Below, one piece after another: positions 1 to 64,000 of a stretch of 64,000 bases of DNA; within the stretch, counting starts at the first letter, position 1; each line of letters opens with the position of its first letter. The notes beneath the pieces are model-generated. The model ran no database searches. It was not told the origin of the DNA and was given only the letters and a program-made list of their open reading frames with translations. The stretch lies in sequence record PZ543597.1. One strand, given 5' to 3'. Source of the DNA: a phage. Both the position numbers and the translations under genes were made by a program.

Positions 1-334
1 AGGAATTTATCCTCACCGTAAAGACCCTACTAAAGCGGGCGGATTTATTCTTGAATCAGAGTGTGGAAAAATTAAGGTAAATGCTGGTTCAGGCTTAAAA
101 GATAAAGCTGGCGTAAAATCACATGAACTTGACCGTACTCGCATTATGGAAAACCAAAATTATTATATTGGAAAAATTCTAGAGTGCGAATGCAACGGTT
201 GGTTAAAATCTGATGGCCGTACTGATTACGTTAAATTATTTCTTCCGATTGCGATTCGTTTACGTGAAGATAAAATGAAAGCTAATACATTCGAAGATGT
301 ATTTGGTGATTTTCATGAGGTAACTGGTCTATGA
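1..334 (+). CDS. 30: DNA ligase, 3' end (5'-truncated by window edge; frame starts at nt 2)
   Basis: Translation from nt 2 reads ...GIYPHRKDPTKAGGFILESECGKIKVNAGSGLKDKAGVKSHELDRTRIMENQNYY...FGDFHEVTGL*, matching the T4 DNA ligase C-terminus as recalled; stop at 332-334. Confidence 0.9.
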   Translation, partial: GIYPHRKDPTKAGGFILESECGKIKVNAGSGLKDKAGVKSHELDRTRIMENQNYYIGKILECECNGWLKSDGRTDYVKLFLPIAIRLREDKMKANTFEDVFGDFHEVTGL

Positions 335-519
335 AAGCTTACTTAGAAACAATTGTCATTGCTCAAAAAGAAGGTGGAGATGTTTCTACTTCTGTATCAC
401 AAATCATGCTTGAATTTATAGATGCATATGCTTATAATAAATTTACAGAAACATTTGATGCCTATGAAAAAGGTCCGAAGTTTGAAATATACCGTACTCT
501 CTTACCACTAGATTATTAA
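331..519 (+). CDS. hypothetical small protein
   Basis: 62-aa ORF, start overlaps ligase stop (ATGA); followed by terminator hairpin. Confidence 0.5.
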   Translation: MKAYLETIVIAQKEGGDVSTSVSQIMLEFIDAYAYNKFTETFDAYEKGPKFEIYRTLLPLDY

Positions 520-545
520 AGGCCTTCGGGCCTTTAATTTTATAA
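518..545 (+). terminator. rho-independent terminator (GGCC-TTCG-GGCC stem-loop plus T-run)
   Basis: aaaggccttcgggccttt followed by aatttt. Confidence 0.6.
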
Positions 546-568
546 ATAGAATAAACACTAGAGAGGAT

Positions 569-2626
569 ATGATGGAACTTATTACAGAATTATTTGACGA
601 AGATACTACTCTTCCGATTACAAACTTAAATCCAAAGAAGAAAATACCACAAATTTTTTCAGTTCATGTTGATGACGCAATAGAACAACCAGGCTTTCGT
701 TTATGTACTTATACATCTGGAGGTGATACTAACCGTGATTTAAAGATGGGCGATAAAATGATGCACATCGTTCCTTTTACATTAACTGCTAAAGGTTCAA
801 TTGCTAAATTAAAAGGTCTCGGTCCAAGCCCAATTAATTACATCAATTCAGTTTTTACTGTTGCGATGCAAACGATGCGTCAGTATAAAATTGATGCCTG
901 CATGCTTCGTATTCTTAAGTCTAAAACTGCTGGTCAAGCTCGACAAATTCAAGTTATTGCTGATAGACTTATCCGCAGTCGTTCAGGTGGCAGATACGTC
1001 CTTCTTAAGGAACTCTGGGATTACGATAAAAAGTATGCATATATTCTTATACATCGCAAAAATGTATCACTAGAAGACATTCCAGGAGTTCCGGAAATTA
1101 GCACCGAGCTCTTTACTAAAGTTGAATCGAAGGTCGGTGATGTTTATATCAATAAAGATACTGGAGCTCAAGTAACTAAAAATGAGGCAATTGCTGCATC
1201 TATTGCGCAAGAAAATGATAAACGTTCTGACCAAGCTGTTATTGTTAAAGTTAAAATTTCCCGTAGAGCAATTGCACAAAGTCAGTCATTGGAATCTTCT
1301 AGATTTGAAACACCAATGTTTCAAAAATTTGAGGCTTCAGCAGCAGAATTAAATAAACCCGCCGACGCGCCTTTAATTTCTGATGCTAACGAATTAACTG
1401 TTATTTCTACTTCAGGATTTGCATTAGAGAATGCTCTTAATAGTGTTACAGCTGGAATGGCATTCAGAGAAGCTTCTATAATTCCTGAAGATAAAGAATC
1501 TGATGTTAATGCAGAAATAAAAAATAAAGCTTTAGAAAGATTACGAAAAGAATCTATTACTTCAATAAAAACTTTAGAAACTATTGCTTCTATAGTCGAT
1601 GATACTTTAGAAAAATATAAAAGTGCTTGGTTAGAAAGAAATATTAACAAGCATTCGCATTTAAATCAAGATGCTGCAAATGAGTTAGTGCAAAATTCTT
1701 GGAATGCAATAAAAACAAAGATTATTCGAAGAGAATTACGTGGATATGCTCTTACCGTTGGATGGTCATTGCATTCTATAGTCGAAAATAAAGATTCATC
1801 TAAATACACACCGGCTCAAAAACGCGGAATTCGTGAATATGTGGGTTCAGGATATGTAGACATGAATAATGCTCTTTTGGGATTATATAATCCAGATGAG
1901 CGTACAAGTATTTTAACAGCACCCGAAATAGAACAAGCCATCGATAATTTAGATTCAGCCTTTAAAAATGGCGATCGATTGCCAAAAGGTATTACTTTAT
2001 ATCGTTCACAGCGAATGTTACCTTCAATATATGAAGCATTGGTAAAAAATCGAGTTTTTTATTTTAGAAATTTTGTATCAACATCATTATATCCAAACAT
2101 TTTTGGTACTTGGATGACTGATTCAGCTGTGGGTGTTTTACCAGATGAAAAGCGTCTAAGCATTTCTATCGATAAAAATGATGAAGGGCTTGTTAATTCT
2201 AGCGATAATTTAGTTGGAATTGGATGGGTTATTACTGGGGCTGATAAAGTCAATGTTGTTTTACCCGGTGGAAGTTTAGCGCCTTCAAATGAAATGGAAG
2301 TCATTTTGCCACGTGGATTAATGGTCAAAATTAATAAAATAACCGATGCATCTTACAATGATGGAACAGTTAAAACTAACAACAAGCTTATTCAAGCTGA
2401 AGTTATGACTACGGAAGAACTCACCGAATCGGTAATTTATGACGGTGACCGTCTAATGGAAACTGGTGAATTGGTTGCAATGACAGATGATATTGAAATA
2501 GAAGACAGAGTTGACTTTGCATCATTTGTTTCATCAAATGTTAAACAGAAAGCAGAATCATCTCTCGGAATTATTGCGTCTTGCATAGATATTACAAACA
2601 TGCCTTACAAGTTCGTTCAAGGATAA
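569..2626 (+). CDS. alt: Alt, capsid-packaged ADP-ribosyltransferase (T4-type copy)
   Basis: 685-aa ORF; N-terminus MELITELFDEDTTLPITNL; C-terminal R-S-EXE motifs (TLYRSQ, NFVSTSL, EMEVILPRG); essentially the T4 Alt sequence as recalled. Confidence 0.9.
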   Translation: MMELITELFDEDTTLPITNLNPKKKIPQIFSVHVDDAIEQPGFRLCTYTSGGDTNRDLKMGDKMMHIVPFTLTAKGSIAKLKGLGPSPINYINSVFTVAMQTMRQYKIDACMLRILKSKTAGQARQIQVIADRLIRSRSGGRYVLLKELWDYDKKYAYILIHRKNVSLEDIPGVPEISTELFTKVESKVGDVYINKDTGAQVTKNEAIAASIAQENDKRSDQAVIVKVKISRRAIAQSQSLESSRFETPMFQKFEASAAELNKPADAPLISDANELTVISTSGFALENALNSVTAGMAFREASIIPEDKESDVNAEIKNKALERLRKESITSIKTLETIASIVDDTLEKYKSAWLERNINKHSHLNQDAANELVQNSWNAIKTKIIRRELRGYALTVGWSLHSIVENKDSSKYTPAQKRGIREYVGSGYVDMNNALLGLYNPDERTSILTAPEIEQAIDNLDSAFKNGDRLPKGITLYRSQRMLPSIYEALVKNRVFYFRNFVSTSLYPNIFGTWMTDSAVGVLPDEKRLSISIDKNDEGLVNSSDNLVGIGWVITGADKVNVVLPGGSLAPSNEMEVILPRGLMVKINKITDASYNDGTVKTNNKLIQAEVMTTEELTESVIYDGDRLMETGELVAMTDDIEIEDRVDFASFVSSNVKQKAESSLGIIASCIDITNMPYKFVQG

Positions 2627-2629
2627 ATC

Positions 2630-4687
2630 ATGGAACTTATTACAGAATTATTTGACGGCGCTTCGGCGCCGGTTGTTAACTTAAATCCTAAGCATAAAAT
2701 ACCTCAAATTTTTGCTATTCAAGCCGGTGAAGAAAGCGTGCTTCCTGGATTTAGATTTTGTACATACACCTCTGGTGGTGATACAAATAAAAACGTTAAG
2801 CCAGGCGATAAAATGATGCATATCGTAATGATAGGTGTTAATGAGAAACTATCATTAGTTAAACTTAGAAACTTGGGTGGAAATCCAATTGGTGTCATTA
2901 ATGCCGTTTTTGATACTGCTCTTCAAACAATGAAACAATATAAAATTGACGCATGCTTATTCCGCGTACTAAAGAGTAAAACAAATGGTGCAGCTCGTCA
3001 AATGCAAGTTATTGCCGACCGTTTAGTACGTACTAAAGGAGCAGGTCGATATGTTCTTTTAAAGGAAATCTGGGATTACGATAAAAAGTACGCATATATT
3101 ATGGTTTACCGTAAAAATGCCAATTTAGAAGACATTCCAGGTGTACCTCCTATTTCAACTGAGTTATTCACAAAAGTTGAATCAAAGGTTGGCGATGTTT
3201 ATGTAGATGTTAAAACGGGTAATGCTGTTCCTAAAGCTGTCGCTGTTGCCGCTTCTATTGCTTTAGAAAATGATAAGCGCACGGATCAAGCTGTTATTCA
3301 GAAAACTAAAATTAGTCGTCGATTAGCAGCACAAGCTCAATATTCTACTGTCGATGCTTCACTTCAGGGTGATAGCTTCGCTGCTAAGAAATATCAAGAG
3401 TTTGAATCTAAAGTTCCGGTATATAAAGCAGAAGGATCAATGAATTCTGGCGTTATTCAGATTGGTTCAAACTTCAGCAAAGGAGCTATCGGTGGTATGA
3501 GAAGTGCTTCTCGTTTTAAATCTAACGATTATGAACTAGAAAGCTTCCGAAATCATATTGCATTGGCCCATGCACGTTTACGTGATCCATCTATTAAGTT
3601 ACAGAGCGATATAACATATCAAGGTTCTCAGGAATATTTAAAGAATAAAGAATTTTTTGATTATAAAACTGATAAAATTTTAAGCGATCTTGCTGACATT
3701 AATATTTCTAATAGCTTTGATGTTATTAAGAAAATTATCAATGATTTAGTTAAAGGTTCTAAAGCCACGCCAGACGAAAAGGTAGCTATTATTCAATTTG
3801 TCATGAATGGCATTTATAAATTGATTAATGAATCTGCTGCTCAGGCATATGAATACGCAAGCACCGAAGTAACTCCAAAAGGATTAACTCAGGCTGAGTC
3901 TGATGTAATTGAAGATTATTGTGCAGATTCATATGTTGAAATGAACTCATTCCTCTTGGGTAAACCAGATTCTACCCGTGAAGAATATATGGAACGAGCT
4001 ATTAAACACATCGAGACAATGGATTCTGCCTTTGCCAAAGGTTCAGTTCTTCCTCCAGGAACTACGCTTTATCGTGGACAAGAAGTTACCTTTAAAACTT
4101 TACGTCATAATATTGAAAATAAAATGTTCTATTTCAAGAACTTCGTATCCACATCACTTAAACCAAATATCTTCGGTGAGCATGGTAAAAACTATATGGC
4201 TCTAGATGATTCCGGTGCAGTATTTTCTGGTGAAGGAGAAGGTTCAGTTGACGCAGAAGATTTGATGCATATGGGCAGTCACTCTGCTTATGCGAATGAA
4301 GATGCTGAAACTAGCGTGGGTATGGTAATTAAAGGAGCTGAGCGAATCAAAGTTATCGTTCCAGGTCATTTATCAGGATTTCCATCAGAAGCTGAAGTTA
4401 TTTTACCGCGTGGAATTTTGCTGAAGATTAATAAAGTGAGTACGTACATGATGAAAGAAACTGCTTATAACAAGTATCTAATCGAAGGCACAATCGTTCC
4501 TCCTTCTGAACAATTAGAAGAATCGGTATATGATGGCGACCATCTAATGGAAACTGGTGAAGTTCGTCCAATGGCTGGATTTAATCAATTCCTTGTAGAA
4601 GAATCAAAAGAAGAGGAAAACGAAGTTTCTCAAATCTTGGCTTCTTTGGTTAACATCAACGGAATGTCTAAAAAGTTCAAAATGTAG
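2630..4687 (+). CDS. Alt paralogue, ADP-ribosyltransferase with divergent central region
   Basis: 685-aa ORF 3 nt after alt; shares N-terminus (MELITELFD, CTYTSGGDTN, KQYKIDAC, GRYVLLKE) and C-terminal motifs (TLYRGQ, NFVSTSL, EAEVILPRG); residues ~230-400 unrelated to copy 1. Confidence 0.85.
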   Translation: MELITELFDGASAPVVNLNPKHKIPQIFAIQAGEESVLPGFRFCTYTSGGDTNKNVKPGDKMMHIVMIGVNEKLSLVKLRNLGGNPIGVINAVFDTALQTMKQYKIDACLFRVLKSKTNGAARQMQVIADRLVRTKGAGRYVLLKEIWDYDKKYAYIMVYRKNANLEDIPGVPPISTELFTKVESKVGDVYVDVKTGNAVPKAVAVAASIALENDKRTDQAVIQKTKISRRLAAQAQYSTVDASLQGDSFAAKKYQEFESKVPVYKAEGSMNSGVIQIGSNFSKGAIGGMRSASRFKSNDYELESFRNHIALAHARLRDPSIKLQSDITYQGSQEYLKNKEFFDYKTDKILSDLADINISNSFDVIKKIINDLVKGSKATPDEKVAIIQFVMNGIYKLINESAAQAYEYASTEVTPKGLTQAESDVIEDYCADSYVEMNSFLLGKPDSTREEYMERAIKHIETMDSAFAKGSVLPPGTTLYRGQEVTFKTLRHNIENKMFYFKNFVSTSLKPNIFGEHGKNYMALDDSGAVFSGEGEGSVDAEDLMHMGSHSAYANEDAETSVGMVIKGAERIKVIVPGHLSGFPSEAEVILPRGILLKINKVSTYMMKETAYNKYLIEGTIVPPSEQLEESVYDGDHLMETGEVRPMAGFNQFLVEESKEEENEVSQILASLVNINGMSKKFKM

Positions 4688-4716
4688 TTTACAAGTCCCT
4701 CGTGTTGTGTTATAAT
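4687..4716 (+). promoter_or_regulatory. T4 early-type sigma70 promoter (GTTTACA-N17-TATAAT)
   Basis: -35 TTTACA 4688-4693, 17-bp spacer, -10 TATAAT 4711-4716. Confidence 0.65.
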
Positions 4717-4747
4717 AATCTTACTGACATAACATGAGGAACACAAA

Positions 4748-5038
4748 ATGAAATCTTCTTTGCGCTTTTTAGGTCAAGAACTTGTAGTTGAAGGCGTTAT
4801 TCCTGCTGATAACGCTTTTAATGAAGCAGTTTACGATGAATTTATTAAAATTTTTGGAACAGATAAAAAGTTCGGAATTTTTCCTTCTGAAAATTTTTCA
4901 AAGCCAGAACAGACTGAAAGCATTTTCCAAGGTGTAGTAACAGGCAAATTTGAGTCAGAAGCTCCGGTAAAAATTGAAGTTTATATTGAAGACAGTTTAG
5001 TTGCTTCAGTTGCTGCTTTTATTTCATTCCGTAAATAA
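4748..5038 (+). CDS. hypothetical protein (alt-downstream early gene)
   Basis: 96-aa ORF with SD (gaggaa) and early promoter upstream; terminator downstream. Confidence 0.6.
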   Translation: MKSSLRFLGQELVVEGVIPADNAFNEAVYDEFIKIFGTDKKFGIFPSENFSKPEQTESIFQGVVTGKFESEAPVKIEVYIEDSLVASVAAFISFRK

Positions 5039-5040
5039 AA

Positions 5041-5066
5041 ATATGGGGACCGAAAGGTCCCCATTG
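5041..5066. terminator. bidirectional terminator hairpin between convergent genes
   Basis: GGGGACC-GAAA-GGTCCCC stem-loop at 5045-5062 flanked by A/T runs. Confidence 0.65.
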
Positions 5067-6032
5067 TTATATTGCTCCTAATATTTTACTTTGCGAATTG
5101 GCAATTCCTGTCATAGTATTAATGTTTGAAATGCTTCCTGCAGTTCCTCCTAATCTACTAAGTCGTGAAAGCGAATTAGATAGTCCAGTAACACCTCCAC
5201 TATTTCCGAGAACGCTTTGAATGCCATTTATAGCAGCAGATTCAAGCCATTCAAGCGCAGCTTGTCTATCAACTGCTCCAGCCTGCATGACTCTATACGC
5301 AAAAGTAACATCAAATGTAGTTATTTGATTATCTCCATCATATGATAACTCAGGAGCGCTCACTGACACTGGAATGCATCCGGTGAACATCACAGCAGTA
5401 TGAGGTAATCCATTACGAGCATGAAGATTAACCTGAATGTCTGCCTCGACATCTTGTGGCAAAGCACGCAGTCCAGTTACTGGGTCTTGAACAGCGTTAA
5501 CCCAGTCTTGCATTGCACGATAATTACATGCTTCTGAATCCATTCTAAATGAAATAACCAAAGGGTCTAATTCTCTCCCAGTTATACGAATATTAGGAGA
5601 ATTATAGTTCCAGTCAGTTTCATAGGATAATCTATTCTCTGGCATTTTTACAGAATATATCATCAATCCAGATGAGTTATATGCCATGTTAAAGAAGTCA
5701 ATTAAATATGTACCAACTGTAAATGAGCCCAATAAACTTTGAACTGTACGTTGACTCATGGCACCAATAAGATATTTACTAACCCCTGATTTTCTTATCA
5801 GTTTTTGTGTGCCAGCAGTAATTAGCGTGGTAATTCCCTGATTAATATCGCCTTGAGTCAATCCTAACCAATCTGAATTTAGACCCAAGTTATTATAAGA
5901 AAAGTTGCTAATTGAACTTATCAACGAAGAGCTTTTAGTTGATGGAGTTGTCGCAAAAACGCAGCTAAACATATTATTACGTTGGAAATCTGCATTTATT
6001 GCTTGATTATTAAATTCCTCTAAAGAATACAT
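5067..6032 (-). CDS. 54: baseplate tail-tube initiator gp54
   Basis: 321-aa ORF; position and length match T4 gp54; conserved gene order. Confidence 0.85.
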   Translation of the reverse strand: MYSLEEFNNQAINADFQRNNMFSCVFATTPSTKSSSLISSISNFSYNNLGLNSDWLGLTQGDINQGITTLITAGTQKLIRKSGVSKYLIGAMSQRTVQSLLGSFTVGTYLIDFFNMAYNSSGLMIYSVKMPENRLSYETDWNYNSPNIRITGRELDPLVISFRMDSEACNYRAMQDWVNAVQDPVTGLRALPQDVEADIQVNLHARNGLPHTAVMFTGCIPVSVSAPELSYDGDNQITTFDVTFAYRVMQAGAVDRQAALEWLESAAINGIQSVLGNSGGVTGLSNSLSRLSRLGGTAGSISNINTMTGIANSQSKILGAI

Positions 6033-7126
6033 TAAAAAGTCCCCGCATATAAAGAAGCACGGTTTAACGTGATAATTTCTCTCATAGTAATCTCAAGAGT
6101 AAATGTACTAGGGAGGTTTGGAGCAATAGCTAATCCGTTAAAGTTACCATTAGGTGTTTTATCAAATCTGATACTCTGTATTTGACATGGACCAAATATT
6201 TCCGTTTTTCCATCAAACTTAGATGTTGCACCAAAGTTTTTCACCATCCAAATTGTCGGGTTTGAAACTACTAGAACGTTAGTTAAACTCGACGTCATTT
6301 TCTCAAATAGTGTTTTATTTTTAGCTGCGTCTTCCGGAGATAAAGGTTCAATTAACGTAGAACGATACCAATCATCTAAATACCCCTTTATTTCAGCAGC
6401 ATATTGAGATTTACCCGTTTCACCATAAGAAAAATAGTTAAAATATTGATAGATATTAATAATAGCCATTAAATCTTCTGTTGAACGTGGAGTCAAATCC
6501 CATGTAAACACTTTAGTTCTATTTTCAGCGCCGCCATACATACTTCTGGCTGTCGTATAAATCTGTTCATTATTATCAGCCATTATACCTTGTGTTATAC
6601 TTTCCAGTGCCCCAAATACTGCAGTTGAAGCAATATTACTTAACACACCAGTAGCAGTACCTCCGCCTCTGCTGATAAGACTTTCTTGAACATCATTAAA
6701 TCGGTGTGATGATGTATCAACATCAGATTTAGATCTCGGCAAAAGAATATTTGCCACAGGAGCTTTACTTATTGTTCCTGAATTATTGTTTGATATTAAT
6801 CCATTTGATAGTTTTGATACTGTACTACTAATAGTGTTTCTAGCTGTACTTAAAATACTCGAAGATGAAGAAGAGTAGTTAGATCTCATCGATCTAAGAC
6901 TTCCAGAATCCCTAGATGACATATTGTATGCAGTAAATAATAATCCATTCTTATATAGATCTGTTACCTGGAAGTCCCCTGTAGTGTCATTACCACTAGC
7001 ACGCCCAGTTGGAAACTGGGCAGTGTATGTTTTAGTTCCTACTTCTGATTTAGTACTCTGTCCGGCTGAAATTTTCTCACCGGACTTTTTAATTAAATCA
7101 GCAGTTATTTCTTTAACAATTGCCAT
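6032..7126 (-). CDS. 48: baseplate tail-tube junction protein gp48
   Basis: 364-aa ORF, length and order as T4 gp48. Confidence 0.85.
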   Translation of the reverse strand: MAIVKEITADLIKKSGEKISAGQSTKSEVGTKTYTAQFPTGRASGNDTTGDFQVTDLYKNGLLFTAYNMSSRDSGSLRSMRSNYSSSSSSILSTARNTISSTVSKLSNGLISNNNSGTISKAPVANILLPRSKSDVDTSSHRFNDVQESLISRGGGTATGVLSNIASTAVFGALESITQGIMADNNEQIYTTARSMYGGAENRTKVFTWDLTPRSTEDLMAIINIYQYFNYFSYGETGKSQYAAEIKGYLDDWYRSTLIEPLSPEDAAKNKTLFEKMTSSLTNVLVVSNPTIWMVKNFGATSKFDGKTEIFGPCQIQSIRFDKTPNGNFNGLAIAPNLPSTFTLEITMREIITLNRASLYAGTF

Positions 7127-7134
7127 ATTATTCC

Positions 7135-8907
7135 TTAATTAACTCCAGTCGCATCAAATACACCAGGAGCAGTCGTGCTCGTTACGGGTGTCATATTATG
7201 AACGACAGTATTTTTCTTAATAACATTATTAGTATTATTGATTGAAGGAGATGCTTGTTGAACAGGAGCTTGTTGTGCTTTGTTCTTTTCAATAACCTGG
7301 ACTTGTTTTGCTTCTGGCGATTTAGCAGAAGTTTCAGGTTTGGCATTAGGCTGATTTTTCTTGAGTTCTTGATAAGTAGCATCAATTTTAGAAAATCTAG
7401 CAGCAAGTTCTTTTTTAACTGCCGGTGAATTATTTAAATCCGGGTCATCCATCCGTTTTTTAAGGTCTTCATAGGCAGCTTCAACTGATTTAACCGTTGA
7501 GTCTTTACTCATGTCAGCTGAATCAGCATATTTTTCAAAACGAATCATCGCGGCACGAGCTTCATTAGCCTTCATTAAAGCATTTTTTCTTTCTTCAGGT
7601 GAAAGTTGCTTTAATTTTTCTTCTTCCGCTGCACGTTCTTCGTCAGTTGTCAATGCTTCTTTATTATCAACACCACGAATCCAGTTAGATGCACGAGTTT
7701 TCCAGTTCGCAATTTTATCTAGTCCTTCTGCTATTGGACCGAGGTCTCCATTCATTCGTTTATCTTGATAATTTGCTACTTTTTCTTGGTCTTCTTTATT
7801 GAGAGATGCTCCAGTAGAATTTTGGAAATTTTCTAGTGCTCTTCCTTCTACTTCATCAGCGGTATCCTTCATACCAGGAATAACTCGAAGAATTGCCGCA
7901 GATAATTTAGCCATACCTAATTGGATAAGTTCACCTAAATTATAAAGAACCTTTCCAAGCCCTTCTACAATAGCTACTGTCAAACCGCCCCAATCTCCCG
8001 CTTCCCAGAATTTTTTAATTTCATCAATAGAACTAAAGATGCTCTGTAATAAAGGACCCCATGTTCCGGTTTCGCTAGAGAATTTAGTAAAGTCTGTACT
8101 AAACAAATCCCAAGCCTGTGAAAATTTATCTGACCAATATTTAAAATGAACCATCAACAGGTCTATTCCAACAACAACAGCCAATATCATTGCAGTCATT
8201 TTAGCAGCTTCAATAGCAGCACTGACGGTGTACTTAAATAACATGCTTGATATTTTATCAGTAATTGAAATGGATTTCTTAAATCCAAAATCAACAGTCT
8301 TTGTTAATTTATCTAAAGCTTGAGATAATTTTAAGTTAAATGCGTCTTTTTTCTGTTTTTCTTCTGGCGATTCTTGTTTGGGTTCAACTGGCTGAGGGGT
8401 AGGGAAAAAATCAGCATCAGGATCATTATTAACTGCTTCAGGAGCCGGTAATAAAGGACCCACAGATTCAGCTGTATCGTCCTCAACAACTTTAACAGGA
8501 ATAGCGCTTTCAACCGTAGCTAAACTAGTTCCTGTTTGTTGAATTCCGGCTGTCTGAATTTTTTGCTCTAGTAAACTTGTTAATTTATCTAATTTGCTCC
8601 CGAGCGATTCACCGATTTCTTTATTAATATTGTTGCCAATTTCGACAGTTTCAGCAATTAACTCAGAACCAGCAGTAGTATCACTTACTGCGCTTTCTAC
8701 ATTGTCAATTGCTCCAATTATTTCATTCGATTTTTCTTCGACAGTTTGAGCAATTAGTTCAGAAGCAGCTTGAGCATCATCCAATTTCGTAGATATATCG
8801 TTAAGTCCAGATAAAGTGTTGGAAGCGGATTTAGCCGCTTCCTGTGTTGGTTTATTATCTGAAATAACTTTTCTACGCATCGTTTGCATTTCTTGTGGCT
8901 TTTTCAT
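7135..8907 (-). CDS. 29: tail length tape-measure / baseplate hub protein gp29
   Basis: 590-aa ORF, length and order as T4 gp29. Confidence 0.85.
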   Translation of the reverse strand: MKKPQEMQTMRRKVISDNKPTQEAAKSASNTLSGLNDISTKLDDAQAASELIAQTVEEKSNEIIGAIDNVESAVSDTTAGSELIAETVEIGNNINKEIGESLGSKLDKLTSLLEQKIQTAGIQQTGTSLATVESAIPVKVVEDDTAESVGPLLPAPEAVNNDPDADFFPTPQPVEPKQESPEEKQKKDAFNLKLSQALDKLTKTVDFGFKKSISITDKISSMLFKYTVSAAIEAAKMTAMILAVVVGIDLLMVHFKYWSDKFSQAWDLFSTDFTKFSSETGTWGPLLQSIFSSIDEIKKFWEAGDWGGLTVAIVEGLGKVLYNLGELIQLGMAKLSAAILRVIPGMKDTADEVEGRALENFQNSTGASLNKEDQEKVANYQDKRMNGDLGPIAEGLDKIANWKTRASNWIRGVDNKEALTTDEERAAEEEKLKQLSPEERKNALMKANEARAAMIRFEKYADSADMSKDSTVKSVEAAYEDLKKRMDDPDLNNSPAVKKELAARFSKIDATYQELKKNQPNAKPETSAKSPEAKQVQVIEKNKAQQAPVQQASPSINNTNNVIKKNTVVHNMTPVTSTTAPGVFDATGVN

Positions 8908-9437
8908 TCAAATAATCCAATAATATTGCCAATTCCAGTTATTGGACCATTAGGGCCAGGAATTGCTAAAGTTGTAAAAATGTCATTTGCCCATTTTAAA
9001 ACGAATGCTGGCATCTCAAGAAAATTAATTTCTTTAACTTCATCATTGACCTTAAGCAAGCATTTGGATAACATATCGCTCACAGTTAAAAATTGTTCAA
9101 ATTTTCCAGGAGGTCTAAAATAAAATGTATTTCCTTGGTATTGAAATTCTAATCTTTGGCATACATAAACATCATTAATGTCATAAGTATAACCATCTAT
9201 TTCTTTACGAGATTTAATCTTTCCATTAAATTCCAATAAATGAATAGAAACGAAATCAACTTCTGCCGGTGACAAATTCGGACAAATAGAATCAATAAGA
9301 AGTTTTAAATTTTCATCAGGACCTTTAACATCTTTTAAAATGTTATAATGTTTAAGACCCATTTTAGGAATAGAAACTTCTTTATTGCTTATTGGAAGAA
9401 CTACTTTCTTCAGTGGTAGTATCAGATTTAAATTCAT
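8904..9437 (-). CDS. 28: baseplate hub distal subunit gp28
   Basis: 177-aa ORF, overlaps gp27 3' end; order as T4. Confidence 0.8.
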
Positions 9438-10557
9438 TTTTAACCTTAACTGGGTCTATTGTTTCCAGTTTCGTTGCATTAGTGAACATATATAGATGAG
9501 TTACTGAATTATTATTGGATAATTCATGAATAACTTCATCAACGTAAAATTCTGTTTTAAATTGGTTTTTACTATCATTAAAAATAATTTTAACGCCAGG
9601 AGTCAAGTTAAAATTACCGATAGTAGAACATTTAGCATAGCCATCGTATTGCGCCATAGTTTGAAGACGAATAGCTTCTTCGTATCCATTCCTATAAGTC
9701 ATTTCAGAATAAGCACCTGACCTTGACACTACAATAGAGTTTTCGCCCTTTCCTGTAGTAATCATTGGCAATGAAGAATCTAAAAATGAATGAGCATAGA
9801 TAGTAGCGTTTTTCATTGGGTCACGTTTGTGAGGATTCGATTTAGTCAACCAAACGAAATCATACGCTAATGGATATTTTAATTCTTGGATGAATTGACC
9901 TATTAAAGATGGCTCACCGACAATCATTGAATATGGTTCTTGATTTATCATCATATCATAGTCCATCATGTTAACTCCCATGATGTCTTGCCACACAAAC
10001 ACAAATTTGTCACTTCCTACAGCTAGAGCAACTTCTCTGACATATGACAAATAGTTTTCAAATGTACTAGTCCACGGAATATCAGGAACATAAGCATTTA
10101 TAGCATTTATTGCTGGAGTTAATAATGTGCGATCTTGATAAATGACACCAAGCATTTCCTTTATAGATTCACCTGCGTCAGGGAAAAACGGTCTGCCAAA
10201 TTTAAGATTTTCTATGGAATGAATAGTTCCCAATTCAATAGCAATGATGTTATCACCCTTTGAATCTACTGACACGGAAAAATGCTTACATCCATAAATT
10301 CGTGTTTTAACGTTATTAATATCGTTTGCATTAGCTACAGAAATCTGAATTATTTCATTTCCATCCATTTTTGTATGGATGTTTTTAGAATCATAAAACT
10401 GCAGCATTCCTTCATTTCGGCCATAAAGAGAATCCCGCATAGTTAATGTGGTAATAGTAGCAGCTAATTCAACAAATCTATTATTACTCCAAGCGTCGTA
10501 GCTATCAAATAATTTAACGCTGAGATTTGGATATCCAGGGCGTTGCAACATACTCAT
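9382..10557 (-). CDS. 27: baseplate hub subunit gp27
   Basis: 391-aa ORF, length and order as T4 gp27. Confidence 0.85.
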
Positions 10558-11306
10558 TATTGTTTATCCTTCTCAATCAGTTTTAATACGAATCCGCGCT
10601 CGGCAGGAATCATTTTCATTATTGAATTTAAGCTATAATTACTTTTTACGAGTGTGTGATTAATTTGATAAAAAGTAAATATCTCATCTGGGTTAACTAA
10701 TAGCTTAAACACATCTACTATATCAGTGTATTTTTTTACATACTTATTACAACACGACATATGCAATGTTAAATTAATAGGATTCATTGCATCAAGAATT
10801 TTTTCTAATGTTTCTATCTCGATGGCATCAACAAGTTCTATTTGACTTGATTCACTAATTTCCTTCCAATCATACCATATTTCATCTACTTGAACAGAAT
10901 GAATATTTTCAGTAATCATCTTTGCTTTATTTTCATAAAACTCAGAAGGAAACTTTAATTTAATTTTAACATTAGCTACATCAAAAACAGGTTCCTTTAA
11001 TTCTTTTTGATATATTTCAAATGGAACTGTCTTTTCTTTTTTACATTTTGGACATACAAATGTGACCGGTACTTTAGTTTTACCTATTGACCCTACAAAT
11101 ACCTGCAAAAATATAAATGGTTGCCAAGTCTTCGGATAGTCTCCAAAATAATCGGCAATTAAGTCAGCAATTATTTCTTTTTGTTCTTGTGGTGACCGAT
11201 GTTCTATATCGTTTCGAACTAACAAAAAATCTCGATAATCTTCTACCGTAAATGGTTTAAAACGATGAACACCATCTGGTAATTTACAACGAATAATGTT
11301 TGCCAT
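10557..11306 (-). CDS. 51: baseplate hub assembly catalyst gp51
   Basis: 249-aa ORF, length and order as T4 gp51. Confidence 0.8.
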
Positions 11307-11323
11307 AGATGCTCCTTTTATTC

Positions 11324-11335
11324 TATTTATAAATA
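11324..11335. promoter_or_regulatory. divergent late promoters (overlapping TATTTATA / TATAAATA) for gene 51 (-) and gene 26 (+)
   Basis: ctatttataaata in the 51/26 intergenic region; T4 late promoter consensus TATAAATA on both strands. Confidence 0.6.
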
Positions 11336-11356
11336 TGATAAATAAAGGAGCTAAAT

Positions 11357-11983
11357 ATGTATGAATACAAATTTGATGTGAGAGTTGGTTCTAAAATAAT
11401 CAACTGTCGCGCATTTACTCTTAAAGAATATCTAGAACTTATTACTGCTAAAAAGAACGGTTCAGTCGAAGAGATTGTTAAAAAGCTAATTAAAGACTGT
11501 ACAAACGCAAAAGATTTAAACCGCCAAGAATCAGAACTACTGCTGATTCATTTATGGGCACATTCTCTTGGAGAAGTTAATCACGAAAACTCCTGGAAGT
11601 GCACCTGTGGAACTGAAATACCAACTCATATAAATCTATTACATACACAAATAGATGCACCAGAAGACCTCTGGTATACACTGGGTGACATTAAAATTAA
11701 GTTCCATTACCCTAATATTTTTGATGATAAAAATATAGCCCACATGATAGTATCATGTATAGAAACAATTCATGCTAACGGTGAAAGCATTCCAGTTGAA
11801 GACTTAAATGAAAAGGAACTGGAAGATTTATATTCTATCATCACAGAGTCAGATATTGTAGCTATAAAAGATATGCTTTTAAAGCCTACTGTTTATTTGG
11901 CTGTTCCAATTAAGTGTTCAGAGTGTGGAAAAACTCACGCTCATGTAATAAGAGGACTCAAAGAATTCTTTGAGCTATTGTAA
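11357..11983 (+). CDS. 26: baseplate hub subunit gp26
   Basis: 208-aa ORF, SD aaggag, length and order as T4 gp26. Confidence 0.8.
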
Positions 11984-12381
11984 TGGCAAATATTAATAAG
12001 CTTTATTCTGACATTGACCCAGAAATGAAAATGGATTGGGACAAAGACGTTTCTAGATCTCTTGGATTAAGGTCAATTAAAAATAGCCTTTTGGGAATTA
12101 TTACAACCAGAAAAGGGTCAAGGCCATTTGACCCAGAATTTGGTTGCGATTTATCTGATCAACTTTTTGAGAATATGACTCCTCTTACTGCTGATACAGT
12201 TGAGCGTAACATCGAAAGCGCAGTAAGAAACTACGAACCGCGTATTGATAAATTAGCAGTTAATGTAATACCAGTTTATGATGATTATACTCTGATAGTA
12301 GAAATACGCTTTTCGGTCATCGATAACCCTGATGATATTGAGCAGATAAAACTGCAACTGGCTTCCAGTAATAGAGTATAA
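11983..12381 (+). CDS. 25: baseplate wedge protein gp25
   Basis: 132-aa ORF, length and order as T4 gp25. Confidence 0.85.
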   Translation: MANINKLYSDIDPEMKMDWDKDVSRSLGLRSIKNSLLGIITTRKGSRPFDPEFGCDLSDQLFENMTPLTADTVERNIESAVRNYEPRIDKLAVNVIPVYDDYTLIVEIRFSVIDNPDDIEQIKLQLASSNRV

Positions 12382-12407
12382 TGCTTCACGTATAAACGTG
12401 GTATAAT
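12382..12407 (+). promoter_or_regulatory. middle-mode promoter (MotA box TGCTTCA ~13 bp upstream of -10 TATAAT) for uvsY
   Basis: aTGCTTCAcgtataaacgtggTATAAT; MotA box consensus (a/t)TGCTT(t/c)A centred near -30. Confidence 0.6.
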
Positions 12408-12447
12408 GAATCTAAGTCCATCCAATAACAATTGAATAGAGAACAAT

Positions 12448-12861
12448 ATGAAATTAGAAGATCTTCAAGAAGAATTGAAGAAAGATGTGTTTATAGATTC
12501 GACTAAATTACAGTATGAAGCAGCTAATAATGTGATGTTATATAGTAAATGGCTTAATAAGCATTCAAGTATTAAAAAGGAAATGCTTAGAATTGAAGCG
12601 CAGAAAAAAGTTGCTCTTAAAGCTAAATTAGACTACTACTCGGGACGAGGAGATGGTGATGAATTTAGTATGGATCGTTATGAGAAATCAGAAATGAAGA
12701 CAGTTCTATCAGCTGATAAGGATGTTTTAAAAGTTGATACTTCATTACAATATTGGGGAATTTTATTGGATTTCTGTAGCGGAGCTCTTGATGCTATTAA
12801 ATCACGTGGATTTGCTATTAAGCATATTCAAGACATGCGAGCATTTGAGGCTGGAAAATAA
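12448..12861 (+). CDS. uvsY: recombination mediator UvsY
   Basis: 137-aa ORF, length and order as T4 UvsY. Confidence 0.85.
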   Translation: MKLEDLQEELKKDVFIDSTKLQYEAANNVMLYSKWLNKHSSIKKEMLRIEAQKKVALKAKLDYYSGRGDGDEFSMDRYEKSEMKTVLSADKDVLKVDTSLQYWGILLDFCSGALDAIKSRGFAIKHIQDMRAFEAGK

Positions 12862-13085
12862 TGAAATATAGCATTGATGATGCTTTTAATTATGAAGAAG
12901 AATTCGAAACGGAAATTCAATTCTTAATGAAAAAGTATAATCTCAAGCGTCAGGATATTCGTATCCTGGCCGACCACCCATGCGGTGAAGATGTACTTTA
13001 TATTAAAGGAAAATTTGCCGGGTATCTTGATGAGTATTTTTATTCTAAAGATATGGGCATTGATATGCATATGAGAGTTATATAA
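12861..13085 (+). CDS. hypothetical protein (uvsY.-1 position)
   Basis: 74-aa ORF, start overlaps uvsY stop. Confidence 0.6.
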   Translation: MKYSIDDAFNYEEEFETEIQFLMKKYNLKRQDIRILADHPCGEDVLYIKGKFAGYLDEYFYSKDMGIDMHMRVI

Positions 13086-13113
13086 ATAGATATATAATTT
13101 AGAGGAGACAATC

Positions 13114-13281
13114 ATGTCAGATAAGATTTGTGTTGTCTGTAAAACTCCAATCGATTCTGCATTGGTTGTTGAAACAGACAAAGGTCCTGTACATCCTGGG
13201 CCTTGTTATAATTACATTAAAGAACTACCGGTTTCAGAAAGTTCGGAAGAACAATTAAATGAAACACAACTTTTGCTATAG
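13114..13281 (+). CDS. small Cys-containing protein (uvsY.-2 position), below the ORF-track length cut-off
   Basis: ATG at 13114 preceded by agaggag; translation MSDKICVVCKTPIDSALVVETDKGPVHPGPCYNYIKELPVSESSEEQLNETQLLL*. Confidence 0.5.
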   Translation: MSDKICVVCKTPIDSALVVETDKGPVHPGPCYNYIKELPVSESSEEQLNETQLLL

Positions 13282-13336
13282 TGTGACCTTTAGTCTATAG
13301 TTTTGGCCCTTCCTTTTTGGTTGGGCCTTTTTTAAT

Positions 13337-13579
13337 TTAAAAGCTTTCTTCTACTTCATCGTCTGAATCTTCTAATTCAGCTCTTTTTCCTGCCAAAGCA
13401 TCTCTGACTGAGATGTCATCAGTATCTTTTAATTCAGTTTCTTTAACTCTTTTCTTATAATAAGCTTCAAGTTCTTCTAGACCTTCTATTGTTTGACAAG
13501 AGGCAATTTTACCCATAAATTCATCAATAGAAGCTTCATAAAGAAATTGTTTAAATTCTAGTAACATCTTTTTCTCCAA
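13337..13579 (-). CDS. UvsW.1 small acidic protein
   Basis: 80-aa ORF immediately downstream of uvsW on the same strand; acidic C-terminus. Confidence 0.7.
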   Translation of the reverse strand: MEKKMLLEFKQFLYEASIDEFMGKIASCQTIEGLEELEAYYKKRVKETELKDTDDISVRDALAGKRAELEDSDDEVEESF

Positions 13580-13592
13580 AGGGCCGAAGCCC

Positions 13593-15104
13593 TTATAAAT
13601 TAACTGTTTTCATTACGTAATTAAATTTTTCATCTGCGTAGCGCTGAATACGATCAATGCCATGTTTTAAAAGATAGTTCAAATGAACGTATTTCTTTTT
13701 CGTATTAGCAGATTTTGGCTTAACACCGCAATCATCAATGAGGTCCCAGACCGTTGCGATTGTTTTAGAACCATGCTTACGTAATACGCGACCTATTGTT
13801 TGCAATACAATAATTTTAGATTTAACACCGTGTGCTAAAACAACGTGATGCAGATTTTTAACTGAAATACCAGTAGAAAATACACCATAACTAGCTACTA
13901 TAATTATTCCTTTACCGTTTTCAGCTAATGTTTTCATTACATTACGGGTTTCGGTATCAACTTCCCCTGATACGTAATAAACTTTATCGTATTCATTTTT
14001 AATTAAATCGAAAATAGCTTTACCATGTGATACATGCTTAAACATGACAAAAGCGTTTTCATCTTTTTGTGCAAGTTTAATAGCTAATTTAGCAATCCAT
14101 TTATTTCTTTTACTGAGTCCAGTAATAATTTTTATTTCTTCTTGGTAAGTTTTTCCCTTTAATTTAGTAGTGAACTCATCGGGATAGCGAAGAAAAATAC
14201 TATTAATTTTTAGCTCAGTTACTTGTCCATCTTCCATCAATTTAGAAGTCGTTACTGGCTTAAATATTTCACCAAACATTCCAACATACTGCATGATATT
14301 AGCTTTGCCATCACGTAATGAACCTGATAGACCGAATTTGAACATGCAGTTATTTAAACCTGATATGATAGATGAAATACTTTTTCCTGTAGCAAGATGG
14401 CATTCATCATTCATCATCATTCCAAACTGCGAGAACCATTCTTTTGGTTGTTTTACTACAGTTTGCCATGTACCAACAATTACCGGTGCATCATTTTTAT
14501 ATTTATCATCTTTTGATGCTCCGCCGCCGATTTTCTTTATCATTGCATGACTGAATAAACGATAATCAACAAAGTCATCAGCCATCTGAGTTGTTAAAGC
14601 GGTTGTTGGAACAATGATAAGAATTTTACCTTCATAATTTTCCAAATAATAACGTGCAAGCAAAGCTTGAATTAAAGATTTACCTGCGGATGTTGGAAGA
14701 TTAAGAATTCTGCGACGATTAACTAATCCTTCGAACACTGCATCTTTTTGATACCAGTGCGGTTCAATTCTTTTATTTCCTGAATAGATTTCTAATTTAG
14801 AAAGCCATTCATCAAAATCTTTTCTTGATAATTCTTCTTTTTCGTTAATTTGCGGGTCAATCCAGGCTTTATAGCCAAAATTATCACAGAACTTTTTAAT
14901 TTGCCCGACTAAGCCGAATGGAAGAAGGCGATTATAATCTAAAAGACGGATTCGTCCATCCCAGTGACCATATTTGTATTTCGGATTAAAACGATACCCG
15001 TCAGCTTCAAAGCTAAAGAAATCACGGAGTTCATGAAATGTACTTTCTTCACAATCAATTCTCACGTGACTAAAATCATAAAAATGTACTTTAATGTCAG
15101 TCAT
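13593..15104 (-). CDS. uvsW: UvsW RNA-DNA/DNA helicase (SF2)
   Basis: 503-aa ORF; helicase motifs (PTSAGKS Walker A, DECH box); order as T4. Confidence 0.9.
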   Translation of the reverse strand: MTDIKVHFYDFSHVRIDCEESTFHELRDFFSFEADGYRFNPKYKYGHWDGRIRLLDYNRLLPFGLVGQIKKFCDNFGYKAWIDPQINEKEELSRKDFDEWLSKLEIYSGNKRIEPHWYQKDAVFEGLVNRRRILNLPTSAGKSLIQALLARYYLENYEGKILIIVPTTALTTQMADDFVDYRLFSHAMIKKIGGGASKDDKYKNDAPVIVGTWQTVVKQPKEWFSQFGMMMNDECHLATGKSISSIISGLNNCMFKFGLSGSLRDGKANIMQYVGMFGEIFKPVTTSKLMEDGQVTELKINSIFLRYPDEFTTKLKGKTYQEEIKIITGLSKRNKWIAKLAIKLAQKDENAFVMFKHVSHGKAIFDLIKNEYDKVYYVSGEVDTETRNVMKTLAENGKGIIIVASYGVFSTGISVKNLHHVVLAHGVKSKIIVLQTIGRVLRKHGSKTIATVWDLIDDCGVKPKSANTKKKYVHLNYLLKHGIDRIQRYADEKFNYVMKTVNL

Positions 15105-15141
15105 GTCTAAATACCATGTAATAAATATATCTATATTTATA

Positions 15142-15149
15142 CTGAGGAA
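15142..15149 (-). promoter_or_regulatory. late promoter (TATAAATA on minus strand) upstream of uvsW
   Basis: plus-strand tatttata 38 nt upstream of the uvsW start. Confidence 0.5.
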
Positions 15150-15154
15150 ATATT

Positions 15155-15835
15155 ATGATAGATAAAGATTATATTGCAGAGCTGAAGGCTCTTGATGATA
15201 ATAAAGAAGCTAAAGCTAAATTAGCTGAATATGCTGAACAGTTTGGTATAAAGGTCAAAAAGAATAAATCTTTTGATAATATCGTTATTGATATTGAAGA
15301 AGCCCTCCAGAAGCTCGCTAGTGAACCTATGCCAGAGACTGATGGGTTATCTATTAAAGACTTAATTGATGCTGCTGATGCCGCAGAAGGGTTAAAATAT
15401 GACGATGAAGAAGTCAATCCAGAAGCAGCACTTCTGATTGATTCTCCGGTTAAATCTGACATTAAAATTGAAGTAGTAGAAACGGATAAAATTCCTGAAA
15501 ATACCGATGTTTTGATTGAAGATACTCCTTTTGTTGAAGAAAAATTCGAACAGGCTGTAGCTGAGATTATTGAATCTGAAAAGCCGTCTGTATTTACTCT
15601 TCCGGAAAACTTTAGTCCGAATCTTCAGCTGATTGGAAAAAATCCAGGATTCTGCACTGTTCCTTGGTGGATTTATCAGTGGATTGCTGAAACTCCGGAT
15701 TGGAAATCTCACCCAACTAGTTTTGAACATGCGTCGGCACACCAAACTTTATTTAGCTTAATTTACTACATTAATCGTGACGGATCAGTTCTAATTCGTG
15801 AAACACGCAATTCTTCTTTCGTAACATTAAAATAA
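15155..15835 (+). CDS. inh: probable Inh (inhibitor of prohead protease gp21)
   Basis: 226-aa acidic ORF between uvsW and hoc, as in the T4 map; assignment by position and length only. Confidence 0.6.
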   Translation: MIDKDYIAELKALDDNKEAKAKLAEYAEQFGIKVKKNKSFDNIVIDIEEALQKLASEPMPETDGLSIKDLIDAADAAEGLKYDDEEVNPEAALLIDSPVKSDIKIEVVETDKIPENTDVLIEDTPFVEEKFEQAVAEIIESEKPSVFTLPENFSPNLQLIGKNPGFCTVPWWIYQWIAETPDWKSHPTSFEHASAHQTLFSLIYYINRDGSVLIRETRNSSFVTLK

Positions 15836-15844
15836 GGATAACTT

Positions 15845-17263
15845 ATGGCTTTTACAGTTGATATAACTCCTAAAACACCTACTGGAGTTATAGATCAGAC
15901 TCAGCAGTTTACTGCTACACCCAGTGGTCAAACTGGAGATGGACCTATTACATATGCTTGGACTGTAGATGATGTTCCACAGGAAGAAACATCTGCAACT
16001 TTTAGTTATGTACTAAAAGGACCTGCCGGTCAAAAAACTATTAAAGTAGTTGCAACAAACCCAGTTCCAGATACTGATGCTGAAACAGCTGAAATTAGTA
16101 CAACTATCACAGTTCAAAATAAGACACAGACAACTACCTTAGCTGTAACTCCTAATAGTCCTCCAGAAGGAGTAATCGGAACAGCTGTTGAATTTACTGC
16201 TGCCTTAGCTTCACAGCCATCGGGCGCATCTGCTACGTATCAATGGTACGTTGACGGTTCTCCTGTGAGCGAAGCAACTTCTGCTACATTCAATTATACT
16301 CCTACTACAAGCGGAGTTAAAACAATTAAGTGTGTAGCTCAAGTAACCGCGGCAGATTATGATACAAAGGAAGTTACTTCTAATGAAGTGTCACTGACTG
16401 TTAATAAAAAGACGCAGACAACTACCTTGGCAGTAACTCCTGATAGTCCTGCTGCTGGAGTAATTGGAACCCCGGTTCAATTTACTGCTGCCTTAGCTTC
16501 TCAACCTGATGGAGCGTCTGCCACGTATCAGTGGTATGTAGATGATTCACAAGTTGGTGGAGAAACTAACTCTACATTTAACTATACTCCAACTACAAGT
16601 GGAGTAAAAAGAATTAAATGCGTAGCCCAAGTAACTGCAGAAAATTATAATGAAAAGGAAGTTACTTCCAATGAAGTATCATTGACAGTTAATAAGAAGA
16701 CAATGAATCCACAGGTTGCATTGACTCCTCCTTCTATTAATGTTCAGCAAGATGCTTCGGCTACATTTACTGCTAATGTTACTGGCGCACCTGAAGCAGC
16801 ACAAATTACTTACTCATGGAAGAAAGATTCTTCTCCTGTGGAAGGGTCAACTAACGTATATACTGTTGATACCTCATCTATTGGAAGTCAAACTATTGAA
16901 GTTACTGCTGTCGTTACAGCAACTGACTATGATAGTAAAACAGTTAAAGCCACAGGTCAAGTTCAAGTGACTGATAAAGTTGCTCCGGAACCAGAAGGTG
17001 AATTACCTTATGTTCATCCTCTTCCACATCGTAGCTCAGCTTATATCTGGTGCGGTTGGTGGGTTATGGATGAAATCCAAAAAATGACTGAAGAAGGTAA
17101 AGATTGGAAAACTGAAGATCCAGATAGTAAATACTACTTGCATCGTTACACTCTTCAGAAGATGATGAAAGACTATCCAGAAGTTGATGTTCAAGAATCG
17201 CGTAATGGATACATCATTCATAAAACTGCTTTAGAAACTGGTATCATCTATACCTATCCATAA
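15845..17263 (+). CDS. hoc: Hoc outer capsid decoration protein with an extra Ig-like domain
   Basis: 472-aa ORF; N-terminus MAFTVDITPKTPTGVIDQTQQF and C-terminal capsid-binding region (PYVHPLPHRSSAYIWCGWWVMDEIQK) match T4 Hoc as recalled; contains two tandem ~96-aa Ig-like repeats. Confidence 0.85.
   Translation: MAFTVDITPKTPTGVIDQTQQFTATPSGQTGDGPITYAWTVDDVPQEETSATFSYVLKGPAGQKTIKVVATNPVPDTDAETAEISTTITVQNKTQTTTLAVTPNSPPEGVIGTAVEFTAALASQPSGASATYQWYVDGSPVSEATSATFNYTPTTSGVKTIKCVAQVTAADYDTKEVTSNEVSLTVNKKTQTTTLAVTPDSPAAGVIGTPVQFTAALASQPDGASATYQWYVDDSQVGGETNSTFNYTPTTSGVKRIKCVAQVTAENYNEKEVTSNEVSLTVNKKTMNPQVALTPPSINVQQDASATFTANVTGAPEAAQITYSWKKDSSPVEGSTNVYTVDTSSIGSQTIEVTAVVTATDYDSKTVKATGQVQVTDKVAPEPEGELPYVHPLPHRSSAYIWCGWWVMDEIQKMTEEGKDWKTEDPDSKYYLHRYTLQKMMKDYPEVDVQESRNGYIIHKTALETGIIYTYP
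16124..16699 (+). repeat. tandem duplication (2 x 288 bp) encoding two Ig-like domains within hoc
   Basis: aa repeats TQTTTLAVTP(N/D)SP...ASATYQWYVD...FNYTPTTSGVK(T/R)IKCVAQVTA...EVTSNEVSLTVNKK at 16124-16411 and 16412-16699. Confidence 0.85.
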
Positions 17264-17267
17264 TCTC

Positions 17268-17296
17268 AGGGGCTTCGGCCCCTTTCTTCATTTTAA
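17268..17296 (+). terminator. rho-independent terminator after hoc
   Basis: GGGGC-TTCG-GCCCC hairpin followed by tttcttcatttt. Confidence 0.65.
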
Positions 17297-17351
17297 AAGC
17301 ACACAAAACGCAATCAGAAAACGATGTATATAATGGCACCAACTCGATAAC

Positions 17352-17567
17352 ATGAGATTGATTATGAGAACTGAGGTTGTGGTGTTTACACTCCATGAGT
17401 CTGGAAAGTCATTCATTGAAATTGCTCGTGAATTGAACTTACAGGCAAAGGAAGTGGCTGTATTATGGGCTCGAGCTATGACTGCTAAGAATAAATTTGA
17501 GACTCGAGAAAAAGTTGTCTATAGAAAAAGACATATTAATAAAAAGGTGAAAAATGGAACAGTATGA
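17352..17567 (+). CDS. hypothetical small protein
   Basis: 71-aa ORF between hoc and rnlB. Confidence 0.45.
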   Translation: MRLIMRTEVVVFTLHESGKSFIEIARELNLQAKEVAVLWARAMTAKNKFETREKVVYRKRHINKKVKNGTV

Positions 17568-17832
17568 TCTTTATGAAAATGAATCTTTTGCTAATCAATT
17601 ACGCGAAAAAGCACTTAAAAGCAAACAGTTTAAGCTAGAGTGTTTTATTAAAGATTTTTCGGAACTTGCTAATAAAGCAGCTGAACAAGGTAAAACATAT
17701 TTTAGTTATTATTGCACTGCTCGCGATAAATTGATTACTGAAGAAATTGGTGATTGGCTGAGAAAAGAAGGATTTAGCTTTAAAGTCAATAGTGACCAGC
17801 GTGATGGTGATTGGTTAGAAATTACATTTTGA
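17554..17832 (+). CDS. hypothetical small protein
   Basis: 92-aa ORF with SD (aaggtga) upstream. Confidence 0.55.
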   Translation: MEQYDLYENESFANQLREKALKSKQFKLECFIKDFSELANKAAEQGKTYFSYYCTARDKLITEEIGDWLRKEGFSFKVNSDQRDGDWLEITF

Positions 17833-17841
17833 GGATTAATT

Positions 17842-18846
17842 ATGTTTAAAAAGTATAGCAGTCTTGAAAATCATTACAATTCTAAATTCATTGAAAAACT
17901 TTATAGTTTAGGATTGACTGGCGGCGAATGGGTAGCTCGTGAAAAGATTCATGGCACAAATTTCTCACTGATTATTGAACGCGATAAAGCAACTTGTGCT
18001 AAACGTACTGGTCCTATTCTTCCTGCTGAAGATTTCTTTGGGTATGAAATTATTCTAAAGAATTACGCTGATTCCATTAAAGCAGTACAAGATATTATGG
18101 AAACTTCAGCAGTTGTATCTTATCAAGTCTTCGGCGAATTCGCTGGACCTGGCATTCAGAAGAATGTCGATTATGGTGATAAAGATTTTTATGTATTTGA
18201 CATTATTGTTACTACCGAAAGTGGTGATGTGACTTATGTCGATGATTATATGATGGAATCATTCTGTAATACATTTAAATTTAAAATGGCTCCACTTTTA
18301 GGTCGCGGTAAATTTGAAGAGCTTATTAAATTGCCAAATGATTTAGATTCTGTCGTCCAAGATTATAATTTTACAGTAGACCATGCTGGATTAGTTGATG
18401 CAAATAAATGCGTTTGGAATGCCGAAGCAAAAGGCGAAGTATTTACTGCTGAAGGATATGTATTGAAACCTTGTTATCCTTCTTGGATGCCTAATGGCAA
18501 TCGTGTAGCTATTAAATGCAAGAACTCTAAATTTAGCGAAAAGAAAAAGTCTGATAAGCCTATTAAAGCTAAAGTTGAGCTGTCAGAAGCTGATAATAAA
18601 TTGCTGGGAATTTTAGCTTGCTACGTTACACTGAACCGAGTAAATAACGTTATTTCTAAAATTGGTGAAATTGGTCCAAAAGATTTTGGAAAGGTGATGG
18701 GACTAACTGTTCAAGATATTTTGGAAGAAACTTCTCGTGAAGGTATTACTCTAACTCAAGCGGATAATCCTTCTTTGGTTAAAAAGGAATTAGTTAAAAT
18801 GGTACAAGATGTACTTCGTCCGGCTTGGATTGAATTGGTAAGTTAA
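17842..18846 (+). CDS. rnlB: RNA ligase 2 (Rnl2)
   Basis: 334-aa ORF; [20 protein letters not shown]... with KIHGT nucleotidyltransferase lysine motif; near-identical to T4 Rnl2 as recalled. Confidence 0.95.
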
Positions 18847-18850
18847 ATAA

Positions 18851-18872
18851 AAAGGGACCGAAAGGTCCCTTT
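18851..18872. terminator. bidirectional terminator hairpin between rnlB (+) and gene 24 (-)
   Basis: aaagggacc-gaaa-ggtcccttt palindrome with flanking A/T runs. Confidence 0.65.
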
Positions 18873-18875
18873 GTT

Positions 18876-20159
18876 TTATTCATCAACGATAATTTTTGGT
18901 AGCTTAACACCTAATAAAACAGACAAATCTGAACGACCCGCCATTTTATCCATGTCTCCACCATCAATTATTCTTGCTTCTTTTTCATCTTTTGCTACAG
19001 TGTAAGGATTTGCAGATAAAGCATATCTAACTAATAAACCGATAGATGGCTGCAAACTTTCTGGATCAACTACAACTTTAAATGCACCTACATGTTCAGG
19101 GTCATCTAAGTCAAGACCTTCTGTATACGGAGCATAGAAAATTGATCCAACAATTTCTTTTTCGCCGATATTTTCTACTACACCAACGATTACATAATCT
19201 AATGGGCTGTTAGTATCGCAATAAAGCGGTAAACCATTAGCTAAGAACCCGTAGGCATTTTGTGAAAGATATTTATCATCTTCTGGTTTATGTTTTAACC
19301 AACCTGATGCAGCAAGAATCGCAGCGGCACGAGCTGAAGCAACACAGAACGTTGCTGTATAAGTTGATTCTTTTTGGATATGTGAAACCATTTCACATAC
19401 CATTCGGTATAATGAACGACCAGCTTCAGGTGCAGATGCATAGCTCAAATCAATGAATCCAGTATCAGTAATTCCTGTAACTTTATAGCGTTTTGATACT
19501 GTAATCAAAGACTGTAAAATATCTTTATTGATTTCATCCGCCATTTCAGTTGCAAGCAAATCTTCCAGGAAATTAGGAGCATCGAATCCATTTGCTTCTA
19601 AATCTTGTGCTAATTCAACTGTGATACCAGTTTTAAGTTTACGAGATTTAACTGCGGTTTGCCATTTATTAATCTGGAATCTAGCATCCGCAATTTCACT
19701 ATCAGAGCTTTCAAATTTGCTTGTTGACGCTGCGTCAGAAAATAGACGAACCTTTAAAAGAACAATTGCAATCTGAAGAGCTAATTCTAAATCGCTTTCT
19801 TCAATATCAGCAAATGGTGTATCTTCTAATACTTTATAAACGATATTATTATATTTGAATAAATCGCCCTTATTGAGAGTTAATTTAGACTCTTCTGTTA
19901 ATTCTGTGATTTGTTCTCGGTCTACATATCCAGCTTCGCCAGCATAAGTAGCACCAGTTTTAAATGTAAATTCATTGTATGGGTTAAGGTATTTGATACC
20001 GTAAAAAGCAGCAACAGGTTGATTAGTTCTTTGCGTTGCTACAATGTCAGAATATATTAATTTAGTGGTAGCGCGAGTCAAAGCAACGAGATTTGGGCGA
20101 CCGATTGAGTTGCTATTCGTTGTGGTTGATTCGCGCAAAAGTTCGTTGATTTTAGCCAT
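18876..20159 (-). CDS. 24: head vertex protein gp24
   Basis: 427-aa ORF, gp23-like fold, length and order as T4 gp24. Confidence 0.9.
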   Translation of the reverse strand: MAKINELLRESTTTNSNSIGRPNLVALTRATTKLIYSDIVATQRTNQPVAAFYGIKYLNPYNEFTFKTGATYAGEAGYVDREQITELTEESKLTLNKGDLFKYNNIVYKVLEDTPFADIEESDLELALQIAIVLLKVRLFSDAASTSKFESSDSEIADARFQINKWQTAVKSRKLKTGITVELAQDLEANGFDAPNFLEDLLATEMADEINKDILQSLITVSKRYKVTGITDTGFIDLSYASAPEAGRSLYRMVCEMVSHIQKESTYTATFCVASARAAAILAASGWLKHKPEDDKYLSQNAYGFLANGLPLYCDTNSPLDYVIVGVVENIGEKEIVGSIFYAPYTEGLDLDDPEHVGAFKVVVDPESLQPSIGLLVRYALSANPYTVAKDEKEARIIDGGDMDKMAGRSDLSVLLGVKLPKIIVDE

Positions 20160-20186
20160 TGCGCTTTCCTTTTGGTTTATATGATT

Positions 20187-20194
20187 TATTTATA
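20187..20194 (-). promoter_or_regulatory. late promoter (TATAAATA on minus strand) for gene 24
   Basis: plus-strand tatttata in the 23/24 intergenic region. Confidence 0.55.
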
Positions 20195-20210
20195 CCATAA
20201 AAACAACTAA

Positions 20211-20229
20211 AGGGACCCGAAGGTCCCTT
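20211..20229 (-). terminator. terminator/attenuator hairpin downstream of gene 23
   Basis: GGGACC-CGAA-GGTCCC stem-loop. Confidence 0.55.
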
Positions 20230-20242
20230 AAATCGTCAAAGA

Positions 20243-21808
20243 TTAGATACCTTTAACATATACACGGCGGAAGTAAGCATTTTTACCAAGGCTATTCAGA
20301 ATAGAAGGCATACCGCTCTGGATGCGAGAAGCCGGAGCCTGAGCAGCGGATTCTGCAAATGGGTTAATACCGATACCGTAACGAGTTTTGAATCCCATTA
20401 CCGGTTGGAAGTTCTTCGGATCGGAACCACGCAGCGGAGTCAGAGCTACATATGGAGCGTAGTAAATACCAGCATCCATTTCGTTCGGACCTTTATAACC
20501 TACAGTGAAATAATCCTGTTTAGCATACTGGTCGATATATACACGGTATTTACCACCCAGAACACCAGCAAATACTGACTTGGTAGTATCAGTGTTAAAG
20601 CCGGTAGCCAGACCCTGTGCAGCATAAGAAATGCCGGTATCAACTGAAGCCAGAACGTTAACTACGTTACGGGAAGCGATAATGAAGTTACCTTCGCCGC
20701 GACCAGTCTGACGAGCAATTTCAACTGCTTCTTTGTCAATCTGGAACAACAGAGCTTTAAAGGATTCACCTGCCCAGCGAGCACCACGAATATCGATTGG
20801 GTCCTGGAAGTCAAATACACCAGCTTTAGAACCCGGAGTCAGGGTCATACCAGATTTACCAACCTGAGCGGAGTAGTTAATCCAATCAACAACTTCACGG
20901 TTGATTTCCAGCATGATTTCGGTAGCCAGAATACCAGACAGTTCAGCATCAGCATCCATACCGTGAACAGCGCGGAGGTCTTGTGCTAATTCGATAGAGT
21001 AAGCAGCTTTCAGCTGACGAGATTTAGCTTCGATAACTTGTTTATCGATACGGAAGCCCATTTCATTCCATGGGTTATCGGTAGAACCGTTGAAACCTTC
21101 CTGGAGTTCAGCGATAGAAGTAGCCATACCTTCAGCGATTTCTACCAGTACACCAGCTTCCATTTGTTTCTTAATTTCTGCATCTAATTTAGCTGCGTCA
21201 GATGCACCAGCATCGATTGTTACTACAGCAGAAGCCTGCAGATACACAGTACCAGTTTCCTGGAAGAAGTGAGTATAGATATCACCTACAACGGTTTGTG
21301 TGCTAGCAGCCAGAGCTGGGAATTTCTTAGCAGCACCCTGACCAGAGAACATTGCATCTGGACCATACATTGGGTGGAATGCTTCTTTAGCGCCGGCAGC
21401 GATTGGGTCTTTACCATATACTGCGCGCAGTGCGAATACCTGACCAGTTGGGCTGTTCATCGGCTGAACACCGCAAATATCGAAAGCAATCAGGTTAGGA
21501 ATAGCACGACGTACCATACCCATAACAGCTGGGCCAATCTGAGTTACTGCGCCAGAAGTCTGACCAGCAGCGATGTTAGTAGCGTTGTAACCGTGGTCAC
21601 CACCGATTTCAGCTTCTGTTAAGAAAGAACCGAATGCCTGAGCAATTTTTTCGTCTTTGTACTCTGGAGCTGTCTGGAAATCTTTTTCCTGGTTTTCAAA
21701 GATTTTAGCGATAATCGCTTGTTTGCTATTAGCAATTTCCGGTAAACCTTCACCTTCCAGTAATGGCTTCCATTTGTTCAAAAGTTCAGCTTTAGTTTTG
21801 ATAGTCAT
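20243..21808 (-). CDS. 23: major capsid protein gp23
   Basis: 521-aa ORF, length and order as T4 gp23. Confidence 0.95.
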   Translation of the reverse strand: MTIKTKAELLNKWKPLLEGEGLPEIANSKQAIIAKIFENQEKDFQTAPEYKDEKIAQAFGSFLTEAEIGGDHGYNATNIAAGQTSGAVTQIGPAVMGMVRRAIPNLIAFDICGVQPMNSPTGQVFALRAVYGKDPIAAGAKEAFHPMYGPDAMFSGQGAAKKFPALAASTQTVVGDIYTHFFQETGTVYLQASAVVTIDAGASDAAKLDAEIKKQMEAGVLVEIAEGMATSIAELQEGFNGSTDNPWNEMGFRIDKQVIEAKSRQLKAAYSIELAQDLRAVHGMDADAELSGILATEIMLEINREVVDWINYSAQVGKSGMTLTPGSKAGVFDFQDPIDIRGARWAGESFKALLFQIDKEAVEIARQTGRGEGNFIIASRNVVNVLASVDTGISYAAQGLATGFNTDTTKSVFAGVLGGKYRVYIDQYAKQDYFTVGYKGPNEMDAGIYYAPYVALTPLRGSDPKNFQPVMGFKTRYGIGINPFAESAAQAPASRIQSGMPSILNSLGKNAYFRRVYVKGI

Positions 21809-21826
21809 TTGTGTTAACCTTTAAAA

Positions 21827-22636
21827 TTAGAAACGAGATGCGACTTTCGCATATACACTTACAATATCTTCTGCACCAGGTGCAGCTTTATCTTCTACAG
21901 CTTCAGTGACGAAATTCAGTCCGGCTGCTTCAGTATCAGGAGTATTTATACTCTCAGTAATAGTGCTTTCATCTTTATTAGATTTCTTCACCATTTCTAC
22001 GATTGCACTCAATTTACTTGAGAATGCATCTGAATAATCCATACCTTCGACCAGAGCAGAGACTTTTTCTTTTTGAGACTCAGTCAGATCTTTAGTACTT
22101 TCGCTCAATGCCACTTCACGCTGCACATAATTGATATATGCGTCACGCTTATTGAGTTCTTCGAACAGACGAGCTGATTCTTCTTTATGTTCTTGCAGTT
22201 CTTCTTCCATTTCAGCTACAACATCAACTGATTCTTCTGGAACAACAACGTTGTGTTCAACAAAGAGCTCTTTCAATCCACCAAGCATGGATTCAAACAG
22301 TTCGGCTTTGATACCTTTATCTACTGCTAATTTATTTTCAGTGAGCCATTCTTTTGCAAGATGGTCAAGGAATTTAGAAGCTTGCTCAGCGATTTTCTTC
22401 TCAGCTTTTTCTTCTGCTTCTTCTTTATTTTTTTCTACTTCTTCTTCTGCTTTTTCAGCAATTTTAGCGATATGAGATTCAGCTAATTTAACGGCGTGCT
22501 GCTTGACGGTAGCTTCGAATACAGTGCCGAAAGTTTCTTTTGCTTCCGGAGAAATATTAACTGATTCGAAAATACTATCAAGAGCAACGGAAGCATCAAT
22601 TTTTTGCGCTTCAGCAATCAGTTGTTCTTTAAGCAT
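21827..22636 (-). CDS. 22: prohead core scaffold protein gp22
   Basis: 269-aa ORF, highly acidic/coiled, length and order as T4 gp22. Confidence 0.9.
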   Translation of the reverse strand: MLKEQLIAEAQKIDASVALDSIFESVNISPEAKETFGTVFEATVKQHAVKLAESHIAKIAEKAEEEVEKNKEEAEEKAEKKIAEQASKFLDHLAKEWLTENKLAVDKGIKAELFESMLGGLKELFVEHNVVVPEESVDVVAEMEEELQEHKEESARLFEELNKRDAYINYVQREVALSESTKDLTESQKEKVSALVEGMDYSDAFSSKLSAIVEMVKKSNKDESTITESINTPDTEAAGLNFVTEAVEDKAAPGAEDIVSVYAKVASRF

Positions 22637-22666
22637 TTTGTAGTCCTGTTGTTTAGATAATAATAT

Positions 22667-23305
22667 TTATAACGCTTTTTTCATGGCCTCTGCGAGAGCC
22701 ATATAGGCGTCATCGGCACTTGTATCGGCTTCCGCCGTCTGTGATTCGGTAATTTCCTTAGGAGTTACCCATGCATCTGGAGCACTTGGACCCCATACTG
22801 CATCAACACCTACAGTTAATTTGAATCCTTCGTTTACGATACGATAACCTTTATTTGTGTCAGTCAATGAACCTAATCCACGAGAAGAAACTCCTGGAAT
22901 CCATCCGGCACGAATATTAGCTGCTAATTTATCTCCAGGACCATGGTCACCTTCAATAACACGAGCTCGTCCGTATACGTCATTTCCTTTCCACCACATA
23001 TCTTCTATAATGATAGCGGCTTGCATCGGGTCAACATTAGCGCGTGGAGGATGATTTAATTCTCCGAGAGCTTGTTTAGTTAAAACTTGCTCATTAATAT
23101 AGTCTTTTACCGCTTTTTCTAATATGCGTTTTGGATAAAGACGTTTATTTCTATTGACGACTTCTGCTTGCATGAATATTCCTTCGATGTATAAACCCGG
23201 TTTTAAACCTAAGTTTTTTCCATCGTGGGATTCAAGCATTGGCACACCATCAATAATTTCGCCAGGTTGACCCCAAGTTTCAATTAGTAATTGGGGTTCA
23301 TTCAT
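22667..23305 (-). CDS. 21: prohead core protease gp21
   Basis: 212-aa ORF, length and order as T4 gp21. Confidence 0.9.
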   Translation of the reverse strand: MNEPQLLIETWGQPGEIIDGVPMLESHDGKNLGLKPGLYIEGIFMQAEVVNRNKRLYPKRILEKAVKDYINEQVLTKQALGELNHPPRANVDPMQAAIIIEDMWWKGNDVYGRARVIEGDHGPGDKLAANIRAGWIPGVSSRGLGSLTDTNKGYRIVNEGFKLTVGVDAVWGPSAPDAWVTPKEITESQTAEADTSADDAYMALAEAMKKAL

Positions 23306-23730
23306 TAGCTTAATCCTAATGCTTTACGGCGTTTAAGAGCTTTTTTACGCTTACGCTGAGCACGAGATTGACCTGCTGGATTGGCAATCTTCGTTTTGGT
23401 AGCTTTGCGAGCAATTTGTCTACGTTTTGCTTTAGACAGCCCAGTGGTTTGAAATGCATTACGTTCGCGTGTTTTGCGGTCTTTAGTACGTGTAATTTCA
23501 CCACGAGCTGAAACGTGCTTAACAATGAATTCATTTAACGGCATATTTTCATTAATAGAAGCTAATGCAACTGCTAAATCAGTTTCATCATCAAGCATAT
23601 TCTCGACAATTGTATTTATATCGTCTTTATTTAAAGCAGAAGACAATTCGTCAAAGCGACCCTGTGCTTCAGGAATAAGTGCTTCGACATTCTCGAGAAC
23701 TAATTCATGAGTTTCAGGGATCAGAAGCAT
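23305..23730 (-). CDS. 68: prohead core protein gp68
   Basis: 141-aa ORF with basic C-terminus, order as T4. Confidence 0.8.
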
Positions 23731-23977
23731 TATTCATCATCCTCGTCTTCGTCATCTTCGTCAGAGTCTTTGTCTTTTTTGTCGTCTTTATCATCACCAT
23801 CTTCGTCTTCGTCATCATCCTCGTCTTCAGGTTCTTCACCTTCGATTAAGAAATTACGAGCGATAGCGATTTTTTCTTCTTTAATTAAATCAATCGTTCT
23901 TGCAGCCATGGCTTCAGCAAATAATTTACGAGCGGCTACGAGGTCGTTTGATTTAATAGCTTCAATTAAACCTTCCA

Positions 23978-23978
<1 letters not shown>
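23730..23978 (-). CDS. 67: prohead core protein gp67 (poly-acidic C-terminus)
   Basis: 82-aa ORF ending in a D/E-rich tract; order as T4. Confidence 0.8.
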
Positions 23979-25603
<1,625 letters not shown>

Positions 25604-25635
25604 TTAAGCAGGATGGGGATTTCTCCCCATTCATT

Positions 25636-26127
25636 TTATTCCCAATAATCGAGAGCGAGAGTTACTTCAAAGGTTTGGATTTCATTGTTTGAATCCCAAT
25701 CTAATTGAAGTTCACCCACGTTAGTAGGCCACAGGCCTTTAATTTCGACTTCTTTTGTTACAGTTTTAGCGTCACGAGCATATTGACGAACAACAGCACT
25801 CTTTTTATACTCTGCTGGTTTTCCACCAGTAATTTCGTTTCCTTGTCCAGCAGCAATGCTTTGCCAGTCAACAAACTTCTGGCGTGCATCATGCGCCTCA
25901 TCATTCATTACTGTAATAGTCCAATCATCGAATGTACGATCGCCTGCTACGTTAATTTTACGGTTCATAAATCCGACTGGAATTTTTTCTACAATACCAG
26001 CTGGTAAAGCAGTGGCTTTGCATTGAAACGTAAAATTTTGTCCAAGATAAGAAATTTCTACTTGGAATAAGTTAGGTCGAGCAAAATCACCAGATTCAAA
26101 CGCTCGTGTTACATCATCTACAAACAT
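25636..26127 (-). CDS. 19: tail tube protein gp19
   Basis: 163-aa ORF, length and order as T4 gp19. Confidence 0.9.
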   Translation of the reverse strand: MFVDDVTRAFESGDFARPNLFQVEISYLGQNFTFQCKATALPAGIVEKIPVGFMNRKINVAGDRTFDDWTITVMNDEAHDARQKFVDWQSIAAGQGNEITGGKPAEYKKSAVVRQYARDAKTVTKEVEIKGLWPTNVGELQLDWDSNNEIQTFEVTLALDYWE

Positions 26128-26243
26128 ATTAGCCTCTGTAGTATTTATATCCCTATGTTTAACCTAGGGCATATAGAATTAAAGAATTAAGGATATAGTG
26201 TATTTATATGGCCTGCCGAAACAGGCCTTTAGAATGCACCGTA

Positions 26244-28223
26244 TTAACCTGCAAGACCAGTTAACTCATCGAAATCTGCACCAGTAGCAGTTGCTACGAA
26301 GTTCAAGGTAATGTAGTTAATGCTTCTAGCCGGTTGGATGTAGAATGTTGCAACAAACTCATTTCTATCAATTACTGACGGAGTGTTATTTGTTGTATCG
26401 CAAACTACACGATATTCATAAATTCCACCGAGAGCTTTAATTCCCTGTAAGTATTGGGCAGTTTCTGTGCGGAATGATGAACGAGTAAACGCGTTGTTTA
26501 ATTCGAACAAACGATATTTTGAACTACGTCCGATATTCGTTTTCAACATATTAAACAGACGACGAACGTTAATACGATCAAATGGAGAAGGAACAGAAGT
26601 AGCTGTTTTATCACCATATAATACGTAACCATCACCACCTGTACCAGTTACTGGGTTGATAGCTTCTTGGTATAAACGGTCGCGCTGAGCTTGGCGAGTT
26701 TCAATAGCAAGTTTAATAACGTTAAGAATCTGACCGCGATTATAACCAGCTGGAGACATCCAAGTCTGAGAAACGTTATCGGTTCTTGCACATAAACCGG
26801 CAATATCAGCTGCTAATGGAACCCAGCGATTTACATCATTATATTTGTCATACTGATATTTGTAGTTACCATCAATTGCTGCATAGGTTGAACTGATATT
26901 AAAGTTATTATCAGTGTATGAACCTGCTGCGGTTCTCCAATTGACTAAGTTATCAACAGCACGAGTTACAGGAATTCCAACTACAGTTTCACGCGGTGGT
27001 GAGCACAATACTAAGCAATCTTGGCGTGCATCCCCAATTGAAACGACGTGTTTTTGGACAGTAGATGCTGTTTCTAAAGATTCACCGGCGCAAGAACCAG
27101 CAATAAACAACTGAACATCAACAGATTCACGGTCAGCAAAGAAGTCCCAAGCTTCCATCAAATCTCCTGCTGTGACCTCAGAATTTGATGATAATCCACC
27201 AGACAGAGTTAAAATTCCAGAGAAGCCTTCTGGCCAGTTTTGTGCAGTTGCAAAAATATATTCTGAACCGCCTTTTGCGAAAAAGTCATCAATATAGATG
27301 TTACTATCATAAATGTCTTTTTCACCACGCTTTGTTGAAAGAACAATACTTTGAACAATAGCATCATTACGGCGAACTATAATAGCGTATTGTGAATCAG
27401 TTTGCGGTCCATATCCAAACACTGCCTTAGCAGTAGATGCGCGTGTTCCGCCACCTGGATAAATTGGGAGTAATGCAGAAGCTCCTTTTGCGTAGTCAGC
27501 TTTAGATACGATTTCGATTTCGATTTTATCGCCCAACTCGCCTGGATAAAGAGCTACTACTCCTGGAATTCCATATTTTTCGAGATTTGCTTGAAAGTCA
27601 ACCGCTGTCATAGCAGCTTCAGCATTTTCAATTTCAGCTAATAAAATACCGGAATCAGTAATAATTTTTCCGAGAGTTATTACTGCAGCTAAGCCAGATG
27701 AAGACGAAGAAATTTCCGCGGTCCAGTTAGAACCTAGTTCTGGATATTCACCGACTTCTTTCGCTTTAGCGATAATTTTTGCGGTAGGAATATTAATTTT
27801 CTTAATTTTTCCATCAGCATCTACTTCGGTAATTTTACCCTCTGTTTCAACATCTTCTGAAACATACTTAACTGTGATTTTATCTCCAACCGCGTAGTTA
27901 CTACCTGGGGTAGAAATAGTGTATTCAATATTACCAGCAATCGGAGATGAGTTTTTAGCGGTATCTCTATCGACAGCACGCACAACTCGCAAATCATTTC
28001 CATATTGTAAGAAATTCATTGCAGACATAAAATAATCAGCAGTTTCAGCTGTAGGTTGACCAAAAGTATTAACTAAATCTACTTCATTTGTAACCTGTTT
28101 AATCTGAAAAGCAGGACCCCACTGGAATTTACCGGCCAAAGCTGCTGTACCAGTAGAGTTATTAACCACGGTGCTTTGAACCGTAGTTTCTTTGAGCTCA
28201 ATGCCCGGAGATAATAAAGTCAT
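26244..28223 (-). CDS. 18: tail sheath protein gp18
   Basis: 659-aa ORF, length and order as T4 gp18. Confidence 0.95.
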   Translation of the reverse strand: MTLLSPGIELKETTVQSTVVNNSTGTAALAGKFQWGPAFQIKQVTNEVDLVNTFGQPTAETADYFMSAMNFLQYGNDLRVVRAVDRDTAKNSSPIAGNIEYTISTPGSNYAVGDKITVKYVSEDVETEGKITEVDADGKIKKINIPTAKIIAKAKEVGEYPELGSNWTAEISSSSSGLAAVITLGKIITDSGILLAEIENAEAAMTAVDFQANLEKYGIPGVVALYPGELGDKIEIEIVSKADYAKGASALLPIYPGGGTRASTAKAVFGYGPQTDSQYAIIVRRNDAIVQSIVLSTKRGEKDIYDSNIYIDDFFAKGGSEYIFATAQNWPEGFSGILTLSGGLSSNSEVTAGDLMEAWDFFADRESVDVQLFIAGSCAGESLETASTVQKHVVSIGDARQDCLVLCSPPRETVVGIPVTRAVDNLVNWRTAAGSYTDNNFNISSTYAAIDGNYKYQYDKYNDVNRWVPLAADIAGLCARTDNVSQTWMSPAGYNRGQILNVIKLAIETRQAQRDRLYQEAINPVTGTGGDGYVLYGDKTATSVPSPFDRINVRRLFNMLKTNIGRSSKYRLFELNNAFTRSSFRTETAQYLQGIKALGGIYEYRVVCDTTNNTPSVIDRNEFVATFYIQPARSINYITLNFVATATGADFDELTGLAG

Positions 28224-28254
28224 TTTTAATCCTCTTTAATATGCTTTAATATAT

Positions 28255-31392
<3,138 letters not shown>

Positions 31393-31433
31393 GATTTCTC
31401 CTAATCTGGGCTTTAATTAGTTTATAATATTTA

Positions 31434-33135
<1,702 letters not shown>

Positions 33136-33166
33136 TTAAAATCCTTTGGGGCCTTGCGGCCCCATG

Positions 33167-34624
33167 TTATGCTGGTGATAAAAAGGTAGAAAGTAGTACC
33201 CATTCGCCGTCTTTACGAACGTAAGCTTGGCCATCTTTTGGAGCTTCAGGAATATAACCTGCTTCTTGTAGAGCTTGAACGCTGCTCTGTAAAGAGGATA
33301 TATTGTCTTTAGCTGTATTTACTTCATGTGTGACTGCCGCAATGTTAGTTTCATTCGTTTTTATAGAATTAGTTAATCCTCGTTCTTCAACAGTTGATCC
33401 GTCAGGATTATTTCCATTTATAAGTGAAGTAAGTTCAATAACTTGACCTTTAATTCCTGTTCTATTATTTCCTATTTCAACTTGTATATTTTGAACATTA
33501 TTGTTTAAAACTGAAACTTCTCCTTCAAGCACTGAAACTTTATTTAATAGAGATCCAGAAGGAGACGGTTGTCCTCCGCTGGAGTCAGTTCCAACAATTT
33601 GATTTAACCACGAAACATTCGCTCTTAAACCAGACGAAGTGTTTTCACCAACAATTCCGTTTAAAGACTCAATAGAAGTTGTGTGATTTTTAATTTTTCC
33701 TTTAATACTAGAAGGAATATCATCTGAACCTATAGAAGTTTCAATAGCCGTTAAGCGCTGTTTAACACCTTCACTCTGATTTAATTCATTATTAATAGCT
33801 TCAATGCTACTTTTGTTATTATTAATTTCTGTTATTATAGAAACATTTTCTGGGTATCCAATAGAAGATTTAATTTCTGCTATATCAGAAATTATTAAAG
33901 TTTGTTTATCATCTATGGTGTTTAATCTATTATAAATATTTGGCCCAAAATCTACTGGTTTATTACCAAGTTCATCACGTAATTTACCAACTTCAACAGT
34001 TAATGATCCTACGTCAGATTCAGTAAATTTATTTTCTAATTCACTTAAACGACTGCCTTGTGAAGATAATAATGTACTATTTGTTATTATTCTGTGTTTC
34101 ATTCCTGTGCTAGCATTACCAACAACAGGAAGACCGTTAATGTCTTGGCCAGAATATTGTCCTAATTCCTGTTTAATCCACAATAAATCATTTCTAATTG
34201 TTCTATAAACAGAGTTTTCTTCATCATTAAATGGACCTATATCAGCAATAATTTTGTCAACTGTATTATTAGTTCCAGTTAATATATCAGTGTGTTCACT
34301 GGTAAGTGTCTTTAAATTCGATATGTCATTTTTATTAACACTGATCTGCGATAGTGCTTCTATATCTCCTGATACATCTAAAACTCCTTGAATTGTTTTA
34401 ATATCTTTCTGTGATGTTTCAATGGCAGTTTTAAGAATTCCCACATTTTCATCAAGAACTTCGACGTTTTTAAACACGGAAACAATTGGTCTATTCATTG
34501 ATCCATCATTTCCATACTTAGTACTAGCTCCTAATATTTCTTCACCATTTTTAATCCATGAAATACGTTCCTGACCTTCGTCAGGAACGCTATCAACAAA
34601 AGGTAACTCTTTTAATTCAATCAT
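33167..34624 (-). CDS. wac: fibritin (whisker antigen control)
   Basis: 485-aa coiled-coil ORF ending in the foldon [27 protein letters not shown]. Confidence 0.95.
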
Positions 34625-34633
34625 TTGTAATCC

Positions 34634-36184
34634 TTAGTAATGAACTTTAATAATATAGTTTAATGATATATTCCATGGTCTAGTTTCATAACCAATTAAT
34701 CCTTCACGATTAAGTGTACCATGAGCATCTCTCGGTCCACCTAATTCAAATCCATCATTAGTGAAGTATGAAGCATTATCCCAGTCGGAATATTTTCTAG
34801 TTCCAAGATATCCTTGATAAACTGACGCGCCAAATGGGCCTTCACTTCTGTTATATTCACCCCAACCACCAGCATGTTTATGGTATGACATTTGTTGTGC
34901 CTGAACACCACCAACATGCATTCCGTCACATCCTACGCCCAGTCTATCCTTTCCATAGCCATCTTGTCCACGTTGATTTAAAATATGACCGCCTGTGCCG
35001 GCTCCTCTGACGAAAAGACCCCGCATATCAGGAACGCCAGGATTATTCCAATCGCCACCAAATCTTGTTCCAACTACGTTTCTATAATCAGGAAATTGGT
35101 CACCTGACACGGTTCCACCATGACACATAATCCAACCTGGAGGTGCTGAATCACCCGCAAACATCATAATAGTTCCAACCGGAACTCGTTCGGACGCATA
35201 TCTTTCAGTGGCAACAGGTTGATCGCCATTTTTCCACATTCCACCGCGTGACCAAATTCCATTTGCTGTAAGATGGTCTAAATTTAAAGAACCATTAATA
35301 GTTTGTCCACCACGAGTATTAATTACATCTGCGTTCCATGCTAATGCTCCAGAGCTATCACCTTCAGGGGCAATACCGGCTTGCGTCGTTAATTTAACTA
35401 CTCCACGCATAGAACCGGTAGCTCCTCGACCATTTAGTGTTTCACCTGTTACTGCAACACCACCCAAATTATTATTAATTTCAGTCTGCGTTCCTAGGCG
35501 TATAACACCCTTATATTCATGTGTTGCAACAGAATTCATAAAGGTATACGGGGAAATTGCATATCCTTCGCGGAGAGTTCCTTGACGAATTTGTGCAACA
35601 GTAGATAATTGAACTACTCCTCTCACCGATTCTGTTGCAGTGTCTTCTGAAGGAGCTATTTGCGAAATTAATTTTATTGCAAGTTTTTGGGTTTTTAGCG
35701 GAGTCATCGCAGTAGTATCATCAACTCCAGCCAAAGCTGCAGGTGTAGATGATATTTTAATAACCCCGTTTGATGACTCAGACGAATATCTATTTTTGAA
35801 CACATCGTCAGTGTGGTATTTCAGTTTTTGTGGTGTTATTGATGAATTATTATCTGAGCCTTTTAATGTTTCTTCATTTGTTGAATAACGCGTTAAACCA
35901 TATTTAGTTTCAGTAGCATTTGGATACAATAATCTTGTTGCTAATGTAGCTGGTGTAACGATTTTAGAATTATTAGTTCCATCTAAAACCTCTTGCTCTG
36001 ACGCAATCATTGCTATTCCTTTAACTTCCATAGTTGCATCAGGAATACCATTTACGCCGATATTACTTATTTTTGATAATGCAGACTGTACTGTCGTAAC
36101 AGTGCCAGGAAAATTCGATCCAGTAGGATCGAATTTAACATATTTTGATTCATTTGATACGTGCTGATATGTATTGTTACTCAT
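34634..36184 (-). CDS. 12: short tail fibre gp12
   Basis: 516-aa ORF, order as T4. Confidence 0.9.
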
Positions 36185-36840
36185 GCTACTCTCTCAAAAT
36201 AATAAAATACTGTAGGTTGTGTGTGACTATCTAGCGTAACAGTTTGCGCACCTAATAATTGCCAAGTTCCATACCCAGGTTTAGAAGGAGAAATTATTTC
36301 CTGTTTGAAAGTAATTCCTTTATCAGAGTATTGTTCTAAGATATGTTCTTGGTTATCTAAATACTTAACTTGTATTTTATTTCCTATGGTAGGATGGTCT
36401 TCAAATGAATCAATTGCAATAAATTTTACAACCATTTCCTGTAGAGCTATTCTAACGGCACTAGTAAATTCAATTGAAGTCATTCCATTAGTAGCTTTAA
36501 CTGGAATACCAAACATGTTAACAATAACTGGGTCACCTGATTTGACTGAAGTATCAGTAACAGTTCCTTCAAATGACCAATAGTCGGTTTGTTGCACGCC
36601 AGTAGGAGATACGCCGCTTATATTAACTAATACAGCTCCAACCGGTTGCTCTGCCATATTTCTAACATCATTGATAGCAGATTCTACATTCGGGTCATAA
36701 AAACCTTTTGCTATTTGTGAAATTGTTACAGCGCCTACTGGCTGATTATTCATAACCGAAATATCATTTTTCTTAGTTCTAAAACCAAGAAAATCTGCTA
36801 AGCGGGAAATAACTCCCGCTTTATTATTAAGTAAACTCAT
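36181..36840 (-). CDS. 11: baseplate wedge / short-fibre attachment protein gp11
   Basis: ORF 36181-36858; start set at internal ATG ([10 protein letters not shown]..., 219 aa) overlapping the gp10 stop, as recalled for T4 gp11. Confidence 0.8.
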
Positions 36841-38645
36841 TATGCAATCCTTATCCAACGGTATACAGTAATAGACGGTTGAATATTACTAATATTAGTA
36901 GGAGGAGTATGTGAAGAGTTTGTTGTTGCGTAGTCTTCACGATATTTTGTATATATAGGACCAGTTTCGTCTGGGTCATATTGACAACCTCCAATAATAA
37001 CTGATCCGTTTTCATCTTCAATTAAAACTTTTTCATCAGTTTTAGTCGCAGGAAGATTTGCGTTCTCAAGTGTCACCGATGTTGTTCCAACTGTTCCACC
37101 GGCAGTATGTGAAGGATTTCCGCTAGAATCTAAATCATTATTGTTTAAAGCAAAGTTTGGATCCGTAACATCATCATTCCATCCTACTAAAACTTGTCCT
37201 TTACCAAATAATTTCCATGAACCAAATCCCATATAAGTCACCGGATTATTTGGATTTATAGCATTTTCATAAATTGAACCTACAGGATAAATGCTATCGA
37301 AAATAGATGATATTGAATTATACGTTCTAGTATAAGAATCAACTTTTTCAACATTTGGCCAACCGATTTTATCAAAATCTGTTAAGGCTACATCACCAGT
37401 AACTTCGGTAGATGATCCTTTACTAACATAACGGTCATCCGTTAATTCAATGATGTCATCTTTTTCTAAAAGAGTTCCTAAATCATTATTGAACCACGTT
37501 ATAACGATTATATCACCTGATTCAAATTTTCTATCAAATAAAAGACTGACAGGTTTTCCATCTTCATATTCTATAGAATAATCTGTGTTAGATTCTTTCC
37601 ATTCACCACCAAGAGATATACATCCTGCTTGCGTATCTGAGTTAGCACCTTCACACAAAAACAGAGGATATCCTGCTGTTCCAGCTTGTTGTTGTAAAAT
37701 TCCATTAAAACGAACTTCAAGAGAATTAGGATTAATAGGTTCTCCAGGAATTAATCCAAATGCAGAGAATGGAATTGATTTCATTGTTGATAAATCAGTA
37801 ACGTAAATACTTCCTTCTAAAGAAGTTTTTGACGTTAATTTTGAATCTAATACTTTTATTTGGCGTCTTGTATATGAACTTCTCCATTGTGATATACCAT
37901 CCATAAATGTTTCAATTTGAACAGTGTCACCAATATTACAAGGCTGTCTTAACCTAATATTAAATCCATCAAGAGGAATCAATTCTCCTTCATTTTCCCC
38001 AGGAGAGCCAAAGTCACTGTTTTCACTAAATACATCGCCGTAATATAATTCATTACCACGGTGTTTTACTCGGATGTTATTAACATTATAGCTAGTTCCG
38101 CGGAAAACATCTAAAAAGTCTGTTTGTCCTTGAACTTCGACTAAAAATTCTTTACGTGCTACATTACTAATATCTGAACTAATAATTTTGTCAATTTGTT
38201 TGTTTTTGACATATTCCCAACGTCCTGGAGCACAATAAACGAGCTCTAAATCACTAAATTGAATATTAATTTCAACTGACGATGACGACCCTTTAATTGT
38301 ATCCCCAGAAGCAGCTACTAAAGTAACTGGATTAATGTTCCATGTTGCAAATACATCCCTAGCTCTAATTACTTTATTATAATCATTAACAGTTCCTTTA
38401 GGAAGTTGTAAAGTTACTCTTCCAGAAGAGGTATTAATAGCGTATGATTTTCCCCACTTAGCTTTTAATGTTTGACCGGATGAAGCATTATAAGTTTTCC
38501 AGGCACCGGCTGAATATGGAACATCTCCATCGCCAAGTTCATAATAAAGTTCATCAAAGTTTTCATTTATTTTTATACCACCTTTACGCAGGTAGTCACC
38601 GGTACCATCATCAACAACATTACCGATATTAATATTTTGTTTCAT
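36840..38645 (-). CDS. 10: baseplate wedge protein gp10
   Basis: 601-aa ORF, order as T4. Confidence 0.9.
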
Positions 38646-39511
38646 TATTGAGCCACCCCGATTTTCTGCGTAGCGATAACTTTAACTGCTGCTCTCATAC
38701 CGACAGTTGAAGAACTTATAGTTGCCGTTACATAATTTTCTTTAATACTAAATGCAATATTAGCGATTTCGTCTTCTTCTGTTTCATTTCCAACCCGCAT
38801 GACAGCATATTCAGAAGAAATGACCGCTGAATTAACAGTATCTACAAGAATATTTATTTCTGCCGTTTTAATTTTTCTTCCATCTACTGATTGGCATGTA
38901 ACTAACAATTTAGCCATGTTATATTCAGTACGATGAAACAATGGAATGTCAACTGACCCAGATGTAGAAATATTCCATGTACCTTCGGCCGGTGATTCCT
39001 TTTGACCAAACATACTTTCAATAGAATAATTCCAAACCGACGTAGAATTATCAGATGAAATACAACGTAAAGTAACTTTACTATATGGACTAGTTACTAC
39101 TAAATTACCTGAAACGCCTTTAATTGAATCAATAGCCTGAATCGTTAAAGGATTAGTAACTGATATTGATCCATTAGAGTTAATGAATTCAACACAATCG
39201 CCAAGTTCTCCTCTTTCAATAATAACTTTAACACCTACAGTAGAGGTATCAATATCATGTCTAGTGCCAACTTTCACTGGAGTTGCGTACTCCGCGATAG
39301 AGTGCTTTTGATAATATCCAGTAGCATGGATAATTTGACCATCTGCTCCAGTGCCATTTGCTACTGCCATTTTACGCTGATCGCCAAACGCATTATAAAT
39401 TGCGTTAAAATCACTATTAATTTTATTACCACCGTCGAATAAGATATCACCAGTAGAAGCGTTACCAATTTCGCCGGTATCAATCAATTTCTTTGGTTCT
39501 TGAATGAACAT
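38645..39511 (-). CDS. 9: baseplate wedge / long tail fibre socket gp9
   Basis: 288-aa ORF, order as T4. Confidence 0.9.
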   Translation of the reverse strand: MFIQEPKKLIDTGEIGNASTGDILFDGGNKINSDFNAIYNAFGDQRKMAVANGTGADGQIIHATGYYQKHSIAEYATPVKVGTRHDIDTSTVGVKVIIERGELGDCVEFINSNGSISVTNPLTIQAIDSIKGVSGNLVVTSPYSKVTLRCISSDNSTSVWNYSIESMFGQKESPAEGTWNISTSGSVDIPLFHRTEYNMAKLLVTCQSVDGRKIKTAEINILVDTVNSAVISSEYAVMRVGNETEEDEIANIAFSIKENYVTATISSSTVGMRAAVKVIATQKIGVAQ

Positions 39512-39540
39512 AGCGGTTTCCTTATGAGTTTATAGTATTT

Positions 39541-39570
39541 ATAAAGAAAAAGGGAGCCCATGGGCTCCCT
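39541..39570 (-). terminator. terminator hairpin between genes 8 and 9
   Basis: agggagccca-tgggctccct palindrome followed on the minus strand by a U-rich tract. Confidence 0.55.
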
Positions 39571-39574
39571 TAAT

Positions 39575-40579
39575 TTAAAATGTAAACAGAATATTGATTT
39601 CTTCTGTCTGATCCATTGCCATGATAATAGGTGGCCTATTTTCCATATAAATCATTTCGCCCGAATGCCTCATTAAATCTTCTGGATCATAATAATCCTT
39701 TTCAGCTTTAACATTTGGGTCATTTGGATGAGCTTTAGCTTCAAGAGGATTTGTGATTATTGATATTTGTCTAAATCCTTTATTTCCTGGCAATGCAGCA
39801 TCAGGAAAGTAAACTGAATCTAAATATGCTTTAAAACGGATAGTATTTGCCTTAACCCGGTAAATTAATCCAAAATCATCTTGTTGCCAAGTGAGATTAT
39901 CTTCATACCCCCATCTAGTTGGGTCTTCTTTTAATTCCTCAGGCCAAGGAACTACGATATATTCATTTGTGCATCTATTTATAGATACATCGGGCGGAAT
40001 CTCAAAAAGATATTCCCAAACATATCCGTCTCCAGGTTCGATTGTTCCTTCCGCATCTCCTCGACCTTCAGGAGGAGTCATTGACCTAACAGAAGGAGTC
40101 CATTTTCCGCCTAATTTGAGGCATTCATCCTTATTAGTTAAAGATGCTATTGAACACATTCCGGTATCAGGAACATCTAAACAACGATATACTAACCAGC
40201 CTGCGCCTGATTCAGTAGCGTTGTAAGGAGCTGAGTTACACACTACAATATCGTTAATTCTAAATGTGTATGGATCCGGATATCTAGTATCTCCCCAATC
40301 TCTGCGAGGAATAACAGCATCAAGCATTGATGGAAGAACTTTTACTGTTCCCATCATATGCGTCCACATGTCAGTTACGCCTAATACAGAATCGGTTGGA
40401 TAAGGTGGGGCAAAGCCCACCTCATTTTCATTTGATGACCACGGTTCTGATCTTCCAAATGTGATAAAGATAGTGTTTTTATCCGGACCACTTCCAATTG
40501 AATTATAAAAATTCAGCATTTTTTCTGTTCTAAATTTTGAAGTAACTATCGCACGATAGATAACACTTGAATCATTCAT
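39575..40579 (-). CDS. 8: baseplate wedge protein gp8
   Basis: 334-aa ORF, order as T4. Confidence 0.9.
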   Translation of the reverse strand: MNDSSVIYRAIVTSKFRTEKMLNFYNSIGSGPDKNTIFITFGRSEPWSSNENEVGFAPPYPTDSVLGVTDMWTHMMGTVKVLPSMLDAVIPRRDWGDTRYPDPYTFRINDIVVCNSAPYNATESGAGWLVYRCLDVPDTGMCSIASLTNKDECLKLGGKWTPSVRSMTPPEGRGDAEGTIEPGDGYVWEYLFEIPPDVSINRCTNEYIVVPWPEELKEDPTRWGYEDNLTWQQDDFGLIYRVKANTIRFKAYLDSVYFPDAALPGNKGFRQISIITNPLEAKAHPNDPNVKAEKDYYDPEDLMRHSGEMIYMENRPPIIMAMDQTEEINILFTF

Positions 40580-42212
40580 CTATTTTAACCTGTGTTGGAT
40601 TTTCAGGGTCTCTTGGATTTCCTATATTATCTTTTAGACGTTTATTAACTAAATCCCTAAATTGCGCAAATGTTGTTCCAGAAGCATCAAATAGGGGACT
40701 CATTAATTTACGTCGTTCAGACGGCAATTGACCTTGAAATATTGAATTATTATTTTCAGCATTATAGTCATCAGGAAGAGGATATTCTACACCAGCCATT
40801 GGGCCAGGCTCATAAATTGCTTCGCCTGTTACTGAATCATACTCAATTTCACCGGTTGGAGTTAATTTAGCTACTCTATCAGCATATTCAGTAGGCAATC
40901 CAGAATCCCATTTATAGTTTTTGTATTTATTAATTATAGTCTCTGTATGTTTAAGAGTTAAACCAACATTAATAAACATCGTTAAAAGGGTAATTGCTAT
41001 AAATCCAAATCCTACTGGATGAACAAAACGAATAACGTCAGATTTCCAGCGGGAAGAAGGTAAATTGGATTTAATTTTCATTACATAGTATGATCTACTT
41101 CTATTAATATAGTCTATATTGTTTTGAAGCAAATCCTTTCCTTTAACTCCACGAATAATTTCGCCTTCAAAACTAGGGAGTCTTTCTGCTTTAACTTCTT
41201 GACCAGCAATTAATCTTCCCAAAAGATTATGAATAGTTACGGTCCATTGCAATTTACCATTAGAATAACTTCTTTCTATATAAGTAACATTACATCTTCC
41301 TGTGGCTGTATAAATCGTTTGTCCTACTAAATCTTCAGTCAAAGAATCAGATTGAACGATTATGTCATATTCAGTACCAGCCCCAGATTCAATTTCAATT
41401 TCAACTTCTTCATTATAAAGAACTTTAAAAAGAAATTTGTATGATGCTTCAATTCCTTTAGTAGAATAAAAATCATAACTACGTGATTCAAAAAATCTTG
41501 CAACAGCATCACGTTTGTCAGCATTTAAATAAATGTTTCTTTTATATATCTCTGACCACAAATATTCCCACGCATGCTCTTCTCGTGGATACTGATTACG
41601 AATTAAATTTCGTAAATTATTATACTGAGTTCCGTATCCGTCAGAAAGATATTGAATATATGCTTCACAAAATGCCTCAAAATTCGAATCCTGCAACAAA
41701 TAAGAATCAGGCATCATTGTGCCAATTAATGGTCTTAAATCAGGGTCAGCTAATCCATGCTCTTCTTCTGGCGACCAAGGAGTCTCATGCTCTTGGTTTT
41801 GTAAAAATGCTTTTAAAAATACTCCAGTCGGCTTCCAAATAATTTCTACTGTATCTCTCACACGATAGTTAAAATCATAATAAGAAATTATTTCACCAGA
41901 AGATTTATAAAAAAGCATCCCAGACGCATATTTTTTAAATCCCGTGAATTTAACATTTGGCATTACTATCGTACAATCACCATCATCCCAGTATTCATGA
42001 ACTAATCTATCTGGTGATGTTTCCGGAATATTTTCTATAACTTTAGTGTATTTTAAATCAGCATAAACTACTACAGCTCTATTAGAGTTGTTTATCCAGC
42101 ACCGTGTATTAGACTTTTTAGACCAGTTAAAGAATGGTTCTGCATAGTATTTCATTGGCTGAGGCGTAAAAGTTTCCCAATCAGACTTTTCATCTGCTAT
42201 AAATGCCATCAT
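40572..42212 (-). pseudogene. 7: baseplate wedge gp7, C-terminal fragment (downstream part of a gene split by a 169-bp tandem duplication)
   Basis: 546-aa ORF starting MMAFIADEKSDWETF..., the same residues that end the upstream fragment; removing one repeat copy restores a single 1032-aa reading frame. Confidence 0.8.
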
Positions 42213-42400
42213 ATGATAATGCTTATCAGCTATAAACTACTACAGCTCTATTAGAGTTGTTTATCCAGCACCGTGTATTAGACTTTTTAGACCAGTTAAA
42301 GAATGGTTCTGCATAGTATTTCATTGGCTGAGGCGTAAAAGTTTCCCAATCAGACTTTTCATCTGCTATAAATGCCATCATATGATAATGCTTATCAGCT
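42063..42400. repeat. perfect direct tandem duplication, 2 x 169 bp, inside gene 7
   Basis: 42063-42231 and 42232-42400 are identical by inspection (ataaactactacagctctattagag...gataatgcttatcagct); unit length not a multiple of 3. Confidence 0.9.
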
Positions 42401-43839
42401 AACCATTCACGAGGAAATTCATATTTAACGGCACCGATTAACTGATATTTTGCTACAGTTTCAGGGTCATTAACAACGTTATCATTTAAAAATTTAAAAT
42501 TACTCGAAGATAGAGAAACTAATTTACCATCAGTTGACATATTCGCATACCCAGGTTGAATACGTCTTCTTTCTTCTTCAGTGTTGCCAAAAACTCTTTT
42601 CCACGTTTTTGTGTCATGATTTAAAACATATATTCCTTTATCAGTAGAATCAATTATTTTTGACGTTCTAGGATTAGCATTTAATGTTTCAACTTCACCG
42701 ATAATAAGAGCAAAAACTTTATCACCAATAGAATCCATTTTATAGCATACTGCTTTAGGATTTCCAGTTATAGTCATTGTATCAGGTTCAAATAGCCTTT
42801 CCGAATATGTTGGAGATAATGGATCAGAATCTATAGGTGCATTGCTCGTTTTTATATATCTAACTTTATCTCTGGCAACAACATAGATATAATCATCCGT
42901 ACAAGTAATGGCTTCAGCTATACGATATACATTCGCTGGTAAAGTCGCATAAGTACCAAAGATTTCTACATCAAATCCTAAATGTAACTGGTCGCCAAGT
43001 TTAGCAAATGTTATATCCTGCGAACTGAATCTGACATCATCTGCTGACCATCTAACGTCAGTCGATTTACGGCCATAGAAAATCTTGTCGTATCCTAGAA
43101 CGTATGTTGTGTTCGCAGATTGGTAATATACTGTCTTAGATAAAGGATATCCTACACGGTCATTGAAGAGCTTTACGGCTTTCCAGGTTTGTCCTTTATC
43201 ATTGGATACTTTAACTACAGGTTGATAGCGCTCAAAAAGATATAGAATTCCTTCTGATTCCATCAAATAAACTCGGTTAATATCCTTACATACTTGCTGA
43301 ATAGAACCTTGTATTTCATGATACTCATTTTCACCAATAATAAAATTACTTATTGATGAAACATCAACATACGATGGGCTGAATTGAAATGATTCATTCA
43401 TCAATGCAGCCATTATAGTGTCATTGTTAAAATTAACATAATCAGAATTATTAAGAGTAAATTTTTCCTGAATGAATTTATTGGCTAATTGCATTTCAAT
43501 CATGTTTTGAAATGTATAAGCATTTGTAGCAAAAGTTTCAAACTCTTCGGTATAAATCCAATCAGACTGCTCAAAATCTTGCGCAGCTGTAGCTACTCTG
43601 ATAATGTATGATGTCAATGGGTCAGCATCATCAAAAAAGAAGCTGTTATTTGCAGTATATCCTAAGTTAATCCATCTGTATTGATTACTCGGGAGATTTT
43701 CCCCCGAGTTCGTTTTTGTCTCAGCGATTTCTACAAAATAGTAGAAATTAGCACCAACGTCATCCCAGCGTACTTGCACCTGATTTGCGGATAACTTGGA
43801 AATTCTGAGACTAGTGACTGAAGGTGCTTTTACTGTCAT
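42226..43839 (-). pseudogene. 7: baseplate wedge gp7, N-terminal fragment (terminates just inside the second repeat copy)
   Basis: 537-aa ORF; its C-terminal ~56 aa are encoded by repeat copy 2 and it stops 5 nt into copy 1. Confidence 0.8.
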
Positions 43840-45818
43840 TGTGATATAGGCTCCAAATCGATAGTTAAGTATTGTGGACGTAAGTCATTTTCAAATACAA
43901 TCAGTGAACCGTCGCGAGTAAAGATAACATCATCGGTTGGGTCAGAATATAATTCGATGGTCTGAACTTCAAATTTTTCAGATGTTAAATTAATTTTAGC
44001 GATATTCCAATAAATCACATCAGCTGGATAATTTATTTCACCGATAACATAGTATTTGTCGCGTCCATCAGAATTTGCTAATTTGTTAAAATCGTTGCCT
44101 GTATATGGCTGAATGTTTTCATTTTCTGTAACATCGCCAGAAGCAAATGGACCAATAATAACTTTACCAATTCCTTTAGAATCTCGGTCTGTTGATACTA
44201 TGCGAACGTCATATAATACATCTTCTTCTAAACCAGTATCAGGATTTACAACCTTTCGTCCAGAATTAAATGAAAACGTATTAGATTCCATAGAACGATC
44301 TTTTATTTGATTATTGTATTTAATACCTGCTTCAGGCGTTTTATAGAAGTTTTGTACTTCACGAACAATTTGAATTGTCGCTGATGAGCCAATGATAGAA
44401 TGATCTGCATCATCTACATATGTCAACATCTTAGATTTAGCGAAAGATGAATTAAAAATTTCTACGTCTTCGGTATAATAACGATCAATTTTATCAATTA
44501 TTTGACCTTCGAGCCACTGTTCGGATTCTTGCAGCTTATTTAAAGCATATGTGACTTTTAAATTAGTCTTAATAAAAAGATAATTAGGAGAAATAATTGA
44601 TGGCGTAATAGGAGCTAAATTATAGTCTTTGAGATAATTTTTAATATCTTCACGCTGTACAGTAGTTAAATACAGACCTGATTTAGGTTTAGCAGCAATA
44701 AATGCATAACCAGGTTTAGTAGAATCAGTGAAAGTCTGAACTGCTTGAATAATAGAACCAAATCTCTCTGAAACGAATGTATCATAGTCAGTCGCAGTTA
44801 CGCAGCGTTGCTGGGTTTCGCGTTTAATAGTACCCAATTCGCGGATACGCTCAATATCTTCTGGATCACCGCCGCCATCTGCCCCAACAAAATCTGGGTC
44901 ATCGTTTGGATTTTCATTAATATTGATGACAGTTATATTTGTTAATGTATCTGCGTATGAAAATCCGACTGCTCCGTTCGCGTCAGCACCATTAGTACTG
45001 ATGTACTCAATAACAATCGTAGAGTTCTGAGTAGGTTTAAGACCTCCGATATAATTAGCGGTCAAAGCTCCTTCAGAAGCATTAACAGAAATTTCACCTT
45101 CACCAAAATAGAATTCAGTATTTCCATCAATAGTTTCACGCATGTAGTAAATTGTCGATGTAGAACCAGCATGAACCATTGACTTTCTTGTCCAGTTAAT
45201 CCATTCTGCTCCATCAACGTATAATTTAACCTGGTTTCTATCAATATTTTTATCATAAATGATAATAGGTGTTAATTTATCATAAATGATTTCAGTTCTT
45301 ACTATACGTCCCTGGGCCAATTTTAAACGCGGAAAATATTGGTTATTTTTATCACGAATAGCAATAACGTCTTCGGTAGAAACGAAGTTATATGGATTAA
45401 CAGAAGTATCTTTTGCATATGCTAAAAAGCGAGTTCCGCGAGGAATAGTAATGTAATTCCTATTCAATGCGTCGGTGCATGTTAACATAATTTCGGTCTG
45501 CGCAGCGGATTTTGAAGTAGGTAAATATCCGTTATCTTGTGCAGCTTGAACAACTGAACTTCGTAAGTTAGCAGTACGCATAAAGCTTTCATACACAGCA
45601 GCATTACCAAACTGTTGAATGTACAGCGTATTATAAGCCAAAAGGTCGCACAGAACGTTTAATCTTGAGCCTTCAAAATCATAATCCAAAAATTCATTTT
45701 GGCCATTAAGCCATTCAATGAGGTTTTGTTTTATTTCAGCAAATGTACCCCCGACGAATATCTCGGGAATAGCATTTGCTGTTCTTGTTAATTGATAATT
45801 TACAGGGGTATTTGCCAT
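43836..45818 (-). CDS. 6: baseplate wedge protein gp6
   Basis: 660-aa ORF, order as T4. Confidence 0.9.
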   Translation of the reverse strand: MANTPVNYQLTRTANAIPEIFVGGTFAEIKQNLIEWLNGQNEFLDYDFEGSRLNVLCDLLAYNTLYIQQFGNAAVYESFMRTANLRSSVVQAAQDNGYLPTSKSAAQTEIMLTCTDALNRNYITIPRGTRFLAYAKDTSVNPYNFVSTEDVIAIRDKNNQYFPRLKLAQGRIVRTEIIYDKLTPIIIYDKNIDRNQVKLYVDGAEWINWTRKSMVHAGSTSTIYYMRETIDGNTEFYFGEGEISVNASEGALTANYIGGLKPTQNSTIVIEYISTNGADANGAVGFSYADTLTNITVININENPNDDPDFVGADGGGDPEDIERIRELGTIKRETQQRCVTATDYDTFVSERFGSIIQAVQTFTDSTKPGYAFIAAKPKSGLYLTTVQREDIKNYLKDYNLAPITPSIISPNYLFIKTNLKVTYALNKLQESEQWLEGQIIDKIDRYYTEDVEIFNSSFAKSKMLTYVDDADHSIIGSSATIQIVREVQNFYKTPEAGIKYNNQIKDRSMESNTFSFNSGRKVVNPDTGLEEDVLYDVRIVSTDRDSKGIGKVIIGPFASGDVTENENIQPYTGNDFNKLANSDGRDKYYVIGEINYPADVIYWNIAKINLTSEKFEVQTIELYSDPTDDVIFTRDGSLIVFENDLRPQYLTIDLEPISQ

Positions 45819-45826
45819 TTTAAATC

Positions 45827-46120
45827 CTATTTAATGAATACTTTAGATGATGCCTGAGCCACAGTATCACCGCATGATATTGGATCAGCCATTTGAACCG
45901 CTTTCTTTCCAGTGACATATACCTTAGAAGTTCTAGGTTGTGTCACTCCGCCATGTGTTTCATATGGCTTTTTAATTTCTGTATGTTCTGTAATTGGATC
46001 ACCTGCTACGAGAACAGCAATTCCTCCAGTGAATACTTTACTTTGTGTAGCATTCACAACTGTTGGAGGCCATGCTTCATGGCCGGCAGTAACACACTTA
46101 TCATAACTTAATCCTGACAT
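45827..46120 (-). CDS. 5.4: PAAR-repeat spike tip protein gp5.4
   Basis: 97-aa ORF between genes 5 and 6, Gly/Val-rich PAAR-like sequence. Confidence 0.8.
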
Positions 46121-46678
46121 CTATGACCTCTCATACACATAGCTTCTTAATTTATTAGCCCAACGACTCCAATTTCCAACTATAGTTTTAGTATAATTTT
46201 TAACGAGAGTTTTTCTTACTGGAGCAGGAGGATCTGTCGGTTCAGTAGTATCAGAAGATGACCTAGAATTACTGCCAGAACCTCCAGATTCACTTTGTTC
46301 TTGGTAGTCATATATTAATGTTACTTCGTAAGTGAATGTCTTCTGGAGGTTTTGAGGAGCTTTCCATAAATACAACTGAGTATCAGAATCAGTAGGAAGT
46401 TCTTCCCATGAAGCAGCAGTTTTAAATTCATCGCCTAAACGATATTTCAACGCGTCATTTCCAAATCCAAACACAGATTCATATGTTCCGTATAAGCGAT
46501 TTTCTTCTACTAAAACCCCAGGAGTTTCTTCGTAACTAGTTATATTTATAGATACTAACGTTTCACCTGTTTCTAATTGAGCGGTAAAGGTGACGTCGAT
46601 AGAAGAACCTTCCATGGATTCTCCTAAATCAGCGCTCATTGGAAGTATATTAGCCAATGTCAATCCTCGATCCATCAA
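46121..46678 (-). CDS. hypothetical protein (gene 5.1 position)
   Basis: 185-aa ORF between 5 and 5.4, slight overlap with gene 5. Confidence 0.6.
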
Positions 46679-48377
46679 TTGTGTATTGACCAGATGAAAT
46701 AGAACTCATAGATGCCATTTTTTCTGTCCAATCGCCACCAACGTCCCAATCAACTGTCCCAGCAACTTTCCAAGAAAGATTTCCATTTACTGTATTAGTC
46801 TGATTTCCTTCAACTAAAGTGGTAGCATCCCCTTTAACTGTAATGTCAGCATTACCTTCAACTACAATAGTAACATTACCTTTGACTAGGATAGTTCCAT
46901 TACCTTCAACTGTCTTAGTTTCATCGCCACGGACAAATATTGTATTGCTTCCATCTATCTGGTGAAGACGATTATCCATGTTGTAATAAATTTCTGATCC
47001 ACCGACGTTAGTCTTTTTATCACCGGCTACCAAAAAATTACCATCAGCGTTGGTTATATCATACAAATTATCAACAGTTTTTCTTGTTCTTCTTCCTGAC
47101 GGTGATACTTCTTCATAAGTTCCAGTTGGATGAACTAATCTGTATCGTTCTTGCCCAGGGGTATCATCAAATTCCTGAATATGTCCACTTTCAGTTTCCA
47201 TTGTATGCACATAAGGATATTCACCTTTATATGAAGAAACTGGTTCTTTGAATAAAATTCTCGAGTCATTTGGAATAGGAGGGTCAGCAGGGTCAGAAGA
47301 TTTAGCTACAGTAGCAGCCATTGCTGATAGAGACTTAGCTGGGGTTTTCACTTCAACGCCATATGATTCTAAATTTCCCGTAAGAATAATCATGGTAACA
47401 CGGGATGCACGGCCTTTTGTTTGTTGATACCATAATGAATCACGACCGGCTTTATACGCTTTTTCCCAATCTCCTGCTAACATAGCAGTTAACATTGTGT
47501 TAAATTTAGCTACACCACCAACACCCATCTGAAATGCCATATTTTCTAACGCCATTTGACGAGAACGGTTGACAGCTTGCCAGACTGGTCCTACTTTAGA
47601 ATGTGATTTAATGTCCCGTTGCATATCAGCCAAATCACGTTCAAATAAAGTCGTCGCCTCTTCCATCGTAATAGAACCTGGGTTTCCAGTAATTTCACGA
47701 CCAACTTGTTTTGATAAAACTTTATTAATTTGAGCCATATCACGAACTGGCTGCTTTATGATAAGATGACCAATACCAATTGTCGGATATCCTTCAGTAT
47801 CCCAATAAACTTTTAGTCTTAATCCTTCATCACGGCGAAGCATGTCAGCCATTGACATATTTGGATTATCATCGGTTGGAATCTCTGATAGTGGTCTATC
47901 ATCGGGATTTATTGCAGTGTCTAAGTTACTATCTTGGATAATGTTAGAAGACGAATCATATCCTACTTCTCCGCCTTGGTTTAATACATTAGTATCATTT
48001 CCTAAACGTCTAGGATATTGCCCAGTTGGGTCAGAAAATCCTTCAAGTCTATTCGGTTTTTCGCGAACTATTCCACCATACGTGCCAAGGACAATTCCGT
48101 TAGTTTTCCATTTGTCTAAAAAATGACCATAAACTCTAGTTCCTTCTACCGGTCCAGTAACAGAACCTCCAATTCCAGACATTGCTGCAGAAGTTATAGG
48201 TTGAATAACTGACATCCATGGTAATTTTTCAGTTGGAATACCCATTACATCGCCTTGTGCTCTTTGAGGTGGATGCAGACCAACCACACGAACACGAACA
48301 CGACCTAATTTTAATGGGTCCATTCTATCTTCAACAACACCAACAAACCAATTAAGGTTATTACTTATCATTTCCAT
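46650..48377 (-). CDS. 5: baseplate central spike with lysozyme domain gp5
   Basis: 575-aa ORF; lysozyme-like segment (LRLKVYWDTEGYPTIGIGHLI) and C-terminal beta-helix VxGxxxxx repeats. Confidence 0.95.
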   Translation of the reverse strand: MEMISNNLNWFVGVVEDRMDPLKLGRVRVRVVGLHPPQRAQGDVMGIPTEKLPWMSVIQPITSAAMSGIGGSVTGPVEGTRVYGHFLDKWKTNGIVLGTYGGIVREKPNRLEGFSDPTGQYPRRLGNDTNVLNQGGEVGYDSSSNIIQDSNLDTAINPDDRPLSEIPTDDNPNMSMADMLRRDEGLRLKVYWDTEGYPTIGIGHLIIKQPVRDMAQINKVLSKQVGREITGNPGSITMEEATTLFERDLADMQRDIKSHSKVGPVWQAVNRSRQMALENMAFQMGVGGVAKFNTMLTAMLAGDWEKAYKAGRDSLWYQQTKGRASRVTMIILTGNLESYGVEVKTPAKSLSAMAATVAKSSDPADPPIPNDSRILFKEPVSSYKGEYPYVHTMETESGHIQEFDDTPGQERYRLVHPTGTYEEVSPSGRRTRKTVDNLYDITNADGNFLVAGDKKTNVGGSEIYYNMDNRLHQIDGSNTIFVRGDETKTVEGNGTILVKGNVTIVVEGNADITVKGDATTLVEGNQTNTVNGNLSWKVAGTVDWDVGGDWTEKMASMSSISSGQYTIDGSRIDIG

Positions 48378-48951
48378 AAGATTTCTCCATTATACGTATA
48401 AGGTCGTTCATAAATGAATTAATGTCTGATTTTGCTATTATTTTTATTTGACGAAGTTTTTCATTTTCAAGAACAGCATCTTCATACGTATTAACAGCAG
48501 CAAGTGCTCCTTCATATTGAGGATATTTTCTAGCTTTATCACCTTTATCATACCAAACATATGGATTATCATCGTATGATATTAAATTATAAAATTTTTC
48601 ACCGTTCTCATTCACATGATATACTATTTGGTCTCCACCTACATTTTTGTATTTTTGTATAGATGCTTGATAAGCTGCTTCTTGTGAAGTAATCCATCCA
48701 TAATACGGGTCATAATTATCATTACACATCAATAAAACCCAATACAACTGTGGATTTCCATATATAGTATTTGCTAATTCTTCCGGGCGTGGTGAACCTT
48801 TGATATAATAAGTACGTAAGCGGTATCCCGCAAGAGCGCGTTTAAAATAGTCTTTATAGTTTCTAAAAATATCTGTCATAGGAATAGTCGGCGCGTTTTT
48901 ATTCACCGTTTTGGCCGCATATTCAATCGGATCAAAAAATGTAAAGAGCAT
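48361..48951 (-). CDS. 53: baseplate wedge protein gp53
   Basis: 196-aa ORF, order as T4. Confidence 0.85.
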   Translation of the reverse strand: MLFTFFDPIEYAAKTVNKNAPTIPMTDIFRNYKDYFKRALAGYRLRTYYIKGSPRPEELANTIYGNPQLYWVLLMCNDNYDPYYGWITSQEAAYQASIQKYKNVGGDQIVYHVNENGEKFYNLISYDDNPYVWYDKGDKARKYPQYEGALAAVNTYEDAVLENEKLRQIKIIAKSDINSFMNDLIRIMEKSYGNDK

Positions 48952-48954
48952 GGG

Positions 48955-48977
48955 CCCTCCTGTTTATAAATATATTA
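48955..48977. promoter_or_regulatory. divergent late promoters between gene 53 (-) and gene 4 (+)
   Basis: tgtttataaatatattatctatttataagg contains TATAAATA (plus) and TATTTATA (minus-strand TATAAATA). Confidence 0.55.
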
Positions 48978-48998
48978 TCTATTTATAAGGAGAATCCA

Positions 48999-49451
48999 AT
49001 GGCATATTCTGGAAAATGGGTTCCTAAAAATATATCAAAATATAGAGGTGACCCTAAAAAAATTACGTATAGATCAAATTGGGAAAAATTCTTTTTTGAA
49101 TGGTTAGATAAAAATCCAGAAATTATTGCATGGGGTAGTGAAACAGCAGTAATTCCTTATTTTTGTAATGCAGAAGGGAAAAAACGTAGATACTTCATGG
49201 ATATTTGGATGAAAGATTCTTCTGGACAAGAATTTTTTATTGAAATAAAACCTAAAAAAGAAACACAACCACCAGTTAAACCAGCACATCTAACAACTGC
49301 AGCGAAGAAAAGATTTATGAATGAAATTTATACATATTCCGTTAATACTGACAAATGGAAAGCAGCGCAATCTTTAGCTGAAAAGCGTGGAATAAAATTT
49401 AGAATTCTAACAGAAGATGGATTACGAGCTCTTGGCTTTAAGGGGGCATAA
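48999..49451 (+). CDS. 4: head completion protein gp4
   Basis: 150-aa ORF, order as T4. Confidence 0.85.
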
Positions 49452-50275
49452 TGGCTATTTTTCAAATAATTAATGAAAGCACTCCCCAAGTTCCAAAGGT
49501 TAAGCAATCATTAAACGAAAAGAAATGGATTCAGATAGGTCTTGAATACAGAAAGGCCAAAGCAAAAGGAATGACAGGAAAGCAATTTGCTGAAGAAAGA
49601 GGAATCAAATACTCTACGTTTACTTCGGCAATGTCAAAATATGCTTCAGGAATTAAAACAGCTGAAAAGATTCAAAAGCTTGAATCAAAACCAATGAATA
49701 AACTCAATAAGCAAGAAAGACAACTGCTTATGATAAATTCATTCAGGCAAACATTGCGTGATAAAATTCGTAATGAAGGTGCAGCAATTAATAATAAAAC
49801 CAGAAAGTGGTTTGCTGAAACTATTAAGCAAGTAAAAGGACATAAGGTTGTTCGCCCGCAGCCGGGACGAATATATGCTTTTGCTTATGATGCTAAACAC
49901 AAGGAAACTCTTCCTTACTGGGATAAATTTCCTTTGATAATTTACCTTGGTTTAGGTAAGCATAATTTAATGTACGGATTGAACTTGCACTATATTCCAC
50001 CTAAAGCTCGCCAGCAATTCCTAGAAGAGCTTTTAAAGCAATATTCAAATACACCTACTATTACTAATAAAACGAAATTAAAAATTGATTGGAGTCAAGT
50101 GAAAGGATTTAGGGGTGCAGACCAAATGATTAAGGCATATATACCTGGTAATATTATGGGTAGCCTTGTTGAAATCGCCCCGAAAGACTGGGCGAACGTT
50201 GTGTTAATGCCACTTCAGCAGTTCGTTTCAAAAGGAAAACGTTTCTCTGCAAACAAAGTCTGGTCAAATATCTAA
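49451..50275 (+). CDS. 2: DNA end-protector protein gp2
   Basis: 274-aa ORF, order as T4. Confidence 0.85.
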
Positions 50276-50381
50276 TTCTATTATCTTCCATTCTTTTCTA
50301 TTGTTTGTTCTAATTGGAATTGAATGGAAGGGACTTAGACCCATTATACCACCAACATTTATAAAGCATTATGAGGAATAT

Positions 50382-50912
50382 ATGTCGCAAGCACTGCAAC
50401 AAATTTTTAACCAAGCAAATACAACTAACTTTGTAGTATCAATACCACATAGTAATACTACATCTGCTTTTACTTTAAATGCTCAGTCAGTTCCTATTCC
50501 AGGAATTAGGATACCTGTTACTGATACCGTGACTGGGCCGTTTGGACTAGGCAGAGCACAACGTCCAGGAGTTACATTTGAATACGATCCACTCATCGTG
50601 AGATTTATAGTTGACGAAGAGCTTAAGTCGTGGATAGGAATGTATGAATGGATGCTAGGAACTAGTAACTATCTTACAGGCGAAAATACTGCCCAAAAAA
50701 CAGGTCCTGAATACATTACGCTTTACATTTTAGATAATAGTAAAACTGAAATCGTGATGTCAATAAATTTTTATAAGCCTTGGGTTTCTGACCTGTCTGA
50801 AGTAGAATTTAGCTACACGGAAGATTCAGACCCAGCTTTAGTATGCACAGCAACGATTCCTTATACGTATTTTCAAGTAGAAAAAGATGGCAAAATTATA
50901 GCAGAAGTTTAA
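50382..50912 (+). CDS. 3: tail completion / sheath stabilizer gp3
   Basis: start placed at internal ATG (MSQALQQIFNQANTT..., 176 aa) with SD gaggaa; ORF track extends to 50301. Confidence 0.8.
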   Translation: MSQALQQIFNQANTTNFVVSIPHSNTTSAFTLNAQSVPIPGIRIPVTDTVTGPFGLGRAQRPGVTFEYDPLIVRFIVDEELKSWIGMYEWMLGTSNYLTGENTAQKTGPEYITLYILDNSKTEIVMSINFYKPWVSDLSEVEFSYTEDSDPALVCTATIPYTYFQVEKDGKIIAEV

Positions 50913-50961
50913 TGCTTCAGTTTCATGTGTTATAATCTTAACTAAATTTGAGGAGAAACAC

Positions 50962-51686
50962 ATGAAACTAATCTTTTTAAGTGGTGTAAAGCGTAGTGGA
51001 AAAGATACTACTGCAGATTTTATCATGAATAATTATTCTGCAGTTAAATATCAACTTGCTGGTCCTATTAAAGATGCATTGGCTTATGCATGGGGTGTAT
51101 TTGCAGCAAACACTGACTATCCTTGCTTAACTCGTAGAGAGTTTGAAGGAATTGACTATGATCGTGAGACTAATTTGAATTTGACTAAATTAGAAGTAAT
51201 TATGATTATGGAACAAGCATTTTGCTATCTTAATGGTAAAAGCCCAATTAAAGGTGTGTTTGTTTTTGATGACGAAGGAAAAGAATCAGTTAATTTCGTA
51301 GCATTTAACAAAATTACTGACGTTATAAATAATATTGAAGATCAATGGTCAGTCCGTCGTCTGATGCAAGCCCTAGGTACGGATTTGATTGTTAATAACT
51401 TCGACCGCATGTACTGGGTAAAATTATTTGCTTTAGATTATCTTGATAAATTTAACTCAGGTTATGATTATTATATCGTTCCTGATACCCGTCAAGATCA
51501 TGAAATGGATGCGGCTAGGGCGATGGGTGCTACAGTAATTCATGTAGTTCGTCCTGGTCAAAAATCCAATGATACACATATTACAGAAGCTGGATTGCCA
51601 ATTCGTGATGGCGATTTAGTAATTACAAACGATGGTTCTCTTGAAGAACTTTTTTCTAAAATTAAAAATACACTAAAGGTACTATA

Positions 51687-51687
<1 letters not shown>
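50962..51687 (+). CDS. 1: deoxynucleoside monophosphate kinase gp1
   Basis: 241-aa ORF with P-loop GVKRSGKDT; order as T4. Confidence 0.9.
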
Positions 51688-52372
<685 letters not shown>

Positions 52373-52385
52373 TTTCACAAAGTTG

Positions 52386-52414
52386 TTTACATAGGGTTTT
52401 AGTTGTGATACTAT
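52386..52414 (+). promoter_or_regulatory. early-type promoter (TTTACA-N17-TACTAT) embedded in an inverted repeat
   Basis: -35 52386-52391, -10 52409-52414; ATAGGGT/ACCCTAT arms at 52391-52397 and 52416-52422. Confidence 0.6.
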
Positions 52415-52448
52415 TACCCTATCAAAACAAAACCAAATGGAAATCAAA

Positions 52449-52682
52449 ATGAAAACTTACCAAGAATTTATTGCTGAAACTGCTGATGTAAAAGTTGAGT
52501 TTATTTACACTGGCAAGAAAGATAAAATGGGTGAAATGCCTCATGGAGTTCTTCGTGATGCATTAGATAATTTCGGTCAACTCGCCGCAGAAGATTACGG
52601 TGATAAAATTGTTGTTACTGGTCCTGCTGCAGTTATTGAAAAATGGGCAGCAGAAAATAAATCAATTTTTCGTAAAAAATAA
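52449..52682 (+). CDS. internal-protein-like head protein with capsid-targeting leader (MKTYQEFIAE)
   Basis: 77 aa from the internal ATG; N-terminal MKTYQEFIAE is the T4 IP capsid-targeting/gp21-cleavage motif (L/I-x-E). Confidence 0.75.
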   Translation: MKTYQEFIAETADVKVEFIYTGKKDKMGEMPHGVLRDALDNFGQLAAEDYGDKIVVTGPAAVIEKWAAENKSIFRKK

Positions 52683-52683
52683 G

Positions 52684-52712
52684 TTTACTTTTAGATAGGG
52701 TAGTGATACTAT
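52684..52712 (+). promoter_or_regulatory. early-type promoter (TTTACT-N17-TACTAT) embedded in an inverted repeat
   Basis: -35 52684-52689, -10 52707-52712; GATAGGGTA/TACCCTATC arms at 52694-52702 and 52713-52721. Confidence 0.6.
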
Positions 52713-52740
52713 TACCCTATCTACTACTGAGGAGAATAAA

Positions 52741-52926
52741 ATGAAACGTTGTGAATTAATTCGAAATGTTGCTATTGCAATTTCTGCTTCCGCTTTTAGT
52801 TTTTCAATGTTTGTTGGATTTATATGTGGATTATTGACTACAGCAGAAAATGTGTTTTCACTTGTAGTAGCATTTTTAATTGGTTTAATTGCTATTGTTA
52901 TGGATAAAATTTCTAAAGGTGAATAA
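52741..52926 (+). CDS. small hydrophobic (two-TM) protein
   Basis: 61-aa ORF with two hydrophobic segments, SD gaggag. Confidence 0.55.
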   Translation: MKRCELIRNVAIAISASAFSFSMFVGFICGLLTTAENVFSLVVAFLIGLIAIVMDKISKGE

Positions 52927-53324
52927 TGAACGTTGAATATTATGTATATGCGGATTACGAAAATAATCCGTCTAAAGATGAAGATAATCGTTTAGGTGTA
53001 GATGCTTTCGATTCCCCTGCGGCGGCATGGCAATGGGTTGAAAGAACCGATATTCCTTACCGTTATATTGAAGTGGTTGACCACGCAGGAAACAAGTATC
53101 CTAAGGAAGCATATGTTGCTTCCGGGAAGGTAAATTTCCTTTTGTTTGCAGGTGATAATTATTATCCCCGTGGTGGGTATACCGATTTAATTGCTAAAGC
53201 ATTCTCTGAAGATGAACTCCGTGACATTATCAAAGAAAATGAAAACAAACCGATGGATTCTAATCGCTTTGATTGGTGGCAAATCGTAAATGCTAATACT
53301 CACACTATTGTTGATGAAGGCTGA
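52926..53324 (+). CDS. hypothetical protein
   Basis: 132-aa ORF, start overlaps the previous stop. Confidence 0.55.
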   Translation: MNVEYYVYADYENNPSKDEDNRLGVDAFDSPAAAWQWVERTDIPYRYIEVVDHAGNKYPKEAYVASGKVNFLLFAGDNYYPRGGYTDLIAKAFSEDELRDIIKENENKPMDSNRFDWWQIVNANTHTIVDEG

Positions 53325-53326
53325 TA

Positions 53327-53614
53327 ATGATTCTTTATGCGAAAGTATCATCCATTGAAAATGGATATAAATATGATCAAGACGCGGCTAAAGCTTTGAT
53401 TGATGATTATGGCATTTTAACATGTTTTGAAGTTGAAAAGGTTTACATTGACCGTTCATCTTCTCAAGTTAAATTAGTGAAGGAAGAACGTAAATTTAAT
53501 ACAGTAAATTTTGATTTCTTTATTGAAACAGAAAAAGGTCCTCTTGAATATGATATTTTCAAGAATCCTTTGGGTCTTGAATGCATCGTAAATATGTATT
53601 ATTATAAATGGTAA
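53327..53614 (+). CDS. hypothetical protein
   Basis: 95-aa ORF. Confidence 0.5.
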   Translation: MILYAKVSSIENGYKYDQDAAKALIDDYGILTCFEVEKVYIDRSSSQVKLVKEERKFNTVNFDFFIETEKGPLEYDIFKNPLGLECIVNMYYYKW

Positions 53615-53711
53615 ATATGCTTTAAGAATTATTTGTTATTATTAACTCATATCGCACTGATTAATACCCTCTATCATCAAGGGTTCTTGCTTAAGAGCCT
53701 TTGTTAATAAT

Positions 53712-53784
53712 TGGGAATTAGCCAAGTTGGTAAGGCACTGGATTTTGATTCCAGGATGCAAAGGTTCGAGTCCTTTATTCCCAG
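53712..53784 (+). tRNA. tRNA-Gln (anticodon UUG)
   Basis: acceptor TGGGAAT/ATTCCCA, anticodon loop tTTTGAt, T-loop GGTTCGAGTCC. Confidence 0.85.
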
Positions 53785-53785
53785 C

Positions 53786-53872
53786 GCGAGAATGGCCAAA
53801 TTGGTAAAGGCACAGCACTTAAAATGCTGCGGAATGATTTCCTTGTGGGTTCGAGTCCCACTTCTCGCACCA
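53786..53872 (+). tRNA. tRNA-Leu (anticodon UAA), type II, CCA encoded
   Basis: acceptor GCGAGAA/TTCTCGC, anticodon loop CTTAAAA, long variable arm, 3' ACCA. Confidence 0.85.
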
Positions 53873-53877
53873 AATTT

Positions 53878-53951
<74 letters not shown>

Positions 53952-53961
53952 ATTTAATTTA

Positions 53962-54035
53962 CTCCGTGTAGCTCAGTTTGGTAGAGCGTCTGCTTTGGGA
54001 GCAGAATGTCGTAGGTTCAAATCCTGCCACGGAGA
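53962..54035 (+). tRNA. tRNA-Pro (anticodon UGG)
   Basis: acceptor CTCCGTG/CACGGAG, anticodon loop TTTGGGA, T-loop GGTTCAAATCC. Confidence 0.85.
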
Positions 54036-54037
54036 CT

Positions 54038-54127
54038 GGAGGCGTGGCAGAGTGGTTTAATGCACCGGTCTTGAAAATCGGCAGTCGCTCCGGCGACTCA
54101 TAGGTTCAAATCCTATCGCCTCCGCCA
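54038..54127 (+). tRNA. tRNA-Ser (anticodon UGA), type II, CCA encoded
   Basis: acceptor GGAGGCG/CGCCTCC, anticodon loop CTTGAAA, long variable arm. Confidence 0.85.
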
Positions 54128-54132
54128 GTTTT

Positions 54133-54208
54133 GCTGATTTAGCTCAGTAGGTAGAGCAACTCACTTGTAATGAGAAGGTCGGCGGTTCGATTCCGTCAAT
54201 CAGCACCA
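54133..54208 (+). tRNA. tRNA-Thr (anticodon UGU), CCA encoded
   Basis: acceptor GCTGATT/AATCAGC, anticodon loop CTTGTAA. Confidence 0.85.
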
Positions 54209-54209
54209 A

Positions 54210-54284
54210 GGCCCTGTAGCTGGAAGGTTCAAGCAAGCGACTCATAATCGCCAGATGGTGGTTCAATTCCACCCAGGGCCACCA
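54210..54284 (+). tRNA. tRNA with CAU anticodon (Ile via lysidine, or Met), CCA encoded
   Basis: acceptor GGCCCTG/CAGGGCC, anticodon loop CTCATAA. Confidence 0.8.
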
Positions 54285-54293
54285 AATTAATTT

Positions 54294-54380
54294 GGGGAGT
54301 TATCCCGTAGAGGTAGCGGTGTGGACTGTAAATCCATTGTCATTGCGACTCGGGTGGTTCGACTCCACCACTCCCCACCA
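54294..54380 (+). tRNA. tRNA-Tyr (anticodon GUA), type II, CCA encoded
   Basis: acceptor GGGGAGT/ACTCCCC, anticodon loop CTGTAAA, long variable arm. Confidence 0.8.
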
Positions 54381-54384
54381 ATTT

Positions 54385-54459
54385 GGATGTGTAGCTCAAT
54401 GGCAGAGCGATCGCCTGTTAAGCGATTGGTTATAGGTTCGAATCCTATCACGTCCGCCA
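54385..54459 (+). tRNA. tRNA-Asn (anticodon GUU), CCA encoded
   Basis: acceptor GGATGTG/CACGTCC, anticodon loop CTGTTAA, T-loop GGTTCGAATCC. Confidence 0.8.
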
Positions 54460-54573
54460 AATTTGTGACAACTGTCACATTAATATCTACTTGACGCGAT
54501 TATAGGGGTTGAACTGATCACTCTTCTCTTAATTTCGTGTGAAGACATCTTGATTGTTGGAGTAGGTATTAAT

Positions 54574-54649
54574 GTGGCCGTAGTTCAGTTGGTAGAACTC
54601 GAGATTGTGATTCTCGTAGTCATGGGTTCGACTCCCATCGGTCACCCCA
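54574..54649 (+). tRNA. tRNA-His (anticodon GUG), CCA encoded
   Basis: acceptor GTGGCCG/CGGTCAC, anticodon stem CGAGA/TCTCG with loop TTGTGAT, discriminator C. Confidence 0.75.
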
Positions 54650-54653
54650 ATTA

Positions 54654-54729
54654 CGGGGCATAGCTCAGAAGGAAGAGCAAGGACCTTCTAAGTCCTAGGT
54701 CGTAGGTTCGATCCCTACTGCCTCGACCA
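54654..54729 (+). tRNA. tRNA-Arg (anticodon UCU), CCA encoded
   Basis: acceptor CGGGGCA/TGCCTCG, anticodon loop CTTCTAA, T-loop GGTTCGATCC. Confidence 0.85.
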
Positions 54730-54747
54730 ATTATAAGTGAGGAAAAT

Positions 54748-55098
54748 ATGAAAGGTAATGTTTATTTAGTAGTTCATGATTTAACATTCTATTTTAATCA
54801 TAATGATACTGTTATTTCTGAACGTGTAATTAATTTGCTTTATCAGCATGCAGATTATGTTTATGTCGAAAACGAATATGGTCATTGGCAATTTCTCAAA
54901 AATCGTTCATTTGGTTTAGATGGTTACGAATATTTTGATCGTAAAGACCTTTTAGATACAATTCCGTTATCTACACAATATCAAAATCATAAGTCTTTAC
55001 ATAAATGCCGGCTAATTCGAAATGCTGAATCCGCGTATGAAGCAATTGATTTGTGGCGTAAACGCCGTGAATATATTGATTCTTTAAAAGAATATTAA
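54748..55098 (+). CDS. hypothetical protein
   Basis: 116-aa ORF with SD (gaggaaa) directly after tRNA-Arg. Confidence 0.6.
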   Translation: MKGNVYLVVHDLTFYFNHNDTVISERVINLLYQHADYVYVENEYGHWQFLKNRSFGLDGYEYFDRKDLLDTIPLSTQYQNHKSLHKCRLIRNAESAYEAIDLWRKRREYIDSLKEY

Positions 55099-55405
55099 GA
55101 AACCGGGTCGCTACCGGTAAGTCGTCGGACTGATGTTCCCTGGAGTATAGTTTCCTCCCACAGTTTTACTGTGTTCTGGCTCTTTACTATCACAGCAGAA
55201 ACGGCGCACCGAATTATCGATTCGAGGAAATATCTTTGCCGTAAGCCGAGTAGCGTTTTTGACGGAACGTTCGGATATGGTCGAGATATGGCCTTTTAAA
55301 AATATTGAGTAGCGTCAACTACTTAATAACCGGGTTCGAATCCCGGCGTTTCGTACAAACACTTGCCTTAGCAGGTGGAACCCCGACAAGGTTGCCGCAA
55401 GGCTT

Positions 55406-55434
55406 AGCCCCGACCGAAAGGTTGGGGCTTTTTG
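55406..55434 (+). terminator. rho-independent terminator (copy 1 of a repeated 31-bp terminator)
   Basis: agccccgacc-gaaa-ggttggggct + ttttt. Confidence 0.7.
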
Positions 55435-55435
55435 G

Positions 55436-55443
55436 TATAAATA
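55436..55443 (+). promoter_or_regulatory. late promoter TATAAATA upstream of the internal-protein gene
   Basis: exact TATAAATA 36 nt upstream of the ATG at 55479. Confidence 0.65.
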
Positions 55444-55478
55444 TTAGTATATTAAATCTACAAATTAAAACAGGAAAT

Positions 55479-55955
55479 AAGATGAAATCATATACTCAAT
55501 TTTTAAATGAAGCGGTGTTAAATGAAGCATCTAGCACCGAAATTCAAGCTGTTGCAAAAGCTGCCATTGCCGCGGGTAAATATTCCTATAAAGATGCTTC
55601 TGATGAATCGCGATTCCAGTTTGCACGCGACATGAAAGCGGAAGGATTTACGGGAAATGCAGTTAGTATGGCCTGGAAAAGTTTAGTTGCTACTGGCGCT
55701 GCTTTTGCAAAGGCTTCGGGTAAACCTGCTCCTAAAGCAGATCCTAAAGCGGCACAAGAAAAAAATATCGTTAAAGGAATTATCGCTAAATATGAAGCTA
55801 TCCTTAAAGAGCTTTTAGTAATCAAAACCGAAGGCCAAAAGTTAGCCCGTGCTTATAGTTTCAAAGATAATCCACATGTTCACTCTCTTGAGTATGTTGA
55901 AGACATCCAAAAAATTATTAAAGACCGCATTTGGTCTGCTAAACAAATCAAATGA
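55479..55955 (+). CDS. internal-protein-like head protein with capsid-targeting leader (MKSYTQFLNEA)
   Basis: 158 aa; start at internal ATG with SD aggaaa; leader fits the IP capsid-targeting motif; Ala/Lys-rich body. Confidence 0.75.
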   Translation, partial: KMKSYTQFLNEAVLNEASSTEIQAVAKAAIAAGKYSYKDASDESRFQFARDMKAEGFTGNAVSMAWKSLVATGAAFAKASGKPAPKADPKAAQEKNIVKGIIAKYEAILKELLVIKTEGQKLARAYSFKDNPHVHSLEYVEDIQKIIKDRIWSAKQIK

Positions 55956-55962
55956 CATTCTT

Positions 55963-55990
55963 AGCCCCGACCGAAAGGTTGGGGCTTTTT
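55963..55990 (+). terminator. rho-independent terminator (copy 2 of the repeated 31-bp terminator)
   Basis: same 31-bp hairpin sequence as at 55403-55433. Confidence 0.7.
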
Positions 55991-56080
55991 AGTTTGAATC
56001 ACTCGGATAACGCTGTTACGGATAGTAACAAAGTAATAAATAATTAATAACCAACCGATAAATTATTTCAAGGATTTTAA

Positions 56081-56644
56081 ATGAAAACCTATGCCGAATT
56101 TTTAACCGAAGCAGCAAAATTACCATCTGAAGCAGATCTTACTAAAGTATTCTTCCAATTGGACCCAAAAGACCGCGGCGATTTTCTTAAGTGGAAAGCT
56201 AAAGCTATTGAAATGTACAACATCGATAATAGTTCTTTTACAATGAGTCAAGAAAATAAATTCAATAAAGCATTTTTCAAAATTTCTAAGAAATTGGCAT
56301 CTGGCGCTCAGGTTCCTAAATCTGTGTTAGCTACTCCTGAACGCGCACCTGTTAAAATTTCTAAGAATATGTTCGACACTAAAAAATACGTTAATGCTTT
56401 GAATAAAGCTCTTGATGCATTGGATGATGCAAAGAAGGCAGCCCGCGATCTTCAAGACGTGTACACCGATTTTGACCGCAAAACTAAAGGTTCTATTTCA
56501 AATAGCGAACGCAATAGTGTAAGTGTTTATTCTGATAGCCTTGATGTTCTTGGCGATGCGTATACTGAAATTAAAAATCGTATTAACACTGCATCTAAGC
56601 TAAAAGCTGCTGCAGAAGCTATAATAAGTAAACTAGGTAAATAA
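56081..56644 (+). CDS. internal-protein-like head protein with capsid-targeting leader (MKTYAEFLTEA), IPIII-sized
   Basis: 187-aa ORF; leader MKTYAEFLTEA; SD aaggat. Confidence 0.75.
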   Translation: MKTYAEFLTEAAKLPSEADLTKVFFQLDPKDRGDFLKWKAKAIEMYNIDNSSFTMSQENKFNKAFFKISKKLASGAQVPKSVLATPERAPVKISKNMFDTKKYVNALNKALDALDDAKKAARDLQDVYTDFDRKTKGSISNSERNSVSVYSDSLDVLGDAYTEIKNRINTASKLKAAAEAIISKLGK

Positions 56645-56652
56645 TTTTAAAT

Positions 56653-56677
56653 CCCTATCTAAATGATAGGGCTTTTT
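56653..56677 (+). terminator. rho-independent terminator
   Basis: CCCTATC-taaat-GATAGGG hairpin + cTTTTT. Confidence 0.65.
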
Positions 56678-56810
56678 GGTATCTAGGCCTTTCTGGACCT
56701 CTCTAGGCATCATTTAGTTTCTACCCTTTATAATATATTATCCTATCCTTTAACTGCCCCTTCCCTCCCTAGAATTCCCTAAAACTTTTTAAAATTTTTT
56801 CACAAAACTG

Positions 56811-56839
56811 TTTACATCCCCGTTCTTCCATGGTACTAT
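56811..56839 (+). promoter_or_regulatory. early-type promoter (TTTACA-N17-TACTAT)
   Basis: -35 56811-56816, -10 56834-56839. Confidence 0.65.
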
Positions 56840-56883
56840 ACAACTATCAACTACTGATACAGAAAAACAACTTGGAGAATGAA

Positions 56884-57147
56884 ATGGATAATTACGGCGA
56901 ACTGTTCAACTTCTTTATGAAATGCGTTTCAGAAGATTTCGGTCGTACAGTGAATGATATTAAAGTTATCGGTCCTGATCATCCGATGTTTGAAACTTAC
57001 GCAGTAATGGGTAATGAAGACGGTCAGTGGTATACTGTAAAAGTTGTGATTAACATGTTCACAGCAGAAGGTTATGTTAAACTGTCTTCTAAAGTTTATC
57101 ATGACAACGACGAAATCGCAGAAGAATATTTCAATAATATGAAATAA
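56884..57147 (+). CDS. hypothetical early protein
   Basis: start at internal ATG (MDNYGELFNFF...) with SD ggaga, downstream of the predicted promoter; ORF track begins at 56830. Confidence 0.55.
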   Translation: MDNYGELFNFFMKCVSEDFGRTVNDIKVIGPDHPMFETYAVMGNEDGQWYTVKVVINMFTAEGYVKLSSKVYHDNDEIAEEYFNNMK

Positions 57148-57148
57148 G

Positions 57149-57177
57149 TTTACACAGGCTCATGATTGAGATATTAT
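57149..57177 (+). promoter_or_regulatory. early-type promoter (TTTACA-N17-TATTAT) overlapping a 28-bp palindrome
   Basis: -35 57149-57154, -10 57172-57177; aggctcat...atgagcct inverted repeat 57156-57183. Confidence 0.6.
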
Positions 57178-57202
57178 GAGCCTATAATTTGAGGAAAATA
57201 TT

Positions 57203-57538
57203 ATGAAACGTAACTTTAGCAAAGATTTTTGCAATAGAAATGATTACCCTGAAGAGCTTTTTGAATCTAAGGACTTTAAAGAGTTTAATGAACGTTCTCA
57301 AAACATACCTGTACAATGGGTGTTAGATTATGCCAATCGTATCTTTGAAGGTGTGCGGGATATTTGTCCTGATGATGAAGCTCCTTATTTTAAAAAGGCT
57401 TGGGAACTCGCCAATCAAGCATATATCAATGCTTCAGAATCTTATAAAGGTACTGACGACGATTTTATTTTACTGGCTATTAACGATGCCATTGTCGAGT
57501 CCATCAACGTCTTTATCGACGAGCTAGACGAAGAATAA
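57203..57538 (+). CDS. hypothetical early protein
   Basis: 111-aa acidic ORF with SD gaggaaa. Confidence 0.6.
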   Translation: MKRNFSKDFCNRNDYPEELFESKDFKEFNERSQNIPVQWVLDYANRIFEGVRDICPDDEAPYFKKAWELANQAYINASESYKGTDDDFILLAINDAIVESINVFIDELDEE

Positions 57539-57539
57539 G

Positions 57540-57568
57540 TTTACAATCTATTAAAAACGTGATATTAT
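57540..57568 (+). promoter_or_regulatory. early-type promoter (TTTACA-N17-TATTAT)
   Basis: -35 57540-57545, -10 57563-57568. Confidence 0.65.
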
Positions 57569-57595
57569 CTAATTGTATCAATCTAAGGAAATACT

Positions 57596-58189
57596 ATGAA
57601 CACACTGAAGAAAATTGTTGAGTTTATTCGCACTAAACTTGGTTCTGCTATGGCTAAAAATCTATCTGTTGAAGAACAGTATACTGCTGCAGCAGCAAAA
57701 CTACTTGATAAAATTAAAGATCTAAAAACTGCTTCTATTAAATCTATTAATGAAGAAAAACGTATTCGTGAACTTGTTATCGAAAAGAATCGACAGGCCG
57801 AATCAAAAGAGCGTGAAATTCGTAAACTTCTTTCCGAAGGTCAAGATGTAACAATGCATGCTAAACTCGGTTTACTATATCGCCGAACAGCTGAGCAGTT
57901 GACTACTAAAGCTGACGGTTATGCTGAAATGCGAATTGAAATCGCCAAGAAAGTAGTTGAGTTAGATGATGCTCGTCAAGAACTTGCAGTTAAATTGGAA
58001 TATATCCGTGAAACTCGTGCAGCAAATGCCCTTGGAATTAGTACTGCCGATGATGTAGTTGAAATCGCAGCGCTGACTAAGGTTGATATTGAAGATACCC
58101 TTGCTCGAGTTGAAACCTTTAACGGTAATATTTCCGGGGTTGAAACTACCTCTGCCGATGTCCAGGAATATATTAATTCTCTGAAATAA
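57596..58189 (+). CDS. coiled-coil protein, possible PspA/IM30-like
   Basis: 197-aa ORF, heptad-rich, charged; loose resemblance to the E. coli PspA helical pattern from memory; not verified. Confidence 0.6.
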
Positions 58190-58194
58190 TGATA

Positions 58195-58215
58195 AGGGGC
58201 TTCGGCCCCTATTAC
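58195..58215 (+). terminator. probable terminator hairpin
   Basis: GGGGC-TTCG-GCCCC hairpin after the stop; weak T-run. Confidence 0.5.
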
Positions 58216-58230
58216 TTGGAGTAAATAGGA

Positions 58231-58836
58231 ATGAAAATGCAAAGTGATTTCAATTCAATGTTTGAAGAGTTCCAAAGACAGGTTGATGTTCCAGATCAAT
58301 TATTAAATGCTCTTAAACGTATGGCAGAAGGACGTAATTACTATTGGGGGTCTTCATACGAAACTGATGAAAGTCTTTCTGGATTTTATAAAGGTAAAAA
58401 GTCTTTAATACGTCCTGGAATACTCATTAAAAGTATTGAATCAATTCATTCATTGACGTGTGATTTTGATGTTGAATTTACTGATTTCATTTCTCCTGAA
58501 TGGACAGTTTGTTATTTAAATGACGATTATGATTATCTTGGCGTTTATAGTTTAAGTGACGCATGGTTTAAACGTAATTTACAAAAGTCAAATTTGTTCT
58601 ATATTGATACTACGGTAAAATTTCAGGGAAAGAAATATTTCTTTACTCTTATAGTTGATTCTGAAACGAAGCATGAGAATAAACGTATTCTTAGTAAAAA
58701 GAATATCTTAACTATTGTTGATGATCTTTTTGATAAATTCGTAGAAAATCCCAATTTTGAAAGCGATTTATTACTAGAAAAATTTGTTAAGGAATGTAGA
58801 GAATATGTCAAAACCATCACTATACCTTCCAAGTAA
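58231..58836 (+). CDS. hypothetical protein (first member of the C-terminal F-V-K-E-C-R junction family)
   Basis: 201-aa ORF; C-terminus EKFVKECREYV. Confidence 0.6.
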   Translation: MKMQSDFNSMFEEFQRQVDVPDQLLNALKRMAEGRNYYWGSSYETDESLSGFYKGKKSLIRPGILIKSIESIHSLTCDFDVEFTDFISPEWTVCYLNDDYDYLGVYSLSDAWFKRNLQKSNLFYIDTTVKFQGKKYFFTLIVDSETKHENKRILSKKNILTIVDDLFDKFVENPNFESDLLLEKFVKECREYVKTITIPSK

Positions 58837-59197
58837 ACCGTTGAAGTATGAATTAAAGCGCCAGCTAATTCCTACTGATGTATTAATAGGTCCTGTTATA
58901 CTCATATCATTTGTAATTCTATTGATTATTGGAGGTGTTTTAGATGTTATGACTGATATTGATTCTGGCGAAATACTTGTGTTAATGCTAATTCTTCCAT
59001 TAATAGTTCCACTTTTATTAGTACCTGTAAATTGGGTAGGATACTGGTATCAAGGAAGACATTATCGTAAACGTGTACGCGAATGGAAAGCTCAGTGTAA
59101 AAAGATTAAAAAGGAACACCAGTTTAAACTTGCCGCGTATGAATTTGATGAAATTATGAAATTTGTTAAGGAATCACGATGCAAAAGCCAAAACTAA
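58805..59197 (+). CDS. small two-TM membrane protein (paralogue family)
   Basis: start placed at internal ATG (MSKPSLYLP...); two hydrophobic segments; C-terminus FVKESRCKSQN. Confidence 0.5.
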   Translation: MSKPSLYLPSKPLKYELKRQLIPTDVLIGPVILISFVILLIIGGVLDVMTDIDSGEILVLMLILPLIVPLLLVPVNWVGYWYQGRHYRKRVREWKAQCKKIKKEHQFKLAAYEFDEIMKFVKESRCKSQN

Positions 59198-59541
59198 ATA
59201 AAGTCAAATATTCGTTTTCTGAGTCATTTTTAATTTTTGCTGTGGCGTTGGCTGCAGCTCTTGCGGGTAGTCTTTTTGGATTGTTAATTGACTGTCTTAT
59301 TTTAAACATTGACGGCACAGTAAATATAATAGAAGTTTGGAGTGAACTTCACTATACCAAAATTATTTCATTGTTTTCATTTTTTGGTATTATATTATAT
59401 TTTCATTATGATAATTTTAAAATAAATTGGCAAAGAAAAAAGGATTACAAAATACAATTAAAGGAATATAATAACTACATGTCTTATATTGAAAATGAAT
59501 CAATGAAAGAGTTTGTGAGTGATTGCAGGAAAATCAAATGA
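59179..59541 (+). CDS. small two-TM membrane protein (paralogue family)
   Basis: 120-aa ORF; two hydrophobic segments; C-terminus EFVSDCRKIK; SD aagga. Confidence 0.55.
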   Translation: MQKPKLNKVKYSFSESFLIFAVALAAALAGSLFGLLIDCLILNIDGTVNIIEVWSELHYTKIISLFSFFGIILYFHYDNFKINWQRKKDYKIQLKEYNNYMSYIENESMKEFVSDCRKIK

Positions 59542-60026
59542 TTTTAAAAACTCGCTGGTATGATTTAGATGATGGGGACGATAGCATTTCAGTTGATAGA
59601 GTTGACTGGAATGGCTGTTCCGAAGATATGAAAAATTTGCTGATTAGGGAGTTTAGAATGGGATATCAACCAGTTAAGCCATCTACTGCAACAGATGATA
59701 AATTCGTGTGTATTCATAATGGTCGCGCTAAATTAACGAACGCTGATTGGTTCACAGATAAAATTATGATTCTGTGGTACATTATTAGTTTTCCTGTGAC
59801 ATCATTTGTATTTTGCTTCTTTGGAGAAAGTCCAGTAGGCAGAACGGGAGATTGGATTCTTTTAATCATACTTGTTAATATTTTTACAGCAGCAGTACTA
59901 TCAGGAATATGGTGCGTGTTCATTGAAATGCCATGGCGTTTACGTAGGCAGCAAAAGATTTTTGATGAAAAGAAATATACTCAAAATTTAAATAACTTTA
60001 TCACTGAATGCAGGAAATTAAAATGA
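59538..60026 (+). CDS. small two-TM membrane protein (paralogue family)
   Basis: start placed at internal ATG (MILKTRWYDL...) with SD aggaaa; two hydrophobic segments; C-terminus FITECRKLK. Confidence 0.55.
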   Translation: MILKTRWYDLDDGDDSISVDRVDWNGCSEDMKNLLIREFRMGYQPVKPSTATDDKFVCIHNGRAKLTNADWFTDKIMILWYIISFPVTSFVFCFFGESPVGRTGDWILLIILVNIFTAAVLSGIWCVFIEMPWRLRRQQKIFDEKKYTQNLNNFITECRKLK

Positions 60027-60463
60027 AAACATTATCAGCTGGTATTATCTTTATGACAGAAGATAAAGATTTATTCATGGGACGGGTTACTGGTTCTCGT
60101 AAGCCTGGAATGATGGCACATCGCTGGGATATTCCAAAGGGCCGTGTAGAAAATTCTGATTTAAACGCACTAGATGCAGCACGAAGAGAATGTTTAGAAG
60201 AGACTGGTTTTAGCAATTATAATCCAGACCTTCTAGAAGACCTAGGTGTATTTAAATATTCTAGTAATAAAGACTTACAGTTATTTTATTATACGATTCC
60301 AGTAGAGCATGAGATGTTTAGAAATTGCCATTGCGAGTCTTATTTTGAAAATAAAGATGGTGTTATGATTCCAGAGATGGATGCTTTTGCTCTTATTCCT
60401 CGTACTCAGTGGCAATATGTGATGGGTCCTTCACTTTACCGAATAATGAACAGCCTCTTTTAA
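60023..60463 (+). CDS. nudE: Nudix hydrolase NudE
   Basis: Nudix box GRVENSDLNALDAARRECLEETGF (G-x5-E-x7-REUxEExGU); immediately upstream of e as in T4; start at ATG with SD aggaaa. Confidence 0.85.
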   Translation: MKTLSAGIIFMTEDKDLFMGRVTGSRKPGMMAHRWDIPKGRVENSDLNALDAARRECLEETGFSNYNPDLLEDLGVFKYSSNKDLQLFYYTIPVEHEMFRNCHCESYFENKDGVMIPEMDAFALIPRTQWQYVMGPSLYRIMNSLF

Positions 60464-61266
<803 letters not shown>

Positions 61267-61268
61267 TG

Positions 61269-61297
61269 TTTACTTCCTCCAAGGACTTTGATACTAT
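61269..61297 (+). promoter_or_regulatory. early-type promoter (TTTACT-N17-TACTAT) upstream of denV
   Basis: -35 61269-61274, -10 61292-61297. Confidence 0.6.
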
Positions 61298-61324
61298 ACA
61301 TTCATCAACTACTTGGAGGAAATT

Positions 61325-61741
61325 ATGACTCGTATCAATTTAACACTTGTTTCTGAACTGACCGACCAACATCTTATGGCTGAGTATCGTGAATTGCCAC
61401 GTGTTTTTGGTATAGTTCGTAAGCATGTGGCAAACGGTAAGCGCGCTAAAGATTTTAAAATATCTTCTAAATTTATTTTAGGTTCTGGTCATGTTACTTT
61501 CTTTTACGATAAGTTAGAATTTTTGCGAAAGCGTCAATCGGACATTATAACGGAATGCTTAAAACGCGGGTTCAGTATAAAAGATACTGAAGTTCCTGAC
61601 ATCAGCGATATTCCAGTAGAATGGAAAAATGATTATAATCCATGCAAATCAGCTATTAAGTTGAGTCAACAACGACTCGATGAAAAAATTTTAATGAAGC
61701 CACACTGGTATAAGTATTACGGCAAAAATATTTACATTTAA
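61325..61741 (+). CDS. denV: endonuclease V (pyrimidine-dimer DNA glycosylase)
   Basis: 138 aa from [12 protein letters not shown]...; matches T4 EndoV as recalled; ORF track extends 4 codons upstream. Confidence 0.95.
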
Positions 61742-61886
61742 ATAACATGGGAATAACCTGGACCTCATGATTCTATGAGGGATTCCCGCCAACCTGTAAT
61801 AAGGTCGAGCCCAAGTGCGGTAATGGGTAAATACAGAAATGGACAATTCATGCGCCATGGAATGGCCCAAATTTAGAGAGAATAAA

Positions 61887-62426
61887 ATGAGAACATTTTT
61901 AACTGGTCCTTATCTATCCCTGATGAATGCTTTTACACACCATTCTGATGCTAGAGTAGAAGAAATTTGTAAAAACGAATATATCCCACCATTTGAAGAC
62001 TTACTTAAGCAGTATTGCACACTTCGACTAGACGGTGGACGTCAATCCGGTAAATCAACTGCTGTGACTAACTTTGCTGCTAATTGGCTGTATGACGGTG
62101 GAACAGTTATTGTTCTTTCTAATACTTCAGCTTACGCTAAAATTTCTGCAGGCCACATTAAAAAAGAATTTTCTCGTTATTCTAGTGATGATATTCGATT
62201 CCGCTTATTTACTGATTCTGTCCGTAGTTTTATCGGTAATAAAGGAAGCAAGTTCAGAGGTTTATCTCTTTCGCGAATTTTGTATATAATCGATGAGCCT
62301 GTTAAATCTCCTGATATGGATAAAATTTACGATATTCATATTGAAACTGTGCAACACTGCTGTAATAGTAAATGCTGCATTGGCGGTATTACTCGTCCGC
62401 AGTTTTTCGTAATTGGAATGCAATGA
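61887..62426 (+). CDS. hypothetical P-loop (Walker A) protein
   Basis: start at ATG with SD (agagag); motif GGRQSGKST; 179 aa. Confidence 0.6.
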   Translation: MRTFLTGPYLSLMNAFTHHSDARVEEICKNEYIPPFEDLLKQYCTLRLDGGRQSGKSTAVTNFAANWLYDGGTVIVLSNTSAYAKISAGHIKKEFSRYSSDDIRFRLFTDSVRSFIGNKGSKFRGLSLSRILYIIDEPVKSPDMDKIYDIHIETVQHCCNSKCCIGGITRPQFFVIGMQ

Positions 62427-62752
62427 TGACAGATACGCAACTTTTCGAATATCTTTATTTTTCGCCAAAAACTATTAAAAATAAATTGGTGAATCATTTT
62501 GAAATTTTGGCAAATAACAACGTCTTGAGCGAATTTTATCCCAAGCAATACAAATTACAAAAAGGTGTATTCAAAGGATGCAGAGTTTTGTGCACTGCTC
62601 CTAATGCAAGATTAATGAATAAAATTCCATATTTTACCATGGAATTTATTGATGGACCATTTAAAGGATTAATTACTCAAAGTTTAATGGCATATGATTC
62701 TGAGCCATTTTTAATTAAAGAACAGTCTTGGATAAATTTATTTTCTAATTGA
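62423..62752 (+). CDS. hypothetical protein
   Basis: ATG overlapping the previous stop (ATGATGA); 109 aa. Confidence 0.5.
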   Translation: MMTDTQLFEYLYFSPKTIKNKLVNHFEILANNNVLSEFYPKQYKLQKGVFKGCRVLCTAPNARLMNKIPYFTMEFIDGPFKGLITQSLMAYDSEPFLIKEQSWINLFSN

Positions 62753-62758
62753 GGTTAT

Positions 62759-63121
62759 ATGAAAGCATATCAAATTCTTGAAGGCACGCATAAAGGTACT
62801 ATTTATTTTGAAGATGGTATTCAAGCACGAATTATTGTTTCTAAAACCTTTAAAGAGGACTCTTTTGTAGACCCAGAAATTTTCTACGGTTTGCATGCCC
62901 GTGAAATTGAAATTGAACCACAGCCTACAGTTAAAATTGAAGGTGGTCAACACCTGAACGTTAACGTTCTGCGTCGTGAAACTCTGGAAGATGCAGTTAA
63001 GCATCCGGAAAAATATCCGCAGCTGACCATCCGTGTATCCGGTTATGCAGTTCGCTTTAACTCTCTGACTCCGGAACAGCAGCGCGACGTTATCGCTCGT
63101 ACCTTTACTGAGAGCTTGTAA
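62759..63121 (+). CDS. glycyl-radical cofactor protein (GrcA/YfiD-like)
   Basis: 120 aa; C-terminal ~60 aa ([59 protein letters not shown]) match E. coli GrcA as recalled, with glycyl-radical motif RVSGY. Confidence 0.9.
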
Positions 63122-63342
63122 TGGCAAAGATAATTATTGAAGGTTCTAAAGATGTGTTAAATGCTTTCGCAGAATGGTTTAGTAATTCAGGCGAACAGCA
63201 ATTTAATGAAGCGTGGAATATGGGTGATATTAGTGGAATTTATCCTACGACAGAAATTTCTGTTCAGGGATATGGCATTCATGAACCTATTCGTTTAGTT
63301 GAATATGATTTGGGAACGGGCGAGGAAGTCAAATATGATTGA
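63121..63342 (+). CDS. hypothetical small protein
   Basis: 73-aa ORF, start overlaps the previous stop. Confidence 0.5.
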   Translation: MAKIIIEGSKDVLNAFAEWFSNSGEQQFNEAWNMGDISGIYPTTEISVQGYGIHEPIRLVEYDLGTGEEVKYD

Positions 63343-63601
63343 AGATATTAAAGGTTATAAGCCGCACACTGAAGAGAAAATCGATAAAGTGAATGCTATC
63401 AAAGACGCTGAAGTTCGTTTAGGACTTATCTTTGATGCTTTATATGATGAATTCTGGGAAGCACTAGATAATTGTGAAGACTGTGAATTCGCGAAGAATT
63501 ATGCTGAAAGCCTCGATCAGTTAACTATTGCTAAAACGAAACTCAAAGAATCCAGTATGTGGGCTTGTCGTGCAGTGTTCAAACCAGAGGAAAAATACTA
63601 A
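63335..63601 (+). CDS. hypothetical small protein
   Basis: start at ATG with SD gaggaag overlapping the previous stop; 88 aa. Confidence 0.5.
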
Positions 63602-63879
63602 TGACTCAATTAAGCGCAGGGTTTGGTTATGAGTATTATACTGCCCCTCGTCGTGTATCTGTTGCTCCTAAGAAAATTCAAAGTCTTGATGATTTCCAGG
63701 AAGTAGTCCGTAACGCTTTCCAGGACTATGCACGCTATCTTAAAGAAGATTCACAGGACTGTCTCGAAGAAGATGAAATTGCTTACTATACGCAGCGTCT
63801 TGAACAGCTCAAAAATCTACATGAGGTTCGTGCCGAAGTTTCAAAGTCTATGAATAAATTGATTAGATTTAAAGAATAA
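63601..63879 (+). CDS. hypothetical small protein
   Basis: start at TAATG overlap ([13 protein letters not shown]...); 92 aa. Confidence 0.5.
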
Positions 63880-63882
63880 CTG

Positions 63883-63911
63883 TTTACTTTTCCTCTTGAC
63901 TGTGGTATAAT
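63883..63911 (+). promoter_or_regulatory. early-type promoter (TTTACT-N17-TATAAT)
   Basis: -35 63883-63888, -10 63906-63911. Confidence 0.6.
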
Positions 63912-63939
63912 TTTTCTATCAGTTAAGAGGAGAATAACA

Positions 63940-64000
63940 TGACTATCAACACAGAAGTTTTTATCCGTCGAAATAAGCTTCGTCGTCACTTTGAGTCGGA
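63940..64000 (+). CDS. hypothetical protein, 5' end only (truncated by window edge)
   Basis: ATG with SD gaggag; MTINTEVFIRRNKLRRHFES... Confidence 0.4.

Follow-up and report, generated by a model that had tools for sequence, protein, structure and literature searches.

An intact second alt-type gene beside alt in a T-even phage and its remnants in T4

The window analysed here is a 64,000-nucleotide stretch of phage DNA (sequence record PZ543597.1), and all coordinates refer to the whole of it, position 1 being its first letter. Two open reading frames (569-2626 and 2630-4687), both on the plus strand and separated by 3 nt (2627-2629), encode Alt-type ADP-ribosyltransferases (ART), here called copy 1 and copy 2 (Table 1). 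When the ORF map was compared with those of T4, W143, T6, T2 and JS10, the pair was found to lie between DNA ligase and alt.1 on one side and alt.-3 and gene 54 on the other, on the strand opposite to the baseplate genes. The alt locus has alt.1 as its upstream neighbour on the side of the ligase, where DNA ligase gene 30 ends at 334, and alt.-3 as its downstream neighbour.

Promoters and terminators at the locus were called as consensus matches. The hairpin behind alt.1 is a probable terminator for early transcription arriving from gene 30 and alt.1; it was not among the hits of a consensus terminator scan. The box TATAAATA ahead of copy 1 is taken to act as a late promoter. It is the only plus-strand occurrence of this sequence within 1-5100, and none is present in 549-5100 and hence none between the two copies; across the whole window 24 occurrences were counted, compared to 9.9 expected by chance. 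As copy 2 lacks a separate promoter, copy 1 and copy 2 are probably co-transcribed from this single late promoter. The early-type promoter ahead of alt.-3 was the top sigma-70-like site of a promoter scan over 1-5200.

Table 1. Features of the alt locus, with position in the window, strand and supporting observation.
alt.1 orthologue, 62 aa	331..519	+	95% identity to T4 Alt.1; Pfam PF24647 Phage_blade match
GC-rich hairpin AAAGGCC-TTCG-GGCCTTT, then T-rich stretch	518..535	+	read from sequence
T4-type late promoter box TATAAATA (putative)	541..548	+	24 nt 5' of alt start; T4 late-promoter consensus match
Copy 1, alt, orthologue of T4 Alt	572..2626	+	684 aa; 685 aa if from ATG at 569
Ribosome-binding site of copy 2, AGGA	2620..2623	+	within last codons of copy 1, 6 nt 5' of ATG 2630
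Copy 2, intact Alt paralogue, full-length form of T4 alt.-1 plus alt.-2	2630..4687	+	685 aa
Left copy CTAAAGAGT of 9-bp near-repeat at T4 deletion	2969..2977	+	9-nt blastn overlap
Right copy CTAAAAAGT of deletion near-repeat	4668..4676	+	blastn pieces, T4 junction sequence
Early-type promoter (G)TTTACA - 17 nt - TG-TATAAT, ahead of alt.-3	4687..4716	+	11/12 positions plus TG extension
alt.-3 orthologue, 96 aa, DUF5498	4748..5038	+	100% identity to T4 Alt.-3; PF17602 E 1e-64
Bidirectional hairpin terminator between alt.-3 (+) and gene 54 (-)	5043..5064	.	9-bp stem, 6 GC pairs, both strands

Like T4 Alt (NP_049811, a head-packaged NAD+--arginine ADP-ribosyltransferase), copy 1 lies between alt.1 and the baseplate genes and has a MELITE N-terminus; the two are 96% identical over 682 aa. 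Translation more likely starts at the second ATG (572), which yields the MELITE of T4 Alt, follows a GAGG (563-566) by 5 nt and was chosen as start in the W143 annotation. The protein consists of an N-terminal I-T-E site, an N-domain (1-235), a helical centre (~238-411), an ART domain (~412-620) and a tail from ~620. It matches Pfam PF03496 ADPrib_exo_Tox (E 2e-34, 119 bits, cut-off 23.4), and residues 1-683 align end to end with positions 2-674 of phrog_802 (E 2e-263). Its AlphaFold2 (AF2) model has a pLDDT of 73 and a pTM of 0.55. Copy 2 has a corresponding layout, with an N-domain (1-235), a helical centre (~240-415), an ART domain (~418-630) and a disordered tail (630-685) that holds the conserved motif YDGDHLMETGE. 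It also matches PF03496 (E 3e-20, 72.9 bits, cut-off 23.4), and its residues 1-685 cover the same phrog_802 positions, 2-674, end to end (E 6e-255). The precomputed annotation of the copy-2 cluster, like that of the hybrid genes described below, includes PF26846 Tevenvirinae_ADPRT and PF03496, and RefSeq names both genes of the locus "Alt-like RNA polymerase ADP-ribosyltransferase". NCBIfam holds no model for copy 1 or copy 2.

The initial annotation had described two full-length tandem Alt-type paralogues 3 nt apart, and the ORF map, the Pfam matches and an end-to-end identity of 41% (BLASTP, E 2e-156) bear this out. Both copies are built alike, with the I-T-E motif at the N-terminus, an alpha/beta N-domain of 235 aa, ~175 aa of helical centre, the R-S-ExE ART domain and, last, a disordered tail. 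The proposed shared MELITE start and R-S-ExE signature were traced to individual residues in copy 1 and copy 2, respectively: MELITE at residue 1 in both, LYR at 476 and 480, STS at 503 and 507, and E-x-E-VILPRG at 574/576 and 587/589. The N-terminal I-T-E (residues 4-6) is kept in both with E6 invariant, as is a conserved L-M-E-T-G-E ahead of the disordered tail. A loss of catalytic residues in copy 2, which would have spoken against a second enzyme, was not seen; across an alignment of 17 family sequences, R478, S503/S505 and E574/E576 of copy 1 and R482, S507, S509, E587 and E589 of copy 2 do not vary. Identity differs strongly by region: the N-domains are 67% identical, the centres 11%, the ART domains 37% and the tails 40%. 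The same figures separate copy 2 from T4 Alt, which it resembles in architecture, phrog_802 membership, R-S-ExE motifs and probable late operon.

The two centres, described earlier as unrelated, show no recognisable similarity in sequence. Identity falls abruptly from ~70% to <20% at residue 238 and stays at 3-27% per 30-residue window throughout the centre; BLAST between the centres gave no hit and profile-profile comparison no match (hhalign probability 0.75%). A homologue search with either centre alone returned one short fragment each and missed the parent family itself. A phmmer search with the copy-2 centre against 1.84 billion representative proteins yielded nothing at E <= 0.001, probably since Alt clusters are represented there by proteins with another centre, so that the blank does not prove the absence of an outside relative. 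AF2 predicted both centres as all-helical arrays of near-equal length (175 vs 176-183 aa, pLDDT ~80-90) with parallel helix order, which is weak evidence for homology because the models drew on a shallow alignment of 17 sequences that mixes both paralogue types. In a BFVD fold search SP18 AltA matched the copy-2 model with a TM of 0.69 and the copy-1 model with 0.35, a gap that probably stems from how the domains pack in the copy-1 model, the weaker of the two.

With the profile matches and ART residues described above, both copies belong to the Alt family of Tevenvirinae (phrog_802; PF26846 plus PF03496). Their catalytic domain has the ART fold of the binary-toxin/C3-like R-S-E ADP-ribosyltransferase class (VIP2/C3/Vis kind). 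The likeness to Vis, C3 exoenzymes and iota/CDTa/VIP2 is confined to this ~200-aa domain (14-25% identity), whereas the N-domain, the helical centre and delivery in the phage head are specific to Alt. Among solved structures, a search by sequence turned up no Alt protein; copy 1 showed a weak similarity to CdtA, and copy 2 had no match.

The tandem pair is widespread among T-even phages. Positions 1-5100 of the window are covered to at least 80% in 389 of 506 matching phage records, the copy-2 segment absent from T4 occurs in 402 phage records, and about 400 of 500 Tequatrovirus records hold both full-length genes. T2 and T6 carry tandem genes of 697 and 685 aa, the second 97-99% identical to copy 2, and JS10 (Dhakavirus) has a pair of 694 and 707 aa, both annotated 'alt'. 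In SP18 (Gaprivervirus) and IME08 the pair is annotated 'alta' and 'altb'. Arrangement and neighbours of the pairs in T2, T6, JS10, SP18 and IME08 are like those in the window. One Mosigvirus and one Marfavirus have a single alt gene at the same site, and the single alt gene of ECML-134 and PST has a body of the copy-2 type. Alt paralogues were already listed for T4-like phages by Nolan et al., 2006 (PMC1524935); in the searchable literature, this paper and general reviews were the only sources on the second paralogue, and no experiment or proteomic record on the copy-2 protein was found. The suggestion that the second gene is new relative to T4 and its relatives is thus overturned: T2, T6 and about four fifths of the sequenced relatives have the same pair and T4 has its remnants. 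The tandem arrangement is known and ordinary, and T4 is in the minority that lost the second gene.

That T4 has one full-length alt, as stated in the initial annotation, agrees with the T4 record, but the statement is incomplete because T4 also holds remnants of the second gene. T4 alt.-1 (NP_049810) is 94.6% identical over 56 aa to residues 1-56 of copy 2, and alt.-2 (NP_049809) is 96.4% identical over 55 aa to residues 62-116. Copy 2 also matches the profiles phrog_23015 (E 2e-40) and phrog_15247 (E 1e-37). By near-identity and by shared order and position, copy 2 and the fragments represent the same gene, broken in T4 and intact in the window. The DNA is collinear with T4 as far as the deletion junction, where the blastn pieces overlap by 9 nt, and T4 lacks window positions 2978-4667. 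The alignment indicates that a 1699-bp deletion between two 9-bp near-repeats and a frameshift broke the copy-2 gene in the T4 lineage. The frameshift lies past codon 56 and the deletion takes codons from ~117 to the end; the alt.-2 frame crosses the junction into the alt.-3 promoter and ends in ...KCSLQVPRVVL*. Of 500 matching phage records, 91 (~18%, T4 included) have the T4-type junction as one uninterrupted sequence. The T4 record itself notes alt.-1 and alt.-2 as a duplication of alt. Comparison with copy 2 shows that what T4 holds is left over from a whole-gene paralogue and did not arise by duplicating just the first part of alt. The T6 record describes the full-length gene as an 'insertion in alt.-2', a description ruled out when copy 2 was compared with the T4 fragments.

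The regions of the two genes appear to have had different histories. N-domain identity is 67% within the window's genome and 66% within JS10 vs 42-46% between genera. These data point to homogenisation of the N-domain within each genome through recombination between the tandem copies; co-adaptation to the phage's own head, instead of gene conversion, could account for part of the likeness. The bodies follow another pattern. Centre, ART domain and tail of copy 2 are 44/56/60% identical to the downstream Alt of JS10 and 12/32/41% identical to its upstream Alt. Because all three track the downstream gene, the whole copy-2 body is an old lineage, and with ART domains 37% and tails 40% identical, copy 1 and copy 2 are not recent duplicates. 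The centre, ART domain and tail of each copy are ancient lineages. Modules are also exchanged between genera: T2/T6 Alt combines an N-domain (100%) and tail (94%) of the T4 type with a centre 68% and an ART domain 94% identical to JS10 Alt, so that this upstream gene differs from the T4-type Alt of the window (centre 34%, ART body 65% identical). The two centres of SP18 match neither the copy-1 nor the copy-2 type. Recombination between the tandem copies also collapses the pair at times into one hybrid gene. Hybrid single alt genes were found in Logan contigs and in the complete genomes of the cultured phages ECML-134, SCS4 and PST. The occurrence of the same kind of hybrid in these complete genomes led us to reject assembly chimeras in the contigs, and the longest exact match between copy 1 and copy 2 in the window, 28 nt, was also counted against chimeras.

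We consider it very probable that the region is the T-even (Tequatrovirus) alt locus in its common two-gene state and that copy 2 is an old, intact paralogue. The initial annotation spoke of swapped central domains. If recent duplicates had received an unrelated central domain which alone redirected the enzyme to a new substrate, one would see the 11% identity of the centres, their failure to match by BLAST or hhalign and the sharp drop at residue 238, and the module exchange in T2/T6 Alt, with its JS10-like centre and ART domain, provides a precedent. This history is nevertheless improbable, as divergence extends into the ART domain and the tail, the entire copy-2 body follows the JS10 downstream Alt, the centres are near-equal in length with helices predicted in parallel order, and both proteins fit phrog_802 end to end. 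Given the blank phmmer search, no donor of the copy-2 centre is known either. What stands of the earlier description is that the centre is unrecognisable by sequence; the ART domain and tail are deeply diverged too, the AF2 centres run parallel, and the N-domain is the outlier.

A decaying duplicate or pseudogene heading for the T4 state is far less probable still. In its favour, T4 and 90 other records have nothing but remnants of the gene; against it, the 685-codon frame is intact in the window's phage, T2, T6 and W143. The dN/dS of copy 2 is 0.04-0.05 over the whole gene and 0.07-0.10 in the centre, at a dS of 0.12-0.24. Copy 2 is under strong purifying selection, and the dN/dS contradicts a pseudogene. 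The invariant catalytic residues, a protein cluster of 772 members at >=90% identity and the copy-2-type body as sole alt of ECML-134 and PST also speak against decay. Copy 2 might instead be redundant with Alt, acting on the same targets and raising the dose of injected ART; its loss would therefore be tolerated in T4 and ~18% of its relatives. Consistent with this, the copies have architecture, catalytic motifs and a probable operon in common, copy 2 is deleted in 91 of 500 records, either body may stand alone (T4 has just that of Alt, ECML-134 and PST just that of copy 2) and Alt is dispensable in T4 (PMC9026906). Yet copies with 37% ART identity and unrecognisable centres are kept side by side in at least three genera, each under strong purifying selection, a pattern typical of sub- or neo-functionalised paralogues and not of spares, and we regard redundancy as rather unlikely.

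For an old, intact paralogue, the following course can be proposed. Copy 1 and copy 2 would be transcribed from the late promoter, copy 2 being translated from its own ribosome-binding site in the end of copy 1. Because of the single late promoter, both proteins would be made during prohead assembly, joining the scaffolding core via their common N-terminal part. The gp21 prohead protease would trim both, and both proteins are probably packaged and delivered to the host along with the DNA. Once injected, the two enzymes would use NAD+ for mono-ADP-ribosylation of arginines in host proteins. T4 Alt targets RNA polymerase alpha and many other proteins. Through its diverged centre and ART surface copy 2 may reach a partly different target range, and a difference from the range of Alt is plausible. 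We infer the packaging, processing, injection, enzymatic activity and targets of copy 2 by homology: T4 Alt is present in ~40 copies per head, gp21 removes an N-terminal peptide and the C-terminus is processed too (PMC9958956; PMC9026906).

As a genome feature the pair adds little, being annotated in hundreds of T-even genomes, with its remnants mentioned in the T4 record. More tentatively, and at somewhat short of an even chance, the downstream paralogue could be a second head-packaged, injected ART with distinct host targets that went unstudied since T4 deleted the gene, the locus being a recombination-driven effector cassette. If so, copy 2 may act, for example, in another branch of host takeover or counter-defence, and the N-terminal packaging module would be the homology anchor for body exchange between genera, for homogenisation and for collapse to hybrids. 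Phages with only the Alt body (T4), only the copy-2 body (ECML-134, PST) or both (T2, T6 and the window's phage) form a natural comparison set for targets and fitness effects. Knowledge of injected T-even ARTs comes from T4, whereas T2, T6 and most natural isolates would inject two.

Two tandem 685-aa ORFs on the same strand, with a 3-nt gap, were confirmed by the ORF map of the window, as the initial annotation had described; the upstream one is referred to here as copy 1 and the downstream one as copy 2. Copy 1 begins with adjacent ATGs at 569-574 (MMELITE). The second ATG, at 572, yields the T4 N-terminus MELITE and lies 5 nt downstream of a GAGG, and phage W143 is annotated with its start at this codon. 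The distance to GAGG, like the annotated starts of T4 and W143, speaks for it as the translation start. T4 Alt has its orthologue in copy 1, at 96% identity over 682 aa. The two copies share 41% identity end to end (E 2e-156), and both match Pfam ADPrib_exo_Tox with scores well over the cut-off. In a family alignment of 17 sequences, the ART residues R / S-T-S / E-x-E do not vary. The catalytic signature attributed to copy 2 from the sequence alone therefore holds on proper alignment, with every residue present.

Features of the alt locus and of the compared proteins (positions refer to the window unless residues or another record are named)
Feature	Position	Strand	Remarks
DNA ligase gene 30, 3' end	ends at 334	+	start of window; named by comparison with T4 and W143
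alt.1	331-519	+	ORF map; named by comparison with T4 and W143
GC-rich hairpin	518-535		directly after alt.1
Candidate late promoter TATAAATA	541-548	+	T4 late-promoter consensus; only + strand copy in the region
Copy 1 ORF	569-2626	+	685 aa
Copy 2 ORF	2630-4687	+	685 aa
Deletion repeat, left	2969-2977		CTAAAGAGT in window
Deletion repeat, right	4668-4676		CTAAAAAGT in window
Predicted early-type promoter, strong	4687-4716		precedes alt.-3
alt.-3	4748-5038	+	named by comparison with T4 and W143
Predicted bidirectional terminator	5043-5064		end of block
Genes 54, 48, 29	beyond alt.-3	-	named by comparison with T4 and W143
N-domain	residues ~1-235		67% identity, copy 1 vs copy 2
Centre	residues ~240-415		11% identity, copy 1 vs copy 2
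ART domain			37% identity, copy 1 vs copy 2
Tail	last ~55 residues		40% identity, copy 1 vs copy 2
Catalytic residues, copy 1	R478, S503, S505, E574, E576		invariant in 17-sequence alignment
Catalytic residues, copy 2	R482, S507, S509, E587, E589		invariant in 17-sequence alignment
Centre helices, copy 1	248-260, 272-280, 282-294, 306-324, 332-348, 350-361, 366-405		AlphaFold2
Centre helices, copy 2	250-260, 273-281, 286-295, 301-318, 328-338, 340-355, 362-374, 381-414		AlphaFold2
Y-D-G-D-x-L-M-E-T-G-E, copy 1	2441-2470		residues 624-633
Y-D-G-D-x-L-M-E-T-G-E, copy 2	4532-4561		residues 635-644
Hybrid alt genes	ECML-134 (L011) 3252-5312; PST (L012) 3249-5309; contig L010 5001-7055; contig L009 5001-7061		684-686 aa
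Upstream alt genes compared	T6 (L003) 4363-6456; T2 (L004) 7798-9891; window 572-2626; JS10 (L005) 2145-4229		

Comparison with T4 identifies copy 2 as the intact version of a gene of which only the fragments alt.-1 and alt.-2 survive there. Residues 1-56 of copy 2 match T4 alt.-1 at 94.6% identity and residues 62-116 match alt.-2 at 96.4%, and two small PHROG families based on these fragments have copy 2 as their best match. Along the window, T4 DNA aligns collinearly as far as 2977 and resumes at 4668, the two stretches overlapping by 9 nt; T4 has a single copy of the deletion repeat and lacks the intervening 1699 bp. The alt.-2 tail KCSLQVPRVVL* is the alt.-3 promoter region translated in frame through the deletion junction. 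The fragment matches and the junction thus indicate that T4 holds the remnant of a whole paralogue, disrupted by a frameshift together with a deletion between short repeats.

Other readings of the second gene have been put forward or can be considered. According to the T4 record itself, alt.-1 and alt.-2 stem from an old duplication that took in the first part of alt, and the T6 record calls the full-length second gene an 'apparent insertion in alt.-2'. The long form shows a complete Alt architecture, which favours a deletion in T4. Decay of copy 2 into a pseudogene was ruled out by its intact catalytic residues, by pairwise dN/dS values of 0.04-0.05 at dS 0.12-0.24 among the window, W143, T2 and T6 (0.07-0.10 for the central region alone), and by phages ECML-134, SCS4 and Yersinia phage PST, whose sole alt gene has a copy-2-type body (everything behind residue ~235).

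The second gene is widespread among relatives. Megablast with window 1-5100 matched 506 phage records, 389 of them with at least 80% coverage, and the annotation 'Alt-like RNA polymerase ADP-ribosyltransferase (x2)' is frequent among them. The 1690 bp specific to the long form occur in 409 records, nearly whole at 93-98% identity in 402. Of 500 matching records, 91 have a contiguous deletion junction of the T4 type; T4 stocks, RB55 and RB59 are among them, as are many independent isolates. T2 and T6 both carry the tandem pair (697 and 685 aa), as does the Dhakavirus JS10 (694 and 707 aa); in the Gaprivervirus SP18 the pair is named 'alta' and 'altb'. One Mosigvirus and one Marfavirus have a lone alt gene at the same site. 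Both alt.-1 and alt.-2 had already been counted among the alt paralogues, together with the full-length duplicate carried by phage 44RR (Nolan et al., 2006; PMC1524935). Relatives thus routinely carry this second gene, an outcome that the initial annotation had named as showing it to be conserved and not novel. Copy 2 is a conserved paralogue that was already known and is annotated in many genomes; T4, having deleted it, is the exception.

At another site of the window (53712-54729), a tRNA cluster comprises 11 genes (Gln, Leu, Gly, Pro, Ser, Thr, Met(CAT), Tyr, Asn, His, Arg). The T4 set numbers 8 and is not known to include Tyr, Asn or His; at the tRNA locus this phage therefore looks closer to T2 or T6.

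The copies had also been described as carrying swapped central domains. The centres are indeed unrelated by sequence, since BLAST found no match between them and hhalign of small profiles gave a probability of only 0.75%. However, the ART domain and tail are deeply diverged too, and it is the N-domain that is the outlier. In centre, ART domain and tail, copy 2 is 44/56/60% identical to the downstream Alt of JS10 but only 12/32/41% to the upstream one, which copy 1 matches at 36/62/52%. The bodies behind residue 235 thus represent two lineages predating the split of these genera. N-domain identity, in contrast, is 67% within this phage and 66% within JS10, and 42-46% between the genera for any pairing of copies. 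This pattern reads as a signature of concerted evolution, and some of the likeness could stem from co-adaptation with the head of the phage itself. In the AlphaFold2 models each centre forms a confidently predicted array of helices, the two nearly matching in length and order, and one family profile spans both proteins end to end. The parallel helix order and the shared profile argue weakly against a simple domain swap, the structural argument being weak because the 17-sequence alignment behind both models mixes both paralogue types.

Hypervariable is the best description of the centre. The centres of SP18 AltA and AltB and of protein clusters P0013-15 and P0017 have no or only faint matches to either window centre. 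Within SP18 (L008 5813-9757), the two centres lack BLAST similarity to each other and to both window centres, giving at least four mutually unrecognisable centres in the Alt family; SP18 AltA, at 624 aa, is moreover shorter and ends differently at its C-terminus. By tblastn, the copy-2 centre was found only in 402 Tequatrovirus records at 90-99% and in 44 further records at ~47%, Dhakavirus-like among the matches listed. Distant relatives of the copy-1 centre (24-37%) occur in 612 records across several genera, and the T4-type centre reaches at least 90% identity in only 175 phage records.

The locus bears marks of recombination. Within Tequatrovirus, two strongly divergent alleles of the upstream alt gene occur: Alt of T2 and T6 agrees with the T4-type Alt of the window in N-domain (100%) and tail (94%) but differs in centre (34%) and ART domain (65%), where it resembles JS10 Alt (68% and 94%). 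This points to a catalytic body that crossed between genera; the exchange affected the upstream gene and did not take place between the window's two copies. Protein clusters P0003-P0007 combine a copy-2 body with an N-domain grading from copy-2-like to copy-1-like. The P0005 and P0007 contigs have a lone gene between alt.1 and alt.-3, as do the complete genomes of ECML-134 and PST. Sliding identity placed the crossovers at ~nt 295 (PST), 465 (ECML-134), 555 (P0005) and 650 (P0007). Because these points differ, the hybrid genes are products of at least four independent unequal exchanges between tandem copies within the N-domain coding region. Each exchange removed the Alt body and joined an Alt N-terminus to a copy-2 body.

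The candidate late promoter is followed by GAGG and the copy 1 start at 572. Copy 2 has AGGA 6 nt upstream of its ATG, within the final codons of copy 1. It lacks a separate promoter between the genes; the simplest reading is that a single late transcript would serve both. T4 Alt is a prohead core component present at ~40 copies per head and ejected into the cell; gp21 removes an N-terminal peptide and the C-terminus is processed too (PMC9958956; PMC9026906), the C-terminal processing being reported by Kuhn and Thomas (2022). The propeptide of copy 1 would have 7 residues if the first ATG were used, the length given for Alt in PMC9026906. Copy 2 retains the I-T-E site, the conserved N-domain and an invariant YDGD-x-L-M-E-T-G-E ahead of a disordered tail; in both models the tail behind this motif comprises ~45-55 residues with pLDDT <40. 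The L-M-E fits the gp21 L/I-x-E rule and may be the site of the reported C-terminal processing of Alt. From these retained elements we infer that copy 2 would be packaged, trimmed and injected in the manner of Alt and would act as an arginine mono-ADP-ribosyltransferase; its differing centre and ART surface would shift which host proteins get modified. A literature search found no paper testing packaging, processing, injection, activity or targets of copy 2. Among natural phages, some have the Alt body alone, some the copy-2 body alone and some both, which makes a direct functional comparison possible.

Follow-up and report, generated by a model that had tools for sequence, protein, structure and literature searches.

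The hoc gene of phage PZ543597.1 is probably a natural four-Ig allele of an old, ordered array of domain-2 cassettes

Introduction

In T4-like phages, Hoc is the principal antigen and has been proposed to mediate adherence to mucus; it is also widely used as a display scaffold. In these phages each gp23 hexamer binds one Hoc at its centre, giving 155 copies per capsid, and infection does not require the protein. In the DNA of phage PZ543597.1 analysed here, a stretch of 64,000 nucleotides referred to below as the window, hoc encodes a protein of 472 amino acids, and a preliminary description of the window proposed that an extra Ig-like domain, created by tandem duplication, accounts for the excess over T4. 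This raises the questions of what the surplus consists of, how old it is, and whether it belongs to this phage alone. The answer that we consider most probable, at about 85%, is that hoc here is a natural four-Ig Tequatrovirus allele in an old, ordered array of 288-bp cassettes, which changes length in whole units by unequal homologous recombination.

Identity and genomic position of hoc

The gene and its neighbours on the 5' side are as follows.

13593-15104, minus strand: 503-aa ORF at the position of the T4 DNA helicase gene (uvsW), upstream of inh
15155-15835, plus strand: inh (inhibitor of prohead protease gp21), an ORF named by synteny with the T4, PP01 and RB68 annotation
15845-17263, plus strand: hoc, an ORF of 472 codons (1419 bp)

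The product of the third ORF matched T4 Hoc in the PDB (5vf3_Z) with a phmmer E value of 1e-213. When the DNA was compared with deposited records, the identity was 100% with Escherichia phage DCP2 and 99.9% with the annotated hoc of ECO07P4 and ECO07P5. The 1419-bp gene has been deposited repeatedly under varying annotation, namely hoc, Hoc-like head decoration or PKD domain protein. Its start codon is separated from the stop codon of inh by 9 nt, and on its 3' side two small ORFs are followed by a 334-aa ORF at the position annotated as RNA ligase in the T4 record. The order uvsW position, inh, hoc and small ORFs is that of T4, with which the annotations of PP01 and RB68 agree, and the gene thus has the genome position of a hoc, with inh on one side and 24.3 / 24.2 / rnlB on the other within the late region.

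The surplus over T4 is one unit of domain 2

The domain layout of the encoded protein is listed below; the unit types named in it are described in a later section.

15845-16123, plus strand: Ig-like domain 1 (aa 1-93), aligned to T4 Hoc 1-93; beta strands in the AlphaFold2 (AF2) model with pLDDT 80-93
16124-16411, plus strand: domain-2 unit A (aa 94-189), a diverged first-position unit of the alpha-prime subtype and the "extra" copy relative to T4
16412-16699, plus strand: domain-2 unit B (aa 190-285), T4-type, with a near-identical alignment to T4 94-189
16700-16984, plus strand: Ig-like domain 3 (aa 286-380), aligned to T4 190-284; Pfam Ig_3 and I-set at 289-374, AF2 pLDDT about 90
16985-17260, plus strand: C-terminal capsid-binding domain (aa 381-472), equivalent to T4 285-376

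T4 Hoc is 376 aa long (5vf3_Z; record OZ209057), as the preliminary description had stated, and it shares neither the length nor the domain count of the 472-aa protein. In the phmmer alignment, Hoc 1-106 is paired with T4 1-106 and Hoc 187-472 with T4 91-376, which leaves precisely one 96-aa copy of T4 domain 2 as the surplus. Tandem Repeats Finder reported a single array at 16109-16702 with a period of 288 bp, 2.1 copies, 79% matches, 0% indels and a score of 752, and a second repeat search paired 16109-16396 with 16397-16684 at 78%. The size of the two adjacent segments, 96 aa or 288 bp, was given correctly at the outset; the identity of about 85% was set slightly too high, since for units A and B (16124-16411 and 16412-16699) the DNA identity is 79.2% and the protein identity 81.3%. 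The two units differ at 60 of 288 nt without any indel, and nowhere are they identical over more than 22 nt in a row.

The extra Ig-like domain is accordingly a second in-frame copy of domain 2, repeated with a 288-bp period and 0 indels. The two units are adjacent, in frame, of equal length and most alike each other: their 81% protein identity contrasts with only 36-42% to domains 1 and 3, which identifies the added module as a domain-2 paralogue rather than a foreign Ig domain. The copy boundaries fall at domain boundaries, marked by the VNKKT linker, and purifying selection is seen on both copies (see below). Pfam families PKD, Ig_3, Ig_2 and I-set matched above their cut-offs, and the family BiPBP_C was also matched.

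Predicted structure and capsid anchor

The AF2 model, built from an alignment of 33 sequences, had a mean pLDDT of 84 and a pTM of 0.54. It contains four beta-sandwich domains ahead of the capsid-binding domain, the domain count for which structure prediction had been proposed as a check, with pLDDT of about 90; averaged by block, residues 1-380 score 80-95, and the arrangement of strands is the same in unit A as in unit B. The confidence in the C-terminal domain was low because the alignment is shallow, and with this and a pTM of 0.54 the model does not fix the straightness of the fibre. In a Foldseek search against the PDB the top matches were four-Ig fragments of Sidekick, Dscam and ICAM-5, and the best extended match was a rod-like four-Ig adhesin fragment, 4P99. 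Pfam, AF2 and Foldseek all show the N-terminal string of Ig-like beta-sandwich domains by which a Hoc is recognised.

The other hallmark of Hoc, a C-terminal capsid-binding domain with the residues that contact gp23, is also present. In T4 this domain comprises residues 281-376, and the contact residues are Tyr293, His295, Arg300, Trp309 and Trp310 (PMC10385173). Their equivalents, Y389, H391, R396, W405 and W406, are all found here, in the motif YVHPLPHR...WCGWWVMD. Over aa 381-472 there is one difference from T4 285-376 (D328 -> E424), and comparison of the full T4 domain 281-376 with Hoc 377-472 gives two, A281 -> D377 and D328 -> E424. A domain so nearly identical would be expected to seat Hoc at the gp23 hexamer centres as in T4.

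Age of the copies and selection on them

By the Nei-Gojobori method, units A and B are separated by a dS of 0.90 and a dN of 0.112, a dN/dS of 0.12. Similar values were obtained from 34 within-gene unit pairs of 13 multi-unit hoc genes, for which DNA identity was 74-85%, median dS 0.81 and median dN/dS 0.18. The median dS between phages was 0.30 for domain 1, 0.30 for domain 3 and 0.19 for the C-terminal domain. As the dS within genes exceeds that of the flanking domains, the unit lineages are older than the divergence of the sampled hoc alleles, and the dN/dS values indicate that every copy is under purifying selection. The view that the diverged copies represent an older, maintained duplication and not an artefact is borne out by these figures. 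The high-entropy positions of the units are enriched in predicted loops, where 17 of 24 are located, compared with 26 of 72 conserved positions (Fisher p = 0.004).

Copy number of domain 2 across phages

The number of domain-2 units was counted in an even-step sample of 60 of the 679 matching phage records. One unit was found in 32 of the 60, two units (the 1419-bp gene) in 18, three in one and four in one; the remaining eight were partial matches or belonged to other genera. Among the best 120 clusters in the protein database, 77 had a length of 376 aa, 29 of 472 aa and 8 of 568-570 aa. A Hoc of 664 aa with four units is encoded by slur03, FJ1 and Sfk20, and a scan of IMG/VR yielded 21 loci, mostly from other genera. 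The four-Ig form is thus present in roughly a third of Tequatrovirus hoc genes, including those of the long-deposited phages ime09, PP01, wV7, HP3 and pSs-1, and the second copy of domain 2 is neither private to phage PZ543597.1 nor recent.

Two further observations were made on these records. In vB_EcoM-172859UKE1, FriedrichMiescher, 101117BS1 and PM107 the two-unit hoc is 1418 or 1420 bp long and has been split in the annotation into two CDSs ("Hoc part 1 / part 2"); such genes are either frameshifted pseudogenes or the result of homopolymer sequencing errors. HX01 and vB_Eco_F27, which are classified as Mosigvirus (loci 301-1431), have a hoc of the Tequatrovirus type that matches the entire window gene at 87-88% identity, which suggests from sequence similarity an exchange of hoc between genera. 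The hoc of RB69 matches the window gene in the C-terminal domain only.

Cassette types and their order

For each unit, the nearest DNA relative was found in another phage, at 92-100% identity, and never in its own gene. The nearest relatives of unit A are the unit of T4_ev240 (94.4%) and unit 1 of PP01 (91.7%); unit B is 99% identical to unit 2 of PP01 and 90.6% identical to the single domain 2 of T4. Clustering of the DNA separated an alpha group, beta, gamma and delta, and a T4-type group; unit A joins the first-position alpha units at a distance cut-off of 15%, and the alpha-prime subtype is common to the window and PP01. The arrays of individual phages were read as follows.

alpha-beta-gamma-delta: slur03, FJ1, Sfk20
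alpha-beta-delta: T4_ev151
alpha-gamma-delta: ESh36, OMNI12
alpha-beta: fPS-90
alpha-delta: ime09, HP3
alpha-group first unit, then T4-type unit: window, PP01, G28

Typing at the protein level is noisy (unit A is called "gamma" at 84%, yet it lies in the alpha cluster in DNA); with this typing, alpha occurred after the first position in none of 39 multi-unit database proteins, and delta was last in all nine of the arrays among them that were typed as holding delta. Single-unit Hocs were distributed over the types as b 23, t 21, a 18, g 12 and d 8. Site-by-site painting showed that the units are mosaic, the single unit of T4 ending in alpha-type sites, so exchange between units also occurs, and a picture of fixed types is a simplification blurred by gene conversion. 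We also asked whether a deletion in a four-unit gene could have left unit B as a plain fusion of beta and delta; this reading was not adopted, as the painting gave a mosaic that includes a gamma patch and lacks a clean switch.

On the mechanism that we propose, unequal homologous recombination between cassettes would change the length of an array by whole in-frame units, and the cassettes would keep a fixed order, with alpha leading, delta closing the array, and units of the beta, gamma and T4 types placed between these two or occurring singly.

Contraction and the origin of the first copy

A product of contraction was recognised in T4_ev240. Its hoc encodes 376 aa, and its domain 1 is 100% identical in DNA to that of the window. 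At the 60 sites that are informative for A versus B, a run of A-type sites in its single unit gives way to 12 sites of B type, and the switch can be placed in the following interval.

16340-16347 (unit A) and 16628-16635 (unit B), plus strand: CAAGTAAC, an 8-nt stretch identical in A and B, the interval for the crossover giving a gene of the T4_ev240 type

Removal of 288 nt from the window hoc at CAAGTAAC gave a sequence with mismatches to the T4_ev240 hoc at 10 of 1131 nt. The chimera of T4_ev240 is the derived state, because full A-type and B-type units exist elsewhere, for example in PP01, and the match indicates that a four-Ig gene can collapse to T4 length by unequal crossing-over. Both "extra domain here" and "lost domain in T4" are therefore live descriptions of the difference between the two phages. 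The sequences of T4_ev240, with one chimeric unit, and T4_ev151, with three units, come from the same submission, and domain 1 is not T4-like in either; a literature search found no paper describing the origin of these two phages.

As to the deeper polarity, three-Ig is the published architecture of the Hoc of T4 and RB49 (PMC10385173), and the three-Ig layout is the common form in the JS10 / Bp7 / IME341 lineage. Three Ig domains may be the ancestral state, with domain 2 expanded early in Tequatrovirus-type hoc and the arrays later contracted and reshuffled. The linkers between domains 1 and 2 and between domains 2 and 3 are near-identical (ACAGTT-CAA/AAA-AAT-AAG-ACA and ACnGTT-AAT-AAG/AAA-AAG-ACA), and at the A/B junction the end of domain 2 is joined to the start of domain 2 inside this shared stretch. 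The first duplication probably occurred via the linkers flanking domain 2 (GTT-AAn-AAn-AAG-ACA, i.e. V-x-N/K-K-T), and recombination at such short homology would give a precise in-frame repeat of the domain.

Alternative origins of the second copy

The strongest alternative is that the two-unit gene was formed in one step, by unequal crossing-over between an alpha-type and a T4-type single-copy allele in a mixed infection, in which case the divergence of the copies predates the duplication and says nothing on how long it has been maintained. T4-type phages recombine readily in co-infection, and suitable parents exist: the domain 2 of one single-copy Hoc is 95.8% identical to unit A (P0113) and that of another is 99% identical to unit B (P0109), every unit type occurs in single-copy genes, and the domain-2 alleles of single-copy genes average only 85.7% identity. 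Against this, arrays of two, three and four copies from many independent isolates agree in their order, which is better accounted for by descent from shared arrays, and single-copy alleles of every type could equally be products of contraction, of which one, that of T4_ev240, is documented. We regard an origin in one step as unlikely; it would in any case refine the timing of the tandem domain repeat and would not contradict it.

A recent duplication private to phage PZ543597.1, or an error of sequencing or assembly, is extremely improbable and was rejected: tandem repeats are notorious for causing errors in assembly and the window by itself cannot exclude an artefact, but copies that differ at 60 of 288 nt with a dS of 0.90 are not confusable or assembler-made, about 18 of the 60 sampled records, from unrelated laboratories, share the 1419-bp gene, and each copy is closer to units of other phages than to its partner in the same gene. 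We likewise rejected, as having next to no likelihood, the acquisition of a foreign Ig or PKD module by horizontal transfer; such modules are mobile among phage structural genes and the Pfam matches are to the generic PKD, Ig and BiPBP_C families, but unit A aligns with unit B at 81% over 96 residues without a gap and with domains 1 and 3 at 36-42%, the junctions reuse the hoc inter-domain linker, and the closest relatives are all hoc domain-2 units.

Comparison with other Hoc proteins and with adhesins

The reading of hoc as a member of an old cassette array can be set beside the known systems. T4 Hoc (376 aa; PDB 5VF3 chain Z, 8T1X; UniProt P18056) is alike in the position inh - hoc - 24.3 - 24.2 - rnlB and unlike in having one domain-2 unit fewer and a domain 1 that is just 85% identical in DNA; unit A differs from T4 domain 2 at loop positions. 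The Hocs of PP01, ime09, HP3, pSs-1, wV7, G28 and fPS-90, among numerous others, share the 1419-bp gene and the two-unit layout, and the second unit varies by phage, being beta in fPS-90, delta in ime09 and HP3, and T4-type in the window, PP01 and G28. The cassette array and the flanking domains are also shared by the five-Ig Hocs (568 aa: UGKSEcP1, OMNI12, ESh36 and T4_ev151) and the six-Ig Hocs (664 aa: slur03, FJ1 and Sfk20), which differ in having three and four units, respectively.

Outside this group, the number of Ig domains among Hoc homologues ranges from one or two up to ten, the last in Serratia phage Muldoon (PMC10385173, section 3.6), and the Hoc of phage PNJ-9 has lost one domain (PMC11853027). 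The Hocs of Muldoon, PNJ-9 and RB49 (structure 3SHS) resemble that of the window as an Ig string on a conserved C-terminal anchor; they belong to other genera and have gained or lost other domains. The JS10 / Bp7 / IME341 genes are 846, 1131 or 1416 bp long and encode 282, 377 and 472 aa; their 472-aa form repeats a unit of domain-3 type, and their 282-aa form is without the second domain of the lineage. This length series indicates that change of Ig-domain number within a genus is recurrent in Hoc. A T4-like contig in IMG/VR (19-3135) encodes a protein of 1039 aa that ends in the capsid-binding motif WCGWWVMD and resembles the very long Hoc of Muldoon.

The Ig/PKD repeats of bacterial adhesins and other surface proteins, such as the ice adhesin fragment 4P99, are similar in forming a beta-sandwich rod whose length is set by the number of repeats and changed by unequal recombination. 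Adhesin repeats are often near-identical, whereas the copies within a hoc gene are always diverged (74-85% in DNA).

Possible consequences for the capsid fibre

In the bacteriophage adherence to mucus (BAM) model, the Ig-like domains of phage decoration proteins bind mucin glycans. In T4, 155 Hoc fibres of about 180 A are carried per capsid, and their Ig-like domains have been implicated in binding to the bacterial surface and to mucin glycans (PMC10385173, PMC9958956). MUC2 binding by the Hoc of PNJ-9 has been mapped to the domain-2 residues S183-L184-T185 (PMC11853027). The NEVSLT motif, which contains this site, is present in both units of the window Hoc, at 180-185 in A and 276-281 in B. 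Judged from the sequence, the fibre of phage PZ543597.1 is likely to be about one Ig domain longer, with a second domain-2 module bearing different loops. Scaled from the published 180 A for four domains, the gain would be roughly 4-4.5 nm, and the added module would present variable loops of its own for adherence to glycans or surfaces.

We also put forward, as a tentative possibility, that Tequatrovirus hoc maintains in its domain-2 region an ordered collection of five or more old cassette types, which phage populations shuffle by unequal recombination; that this tunes the length of the fibre and its range of loops as a polymorphism of the population, for mucus or surface adherence or for escape from anti-Hoc antibodies; and that copies which are too similar are removed quickly. 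Such removal would explain why no near-identical tandem copies are seen. If the proposal is true, the parallel series in JS10 / Bp7 / IME341, which involves another domain, would make cassette shuffling a general property of Hoc.

The searchable literature yielded no experiment on a multi-unit Tequatrovirus Hoc, and no description of a series of domain-2 tandem copies in Tequatrovirus was found in full-text literature, although older Hoc papers (Sathaliyawala 2010, Fokine 2011) may hold one. Seven papers (PMC10385173, PMC11853027, PMC13390416, PMC10580926, PMC9958956, PMC13435897 and PMC3012670) report only general variation in the number of Ig domains among Hoc homologues. Variable Ig-domain number in Hoc is thus already published, and the pattern of cassette order is the only part that may be new. 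For phage PZ543597.1 alone the result is mostly a matter of tidying, the feature being real, common and already deposited as hoc. Phages that are otherwise near-identical but have three, four, five or six Ig domains provide a natural panel for work on mucus adherence, aggregation, antibody recognition and display efficiency.

Flanking signals and the uvsW/inh gap

One candidate signal was located at the 3' end of the gene.

17268-17283, plus strand: hairpin AGGGGCTTCGGCCCCT resembling a terminator, with a T run after it, immediately past the hoc stop codon

Phages G28 and fPS-90 have annotated terminators at the equivalent place. In the whole window there are 24 copies of the T4 late-promoter box TATAAATA, compared with 9.9 expected and a maximum of 16 in shuffled sequences. 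A scan of the window found no exact TATAAATA box on the plus strand just upstream of inh or hoc; the box nearest to these genes, at 15134-15141, lies on the minus strand and points towards the ORF at the uvsW position.

The gap between this ORF and inh (15105-15154) is just 50 bp. T4 has a 618-bp homing-endonuclease gene there (144-761 of the T4 locus), which we take to be segE, and no such gene lies between the uvsW position and inh in phage PZ543597.1. The gap is about 700 bp from hoc and might serve as a homing target during co-infection with T4, which could drive co-conversion of the nearby hoc sequence.

Follow-up and report, generated by a model that had tools for sequence, protein, structure and literature searches.

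A perfect 169-nt tandem duplication that splits gene 7 in a T4-type phage record, with a record-level artefact as the favoured explanation

Does a T4-type phage carry its baseplate wedge gene 7 in two pieces, or has the gene been broken only in the record that describes it? The question arises from a duplication inside a minus-strand, T4-type gp7 gene lying between the genes for gp6 and gp8. It was met in a stretch of phage DNA of 64,000 nt (record PZ543597.1), which was analysed as a whole and is referred to below as the window. The features on which the argument depends are the following, in window coordinates.

39575 to 40579, minus strand: gp8, 334 aa, the intact downstream neighbour.
40572 to 42212, minus strand: ORF2, 546 aa, gp7 residues 487-1032, starting at ATG ATG (Met487-Met488).
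42063 to 42231, minus strand: copy A of the duplication, nearer the 3' end of the gene and read second by the ribosome (identity run; repeat search, 100%).
42213 to 42225, minus strand: spacer of 13 nt (TAAGCATTATCAT) from the ORF1 stop to the ORF2 start, without a Shine-Dalgarno (SD) sequence.
42226 to 43839, minus strand: ORF1, 537 aa, gp7 residues 1-536, then Ser, then TGA (42228-42226).
42232 to 42400, minus strand: copy B, nearer the 5' end of the gene and read first, in the native frame (identity run, TRF, repeat search).
43836 to 45818, minus strand: gp6, 660 aa, the intact upstream neighbour.

The duplication itself is unambiguous. In an offset identity run over the 64-kb window, base i equals base i+169 for i from 42063 to 42232. 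In other words, two 169-nt copies abut head-to-tail at 100% identity and are followed by one further matching base, the A at 42401. TRF reported a period of 169 with 2.0 copies, and a separate repeat search returned 100% identity and no other perfect duplication within the 64 kb. The initial annotation had described two identical, abutting 169-bp copies in gene 7 at 42063-42400 and had allowed that they might prove non-identical on careful alignment; all three approaches agree with the description, and the alignment left the copies 100% identical. The repeated unit begins with the third base of gp7 codon 480 and ends with codon 536 (gene coordinates 1440-1608), and the copy-copy junction, marked here by a slash, reads ...GCTTATCAGCT / ATAAACTAC... 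A perfect tandem repeat of 169 nt cannot have arisen by chance.

The window holds other repeats as well. The Hoc gene (472 aa, 15845-17263, plus strand) contains an old, in-frame 288-nt tandem repeat at 16109-16684 that is 78-79% identical. Unlike the gene 7 repeat, this domain duplication has been retained and has diverged; exactly the same Hoc protein is found in phages ECO07P4 and ECO07P5. Two tandem 685-aa paralogues of the alt-type ADP-ribosyltransferase (569-2626 and 2630-4687, plus strand) share blocks with ~71% nucleotide identity, and phage U115 likewise has two alt-type genes. No exact match to either alt protein is present in a collection of 15 billion proteins; in exact look-ups of ten further window proteins, alt1, alt2 and wac were unique to this phage. 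Short elements are repeated at ~5046, 18854 and 20212, at 55403 and 55960, and at 52385, 52683 and 57148. Among them are hairpins with a GC stem and a GAAA loop (GGGACCGAAAGGTCCC and CCCCGACCGAAAGGTTGGGG), which are terminator-like, and GTTTAC...TACTAT repeats, which resemble T4 early promoters.

Because 169 is not a multiple of three, the duplication breaks the reading frame of gene 7. The TGA that ends ORF1 consists of nucleotides 4-6 of the second copy read, and ORF1 and ORF2 jointly span all 1032 gp7 residues with an overlap of 50 aa and a gap of 13 nt. The translations bear out the assignment to gene 7, the ORFs of 537 and 546 aa and the Met-Met restart, all of which had been proposed in the initial annotation. 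So does the in silico deletion of one copy, which yields the predicted 3099 nt and 1032 aa, with no internal stop and with the length of T4 gp7 in PDB 5HX2. When the repaired protein was compared with T4 gp7 (PDB 5HX2/5IV5, 1032 aa), phmmer aligned residues 1-1032 to residues 1-1032 with E = 0. The gene is thus identified as that of the T4 gp7 baseplate wedge initiator by full-length homology, by three Pfam domains located in ORF2 (Gp7_helical, Gp7_5th and Gp7_6th) and by its position between gp6 and gp8; residues 7-89 of ORF1 additionally give a weak fn3 match. A single gp7 chain of ~1030 aa is obtained only once one copy has been removed, the record as written encoding 537 + 546 aa. In the baseplate, gp7 is a monomer present in six copies, and wedge assembly is strictly ordered and requires gp7 (PMC3004832).

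All comparisons with relatives point to a duplication that is both young and solitary. The repaired gp7 protein is identical to gp7 of phages U115, a51, fFiEco06 and others, and the repaired gene differs from that of U115 and a51 at 1 nt in 3099. Other close relatives show 7-11 nt differences within the 169-nt unit, as against zero between the two copies here. A single-copy gene of 3099 bp is present in 498 of the 498 Tequatrovirus records that cover gene 7. The best 120 gp7 clusters by score, which reach down to 47% identity, are all single chains of 1017-1060 aa. The exact gp6 protein occurs on 24 contigs read (146 index blocks), and gp7 is unsplit in all 10 of the matches listed, the 10 loci being 93.4-99.5% identical over ~20 kb and hence not from this same phage. 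The junction was not found among 50,697 phage records, complete E. coli genomes, IMG/VR, JGI metagenome contigs and GTDB genomes, and the exact ORF1 and ORF2 proteins had no match in any protein collection looked up. A literature search found no report of a 169-bp gp7 duplication. Relative to U115 there are no frame-breaking indels elsewhere in the 64 kb, so that the gene 7 duplication is the only such lesion, and the remainder of the structural module is intact. The duplication is, in short, best explained as one extra piece, gained very recently by a gp7 gene that is intact in all other respects.

As to its wider setting, the window is a unique mosaic Tequatrovirus. The part at ~42.2-57.2 kb is 99% identical to U115 and the rest 94-97%; for the flanks, no record in the phage collection is better than ~97% identical. 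Eleven tRNA genes at 53712-54729 (plus strand; Gln, Leu, Gly, Pro, Ser, Thr, Met/Ile2 (CAT), Tyr, Asn, His and Arg) equal the set annotated in U115.

Where, then, does the duplication come from? We favour an artefact of the record over a genuine slippage duplication, and put its probability at roughly 0.55; an untrimmed start-end or contig overlap is the kind of origin that we infer. Most likely, the duplication is absent from the viable phage. Being circularly permuted, a T4-type genome assembles as a circle, which is then given as a linear contig whose two ends often repeat each other. If this overlap were left untrimmed before rotation or before a contig join, it would end up inside the sequence as a perfect head-to-tail duplication whose position is arbitrary; in this case it would be codons 480-536 of gene 7. 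Start-end overlaps of 127 bp have been documented for SPAdes (PMC5923482) and bases duplicated at circularisation for long-read assemblers (PMC6966772), and when circular or permuted genomes are assembled, perfect duplications result fairly often from untrimmed overlaps (PMC5923482, PMC6966772). The unit of 169 does not coincide with an assembler k-mer (e.g. 127, SPAdes), which leaves overlap-layout and long-read assemblers, with their overlaps of arbitrary length, as candidates.

Several observations support an artefact. There is 100% identity between the copies, none of the relatives or other datasets searched has the duplication, and the repaired gene is within 1 nt of U115 and a51. Neither the ~500 relatives nor the best 120 clusters are split, and no second frame-breaking lesion separates the window from U115. 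The requirement for gp7 in wedge assembly, the lack of a ribosome-binding site (RBS) before ORF2 and a cut in a confidently predicted beta-rich region (see below) point in the same direction, as do the documented overlap artefacts. Finally, homologous recombination is very active in T4, and a lethal direct repeat of 169 bp would be lost quickly.

Other observations count against an artefact. The main one is a 6-mer, GCTGAT, within 1 nt of both breakpoints, and a second is the presence of inverted repeats at both; a random contig-end overlap predicts neither. In addition, none of the common short-read assemblers uses 169 as a default k-mer, and the orientation of the window is opposite to the T4 convention, so that rotation of the record cannot be demonstrated. 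The 6-mers at issue are these.

42057 to 42062: ATCAGC, coding (minus) strand GCTGAT, the Ala537-Asp538 codons, just outside the duplication.
42394 to 42399: ATCAGC, the Ala481-Asp482 codons (minus strand), within the unit, 1 nt short of its end.

ATCAGC is also found at 42225-42230, as the duplicated copy of the 6-mer at 42394-42399, and GCTGAT is kept at both breakpoints in the relatives examined. The chance of the same 6-mer lying no more than 1 nt from both breakpoints is 0.004 in a strict test and 0.03 in a liberal one. Inverted repeats (9/10) likewise occur at both breakpoints, at 42063-42095 and 42393-42447 (positional p ~0.003). Together, the 6-mer and the inverted repeats moderately favour a polymerase or recombination event over a random join.

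The leading alternative is accordingly a genuine duplication in the sequenced DNA, produced by slippage or template switching, or by T4 short-homology recombination near GCTGAT with a one-base bulge. We regard it as possible, though less likely than an artefact. Besides the presence of GCTGAT and of inverted repeats at the two breakpoints, it is favoured by the fact that T4 tandem amplifications form at microhomologies of 2-10 bp, typically 6-10 bp (PMC9391042), and both the identity of the copies and the agreement of the repaired protein with relatives fit a very young event. However, the homology is one base off. In the single-copy sequence the 6-mers are 168 nt apart and hence out of register with the 169-nt unit by one base, so that only 1 nt of homology is in register at the junction and a one-base bulge is needed. 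Recombination via ATCAGC/GCTGAT would instead give an in-frame duplication of 168 nt with one 6-mer left at the junction. The junction microhomology atcagc of the initial annotation therefore holds as regards the 6-mer near both breakpoints but not as regards its register. Hairpin-stalled slippage was considered on account of the inverted repeats and set aside as a weak lead, since the hairpins are thermodynamically insignificant and fold no better than shuffled sequence (z from -1.0 to +0.2). It also counts against a genuine duplication that the junction was found nowhere else in five collections and that a phage with a frameshifted essential gene cannot found a plaque, which makes dominance in a stock hard to see. 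Given this and the activity of T4 recombination, a genuine duplication could dominate the population only if the split were functional or if the phage stock were unpurified or complemented. On this reading the duplication would count as a new loss-of-function mutation of gene 7, or at least a severely crippling one, and would be non-functional and unstable. A defective, complemented or unpurified population would harbour it, and copy-copy recombination would restore the gene. What probability the readings considered here leave over goes to other origins, such as an in-vitro chimera or a minority variant captured by the assembler.

Might the split instead be functional? A viable two-piece gp7 would consist of fragments 1-536 and 487-1032, the latter made by termination-reinitiation 13 nt past the TGA. 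The duplication would then be real and fixed, and the halves would rejoin non-covalently via the duplicated beta segment of ~50 residues. We consider this highly improbable. In its favour, none of the 1032 residues is missing from the two ORFs, which overlap by 50 aa and leave a gap of 13 nt, and nothing else in the structural module is broken. Nonetheless, such a layout is easily obtained. When out-of-frame duplications of 100-300 nt were placed in gene 7 in a simulation, 75% of them gave two ORFs jointly covering gp7, and in 13% these two ORFs also lay -10 to +20 nt apart; the tidy arrangement is therefore unremarkable. ORF2 has no Shine-Dalgarno sequence, and its upstream region forms an anti-SD duplex of -0.7 kcal/mol, as compared with -2.8 to -10.8 at 28 bona fide late-gene starts in the window. 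This energy is typical of background internal ATGs, and ORF2 would be expressible by termination-reinitiation only. Moreover, no sequence divergence has followed the split, and no split gp7 recurs among the ~500 relatives, the best 120 gp7 clusters or the 10 listed loci with identical gp6.

The predicted fold bears on a two-piece protein as well. An AlphaFold model was built from 41 homologues, the first row of which is 97% identical and has the same numbering. In this model, residues 290-630 form a continuous beta-rich region (pLDDT 66-93), and residues 480-536 correspond to six strands inside it. Residues 487 and 536 both fall within this region, with a mild pLDDT dip to 66-70 at 471-490. 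Clear low-confidence linkers are predicted at residues 264-282 and 632-688, and the cut appears to lie away from both, which may count against a viable two-piece gp7. Foldseek placed 5hx2_A (T4 gp7) at the top and beta-propeller proteins next; the matches of the central region are to the propellers of ROS1/Sevenless, DDB1 and WD40 proteins. Residues 212-219 (ORF1, minus strand) carry an Asp-box/BNR-like motif, SNDKGQTW. A literature search for a published description of a gp7 propeller found nothing useful.

Programmed recoding, in which a +1 frameshift or a ribosome hop across the junction would yield gp7 with a 56-residue insertion, can be dismissed. T4 gene 60, the classic case of translational bypassing, offers a precedent, and the frame would be regained if the ribosome moved by +1 at some point after the TAG TAG codons of the +1 frame and before the TGA. 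However, the only window that allows such a shift, GUU UAU AGC UGA, has no slippery site before the stop, and none of its codons would let a tRNA re-pair in the +1 frame. Nothing SD-like lies upstream that could act as a stimulator, and the feature is conserved nowhere.

We thus see no sign of adaptation to being split. The unique junction, the lack of an RBS and of a slippery site, the cut in a folded region and a layout shared by 13% of random duplications mark a one-off lesion, and the duplication is very probably not an evolved split gene. With no RBS, no unusual layout and no precedent, a functional split gene was rejected as the main reading. The initial annotation had left three options side by side, namely an inactivating or split-gene event, heterogeneity in the population and an assembly artefact. 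Of these it is the artefact that we favour, and we find no evidence for a functional split gene.

The importance of the finding lies mainly in quality control. Taken at face value, the record would make annotation pipelines list two proteins as 'baseplate wedge', and a spurious split or pseudogenised essential gene could enter comparative studies. Were the duplication genuine, it would give a rare direct view of T4-type slippage making an out-of-frame intragenic duplication, and were the phage also viable, gp7 would tolerate fission; both are so far unsupported. It is tempting to add that a true two-piece gp7 would capture gene fission in nature, caused by an out-of-frame tandem duplication in the gene for an essential virion protein, although the odds are heavily against it.

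How does the gene 7 locus compare with known systems? Natural split genes exist in T-even phages, e.g. topoisomerase genes 39 and 60; in these the split is conserved from phage to phage, and translation signals are present for each ORF separately. The locus resembles them in having one function spread over two adjacent ORFs, but its split is not conserved and ORF2 has no such signals. With the tail fibre gene of Enterococcus phage EfV12-phi1 (PMC6365445) and the Hoc repeat of this window it shares an intragenic tandem duplication in a virion gene. Those repeats, however, are in frame and retained by selection (that of Hoc has diverged to 78%), whereas the gene 7 duplication is out of frame and shows zero divergence. 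Also comparable are the T4 duplications and segmental amplifications formed at short homologies (rII duplications, Hp17 gene 16-18 and dmd-tifA amplifications), which likewise are head-to-tail repeats with, as here, a 6-bp repeat adjoining both breakpoints in a T4-type genome (PMC9391042). Nevertheless, the known T4 amplifications span whole genes, are selected for dosage and have 2-10 bp of boundary homology, exactly one copy of which is left at the junction (PMC9391042). The gene 7 duplication is 169 bp long, intragenic, frame-shifting, one base off register with 1 nt of homology, and of no evident benefit. Contig-end overlap artefacts also differ from it in some respects: its unit of 169 is not a standard k-mer, its internal position means that a rotation or a contig join has to be assumed as well, and a 6-mer near the junction is unexpected for a random overlap. 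What they have in common with it is a perfect direct duplication at an arbitrary position, confined to one record and breaking the gene that it hits (PMC5923482, PMC6966772).

Follow-up and report, generated by a model that had tools for sequence, protein, structure and literature searches.

The window, that is, the whole stretch of 64,000 nucleotides analyzed here (PZ543597.1), belongs to a Tequatrovirus and has 100% identity with Yersinia phage ZN18. The genes at the locus are arranged in the order 1-57A-57B-IP-trna.4-trna.3-trna.2-tRNAs, and the region of the IP gene, ip6, is the polymorphic ipI locus of T-even phages, lying between 57B and the tRNA region, where T4 homologues can be aligned. 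Two promoters, called sites 1 and 2 below, flank ip6 on both sides, between 57B/acb1 and trna.4. The features, all on the + strand, are as follows.

51914 to 52372, + strand: gene 57B (Acb1/2H-phosphoesterase-like), the conserved left anchor; open reading frame, PHROG 755 (E 5e-68)
52361 to 52393, + strand: conserved upstream half of site 1, gatttaaaataatttcacaaagttgtttacata; A/T-rich UP-like region plus the -35
52383 to 52430, + strand: dyad/hairpin of site 1, from fold prediction and inverted-repeat search
52386 to 52414, + strand: early promoter of site 1; -35 TTTACA 52386-52391, 17-nt spacer, TG 52406-52407, -10 TACTAT 52409-52414
52405 to 52423, + strand: copy 1 of the 19-mer GTGATACTATTACCCTATC, exact match
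52449 to 52682, + strand: ip6-type internal virion protein gene, a mobile cassette between the two units; open reading frame, PHROG 8111
52684 to 52712, + strand: early promoter of site 2; -35 TTTACT 52684-52689, 17-nt spacer, TG 52704-52705, -10 TACTAT 52707-52712
52692 to 52723, + strand: dyad/hairpin of site 2; TAGATAGGGTA 52692-52702 / TACCCTATCTA 52713-52723, 11 perfect pairs
52703 to 52721, + strand: copy 2 of the 19-mer GTGATACTATTACCCTATC, exact match
52741 to 52926, + strand: trna.4, a small membrane protein gene, the conserved right anchor; open reading frame, PHROG 1692

Homologues of 57B are labelled '57B', 'RNA ligase' or 'anti-CBASS Acb1' in the matching records. The ip6 product matches PHROG 8111, 'internal virion protein', over its full length (E 1e-52), starts with the capsid-targeting leader MKTYQEFIAE, and has counterparts annotated as Ip6 or ipVI in phages ACG-C40, JK08 and GiZh. 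An Rfam 15 scan of positions 50000-58000 with E values up to 1 gave only the tRNAs and sub-threshold noise, and nothing between 52380 and 52730.

What, then, are the two sites on either side of ip6? The initial annotation had stated that both are early promoters sharing one 19-mer. A window-wide search indeed returned exactly two copies of the 19-mer, where 0.02 would be expected and none of 100 shuffles reached two, and no further copy turned up in the 64 kb even if up to three mismatches were allowed. Each copy sits within a T4-type early promoter of the form TTTACA/T-17-TACTAT with a TG; the promoter assignment is borne out by these consensus elements and by Yersinia phage fPS-65, a near-identical record in which the equivalent elements are annotated as 'predicted early promoter'. 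The two promoters show a direct similarity of 77% over 39 nt. From the geometry of sigma-70 promoters, transcription at site 1 would start near 52421, and a start near 52719 is predicted at site 2, from where trna.4, trna.3 and trna.2 would be transcribed and, to judge from gene order only, probably the tRNA cluster as well. Part of the 19-mer is semi-generic for the family of T4-type early promoters: GTGATACTAT was found in 95 distinct promoter variants, with nnnCTTATCAA as the consensus after the -10. In two IMG/VR scans with the 15-mers TACTATTACCCTATC and TACTATTACCTCATC, most hits fell by chance in unrelated contigs, and no more than a handful of promoter variants were new.

At both sites an upstream (G)ATAGGGT(A) arm pairs with the 19-mer, as was originally noticed. 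The main stem of site 1 consists of ATAGGGT (52391-52397) and ACCCTAT (52416-52422) with a loop of 18 nt, within which TAGT (52400-52403) and ACTA (52410-52413) make an inner helper stem, while TTGTTT (52383-52388) and AAACAA (52425-52430) add a weak outer one; the -10 falls near the top of the hairpin, half of it in the apical loop (52409) and half in the inner ACTA strand (52410-52413). At site 2, the core of the inverted repeat is GATAGGGTA (52694-52702) and TACCCTATC (52713-52721) with a loop of 10 nt, and in sense RNA the stem is predicted to be lengthened by G:U, U:A and G:U pairs to 14 bp, closed by an AUAC tetraloop. The sense hairpins have predicted energies of -13.7 kcal/mol (z -3.85) at site 1 and -18.5 kcal/mol (z -5.96) at site 2, and in neither case was any of 200 shuffles as stable. 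The left arm adjoins the -35 at site 1 and the extended -10 at site 2, so that the two dyads stand in different registers.

Perfect inverted repeats of 11-13 nt are not rare across the 64 kb, according to a window-wide listing. Therefore, the significance of the dyad has to come from its position, recurrence and covariation, not from the length of its arms. As for position and recurrence, the -10 is enclosed by a stem of 7 or more pairs in 31 of 176 contexts against 11 of 528 shuffles, and in 15 of 104 against 15 of 520 if counting is confined to promoters outside the search bait, i.e., a 5- to 8-fold enrichment, while a hexamer 30 nt downstream, taken as a control position, is enclosed in 0 of 176. 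Such stems are present in only about 15-20% of this promoter family. As for covariation, the dyad is real and is held by compensating base changes. The promoters of T4 ipI and ACG-C40 ip5 have the arms GATGAGGTA/TACCTCATC in place of GATAGGGTA/TACCCTATC, two positions being altered on both arms; in other T4-like promoters the same GTGATACTAT is framed by arms that are unrelated yet pair perfectly, with loops of 9 to 26 nt among related promoters; and in a Klebsiella T4-like phage this promoter keeps its stem in a shifted position, as GGGTT/AACCC. Among 95 promoter variants chosen without regard to pairing, the pairing amounts to 51.2% in one register (43.6+-1.3 in shuffles) and 45.6% in the other (40.1+-1.3), each value unreached in 500 shuffles and above all slid controls. 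The dyad had been called conserved: it is not due to chance and it recurs elsewhere, although its register to the -10 differs between the two sites and its arms vary in sequence. Because of this recurrence, the motif is not just the generic early-promoter consensus without a dyad conserved elsewhere, which had been named as the case that would overturn the idea.

The initial annotation suggested that a dyad over the -10 may be the operator of a dimeric repressor; in a wider form, a dimeric DNA-binding protein of phage or host would bind it to repress or activate both promoters. The dyad does overlap the -10 and +1, the classical position for a repressor, its right arms are identical at both sites, and the mechanism by which T4 early promoters are shut off is described as incompletely understood (PMC3014915). 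However, the half-sites are neither conserved nor fixed in spacing: their sequence varies in compensatory fashion among orthologous promoters, they are 10 nt apart at one site and 18 nt at the other, and many unrelated arm pairs are found within the same promoter family. Since the arms change in step and unrelated pairs bracket the same -10, recognition by sequence is unlikely. In addition, this phage genome has a third promoter with 18 of the 19 bases of the 19-mer, but there TACCCTATC is unpaired in the loop of another hairpin, and where the pairing is imperfect, G:T predominates over A:C on the sense strand. A regulon of such operators was also rejected, because the 9-mer arm TACCCTATC is confined to the two sites within the 64 kb and the shorter GATAGGG, every copy of which lies within a hairpin stem, occurs five times in the window, not in excess of chance (3.9). 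Taken together, the operator reading is unsupported and very improbable, and what stands of the original interpretation is the early promoters with a dyad beyond chance; its other suggestion, a cruciform, is disfavoured by strand bias and long loops.

This strand bias deserves a closer description. Mismatches within the stems are G:T or T:G in 15 cases and A:C or C:A in 6 (one-sided binomial about 0.04, from a small count and with kinship ignored), and these are counts without phylogenetic correction because clustering of the hairpins into lineages merged nearly all of them into one cluster. Left-arm point variants facing fixed right arms are mostly A-to-G, which gives G:U on the sense strand, and the site 2 hairpin is predicted to be more stable in sense than in antisense (-14.7 kcal/mol) by 3.8 kcal/mol. 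An excess of G:T over A:C would not arise from a duplex operator or a symmetric cruciform. G:T is the least destabilizing mismatch in single-stranded DNA as well, and a strand-specific hairpin of single-stranded DNA would likewise tolerate G:T over A:C. Could the structure act in DNA, as a cruciform or single-stranded hairpin that sets off structure-specific recombination or is its target (through cleavage of the endonuclease VII type, or as a folded site like integron attC), or that modulates promoter melting? Pairing is conserved without sequence as in attC sites, crossovers fall between the arms, and Arbiol 2010 placed one crossover of an RB49 PeSL in the loop, with the speculation that a DNA-binding protein might be specific for the stem. 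On the other hand, by established DNA energetics, arms of 6-12 bp with loops of 9-26 nt are unfavourable for cruciform extrusion, an excess such as 15 against 6 is not what a symmetric cruciform predicts, and the crossovers would equally fall where they do simply because the core is the longest stretch of identity that the units share. Nor is there a gene for a dedicated recombinase beside the locus. Action at the DNA level is thus unlikely in our estimation.

In RNA, a transcript from the unit's own promoter would start inside the right arm and so would not fold, while read-through RNA would carry both arms. An intrinsic (Rho-independent) terminator was considered and rejected: the sequences after the stems are CTACTACTGAGG and CAAAACAAAACC, and since there is no U-tract after either hairpin, intrinsic termination is not expected; a terminator scan of the window listed neither site. 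No map of T4 3′-ends or transcription start sites covering the locus was found in the literature searched. Another possible role is that of a translational insulator of the kind classic for T4 genes e, soc, 49 and I-TevI, whose principle has been reviewed (PMC3014915). The same promoter family does include this design: in several relatives, and also at 61274-61321 (denV) and 4697-4738 of the window, the right arm contains the Shine-Dalgarno sequence. When 78 nt of site 2 are folded, the RNA of the -35 pairs weakly with GAGGAG. At both sites of the ip6 locus, however, the right arm stops 6-16 nt short of the Shine-Dalgarno sequence, and no pairing of the 3′ arm with this sequence or the start codon is gained in read-through RNA. 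The unpaired probability of the SD-AUG region from partition functions is alike in read-through and proximal RNA (0.38 vs 0.38 for trna.4, 0.45 vs 0.50 for ip6), which predicts equal translation of ip6 and trna.4 from both transcript forms. Masking of the ribosome site is rejected on this ground, and we consider an insulator here highly unlikely.

How do these elements relate to the variability of the locus? In 769 phage records the span from 57B to trna.4 ranges from 711 bp, with no IP gene, to 1729 bp, with three, and the related phages carry zero to three IP cassettes, variable in number, order and identity and joined within the promoter/inverted-repeat units. The presence or absence of ip5 is bounded by a 33-nt direct repeat including the -35: ACG-C40 and T2 have gatttaaaataatttcacaaagttgtttacata to the left and to the right of ip5, the identical string standing in ACG-C40 ahead of the promoters of ip5 and ip6 alike, and the window has a single copy and no ip5. 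The two units have direct homologues in T4, in the promoters of ipI and trna.4, and the same upstream half is joined to the ip6 leader in the window, whereas T4 and slur02 have it joined to the leader of trna.4. Of 16 distinct IP-like ORFs in related loci, most adjoin such units and a minority (e.g., L033 and L021) do not. Hybrid units with non-matching arms are found in T2 (copy 2), L047 and G4498 (copy 2), which places the crossovers in the shared core. That real phages retain such hybrids, in which the stem is broken, shows that they can do without the hairpin. Recombination at the units requires no more than homology, and the stem may add nothing to it.

Another possibility is that the dyads have no function of their own and are by-products of templated repair of quasi-palindromes and of repeated recombination between promoter copies, hitch-hiking with the useful promoters. 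Mutation templated by quasi-palindromes is an established phenomenon in T4, broken hybrids persist, and the majority of the family's promoters have no stem. T4 also recombines readily at very short homologies (PMC9391042). Against such a passive origin are the 5- to 8-fold enrichment with arm sequences wholly unrelated between promoters, the consistent bracketing of the -10 and not of the downstream hexamer, and the excess of G:U, where templated correction would give perfect pairs. We regard this as quite unlikely, if somewhat less so than an operator.

The reading that we favour, and hold to be reasonably probable, is that the two sites are promoter-plus-hairpin boundary units of swappable IP cassettes, acting through an RNA hairpin and as recombination homology and not as a repressor site. 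Each unit of about 60-70 bp would place three functions in a tiny intergenic space. The first is a strong early promoter for host sigma-70 (a UP-like A/T tract, a GTTTAC -35 and a TG-extended TACTAT -10), which would drive ip6 from site 1 and trna.4 from site 2. The second is the inverted repeat, set in those parts of the promoter that are left unread by sigma-70 (the spacer and the discriminator/+1 region). In RNA reading through from upstream, either early RNA from 57A/57B or late RNA from TATAAATA at 51324, it would form a stable stem-loop just past the upstream stop codon, most likely serving as a 3′ boundary, i.e., a pause or attenuator site or a barrier against 3′ exonucleases. As the third function, the shared core and conserved flanks would offer short homologies to the recombination machinery of T4, so that IP cassettes might be deleted, inserted and swapped via the units, each arriving with its promoter and boundary. 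A bolder extension, which we judge improbable at present, is that -10-enclosing hairpins are a general feature, selected on the sense strand in roughly 15% of T4-type early promoters, and make up a portable 'promoter-in-a-hairpin' code which separates read-through from local RNA and, in the IP cassettes, marks or stabilizes the boundaries and leaves the ribosome site exposed, or else that they are folded single-strand recombination sites, in which case the IP loci would be a recombinase-free analogue of integron cassette arrays.

Internal proteins enter the host together with the phage DNA, and at least some of them counteract its defences: GmrSD is blocked by IPI, and growth on strain ECOR17 calls for IPIII (PMC9391042). 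By way of the flanking units, T-even phages could acquire, drop or exchange such anti-defence cargo with its expression intact. The hairpin and joint reading matters for phage engineering, where the units could be natural self-contained insertion points, and for annotating the several hundred Tequatrovirus genomes among the phage records that match the locus. Compensatory changes and strand bias give the mechanistic role of the stem a concrete, testable form.

Several known systems resemble these units in part. Operators of the LexA/lambda type likewise have a dyad across the -10/+1 and keep the sequence and spacing of their half-sites, both of which vary here. At T4 genes e, soc, 49 and I-TevI, the promoter is likewise inside a hairpin, so that proximal transcripts lack the 5′ arm and read-through RNA folds; those promoters are late or middle, with the 3′ arm over the SD/AUG, whereas here they are early and the ribosome site lies outside the stem. 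Integron cassettes are also small and promoter-dependent, with attC sites as imperfect palindromes conserved in structure and not in sequence, and circular cassette intermediates reported for PeSLs recall them. However, integrons have an integrase and attI and the units here have neither; each unit carries its own promoter, and general homologous recombination can account for the exchange.

PeSLs (RB49/phi1, PST/T4, nt-1/KVP40) are likewise found in hyperplastic regions by small variable genes, with indels and replacements, and recombination between copies is their proposed driver (Arbiol 2010; Comeau 2014). The units share with them a sigma-70-like early promoter with an A/T-rich upstream tract, TTTACW-N17-TAYWAT as in the PeSLs of PST/T4, and the association with indels and replacements of small accessory genes. 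The stem-loop of a PeSL stands upstream of the promoter, often with a G-run/C-run and followed by an A/T-rich tract, whereas the stem here, with its left arm in the spacer, surrounds the -10, has a higher AT content and lacks a U-tract. One PeSL was shown to terminate transcription (Arbiol 2010, PMC2839356; Comeau 2014, PMC4122927), and the IP elements have been regarded as analogues, not homologues, of PeSLs (Arbiol 2010, PMC2839356).

The closest likeness is at the locus itself, since a promoter/inverted-repeat element at the IP locus is already known. Units of about 70 bp combining an early promoter and an inverted repeat were reportedly described at the ipI locus by Repoila, Tetart, Bouet and Krisch in 1994 (EMBO J 13:4181), and were later called PeSL-like. 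As related in later papers, these elements flank IP genes in the two IP loci, have a T4 early promoter as their basis and an AT-rich stem-loop whose size varies, and were proposed to mediate IP shuffling (PMC2839356, PMC4122927). The units described here lie at the same locus, with an early promoter and an overlapping repeat on both sides of a leader-bearing IP ORF, and the same shuffling role is proposed for them; as far as those accounts go, nothing essential differs, and the two units are this phage's copies of the Repoila elements.

The window belongs to Tequatrovirus. Over the 1.2 kb around the two early promoters considered here, site 1 (5′ of ip6) and site 2 (5′ of trna.4), Escherichia phages ECO07P4/P5 and DCP2 and Yersinia phage ZN18 show 100% identity, and many other phages 98%. 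Genes are arranged in the order 1 (dNMP kinase), 57A, 57B/acb1, a 77-aa ORF, trna.4, trna.3 and trna.2, followed by the tRNA cluster.

Features of the locus
51914-52372: 57B/acb1
52386-52414, + strand: site 1 promoter; -35 TTTACA 52386-52391, 17 nt, -10 TACTAT 52409-52414 preceded by TG
52391-52397: left arm ATAGGGT of the site 1 dyad; loop 18 nt, right arm in TACCCTATC
52449-52682: 77-aa ORF (ip6), N-terminus MKTYQEFIAE
52684-52712, + strand: site 2 promoter; -35 TTTACT 52684-52689, 17 nt, -10 TACTAT 52707-52712 preceded by TG
52694-52702: left arm GATAGGGTA of the site 2 dyad; loop 10 nt, right arm TACCCTATC
52741-52926: trna.4

The 77-aa ORF matches the PHROG 'internal virion protein' from end to end (E 1e-52) and is named Ip6 or IpVI in other records. 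Therefore, the two promoters flank an internal-protein (IP) gene; the equivalent locus of T4 holds ipI. In phage GiZh (KT184311.1; 939-949 of sequence L314), 11 nt of the ip6 leader, just 3′ of the right arm of the ip6-upstream unit, are annotated 'direct repeat sequence8 posible binding site of StbAB', a label for which no support was found in the present analysis.

The initial annotation had claimed that both promoters share the 19-mer GTGATACTATTACCCTATC, and it is indeed present on the + strand at 52405-52423 and 52703-52721, each copy lying, as was also proposed, inside an early promoter, which is of the sigma-70 type and T4 kind. No third copy occurs in the 64-kb window even if three mismatches are allowed, and the chance expectation is 0.02 copies. 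The claimed dyads exist as well: at each site the right-hand TACCCTATC is complementary to an arm upstream, in a register relative to the -10 that differs between the sites. The site 2 dyad lengthens to 11 perfect pairs (52692-52702 / 52713-52723), and single-strand folds reach -18.5 kcal/mol (z -5.96 vs shuffles) at site 2 and -13.7 kcal/mol (z -3.85) at site 1. The identical 19-mer and the dyads over both promoters are real and biologically meaningful.

The locus is polymorphic. Across 769 phage records, the distance between the start of 57B and the end of trna.4 falls into discrete values.

Span from 57B start to trna.4 end, IP content and example
about 711 bp: no IP gene (slur02)
about 1010 bp: one IP, ip6 (window)
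about 1040-1080 bp: one IP, ipI (T4)
about 1340 bp: ip5 + ip6 (ACG-C40)
about 1420 bp: ip5 + ip7 (T2)
1729 bp: three IPs (G4498)

When every boundary unit of six phages was listed, the units turned out to be mosaic. The upstream half, 'atttcacaaagttGTTTACat...' or 'taaGTTTACtttta...', goes together with the left arm, and the right arm, TACCCTATC or TACCTCATC, mostly goes with the kind of leader that follows it: TACCTCATC is invariably followed by an ipI/ip5/ip7-type leader, TACCCTATC by leaders of several types. The halves assort freely; the upstream half of site 1 is fused to the ip6 leader in the window and to the trna.4 leader in T4 and slur02. A 33-nt repeat, gatttaaaataatttcacaaagttgtttacata, stands on both sides of ip5 in ACG-C40 and T2, and the window, without ip5, has a single copy. 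Non-matching arms are found in T2 copy 2 (ATAGGGT with ACCTCAT), in the related phage sequence L047 (AATAGGGTA with TACCTCATC) and in G4498 copy 2; such units place crossovers in the core that the units share. A boundary unit of another T4-like genome from IMG/VR (L079, 2020-2085) carries a tandem duplication of core and right arm, 'gatactattacctcatcaa', apparently the result of slippage, or of unequal exchange, inside the core. Spans, mosaic units and mismatched arms fit the recombinational-shuffling model directly, and the units behave as boundaries of cassettes.

A second IP-like cluster lies in the window, with two ORFs having IP-type leaders, MKSYTQFLNEA (start near 55482) and MKTYAEFLTEA (56081-56644). 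Three copies of a terminator unit (...hairpin-GGGCTTTTTGGTAT...), all in register, delimit this cluster at 55403-55442, 55960-55999 and 56647-56686. The stem of copies 1 and 2 is AGCCCCGACC/GGTTGGGGCT; copy 3 keeps the frame with the stem CCCTATC/GATAGGG, the heptamer pair of the promoter dyad in swapped order. A late promoter, TATAAATA (55436), follows immediately on copy 1. In these units, IP cassettes seem to have a second type of boundary, again a repeated hairpin.

What, then, is conserved in the promoter dyads? The 19-mer is partly semi-generic for its family: CYTATC characterises the initiation region throughout the family, since the consensus 3′ of the -10 among 95 distinct promoter variants is nnnCTTATCAA, and the left arms appear adapted to it. 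The initial annotation had considered that the motif might be just this consensus with no dyad elsewhere; the former holds in part, but complementary arms recur in other promoters. The T4 ipI and ACG-C40 ip5 promoters have the window-type core with arms GATGAGGTA/TACCTCATC, which differ from GATAGGGTA/TACCCTATC at two positions per arm and still pair. Many of the 112 IMG/VR stretches retrieved with the pattern GTTTAC-N14-GTGATACTAT have entirely different yet complementary arms around the same core, such as TGTAGGAGC/GCTCCTACA, GGTAGGAGC/GCTCCTACC, GGTGGAGTT/AACTCTACC, CGGAAGTTT/AGACTTCCG, TAGAAGACT/GGTCTTCTA and GTTGATAGGGTA/TACCCTATCAAC. At the trna.4 promoter of a T4-like phage of Klebsiella, a stem is retained in shifted position, GGGTT/AACCC. 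Among the 95 aligned variants, which were not selected for pairing, 51.2% of cells pair in the site 2-type register (shuffles 43.6 ± 1.3, best slid control 42.8%; covariation score 0.281 vs 0.192 shuffled) and 45.6% in the site 1-type register (40.1 ± 1.3, 37.3%; 0.211 vs 0.147), with 0/500 shuffles reaching the observed value in either. In 1.03 Mb of T4-like sequence, Watson-Crick stems scoring at least 7 with a loop enclosing the -10 occur in 31/176 GTTTAC-N18-TAnnAT contexts vs 11/528 with shuffled flanks, and in 0/176 around a control hexamer 30 nt downstream; promoters other than the search bait give 15/104 vs 15/520. Compensated arms, excess of pairing and enrichment of stems together mean that the dyad is a base-pairing feature and not a conserved recognition sequence. 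The operator for a dimeric protein that the initial annotation had in mind is very improbable, as the arms covary instead of staying conserved. A further argument against TACCCTATC as an operator half-site comes from a third promoter, in the window's phage genome (IMGVR_UViG_2974787500_000001; L172, 935-1000, minus strand), which carries gtgGtactattaccctatc (18/19 bases) with TACCCTATC unpaired in the loop of a different stem. That the dyad has no function of its own and persists by templated palindrome maintenance seems quite unlikely.

On which molecule does the stem form? Among single mismatches within stems that are otherwise good, 15 are G:T or T:G and 6 are A:C or C:A, several of the latter in doubtful outer extensions, and left-arm point variants opposite fixed right arms are mostly A-to-G, giving G:U (GATGGGGTA, GGTAGGGTA, ATGGGGT). 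Such a bias is expected of sense-strand RNA, although it is suggestive only, because the counts are small and phylogenetically uncorrected. Neither a duplex operator nor a symmetric cruciform predicts it, while a sense single-stranded DNA hairpin might give it too; a DNA-level hairpin or cruciform active in recombination is on balance unlikely. On the sense strand of site 2, the core adds G:U, U:A and G:U to make a 14-bp stem with an AUAC tetraloop (-18.5 vs -14.7 kcal/mol for the antisense). Transcription is supposed to start ~7 nt 3′ of the -10; from there, the transcript of the own promoter would begin inside the right arm and could not fold, while read-through RNA would have both arms. This geometry points the same way as the strand bias, favouring sense read-through RNA. 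A late-promoter motif, TATAAATA, lies at 51324 inside gene 1, and late RNA from it would read through 57A, 57B, both hairpins and ip6. This motif is over-represented in the window (24 vs 9.9 expected), with + strand copies at 48965, 51324, 53366, 55436, 60466 and 60479.

Canonical termination and masking of the Shine-Dalgarno (SD) sequence are excluded at both sites. Neither hairpin is followed by a U-run, is picked up by the terminator scan or matches an Rfam family. An insulator that masks the SD in read-through RNA is highly improbable, as SD-AUG is unpaired with nearly equal mean probability in read-through and proximal RNA (0.38 vs 0.38 for trna.4; 0.45 vs 0.50 for ip6). Such a design does occur in the same promoter family, with three examples below.

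SD-masking hairpins
61268-61327: early promoter upstream of denV (GTTTAC 61268-61273, TACTAT 61292-61297); hairpin TTCCTCCAAGGA 61274-61285 / TACTTGGAGGAA 61310-61321, 3′ arm holding the denV SD; ATG 61325
4687-4745: GTTTAC early-type promoter; stem CCTCGTGTT 4697-4705 / AACATGAGG 4730-4738 enclosing the -10, one G:T pair; 3′ arm including the GAGG SD of a 96-aa ORF (MKSSLRF...)
L172 promoter: 12-bp hairpin CTGTTCTTCCGT/ACGGAGGAACAG covering the SD

Judged from the sequence, denV translation should be masked in RNA that reads through from the IP-like gene 5′ of it (60984-) and unmasked in promoter-proximal RNA. Two more 'taaGTTTACA' promoters stand directly 3′ of a stop codon, one with an AGGCTC/GAGCCT stem around the -10 region (57147-57200) and one with only a weak TACAAT/ATTGTA pair (57538-57600).

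Overall, the units are probably best explained as cassette boundaries that combine promoter, RNA-acting stem and recombination homology. The conserved core and flanks probably serve as the short homologies for deletion, insertion and exchange of IP genes by the very active recombination system of T4, which is documented to need only very short homologies (PMC9391042). Each compact unit would join a strong early promoter to a stem in positions that polymerase does not read. We infer that the hairpin acts in RNA: it would fold only in read-through RNA, just 3′ of the upstream stop codon, most likely as a 3′ boundary, either a pause/attenuator or an exonuclease barrier that would protect IP mRNA from decay until packaging of the IPs late in infection.

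Promoter/inverted-repeat units at the IP locus have already been described. Repoila et al. in 1994 reportedly found most IP ORFs to be flanked on either side by a sequence of ~70 bp in which an inverted repeat overlaps a T4 early promoter; this element is what the two sites show, and the units of both have every defining feature of it. Two later papers (Arbiol et al. 2010, PMC2839356; Comeau et al. 2014, PMC4122927) credit Repoila et al. with finding elements that resemble promoter-early stem-loops (PeSLs) on the flanks of IP genes at the two IP loci; in their account, the elements consist of T4 early promoters whose stem-loops are weaker, AT-rich and variable in size, and have been proposed to drive IP shuffling. 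To this are added here explicit compensatory evidence for the stem, the sense-strand bias among imperfect pairs, the several-fold enrichment of -10-enclosing stems across T4-type early promoters, and the exclusion of the two roles at these sites. The units behave like PeSLs, but in PeSLs the stem lies upstream of the promoter whereas here it encloses the -10, and Arbiol et al. regard the IP-locus elements as analogues, not homologues, of PeSLs (PMC2839356).

Follow-up and report, generated by a model that had tools for sequence, protein, structure and literature searches.

Internal Proteins and Related Cassettes of T4-like Phages

Of the T4 internal proteins, Ip1, Ip2, and Ip3 are inhibitors of GmrSD type IV enzymes, one enzyme per protein (PMC12373910). 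The first 10 residues of IPIII are sufficient to carry proteins, foreign ones included, into the head of T4; in this leader, residues 4 and 7 act in targeting and residues 8 and 10 in processing, and the cleavage site of the prohead protease gp21 is after L/I-X-E (PMC9026906). In T4, the ipIII and ipII genes are found between e and denV, and the ipI gene between 57B and trna.4. The latter locus is polymorphic among phages. Its polymorphism was reportedly first described by Repoila et al. in 1994.

PeSLs are promoter-early stem-loop cassettes that mediate modular shuffling, defined by a sigma-70-like promoter together with a stable stem-loop between or over its -35 and -10 boxes, upstream of a Shine-Dalgarno sequence and a start codon; they were first described in RB49/phi1 and then in diverse T4-like phages (PMC2839356, PMC4122927). 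These cassettes flank small accessory ORFs, with indels between the repeated elements.

In Bas37 (Escherichia phage KarlGJung, MZ501089), the 234-nt gene bas37_0260 is located between the ip5-type gene bas37_0261 and a trna.4 homologue. According to the HIDEN-SEQ preprint (bioRxiv 10.1101/2025.11.20.689424), disruption of bas37_0260 causes a fitness defect on E. coli K-12 BW25113 and none on a strain without McrA, McrBC, and Mrr, and a clean deletion makes Bas37 specifically sensitive to McrBC of E. coli K-12. In the same preprint, the product is described as having just the N-terminal signal in common with IPI, IPII, and IPIII, and its packaging is deduced from this leader only. The link between ip6 and McrBC comes from knockout genetics in this one 2025 preprint, and the available part of it contains no direct McrBC binding or biochemical inhibition by Ip6.

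Identification of ip6 at the 57B-trna.4 Locus

The DNA analysed here (the window) is the 64,000-nucleotide stretch of the phage record PZ543597.1. Across positions 51900-53700, the window has the same sequence (100% identity) as Yersinia phage vB_YepM_ZN18 and the Escherichia phages ECO07P4 and ECO07P5; 852 phage records match this segment. Like these three, the phage of the window is a Tequatrovirus. The gene order is 4, 2, 3, 1, 57A, 57B, the ip6 ORF, trna.4, trna.3, trna.2, and the tRNA cluster. The T4 order is kept, and the ip6 ORF takes the slot of T4 ipI, one of the two ip loci (57B-trna.4 and e-denV). The features of the locus are summarized in Table 1.

Table 1. Features of the ip6 locus, with positions in the window.
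Feature	Position	Strand	Basis
Gene 57B, 152 aa, conserved on the left side of the ip locus	51914..52372	+	Pfam PF23474 Acb1, E = 2.7e-60; position as T4 57B
33-bp sequence GATTTAAAATAATTTCACAAAGTTGTTTACATA, one copy in the window	52361..52393	+	Two copies, bracketing the ip5 cassette, in JK08-type phages
PeSL-type element upstream of ip6, early promoter in hairpin	52383..52430	+	Promoter boxes, fold, conservation
Weak Shine-Dalgarno TGGAAA for the 52449 start	52438..52443	+	Direct reading of the sequence
ip6 coding sequence, 77 aa + stop	52449..52682	+	PHROG 8111; identical to JK08 ip6 and Bas37_0260
Capsid-targeting sequence MKTYQEFIAE, ending in gp21 motif I-A-E; cleavage predicted after E10	52449..52478	+	10/10 identical to T4 IPII and IPIII leaders
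Predicted mature Ip6*, 67 aa, 7.4 kDa, pI about 6.5	52479..52679	+	Predicted beta-alpha-beta-beta-alpha-beta fold
Second PeSL-type element, at the end of the ip6 cassette, in front of trna.4	52683..52723	+	Directly after ip6 stop; promoter boxes and hairpin
Homologue of trna.4 (membrane-like, 61 aa), conserved on the right side of the ip locus	52741..52926	+	PHROG 1692, E = 6e-35; position as T4 trna.4

The product of 57B is clearly predicted to be the Acb1 anti-CBASS phosphodiesterase. Since ip6 adjoins it, two anti-defence genes would lie side by side. The tRNA cluster at 53712-54729 (+) contains 11 genes (Gln, Leu, Gly, Pro, Ser, Thr, Met(CAT), Tyr, Asn, His, and Arg) versus eight in T4, and the segB homing endonuclease is absent from it. 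The Tyr tRNA gene is labelled "tRNA-OTHER" in the RefSeq twin.

The ip6 ORF begins with ATG at 52449 and ends with TAA at 52680-52682, and 76 nt separate the 57B stop from its start. The initial annotation had placed a 77-aa protein beginning with MKTYQEFIAE here, directly downstream of 57B, and both the coordinates and the sequence are right. An alternative in-frame ATG at 52437, 12 nt upstream (MEIK-MKTY...), has no Shine-Dalgarno sequence. The start at 52449 is preferred because it alone is preceded by a Shine-Dalgarno sequence and because the members of the ip6 family all align starting at MKTY.

The product matches PHROG 8111, "internal virion protein", over residues 1-77 of 77 (E = 1.2e-52), and the RefSeq label of the ORF is also "internal virion protein". 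The protein is 100% identical to the products of the Shigella phage JK08 gene annotated as ip6 and of bas37_0260. Compared with the phage T6 gene noted as "Ip6", it is identical at 76 of 77 amino acids (V62I) and 233 of 234 nucleotides. The homology to T6 Ip6 and to VR7 Ip6 extends over the full length; the VR7 gene (genus Gaprivervirus), annotated as "ip6, similar to bacteriophage T6 Ip6", adjoins trna.4, and its product is 78% identical. Judged from the sequence, the ORF is the already named ip6 of T6-like phages. The name ip6 has been in use for many years, in the genome records of T6 and VR7 and in the T-even literature. The assignment to internal proteins in the initial annotation agrees with the database records, which use the name ip6 and class the product with internal head or virion proteins, and the hypervariability that it mentioned for ipI-type loci is seen at 57B-trna.4, where ipI, ip5 with ip6, ip5 with ip7, or ip6 alone is found among phages. 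The gene itself adds nothing new, as an identical copy is already known to be tied experimentally to McrBC evasion.

The mature part of Ip6 is present in 231 of 50,697 phage records, as a single copy per record. For comparison, T4 IPI* is present in 292 phage records, and Ip5-like sequences are present in 495, of which 269 are at least 90% identical. In an index of 5.8 billion proteins, 11 clusters matched Ip6. A profile of Ip6 yielded six matches among 1.84 billion representative proteins. Four of them are Ip6 proteins or fragments, and two of these four are full-length distant homologues that keep the leaders MKTYQEFINE and MKTYQEFMAE. One of the six is a member of the query alignment itself. 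A 419-aa repeat protein (E = 6e-4) was rejected as a false positive. In these searches, the Ip6 family is absent outside T4-like phages. Searches of Pfam, of NCBIfam, and of PDB sequences gave no match for Ip6, and PADLOC gave a single meaningless match (E = 0.03). The dN/dS between ip6 of the window and its VR7 copy is 0.14; thus, Ip6 is under purifying selection.

Leader and Predicted Packaging of Ip6

The first 10 residues of Ip6 are those of the IPII and IPIII propeptides, with Y4 and F7 at the targeting positions, I8 and E10 at the processing positions, and the gp21 motif I8-A9-E10 at the end of the propeptide. Since these residues are present, it is strongly inferred that Ip6 is packaged in the head and cut by gp21 after E10, leaving a 67-aa, 7.4-kDa product. 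Another candidate motif, V-I-E at residues 62-64, does not have L/I at P3. Ip6 would probably be ejected into the host with the DNA. A literature search for virion proteomics, N-terminal sequencing, or injection data on Ip6 found none, the name "ip6" being swamped by inositol phosphate papers.

The initial annotation regarded the leader as the canonical capsid-targeting sequence and the protein as a small IPI-type protein. The leader is present, but it is of the IPII/IPIII type; T4 IPI starts with the 19-aa leader MKTFKEFTSTTTPVSTITE (MKTFKEF...ITE), versus 10 aa in Ip6. The propeptides of both end in x-x-E. The locus is that of ipI, and the sizes are similar (76 aa for mature T4 IPI* versus 67 aa for predicted mature Ip6), so these parts of the IPI-type description stand. 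The homology does not: the mature part has no detectable similarity to IPI. Alignment to T4 IPI and IPI*, which the initial annotation had proposed as a check, pairs the leader only. Ip6 as a homologue of IPI was rejected since the alignment is confined to about the first 13 residues.

Both T4 IPI/IPI* and Ip6 have an anti-type-IV-restriction role, and their targets differ: IPI* is injected and inhibits the GmrS/GmrD type IV nuclease, and the target of Ip6 is McrBC. IPI* is basic, with a pI of 9.0, whereas Ip6 is neutral. The fold of IPI* consists of two beta-sheets flanked by terminal helices, in contrast to the predicted beta-alpha-beta-beta-alpha-beta arrangement of Ip6. Ip6 is best described as an analogue of IPI at the same locus, not as an IPI homologue. 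T4 IPII and IPIII, which share the 10-residue leader with Ip6, are also internal proteins that act against type IV restriction. Their mature domains, however, are unrelated to that of Ip6, their locus in T4 is e-denV, and their targets are GmrSD variants.

Mature Ip6 has no net charge, with 11 K and R residues versus 11 D and E residues. Its predicted pI of about 6.5 is near neutral, in contrast to 9.0-9.7 for the basic T4 internal proteins. T4 Arn has been described as an acidic DNA mimic; Ip6 is neutral by contrast. Both are small, and they have McrBC as a common target (T4 annotation for Arn; bioRxiv 10.1101/2025.11.20.689424 for Ip6). Unlike Ip6, Arn has no capsid-targeting leader and is encoded elsewhere in the genome. 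Membership of Ip6 in the Arn family was rejected, as BLASTP gave no alignment at E <= 100.

The AlphaFold2 model of Ip6, built on a shallow alignment of nine sequences, has moderate confidence (pLDDT 79.5) and shows the beta-alpha-beta-beta-alpha-beta order. Foldseek with this model found nothing in PDB at E <= 0.001. In BFVD, the best structural match was VR7 Ip6. The structural matches are generic, ferredoxin-like only. The predicted fold is generic and offers no mechanistic clue.

Promoter-Hairpin Elements Flanking ip6

An early-type promoter embedded in a palindrome had been proposed in front of ip6 in the initial annotation, and it is real. The promoter is of the sigma-70 type, with a -35 box GTTTAC (52385-52390), a 17-nt spacer, and an extended -10 box TG-n-TACTAT (52406-52414). 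The hairpin around it is an imperfect palindrome. Its inner stem pairs ATAGGGT (52391-52397) with ACCCTAT (52416-52422), and its outer stem pairs 52383-52388 with 52425-52430. The predicted folding energy is -18.1 kcal/mol (z = -3.85), a stability that no shuffled sequence out of 200 reaches. The second element has the boxes GTTTAC (52683-52688) and TACTAT (52707-52712) and a 14-bp stem, 52692-52705 with 52710-52723 (-18.5 kcal/mol, z = -5.73). It would drive trna.4.

Matches to the promoter consensus in this AT-rich region are not above chance when taken alone (7 found versus 8.1 expected). The ip6 promoter is credible because T6, JK08, and Bas37 have the entire element without a single base change, and an almost identical one recurs in front of T4 trna.4. 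The Ip6 genes of T6, JK08, and Bas37 also resemble that of the window in their position beside trna.4 and their promoter-hairpin elements. Between the window and Bas37, 373 of 373 nt are identical from the end of the gene before ip6 to the trna.4 start, both intergenic elements included. The element in front of ip5 is identical to the one in front of T4 ipI. VR7 has the same element design with a different self-complementary stem. The promoter-hairpin elements are of a few types that are re-assorted among T4, T2, T6, and the phage of the window.

Both elements at the window ip6 have a sigma-70-type promoter, a stable stem-loop over the -10 box, a Shine-Dalgarno sequence, and a start codon, like the PeSL cassettes of T4-type phages. 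The stems of the window have no polyG/polyC tracts, which are mentioned for the RB49 PeSLs. A terminator scan of the region found no site, and there is no T-run behind the stems. The hairpin upstream of ip6 could attenuate read-through. GTTTAC...TAnnnT promoters with strong hairpins are also found in the window at 57148-57200 and 63882-63935 (+; -15.7 and -18.2 kcal/mol), where they precede small ORFs in the e.x/vs region. Thus, the PeSL-type elements of this phage extend beyond the ip locus.

Cassette Exchange and Loss of ip5

Between 57B and trna.4, JK08, T6, and Bas37 carry ip5 followed by ip6, T2 carries ip5 followed by ip7, and T4 carries ipI. The ip5 cassette, located between 57B and ip6 in JK08, T6, and Bas37, is absent from the window. 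The arrangement with ip6 alone is also found in ZN18, ECO07P4, ECO07P5, DCP2, and Bas39. The last is phage FriedrichMiescher.

The two copies of the 33-bp sequence GATTTAAAATAATTTCACAAAGTTGTTTACATA in JK08 are a perfect direct repeat, 331 bp apart, and extend over the final codons of the upstream gene and the -35 box. When one 33-bp copy and ip5 (331 bp) are taken out of JK08, the sequence is that of the window at 51900-53700, with 0 mismatches over 1801 nt. The 33-bp repeat is likely to be the recombination site for ip5 loss. The elements bracket accessory ORFs, and the indels between close relatives map to them, as in PeSL cassettes. The loss of the ip5 cassette between the 33-bp repeats in the phage of the window fits the published PeSL cassette-shuffling model.

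In T2 (MH751506), the element between ip5 and ip7 (4114-4185) is chimeric. Its left arm, ATAGGGT, is of the ip6 type, and its right arm, ACCTCAT, is of the ip5/ipI type, so that the stem is broken. The chimera appears to be the trace left by a crossover within the loop or the -10 region.

Function of Ip6 and Alternative Explanations

As the window gene is identical to bas37_0260, inhibition of McrBC type IV restriction is its best-supported function, in line with the action of T4 Ip1, Ip2, and Ip3 on GmrSD enzymes (PMC12373910). The anti-restriction assay suggested by the initial annotation has in effect been done on this identical gene, whose knockout is McrBC-sensitive (bioRxiv 10.1101/2025.11.20.689424). 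The preferred reading, with a probability of roughly 0.85, is that the ORF is ip6, an interchangeable internal-protein cassette at the 57B-trna.4 (ipI) locus, and that its product is packaged, cut by gp21, injected, and blocks McrBC. The 10-residue capsid-targeting sequence would attach the protein to the prohead scaffolding core. The prohead protease gp21 would then cut after I-A-E10, and mature Ip6 of 67 residues and ~7.4 kDa would stay inside the head. It would be ejected into the cell together with the phage DNA and would block the host McrBC before the incoming hydroxymethylcytosine DNA gets cut. The flanking PeSL-type elements would give the ip6 cassette its own early transcription, as well as homologous stretches through which cassettes are gained, lost, or exchanged. 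Packaging, cleavage, injection, and direct McrBC binding are presumed steps of this scheme. An injected anti-defence protein is here recognisable from the sequence alone, by a 10-residue leader and its locus.

It is improbable that Ip6 inhibits McrBC only when newly made from the early promoter, without significant delivery in the capsid, and that its leader is a relic of cassette shuffling. The leader is identical at 10 of 10 residues to a sequence that has been shown to suffice for the packaging of foreign proteins (PMC9026906), and it is kept in distant Ip6 relatives at <35% identity, which argues for selection on the leader. The promoter points the other way. The sole promoter immediately upstream of ip6 is of the early type, and the nearest late-type TATAAATA on the same strand is at 51324, inside gene 1, about 1.1 kb upstream. 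Therefore, the supply of Ip6 at head assembly is assumed by analogy with T4 internal proteins. Expression of T4 internal proteins from a plasmid suffices to block their targets, so activity does not formally depend on injection (PMC12373910), and Arn, the known McrBC inhibitor of T4, is not among the T4 head-core proteins in PMC9026906. The substrate of McrBC, however, is incoming DNA, and this favours an inhibitor made beforehand, such as the packaged Ip6 of the preferred reading.

A GmrSD-family enzyme as the main natural target, as for T4 Ip1-3, with McrBC as a secondary target seen only in K-12, is also unlikely. The ip6 cassette occupies the ipI slot, and each of the three characterised T4 internal proteins is strictly specific in its action on GmrSD variants (PMC12373910), but Ip6 has no sequence similarity to IPI. 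The single available experiment assigns the phenotype to McrBC, not to McrA or Mrr (bioRxiv 10.1101/2025.11.20.689424).

A mainly structural or DNA-condensing role of Ip6 as a head filler, with an indirect McrBC phenotype, is very improbable: T4 internal proteins were historically seen as DNA-associated basic proteins and IPIII mutants have head-assembly defects (PMC9026906), but mature Ip6 has no net charge (pI 6.5), the locus is freely exchanged among phages, and the gene is dispensable on hosts without type IV restriction, the defect being McrBC-specific (bioRxiv 10.1101/2025.11.20.689424).

As an extension of McrBC inhibition by injected Ip6, it is tentatively proposed that mature Ip6 may represent a mechanistically new kind of McrBC inhibitor: a neutral, ~7-kDa, ferredoxin-like protein, delivered pre-made from the capsid, that would bind McrB or McrC directly, without the DNA mimicry attributed to Arn. 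Its spread among T6-like phages with partly unglucosylated hydroxymethylcytosine would then track this vulnerability.

Other Leader-Bearing Genes

The initial annotation counted ip6 as the third internal-protein-like gene, a number of its own making. The window has four leader-bearing ORFs, starting at 52449, 55482, 56081, and 60985. The ORF at 60985-61266 (+), 93 aa, is located between the lysozyme gene e and denV, the site of ipIII and ipII in T4. It belongs to the Ip5 family (PHROG 3499) and is 48% identical to JK08 Ip5. Thus, ip5 was lost at the ipI locus, and a paralogue is kept elsewhere in the phage of the window. The ORFs at 55482-55955 (+; 157 aa, MKSYTQFLNE) and 56081-56644 (+; 187 aa, MKTYAEFLTE) lie just past the tRNA cluster. 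Both have leaders of the capsid-targeting type and belong to PHROG 2280, "unknown function". In VR7 (NC_014792), four leader-bearing genes, ip9, ORF154c, ORF153c, and ip6, precede trna.4 at 203-1404. The product of ORF153c begins with MKTYQEFINE and is annotated merely as hypothetical.

Follow-up and report, generated by a model that had tools for sequence, protein, structure and literature searches.

Comparative structures for rnaD and rnaC, two putative small RNAs at the distal end of a T4-type phage tRNA operon

The reference record of bacteriophage T4 (NC_000866) has two misc_RNAs directly after tRNA-Arg: rnaD (119 nt), which is labeled "small, stable RNA; species 2 RNA," and rnaC (139 nt), which is labeled "species 1 RNA." Both were seen as late RNAs of unknown role in a dual RNA-seq study in 2022, and a Northern blot with an RNAC probe validates this (PMC9697503). 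In reviews they appear as small RNAs whose role is unknown, and no function has been assigned to either RNA in about 50 years (PMC3014915, PMC9697503); they are among the oldest phage noncoding RNAs without a known function. In three of three lines that were adapting to E. coli ECOR34, a single SNP appeared in rnaD, and it was the only change that the lines shared; the virulence index rose from 0.17 to 0.98 (PMC12685909). In the literature through 2025, taken apart from the primary papers of the 1970s–80s and the 2003 T4 review, we found no structural or functional model for rnaC or rnaD.

We compared these RNAs with a 64,000-nt stretch of DNA (the window) from a T4-like phage of the Tequatrovirus type. 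The window contains 11 tRNA genes (53712–54729, plus strand, identified by both ARAGORN and Rfam), a 116-aa ORF of family phrog_3355 (54748–55098), and then the block of interest, 55100–55400. All of the RNA elements that we locate below are on the plus strand. The first-pass annotation, which was made from the sequence alone, had remarked on a higher GC content than in the flanks, and indeed GC is 0.43–0.49 across 55025–55475 as compared to 0.27–0.33 on either side; the GC-rich stretch that comes after the ORF spans 55099–55435. By alignment, this segment is colinear with the T4 rnaD-rnaC region. Transferring the T4 annotation coordinates to the window, which may put the ends off by 1–2 nt, places rnaD (the ortholog of T4 species 2 RNA) at about 55095–55210, with a conserved core from 55099; a 6-nt spacer, GAAUUA, at 55211–55216; and rnaC (the ortholog of T4 species 1 RNA, 139 nt and tRNA-shaped) at 55217–55355. 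All 139 nt of rnaC are covered, at 99.3% identity (one nucleotide differs), by T4 records that annotate "rnaC" there, and rnaD matches 747 phage records, some of which are annotated "rnaD." As in T4, rnaC lies at the distal end of the tRNA cluster, on the same strand and upstream of the operon's terminator. T4 shares the locus, the order, and the strand with respect to both tRNA-Arg and the terminator, but there rnaD directly follows tRNA-Arg, while in the window the phrog_3355 ORF intervenes.

On this alignment, the block is this phage's copies of T4 rnaD and rnaC, which are already known RNAs; as a genome feature it is ordinary, as both are annotated in the T4 reference record. A stable small RNA was one of the candidates in the first-pass annotation, and this was correct in kind but not in number: there are two RNAs rather than one, and both are annotated in T4. 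Overall, we think it very probable that the tRNA operon ends with this block, which would consist of two processed, stable noncoding RNAs (the rnaD and rnaC orthologs), a trailer that is discarded, and a terminator.

The block is real and noncoding. It was originally described as having no convincing ORF, and a comparative check agrees with this: there are no ORFs of more than 42 aa inside 55100–55400, and no frame is consistently open across the homologs (the longest stop-free stretch switches strand or frame between genomes). An ORF with a TTG start (55305–55955) is a mere upstream extension of a gene whose true start is the ATG at 55482. A megablast search with the block matched 761 phage records, nearly all without meaningful annotation. 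The block is conserved and colinear in more than 740 phage records, and most of these GenBank records call it "hypothetical protein" or leave it blank, which amounts to a widespread annotation error. Those "hypothetical protein" labels are the argument for a block that encodes small proteins, and we set against them the lack of a consistently open frame, the lengths of the rnaC homologs (138–142 nt, with differences that are not multiples of three), and the compensatory substitutions in the helices (see below). Another early suggestion was that an excised mobile element left the block behind as a remnant. We found no direct or inverted repeats flanking the block, and, far from being polymorphic, it is found in all related genomes; the BLASTN comparison that had been proposed to reveal an insertion instead finds the block in place and colinear in related genomes, where it matches T4 rnaD and rnaC. 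We give practically no credence to either the coding or the scar explanation.

Since the block is intergenic, it might also be a cis-regulatory leader of the downstream gene, and the authors of the 2025 experimental-evolution study call the rnaD SNP regulatory (PMC12685909). However, a strong intrinsic terminator precedes the next gene, and the downstream genes differ among phages: there are phrog_2280 cassettes in the window, e.8 in T4, and tRNAs in other genera. Furthermore, in T4 the RNAs accumulate as discrete species (PMC9697503). A leader is very unlikely, and we return to the reading of the block as two RNAs.

To compare structures, we collected homologs of rnaC from GenBank phages, IMG/VR, and metagenomes, which gave 28 distinct sequences (alignment A5) and one later copy (L213). 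The minimum free energy (MFE) of rnaC from the window is -50.2 kcal/mol (z = -4.56 versus shuffled sequence). For 18 of the rnaC sequences, RNAalifold returned a four-way junction with compensatory changes in 23 of 40 pairs. In the alignment of 28 sequences, pairing holds in 92.5% of cells, and double changes are seen in 25 pairs (150 cells). When the columns were shuffled, none of 500 shuffles attained the observed values on four of the five measures, and when the 3' partners were slid by 1–3 columns, pairing fell to 38–50%. From this comparative evidence, rnaC is predicted to be a four-way junction in which a 12-bp "minihelix," like the acceptor and T stems of a tRNA, is joined by two further arms.

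The acceptor-like stem has seven positions and pairs 55218–55224 (nt 2–8 of rnaC) with 55347–55353 (nt 131–137). Nucleotide 1 is unpaired in the model and is A instead of U in one homolog. The third pair of the stem is A-U in 10 sequences and G-C in the other 18. The middle of the stem has two tandem U.U mismatches in the window; Tegunavirus has U-A and C-G there instead, and a Dhakavirus has U-A at one of the two positions. The 3' strand of the stem is contiguous with the T-stem, as in tRNA, and U55354 occupies the discriminator position. The T-arm itself (CCGGG-UUCGAAU-CCCGG) lies at 55330–55346, exactly where the first-pass annotation had drawn a T-arm-like hairpin; it begins one nucleotide after hairpin 2, is 100% paired in the 28 homologs, and has compensatory G-C/U-A changes at two pairs.

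The other two arms have no counterpart in tRNA, and the early observation that canonical D and anticodon arms are absent was accurate. In place of the D-arm there is a long arm of about 70 nt, hairpin 1 (55225–55294), whose base pairs AGG at 55225–55227 with CCU at 55292–55294. In several genera the sequence of its stem has been wholly swapped and pairing is retained, with covariation in helices 3–6; the apical helix is 100% paired, with five of five pairs covarying. A single-stranded, A-rich linker of 8 nt (UUUAAAAA, 55295–55302) comes next, and its AAAA(U) is invariant in the 28 sequences. Hairpin 2 (55303–55328) has a 10-bp stem and a 6-nt loop, with compensatory changes in 8 of the 10 pairs; L213 adds another variant of this stem. 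The direct repeat gatatgg, which had also been pointed out, is indeed present twice (55273–55279 and 55286–55292), but this level of repetition is expected by chance: we observed 6 repeated 7-mer pairs versus 2.5 expected, and 8.5% of shuffles attain that number.

A different fold was proposed at first, with CGGAACG (55263–55269) rather than 55218–55224 as the partner of CGTTTCG (55347–55353). In the window this pairing does form 7 bp, including one G.U. If it were the acceptor stem, then roughly 55262–55354 could be a decayed, class-II-like tRNA or pseudo-tRNA, with hairpin 2 as its long variable arm. This segment has the best Rfam match (to tRNA-Sec, 55262–55354, 17 bits, E = 2.1), folds stably on its own (z = -3.0), and is labeled "tRNA-OTHER" in the record of phage G9062 (at about 55262–55354). 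But the score is far below the gathering score of 47, and ARAGORN, which finds 11 tRNAs in the window, places none of them at rnaC. Also, the proposed acceptor has no compensatory changes and is broken at one position in 11 of 18 sequences; its 5' strand sits in a helix with 100% pairing and covariation at five of five pairs; and the mature RNA that is annotated in T4 starts 46 nt upstream of the pairing. A decayed tRNA is thus highly improbable. What survives of the comparison to a degenerate tRNA concerns rnaC only, namely the covarying acceptor-like stem and the T-arm; a D-arm, a 7-nt anticodon loop, and a tRNA call from ARAGORN or Rfam are all lacking, and the acceptor had been drawn with the wrong 5' strand.

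The two non-tRNA arms of rnaC appear to touch at their tips. The apical loop of hairpin 1 (UUGACG, 55259–55264) and the loop of hairpin 2 (CGUCAA, 55313–55318) are exact reverse complements, which would allow six Watson-Crick pairs, and this is so in all 28 sequences. The loop pair is UUGACG/CGUCAA in 21 sequences, UUGGCG/CGCCAA in the five sequences of a Klebsiella-phage clade, and UUGAUG/CAUCAA in the two sequences of a Tegunavirus clade. In other words, an A-U pair of the putative kissing helix has become G-C in five sequences and a C-G pair has become U-A in two, and there are no uncompensated changes in these loops among the 28 sequences. This covariation consists of two lineage-level double changes. 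When the sequences are folded individually, the MFE structure places both loop sequences at hairpin tips in 23 of 28 cases. The complementarity of the loops indicates a 6-bp kissing interaction that would lock the two arms together. Hairpin 1 has about twice the length of hairpin 2, so that it would have to bend sharply at one of its internal loops for the kiss to be intramolecular. Alternatively, the kiss may be intermolecular, forming a dimer.

To delimit the family, we used R1, a covariance model built on the rnaC sequences. R1 scores 154 bits at 55217–55355 and matches nothing else in the 64-kb window; it matches neither the window's 11 tRNAs nor about 190 unrelated viral loci. A pattern of 27 invariant rnaC positions has no matches in 185,579 bacterial and archaeal species (one genome per species). 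As R1 hits only true copies and the pattern is absent from bacteria and archaea, the rnaC family is, on present sequences, narrow, confined to phages, and distinct from tRNAs. Among the GenBank phages, IMG/VR loci, and metagenomes that supplied our sequences, it occurs in Tevenvirinae of Enterobacterales, in about 11 genera: Tequatro-, Mosig-, Dhaka-, Karam-, Kagamiyama-, Moon-, Teguna-, Gelderland-, Kanagawa-, and Marfavirus, as well as Edwardsiella phage PEi20. Two looser searches yielded little. The pattern CGAGGA...GGCC...GCRTCAAC hit 120 loci in IMG/VR, all but one of which are noise according to R1, and a pattern of loop 1, loop 2, and the T-loop hit 83 loci, with just one new true copy of rnaC. 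The Rfam search that had been recommended for this block did not identify it: apart from noise, there is no family for rnaD or rnaC in 54700–55500, Y-RNA-like families included, either at the gathering threshold or at E ≤ 10, and the matches in the window at the gathering threshold are tRNAs only.

The position of rnaC varies across genera. It is embedded in the tRNA array of Karam-, Kagamiyama-, Moon-, and Gelderlandvirus, with the CCA of one tRNA (Trp, Phe, or Met) 5–6 nt upstream and another tRNA (Gly or Trp) 5–11 nt downstream. In Tegunavirus, it comes after a CDS and 8 nt before tRNA-Trp, and in Mosigvirus loci, rnaC is kept beside a lone tRNA-Arg. In T4-type phages, the ...GCGCACC end of rnaD is followed by a spacer of the kind that comes after the CCA of the upstream tRNA in other genera (AAUUA, AAUAA, or AAUCAA). 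In the arrays of other genera, rnaC takes the place of a tRNA and has tRNA-like spacers around it, and for this reason the machinery that matures tRNAs probably releases it.

The 3' end of rnaC differs between clades. The Klebsiella-phage clade has ...CCGU-CCA, with CCA encoded directly after the discriminator U, while the window and other T4-type phages have ...CGU-ACA, without an encoded CCA. With its ...GUA-CAAA end, which lacks CCA, the T4-type RNA is unlikely to have aminoacylation-type functions. That T4 has tRNA precursors without CCA, and that the host nucleotidyltransferase has a role, is established (PMC11143913). Beyond rnaC is a 3' trailer with small hairpins (55356–55405), which, according to the T4 annotation, is cut off the mature RNA. 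The trailer is about 92% conserved among genomes that have both rnaD and rnaC (fold z = -4.1), and it is missing from the genera in which a tRNA directly follows rnaC. A terminator scan then finds an intrinsic terminator at 55406–55434, with a 10-bp stem, a GAAA loop, and a U-tract (the stem-loop is 55406–55429, followed by TTTTT). The same terminator is annotated in phage D5505. The block had been said to end at a terminator, and the terminator is real, but it lies just beyond 55400 rather than within the block. Trailer and terminator together extend about 80 nt past rnaC.

We propose that maturation could proceed as follows. Both rnaD and rnaC would be co-transcribed with the distal tRNAs. 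RNase P, whose substrates with tRNA-like domains have been catalogued (PMC11143913), would recognize the 12-bp acceptor/T minihelix of rnaC and cleave at the 5' end of rnaC. The same cut would release rnaD, and exonucleases would then trim its short 3' tail to its basal stem. In other genera, the 3' side of rnaC would be freed when RNase P cuts at the next tRNA; in T4-type phages, an endonucleolytic cut in the trailer would free it, followed by trimming to the stem. With both of its ends in helices, each RNA would be stable. Judging by its shape and context, rnaC is probably released in this way, by RNase P and by 3' trimming that halts at the stem.

In contrast to rnaC, which is found across about 11 genera, rnaD was found only with rnaC in the T4-type arrangement, in Tequatro-, Mosig-, and Dhakavirus. 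Its predicted structure has two parts. At the 5' end is a small hairpin, ACCGG-GUCGCUA-CCGGU (55102–55118), with a stem of 5–6 bp and a 7-nt loop; it is 100% paired in 19 variants, and its closing pair is A-U in 10 of them, G-C in seven, and G-U in two. The rest is a long imperfect rod (55121–55209), whose basal stem pairs 55121–55127 with 55202–55209 and leaves a 1-nt 3' overhang. This architecture is identical in the individual MFE folds of all 19 variants and in the RNAalifold consensus. In the consensus, 95.1% of cells are paired, versus 31–53% in the slid controls, and nine pairs are double-changed, which was reached by 2 of 500 shuffles. The basal pairs are mostly invariant and hence uninformative for covariation, and rnaD's own fold is not more stable than those of shuffled sequences (z = -0.19).

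The apex of the rod (55141–55186) is hypervariable, with a mean pairwise identity of 64.4% and a minimum of 28.8%. Across the same 17 genomes, mean pairwise identity is 96.7% for the 5' 42 nt of rnaD, 93.0% for its 3' 24 nt, 98.6% for rnaC, and 91.8% for the trailer. The apex in the window is a T2-type allele rather than a T4-type allele: overall, rnaD is about 80% identical to that of T4, and the ends are near-identical. By these comparisons, rnaD combines a small hairpin with a long rod whose ends are conserved and whose apex is hypervariable. Inspecting the sequences by eye, we saw nothing convincing in the way of tRNA-like features in rnaD or of complementarity between rnaC and rnaD.

What might these RNAs do? 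They may have no function in trans, and instead be cis-acting modules for processing or stability, or inert by-products that persist only through their nuclease-resistant structure. In favor of this, they lie at the end of an operon, ahead of the terminator. On laboratory hosts, T4 remains viable when its entire tRNA region is deleted, which would also fit. Half a century without an assigned function points the same way (PMC3014915, PMC9697503). On the other hand, the loops of rnaC are invariant or change with compensation across about 11 genera and at varied positions in the arrays, which is more constraint than a spacer needs, and rnaC is retained by a lone tRNA-Arg in Mosigvirus loci. The rnaD SNP that was the sole shared change during host adaptation argues against inert by-products as well. 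This is the chief alternative to our own guess, given below, and we consider it doubtful that neither RNA acts in trans.

The convergent SNP suggests a host-dependent role for rnaD, and the hypervariable apex may be related to this role. Our guess, which is tentative and more apt to be wrong than right, is that rnaC is a non-decoding mimic of tRNA that occupies a tRNA-binding protein of the host or the phage late in infection, and that rnaD acts in a host-dependent way, possibly via its apex. A more specific proposal, which we consider improbable, is that rnaC is a tRNA mimic, locked by the kissing loops and matured like a tRNA, that serves as a decoy or inhibitor of a host enzyme directed at tRNAs; that rnaD is a determinant of host range; and that jointly they form an RNA-based counter-defence. 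The enzyme in that proposal could be, for instance, a defence nuclease that cleaves tRNAs, or one that processes or modifies them. The apex of rnaD would, in the same proposal, perhaps be under diversifying selection. If the proposal were true, then rnaC and rnaD would be counter-defence RNAs carried in the tRNA operon of T-even phages. Whatever their function, the comparative structures, chiefly the covarying kissing loops of rnaC and the hypervariable apex of rnaD, are useful new leads, and the comparative model turns the functional question into specific experiments.

Compared to a tRNA, rnaC has an end-to-end acceptor stem of seven positions, a 5-bp T-stem with a 7-nt UUCGAAU loop, a single discriminator-like nucleotide, a tRNA's slot in the arrays, and, in one clade, an encoded CCA. 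Unlike a tRNA, it has a hairpin of about 70 nt instead of a D-arm, and its hairpin 2 has 10 bp and a 6-nt loop instead of 5 bp and a 7-nt loop. It also lacks a variable loop, carries an A-rich linker of 8 nt, and has two arms that are predicted to kiss. Purine and lysine riboswitches likewise have two junction hairpins with complementary loops, and in rnaC these loops covary; however, rnaC would pair all six nucleotides of both loops, its arms are unequal, and the likeness implies no ligand-binding role. A tmRNA would carry pseudoknots and a tag reading frame, and no such frame is present in rnaC; ARAGORN makes no tmRNA call in the window, and the block has no match to the tmRNA models in Rfam. 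Several other RNAs have tRNA-like domains: besides the tRNA-like domain of tmRNA, these include YrlA (a bacterial Y-RNA-like RNA), the tRNA-like structures at the 3' ends of viral RNAs, and mascRNA. By analogy, rnaC probably shares with them the use of an acceptor/T minihelix, set on a non-decoding body, to recruit proteins that process or bind tRNAs.

Rfam has no family for rnaC or for rnaD (the orthologs of the T4 small stable RNAs species 1 and species 2, respectively), and in most of the more than 740 GenBank records, both are either unannotated or covered by "hypothetical protein" CDSs. In one GenBank record, from phage G9062 (L141:473-568 in our collection of rnaC loci from other phages), the 3' part of rnaC is labelled "tRNA-OTHER tRNA-???".

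In Marfavirus-type phages of Klebsiella, CCA is encoded exactly 3' of the discriminator U of rnaC (...CCGU-CCA-AUCA; loci L139:501-643, L149, L150, L151, L155, and L163), whereas T4-type phages have ACA at this position. In this same Klebsiella clade, the kissing loops (the complementary tip loops of rnaC hairpins 1 and 2) are of the UUGGCG/CGCCAA type.

Two segments of rnaC, GCGUUUU (nt 37–43) and GCGUUUC (nt 130–136), are near-duplicates, and because of this, ACGGAACG can pair with either one in Tequatrovirus (55253-55269 versus 55346-55353). The acceptor-like stem proposed in the first-pass annotation is the pairing of ACGGAACG with nt 130–136, which is possible in Tequatrovirus but is not conserved beyond it. 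The alternative pairing of ACGGAACG could make a conformational switch possible in T4-type rnaC.

Between tRNA-Arg and rnaD, the window has an ORF of 116 amino acids on the plus strand (54748-55098) that matches phrog_3355 (E = 8e-53) and has no match in Pfam. Its TAA stop codon (55096-55098) overlaps the 5' end of rnaD as mapped from T4. In T4, T6, and others, this ORF is absent and tRNA-Arg is followed directly by rnaD; T-even phages are polymorphic for the presence of the ORF. On the minus strand, our terminator scan gave a terminator-like score to the 5' hairpin of rnaD followed by TTCTTAATAT (55102-55118). This signal probably arises by chance, from the hairpin lying next to the AT-rich end of the ORF, although it could serve to halt antisense transcription.

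The tRNA array (53712-54729) contains 11 genes (Gln, Leu, Gly, Pro, Ser, Thr, a "Met" with anticodon CAU, Tyr, Asn, His, and Arg), as compared to eight in T4, and lacks a segB homing-endonuclease gene. tRNA-Tyr(GTA) (54294-54380) scores 30.3 bits, which is just above the Rfam tRNA threshold of 29 bits, while the other ten score far higher (59–74 bits). A gap of 114 nt (54460-54573) separates tRNA-Asn from tRNA-His, and a perfect palindrome, TGTGACA-AC-TGTCACA (54464-54479), lies at its start.

Downstream of rnaC and its operon's terminator (55406-55429) are two paralogous phrog_2280 ORFs (55482-55955 and 56081-56644), and behind each of them lies a further terminator (55963-55986 and 56653-56671, respectively) that is a copy or analogue of the first. 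Over 40 nt, the rnaC-operon terminator is 93% and 68% identical to these two. In their layout, these ORFs and terminators resemble "gene + terminator" cassettes that were inserted or duplicated via recombination at the terminator sequence. Neither of the two phrog_2280 ORFs is present at the corresponding place in T4.
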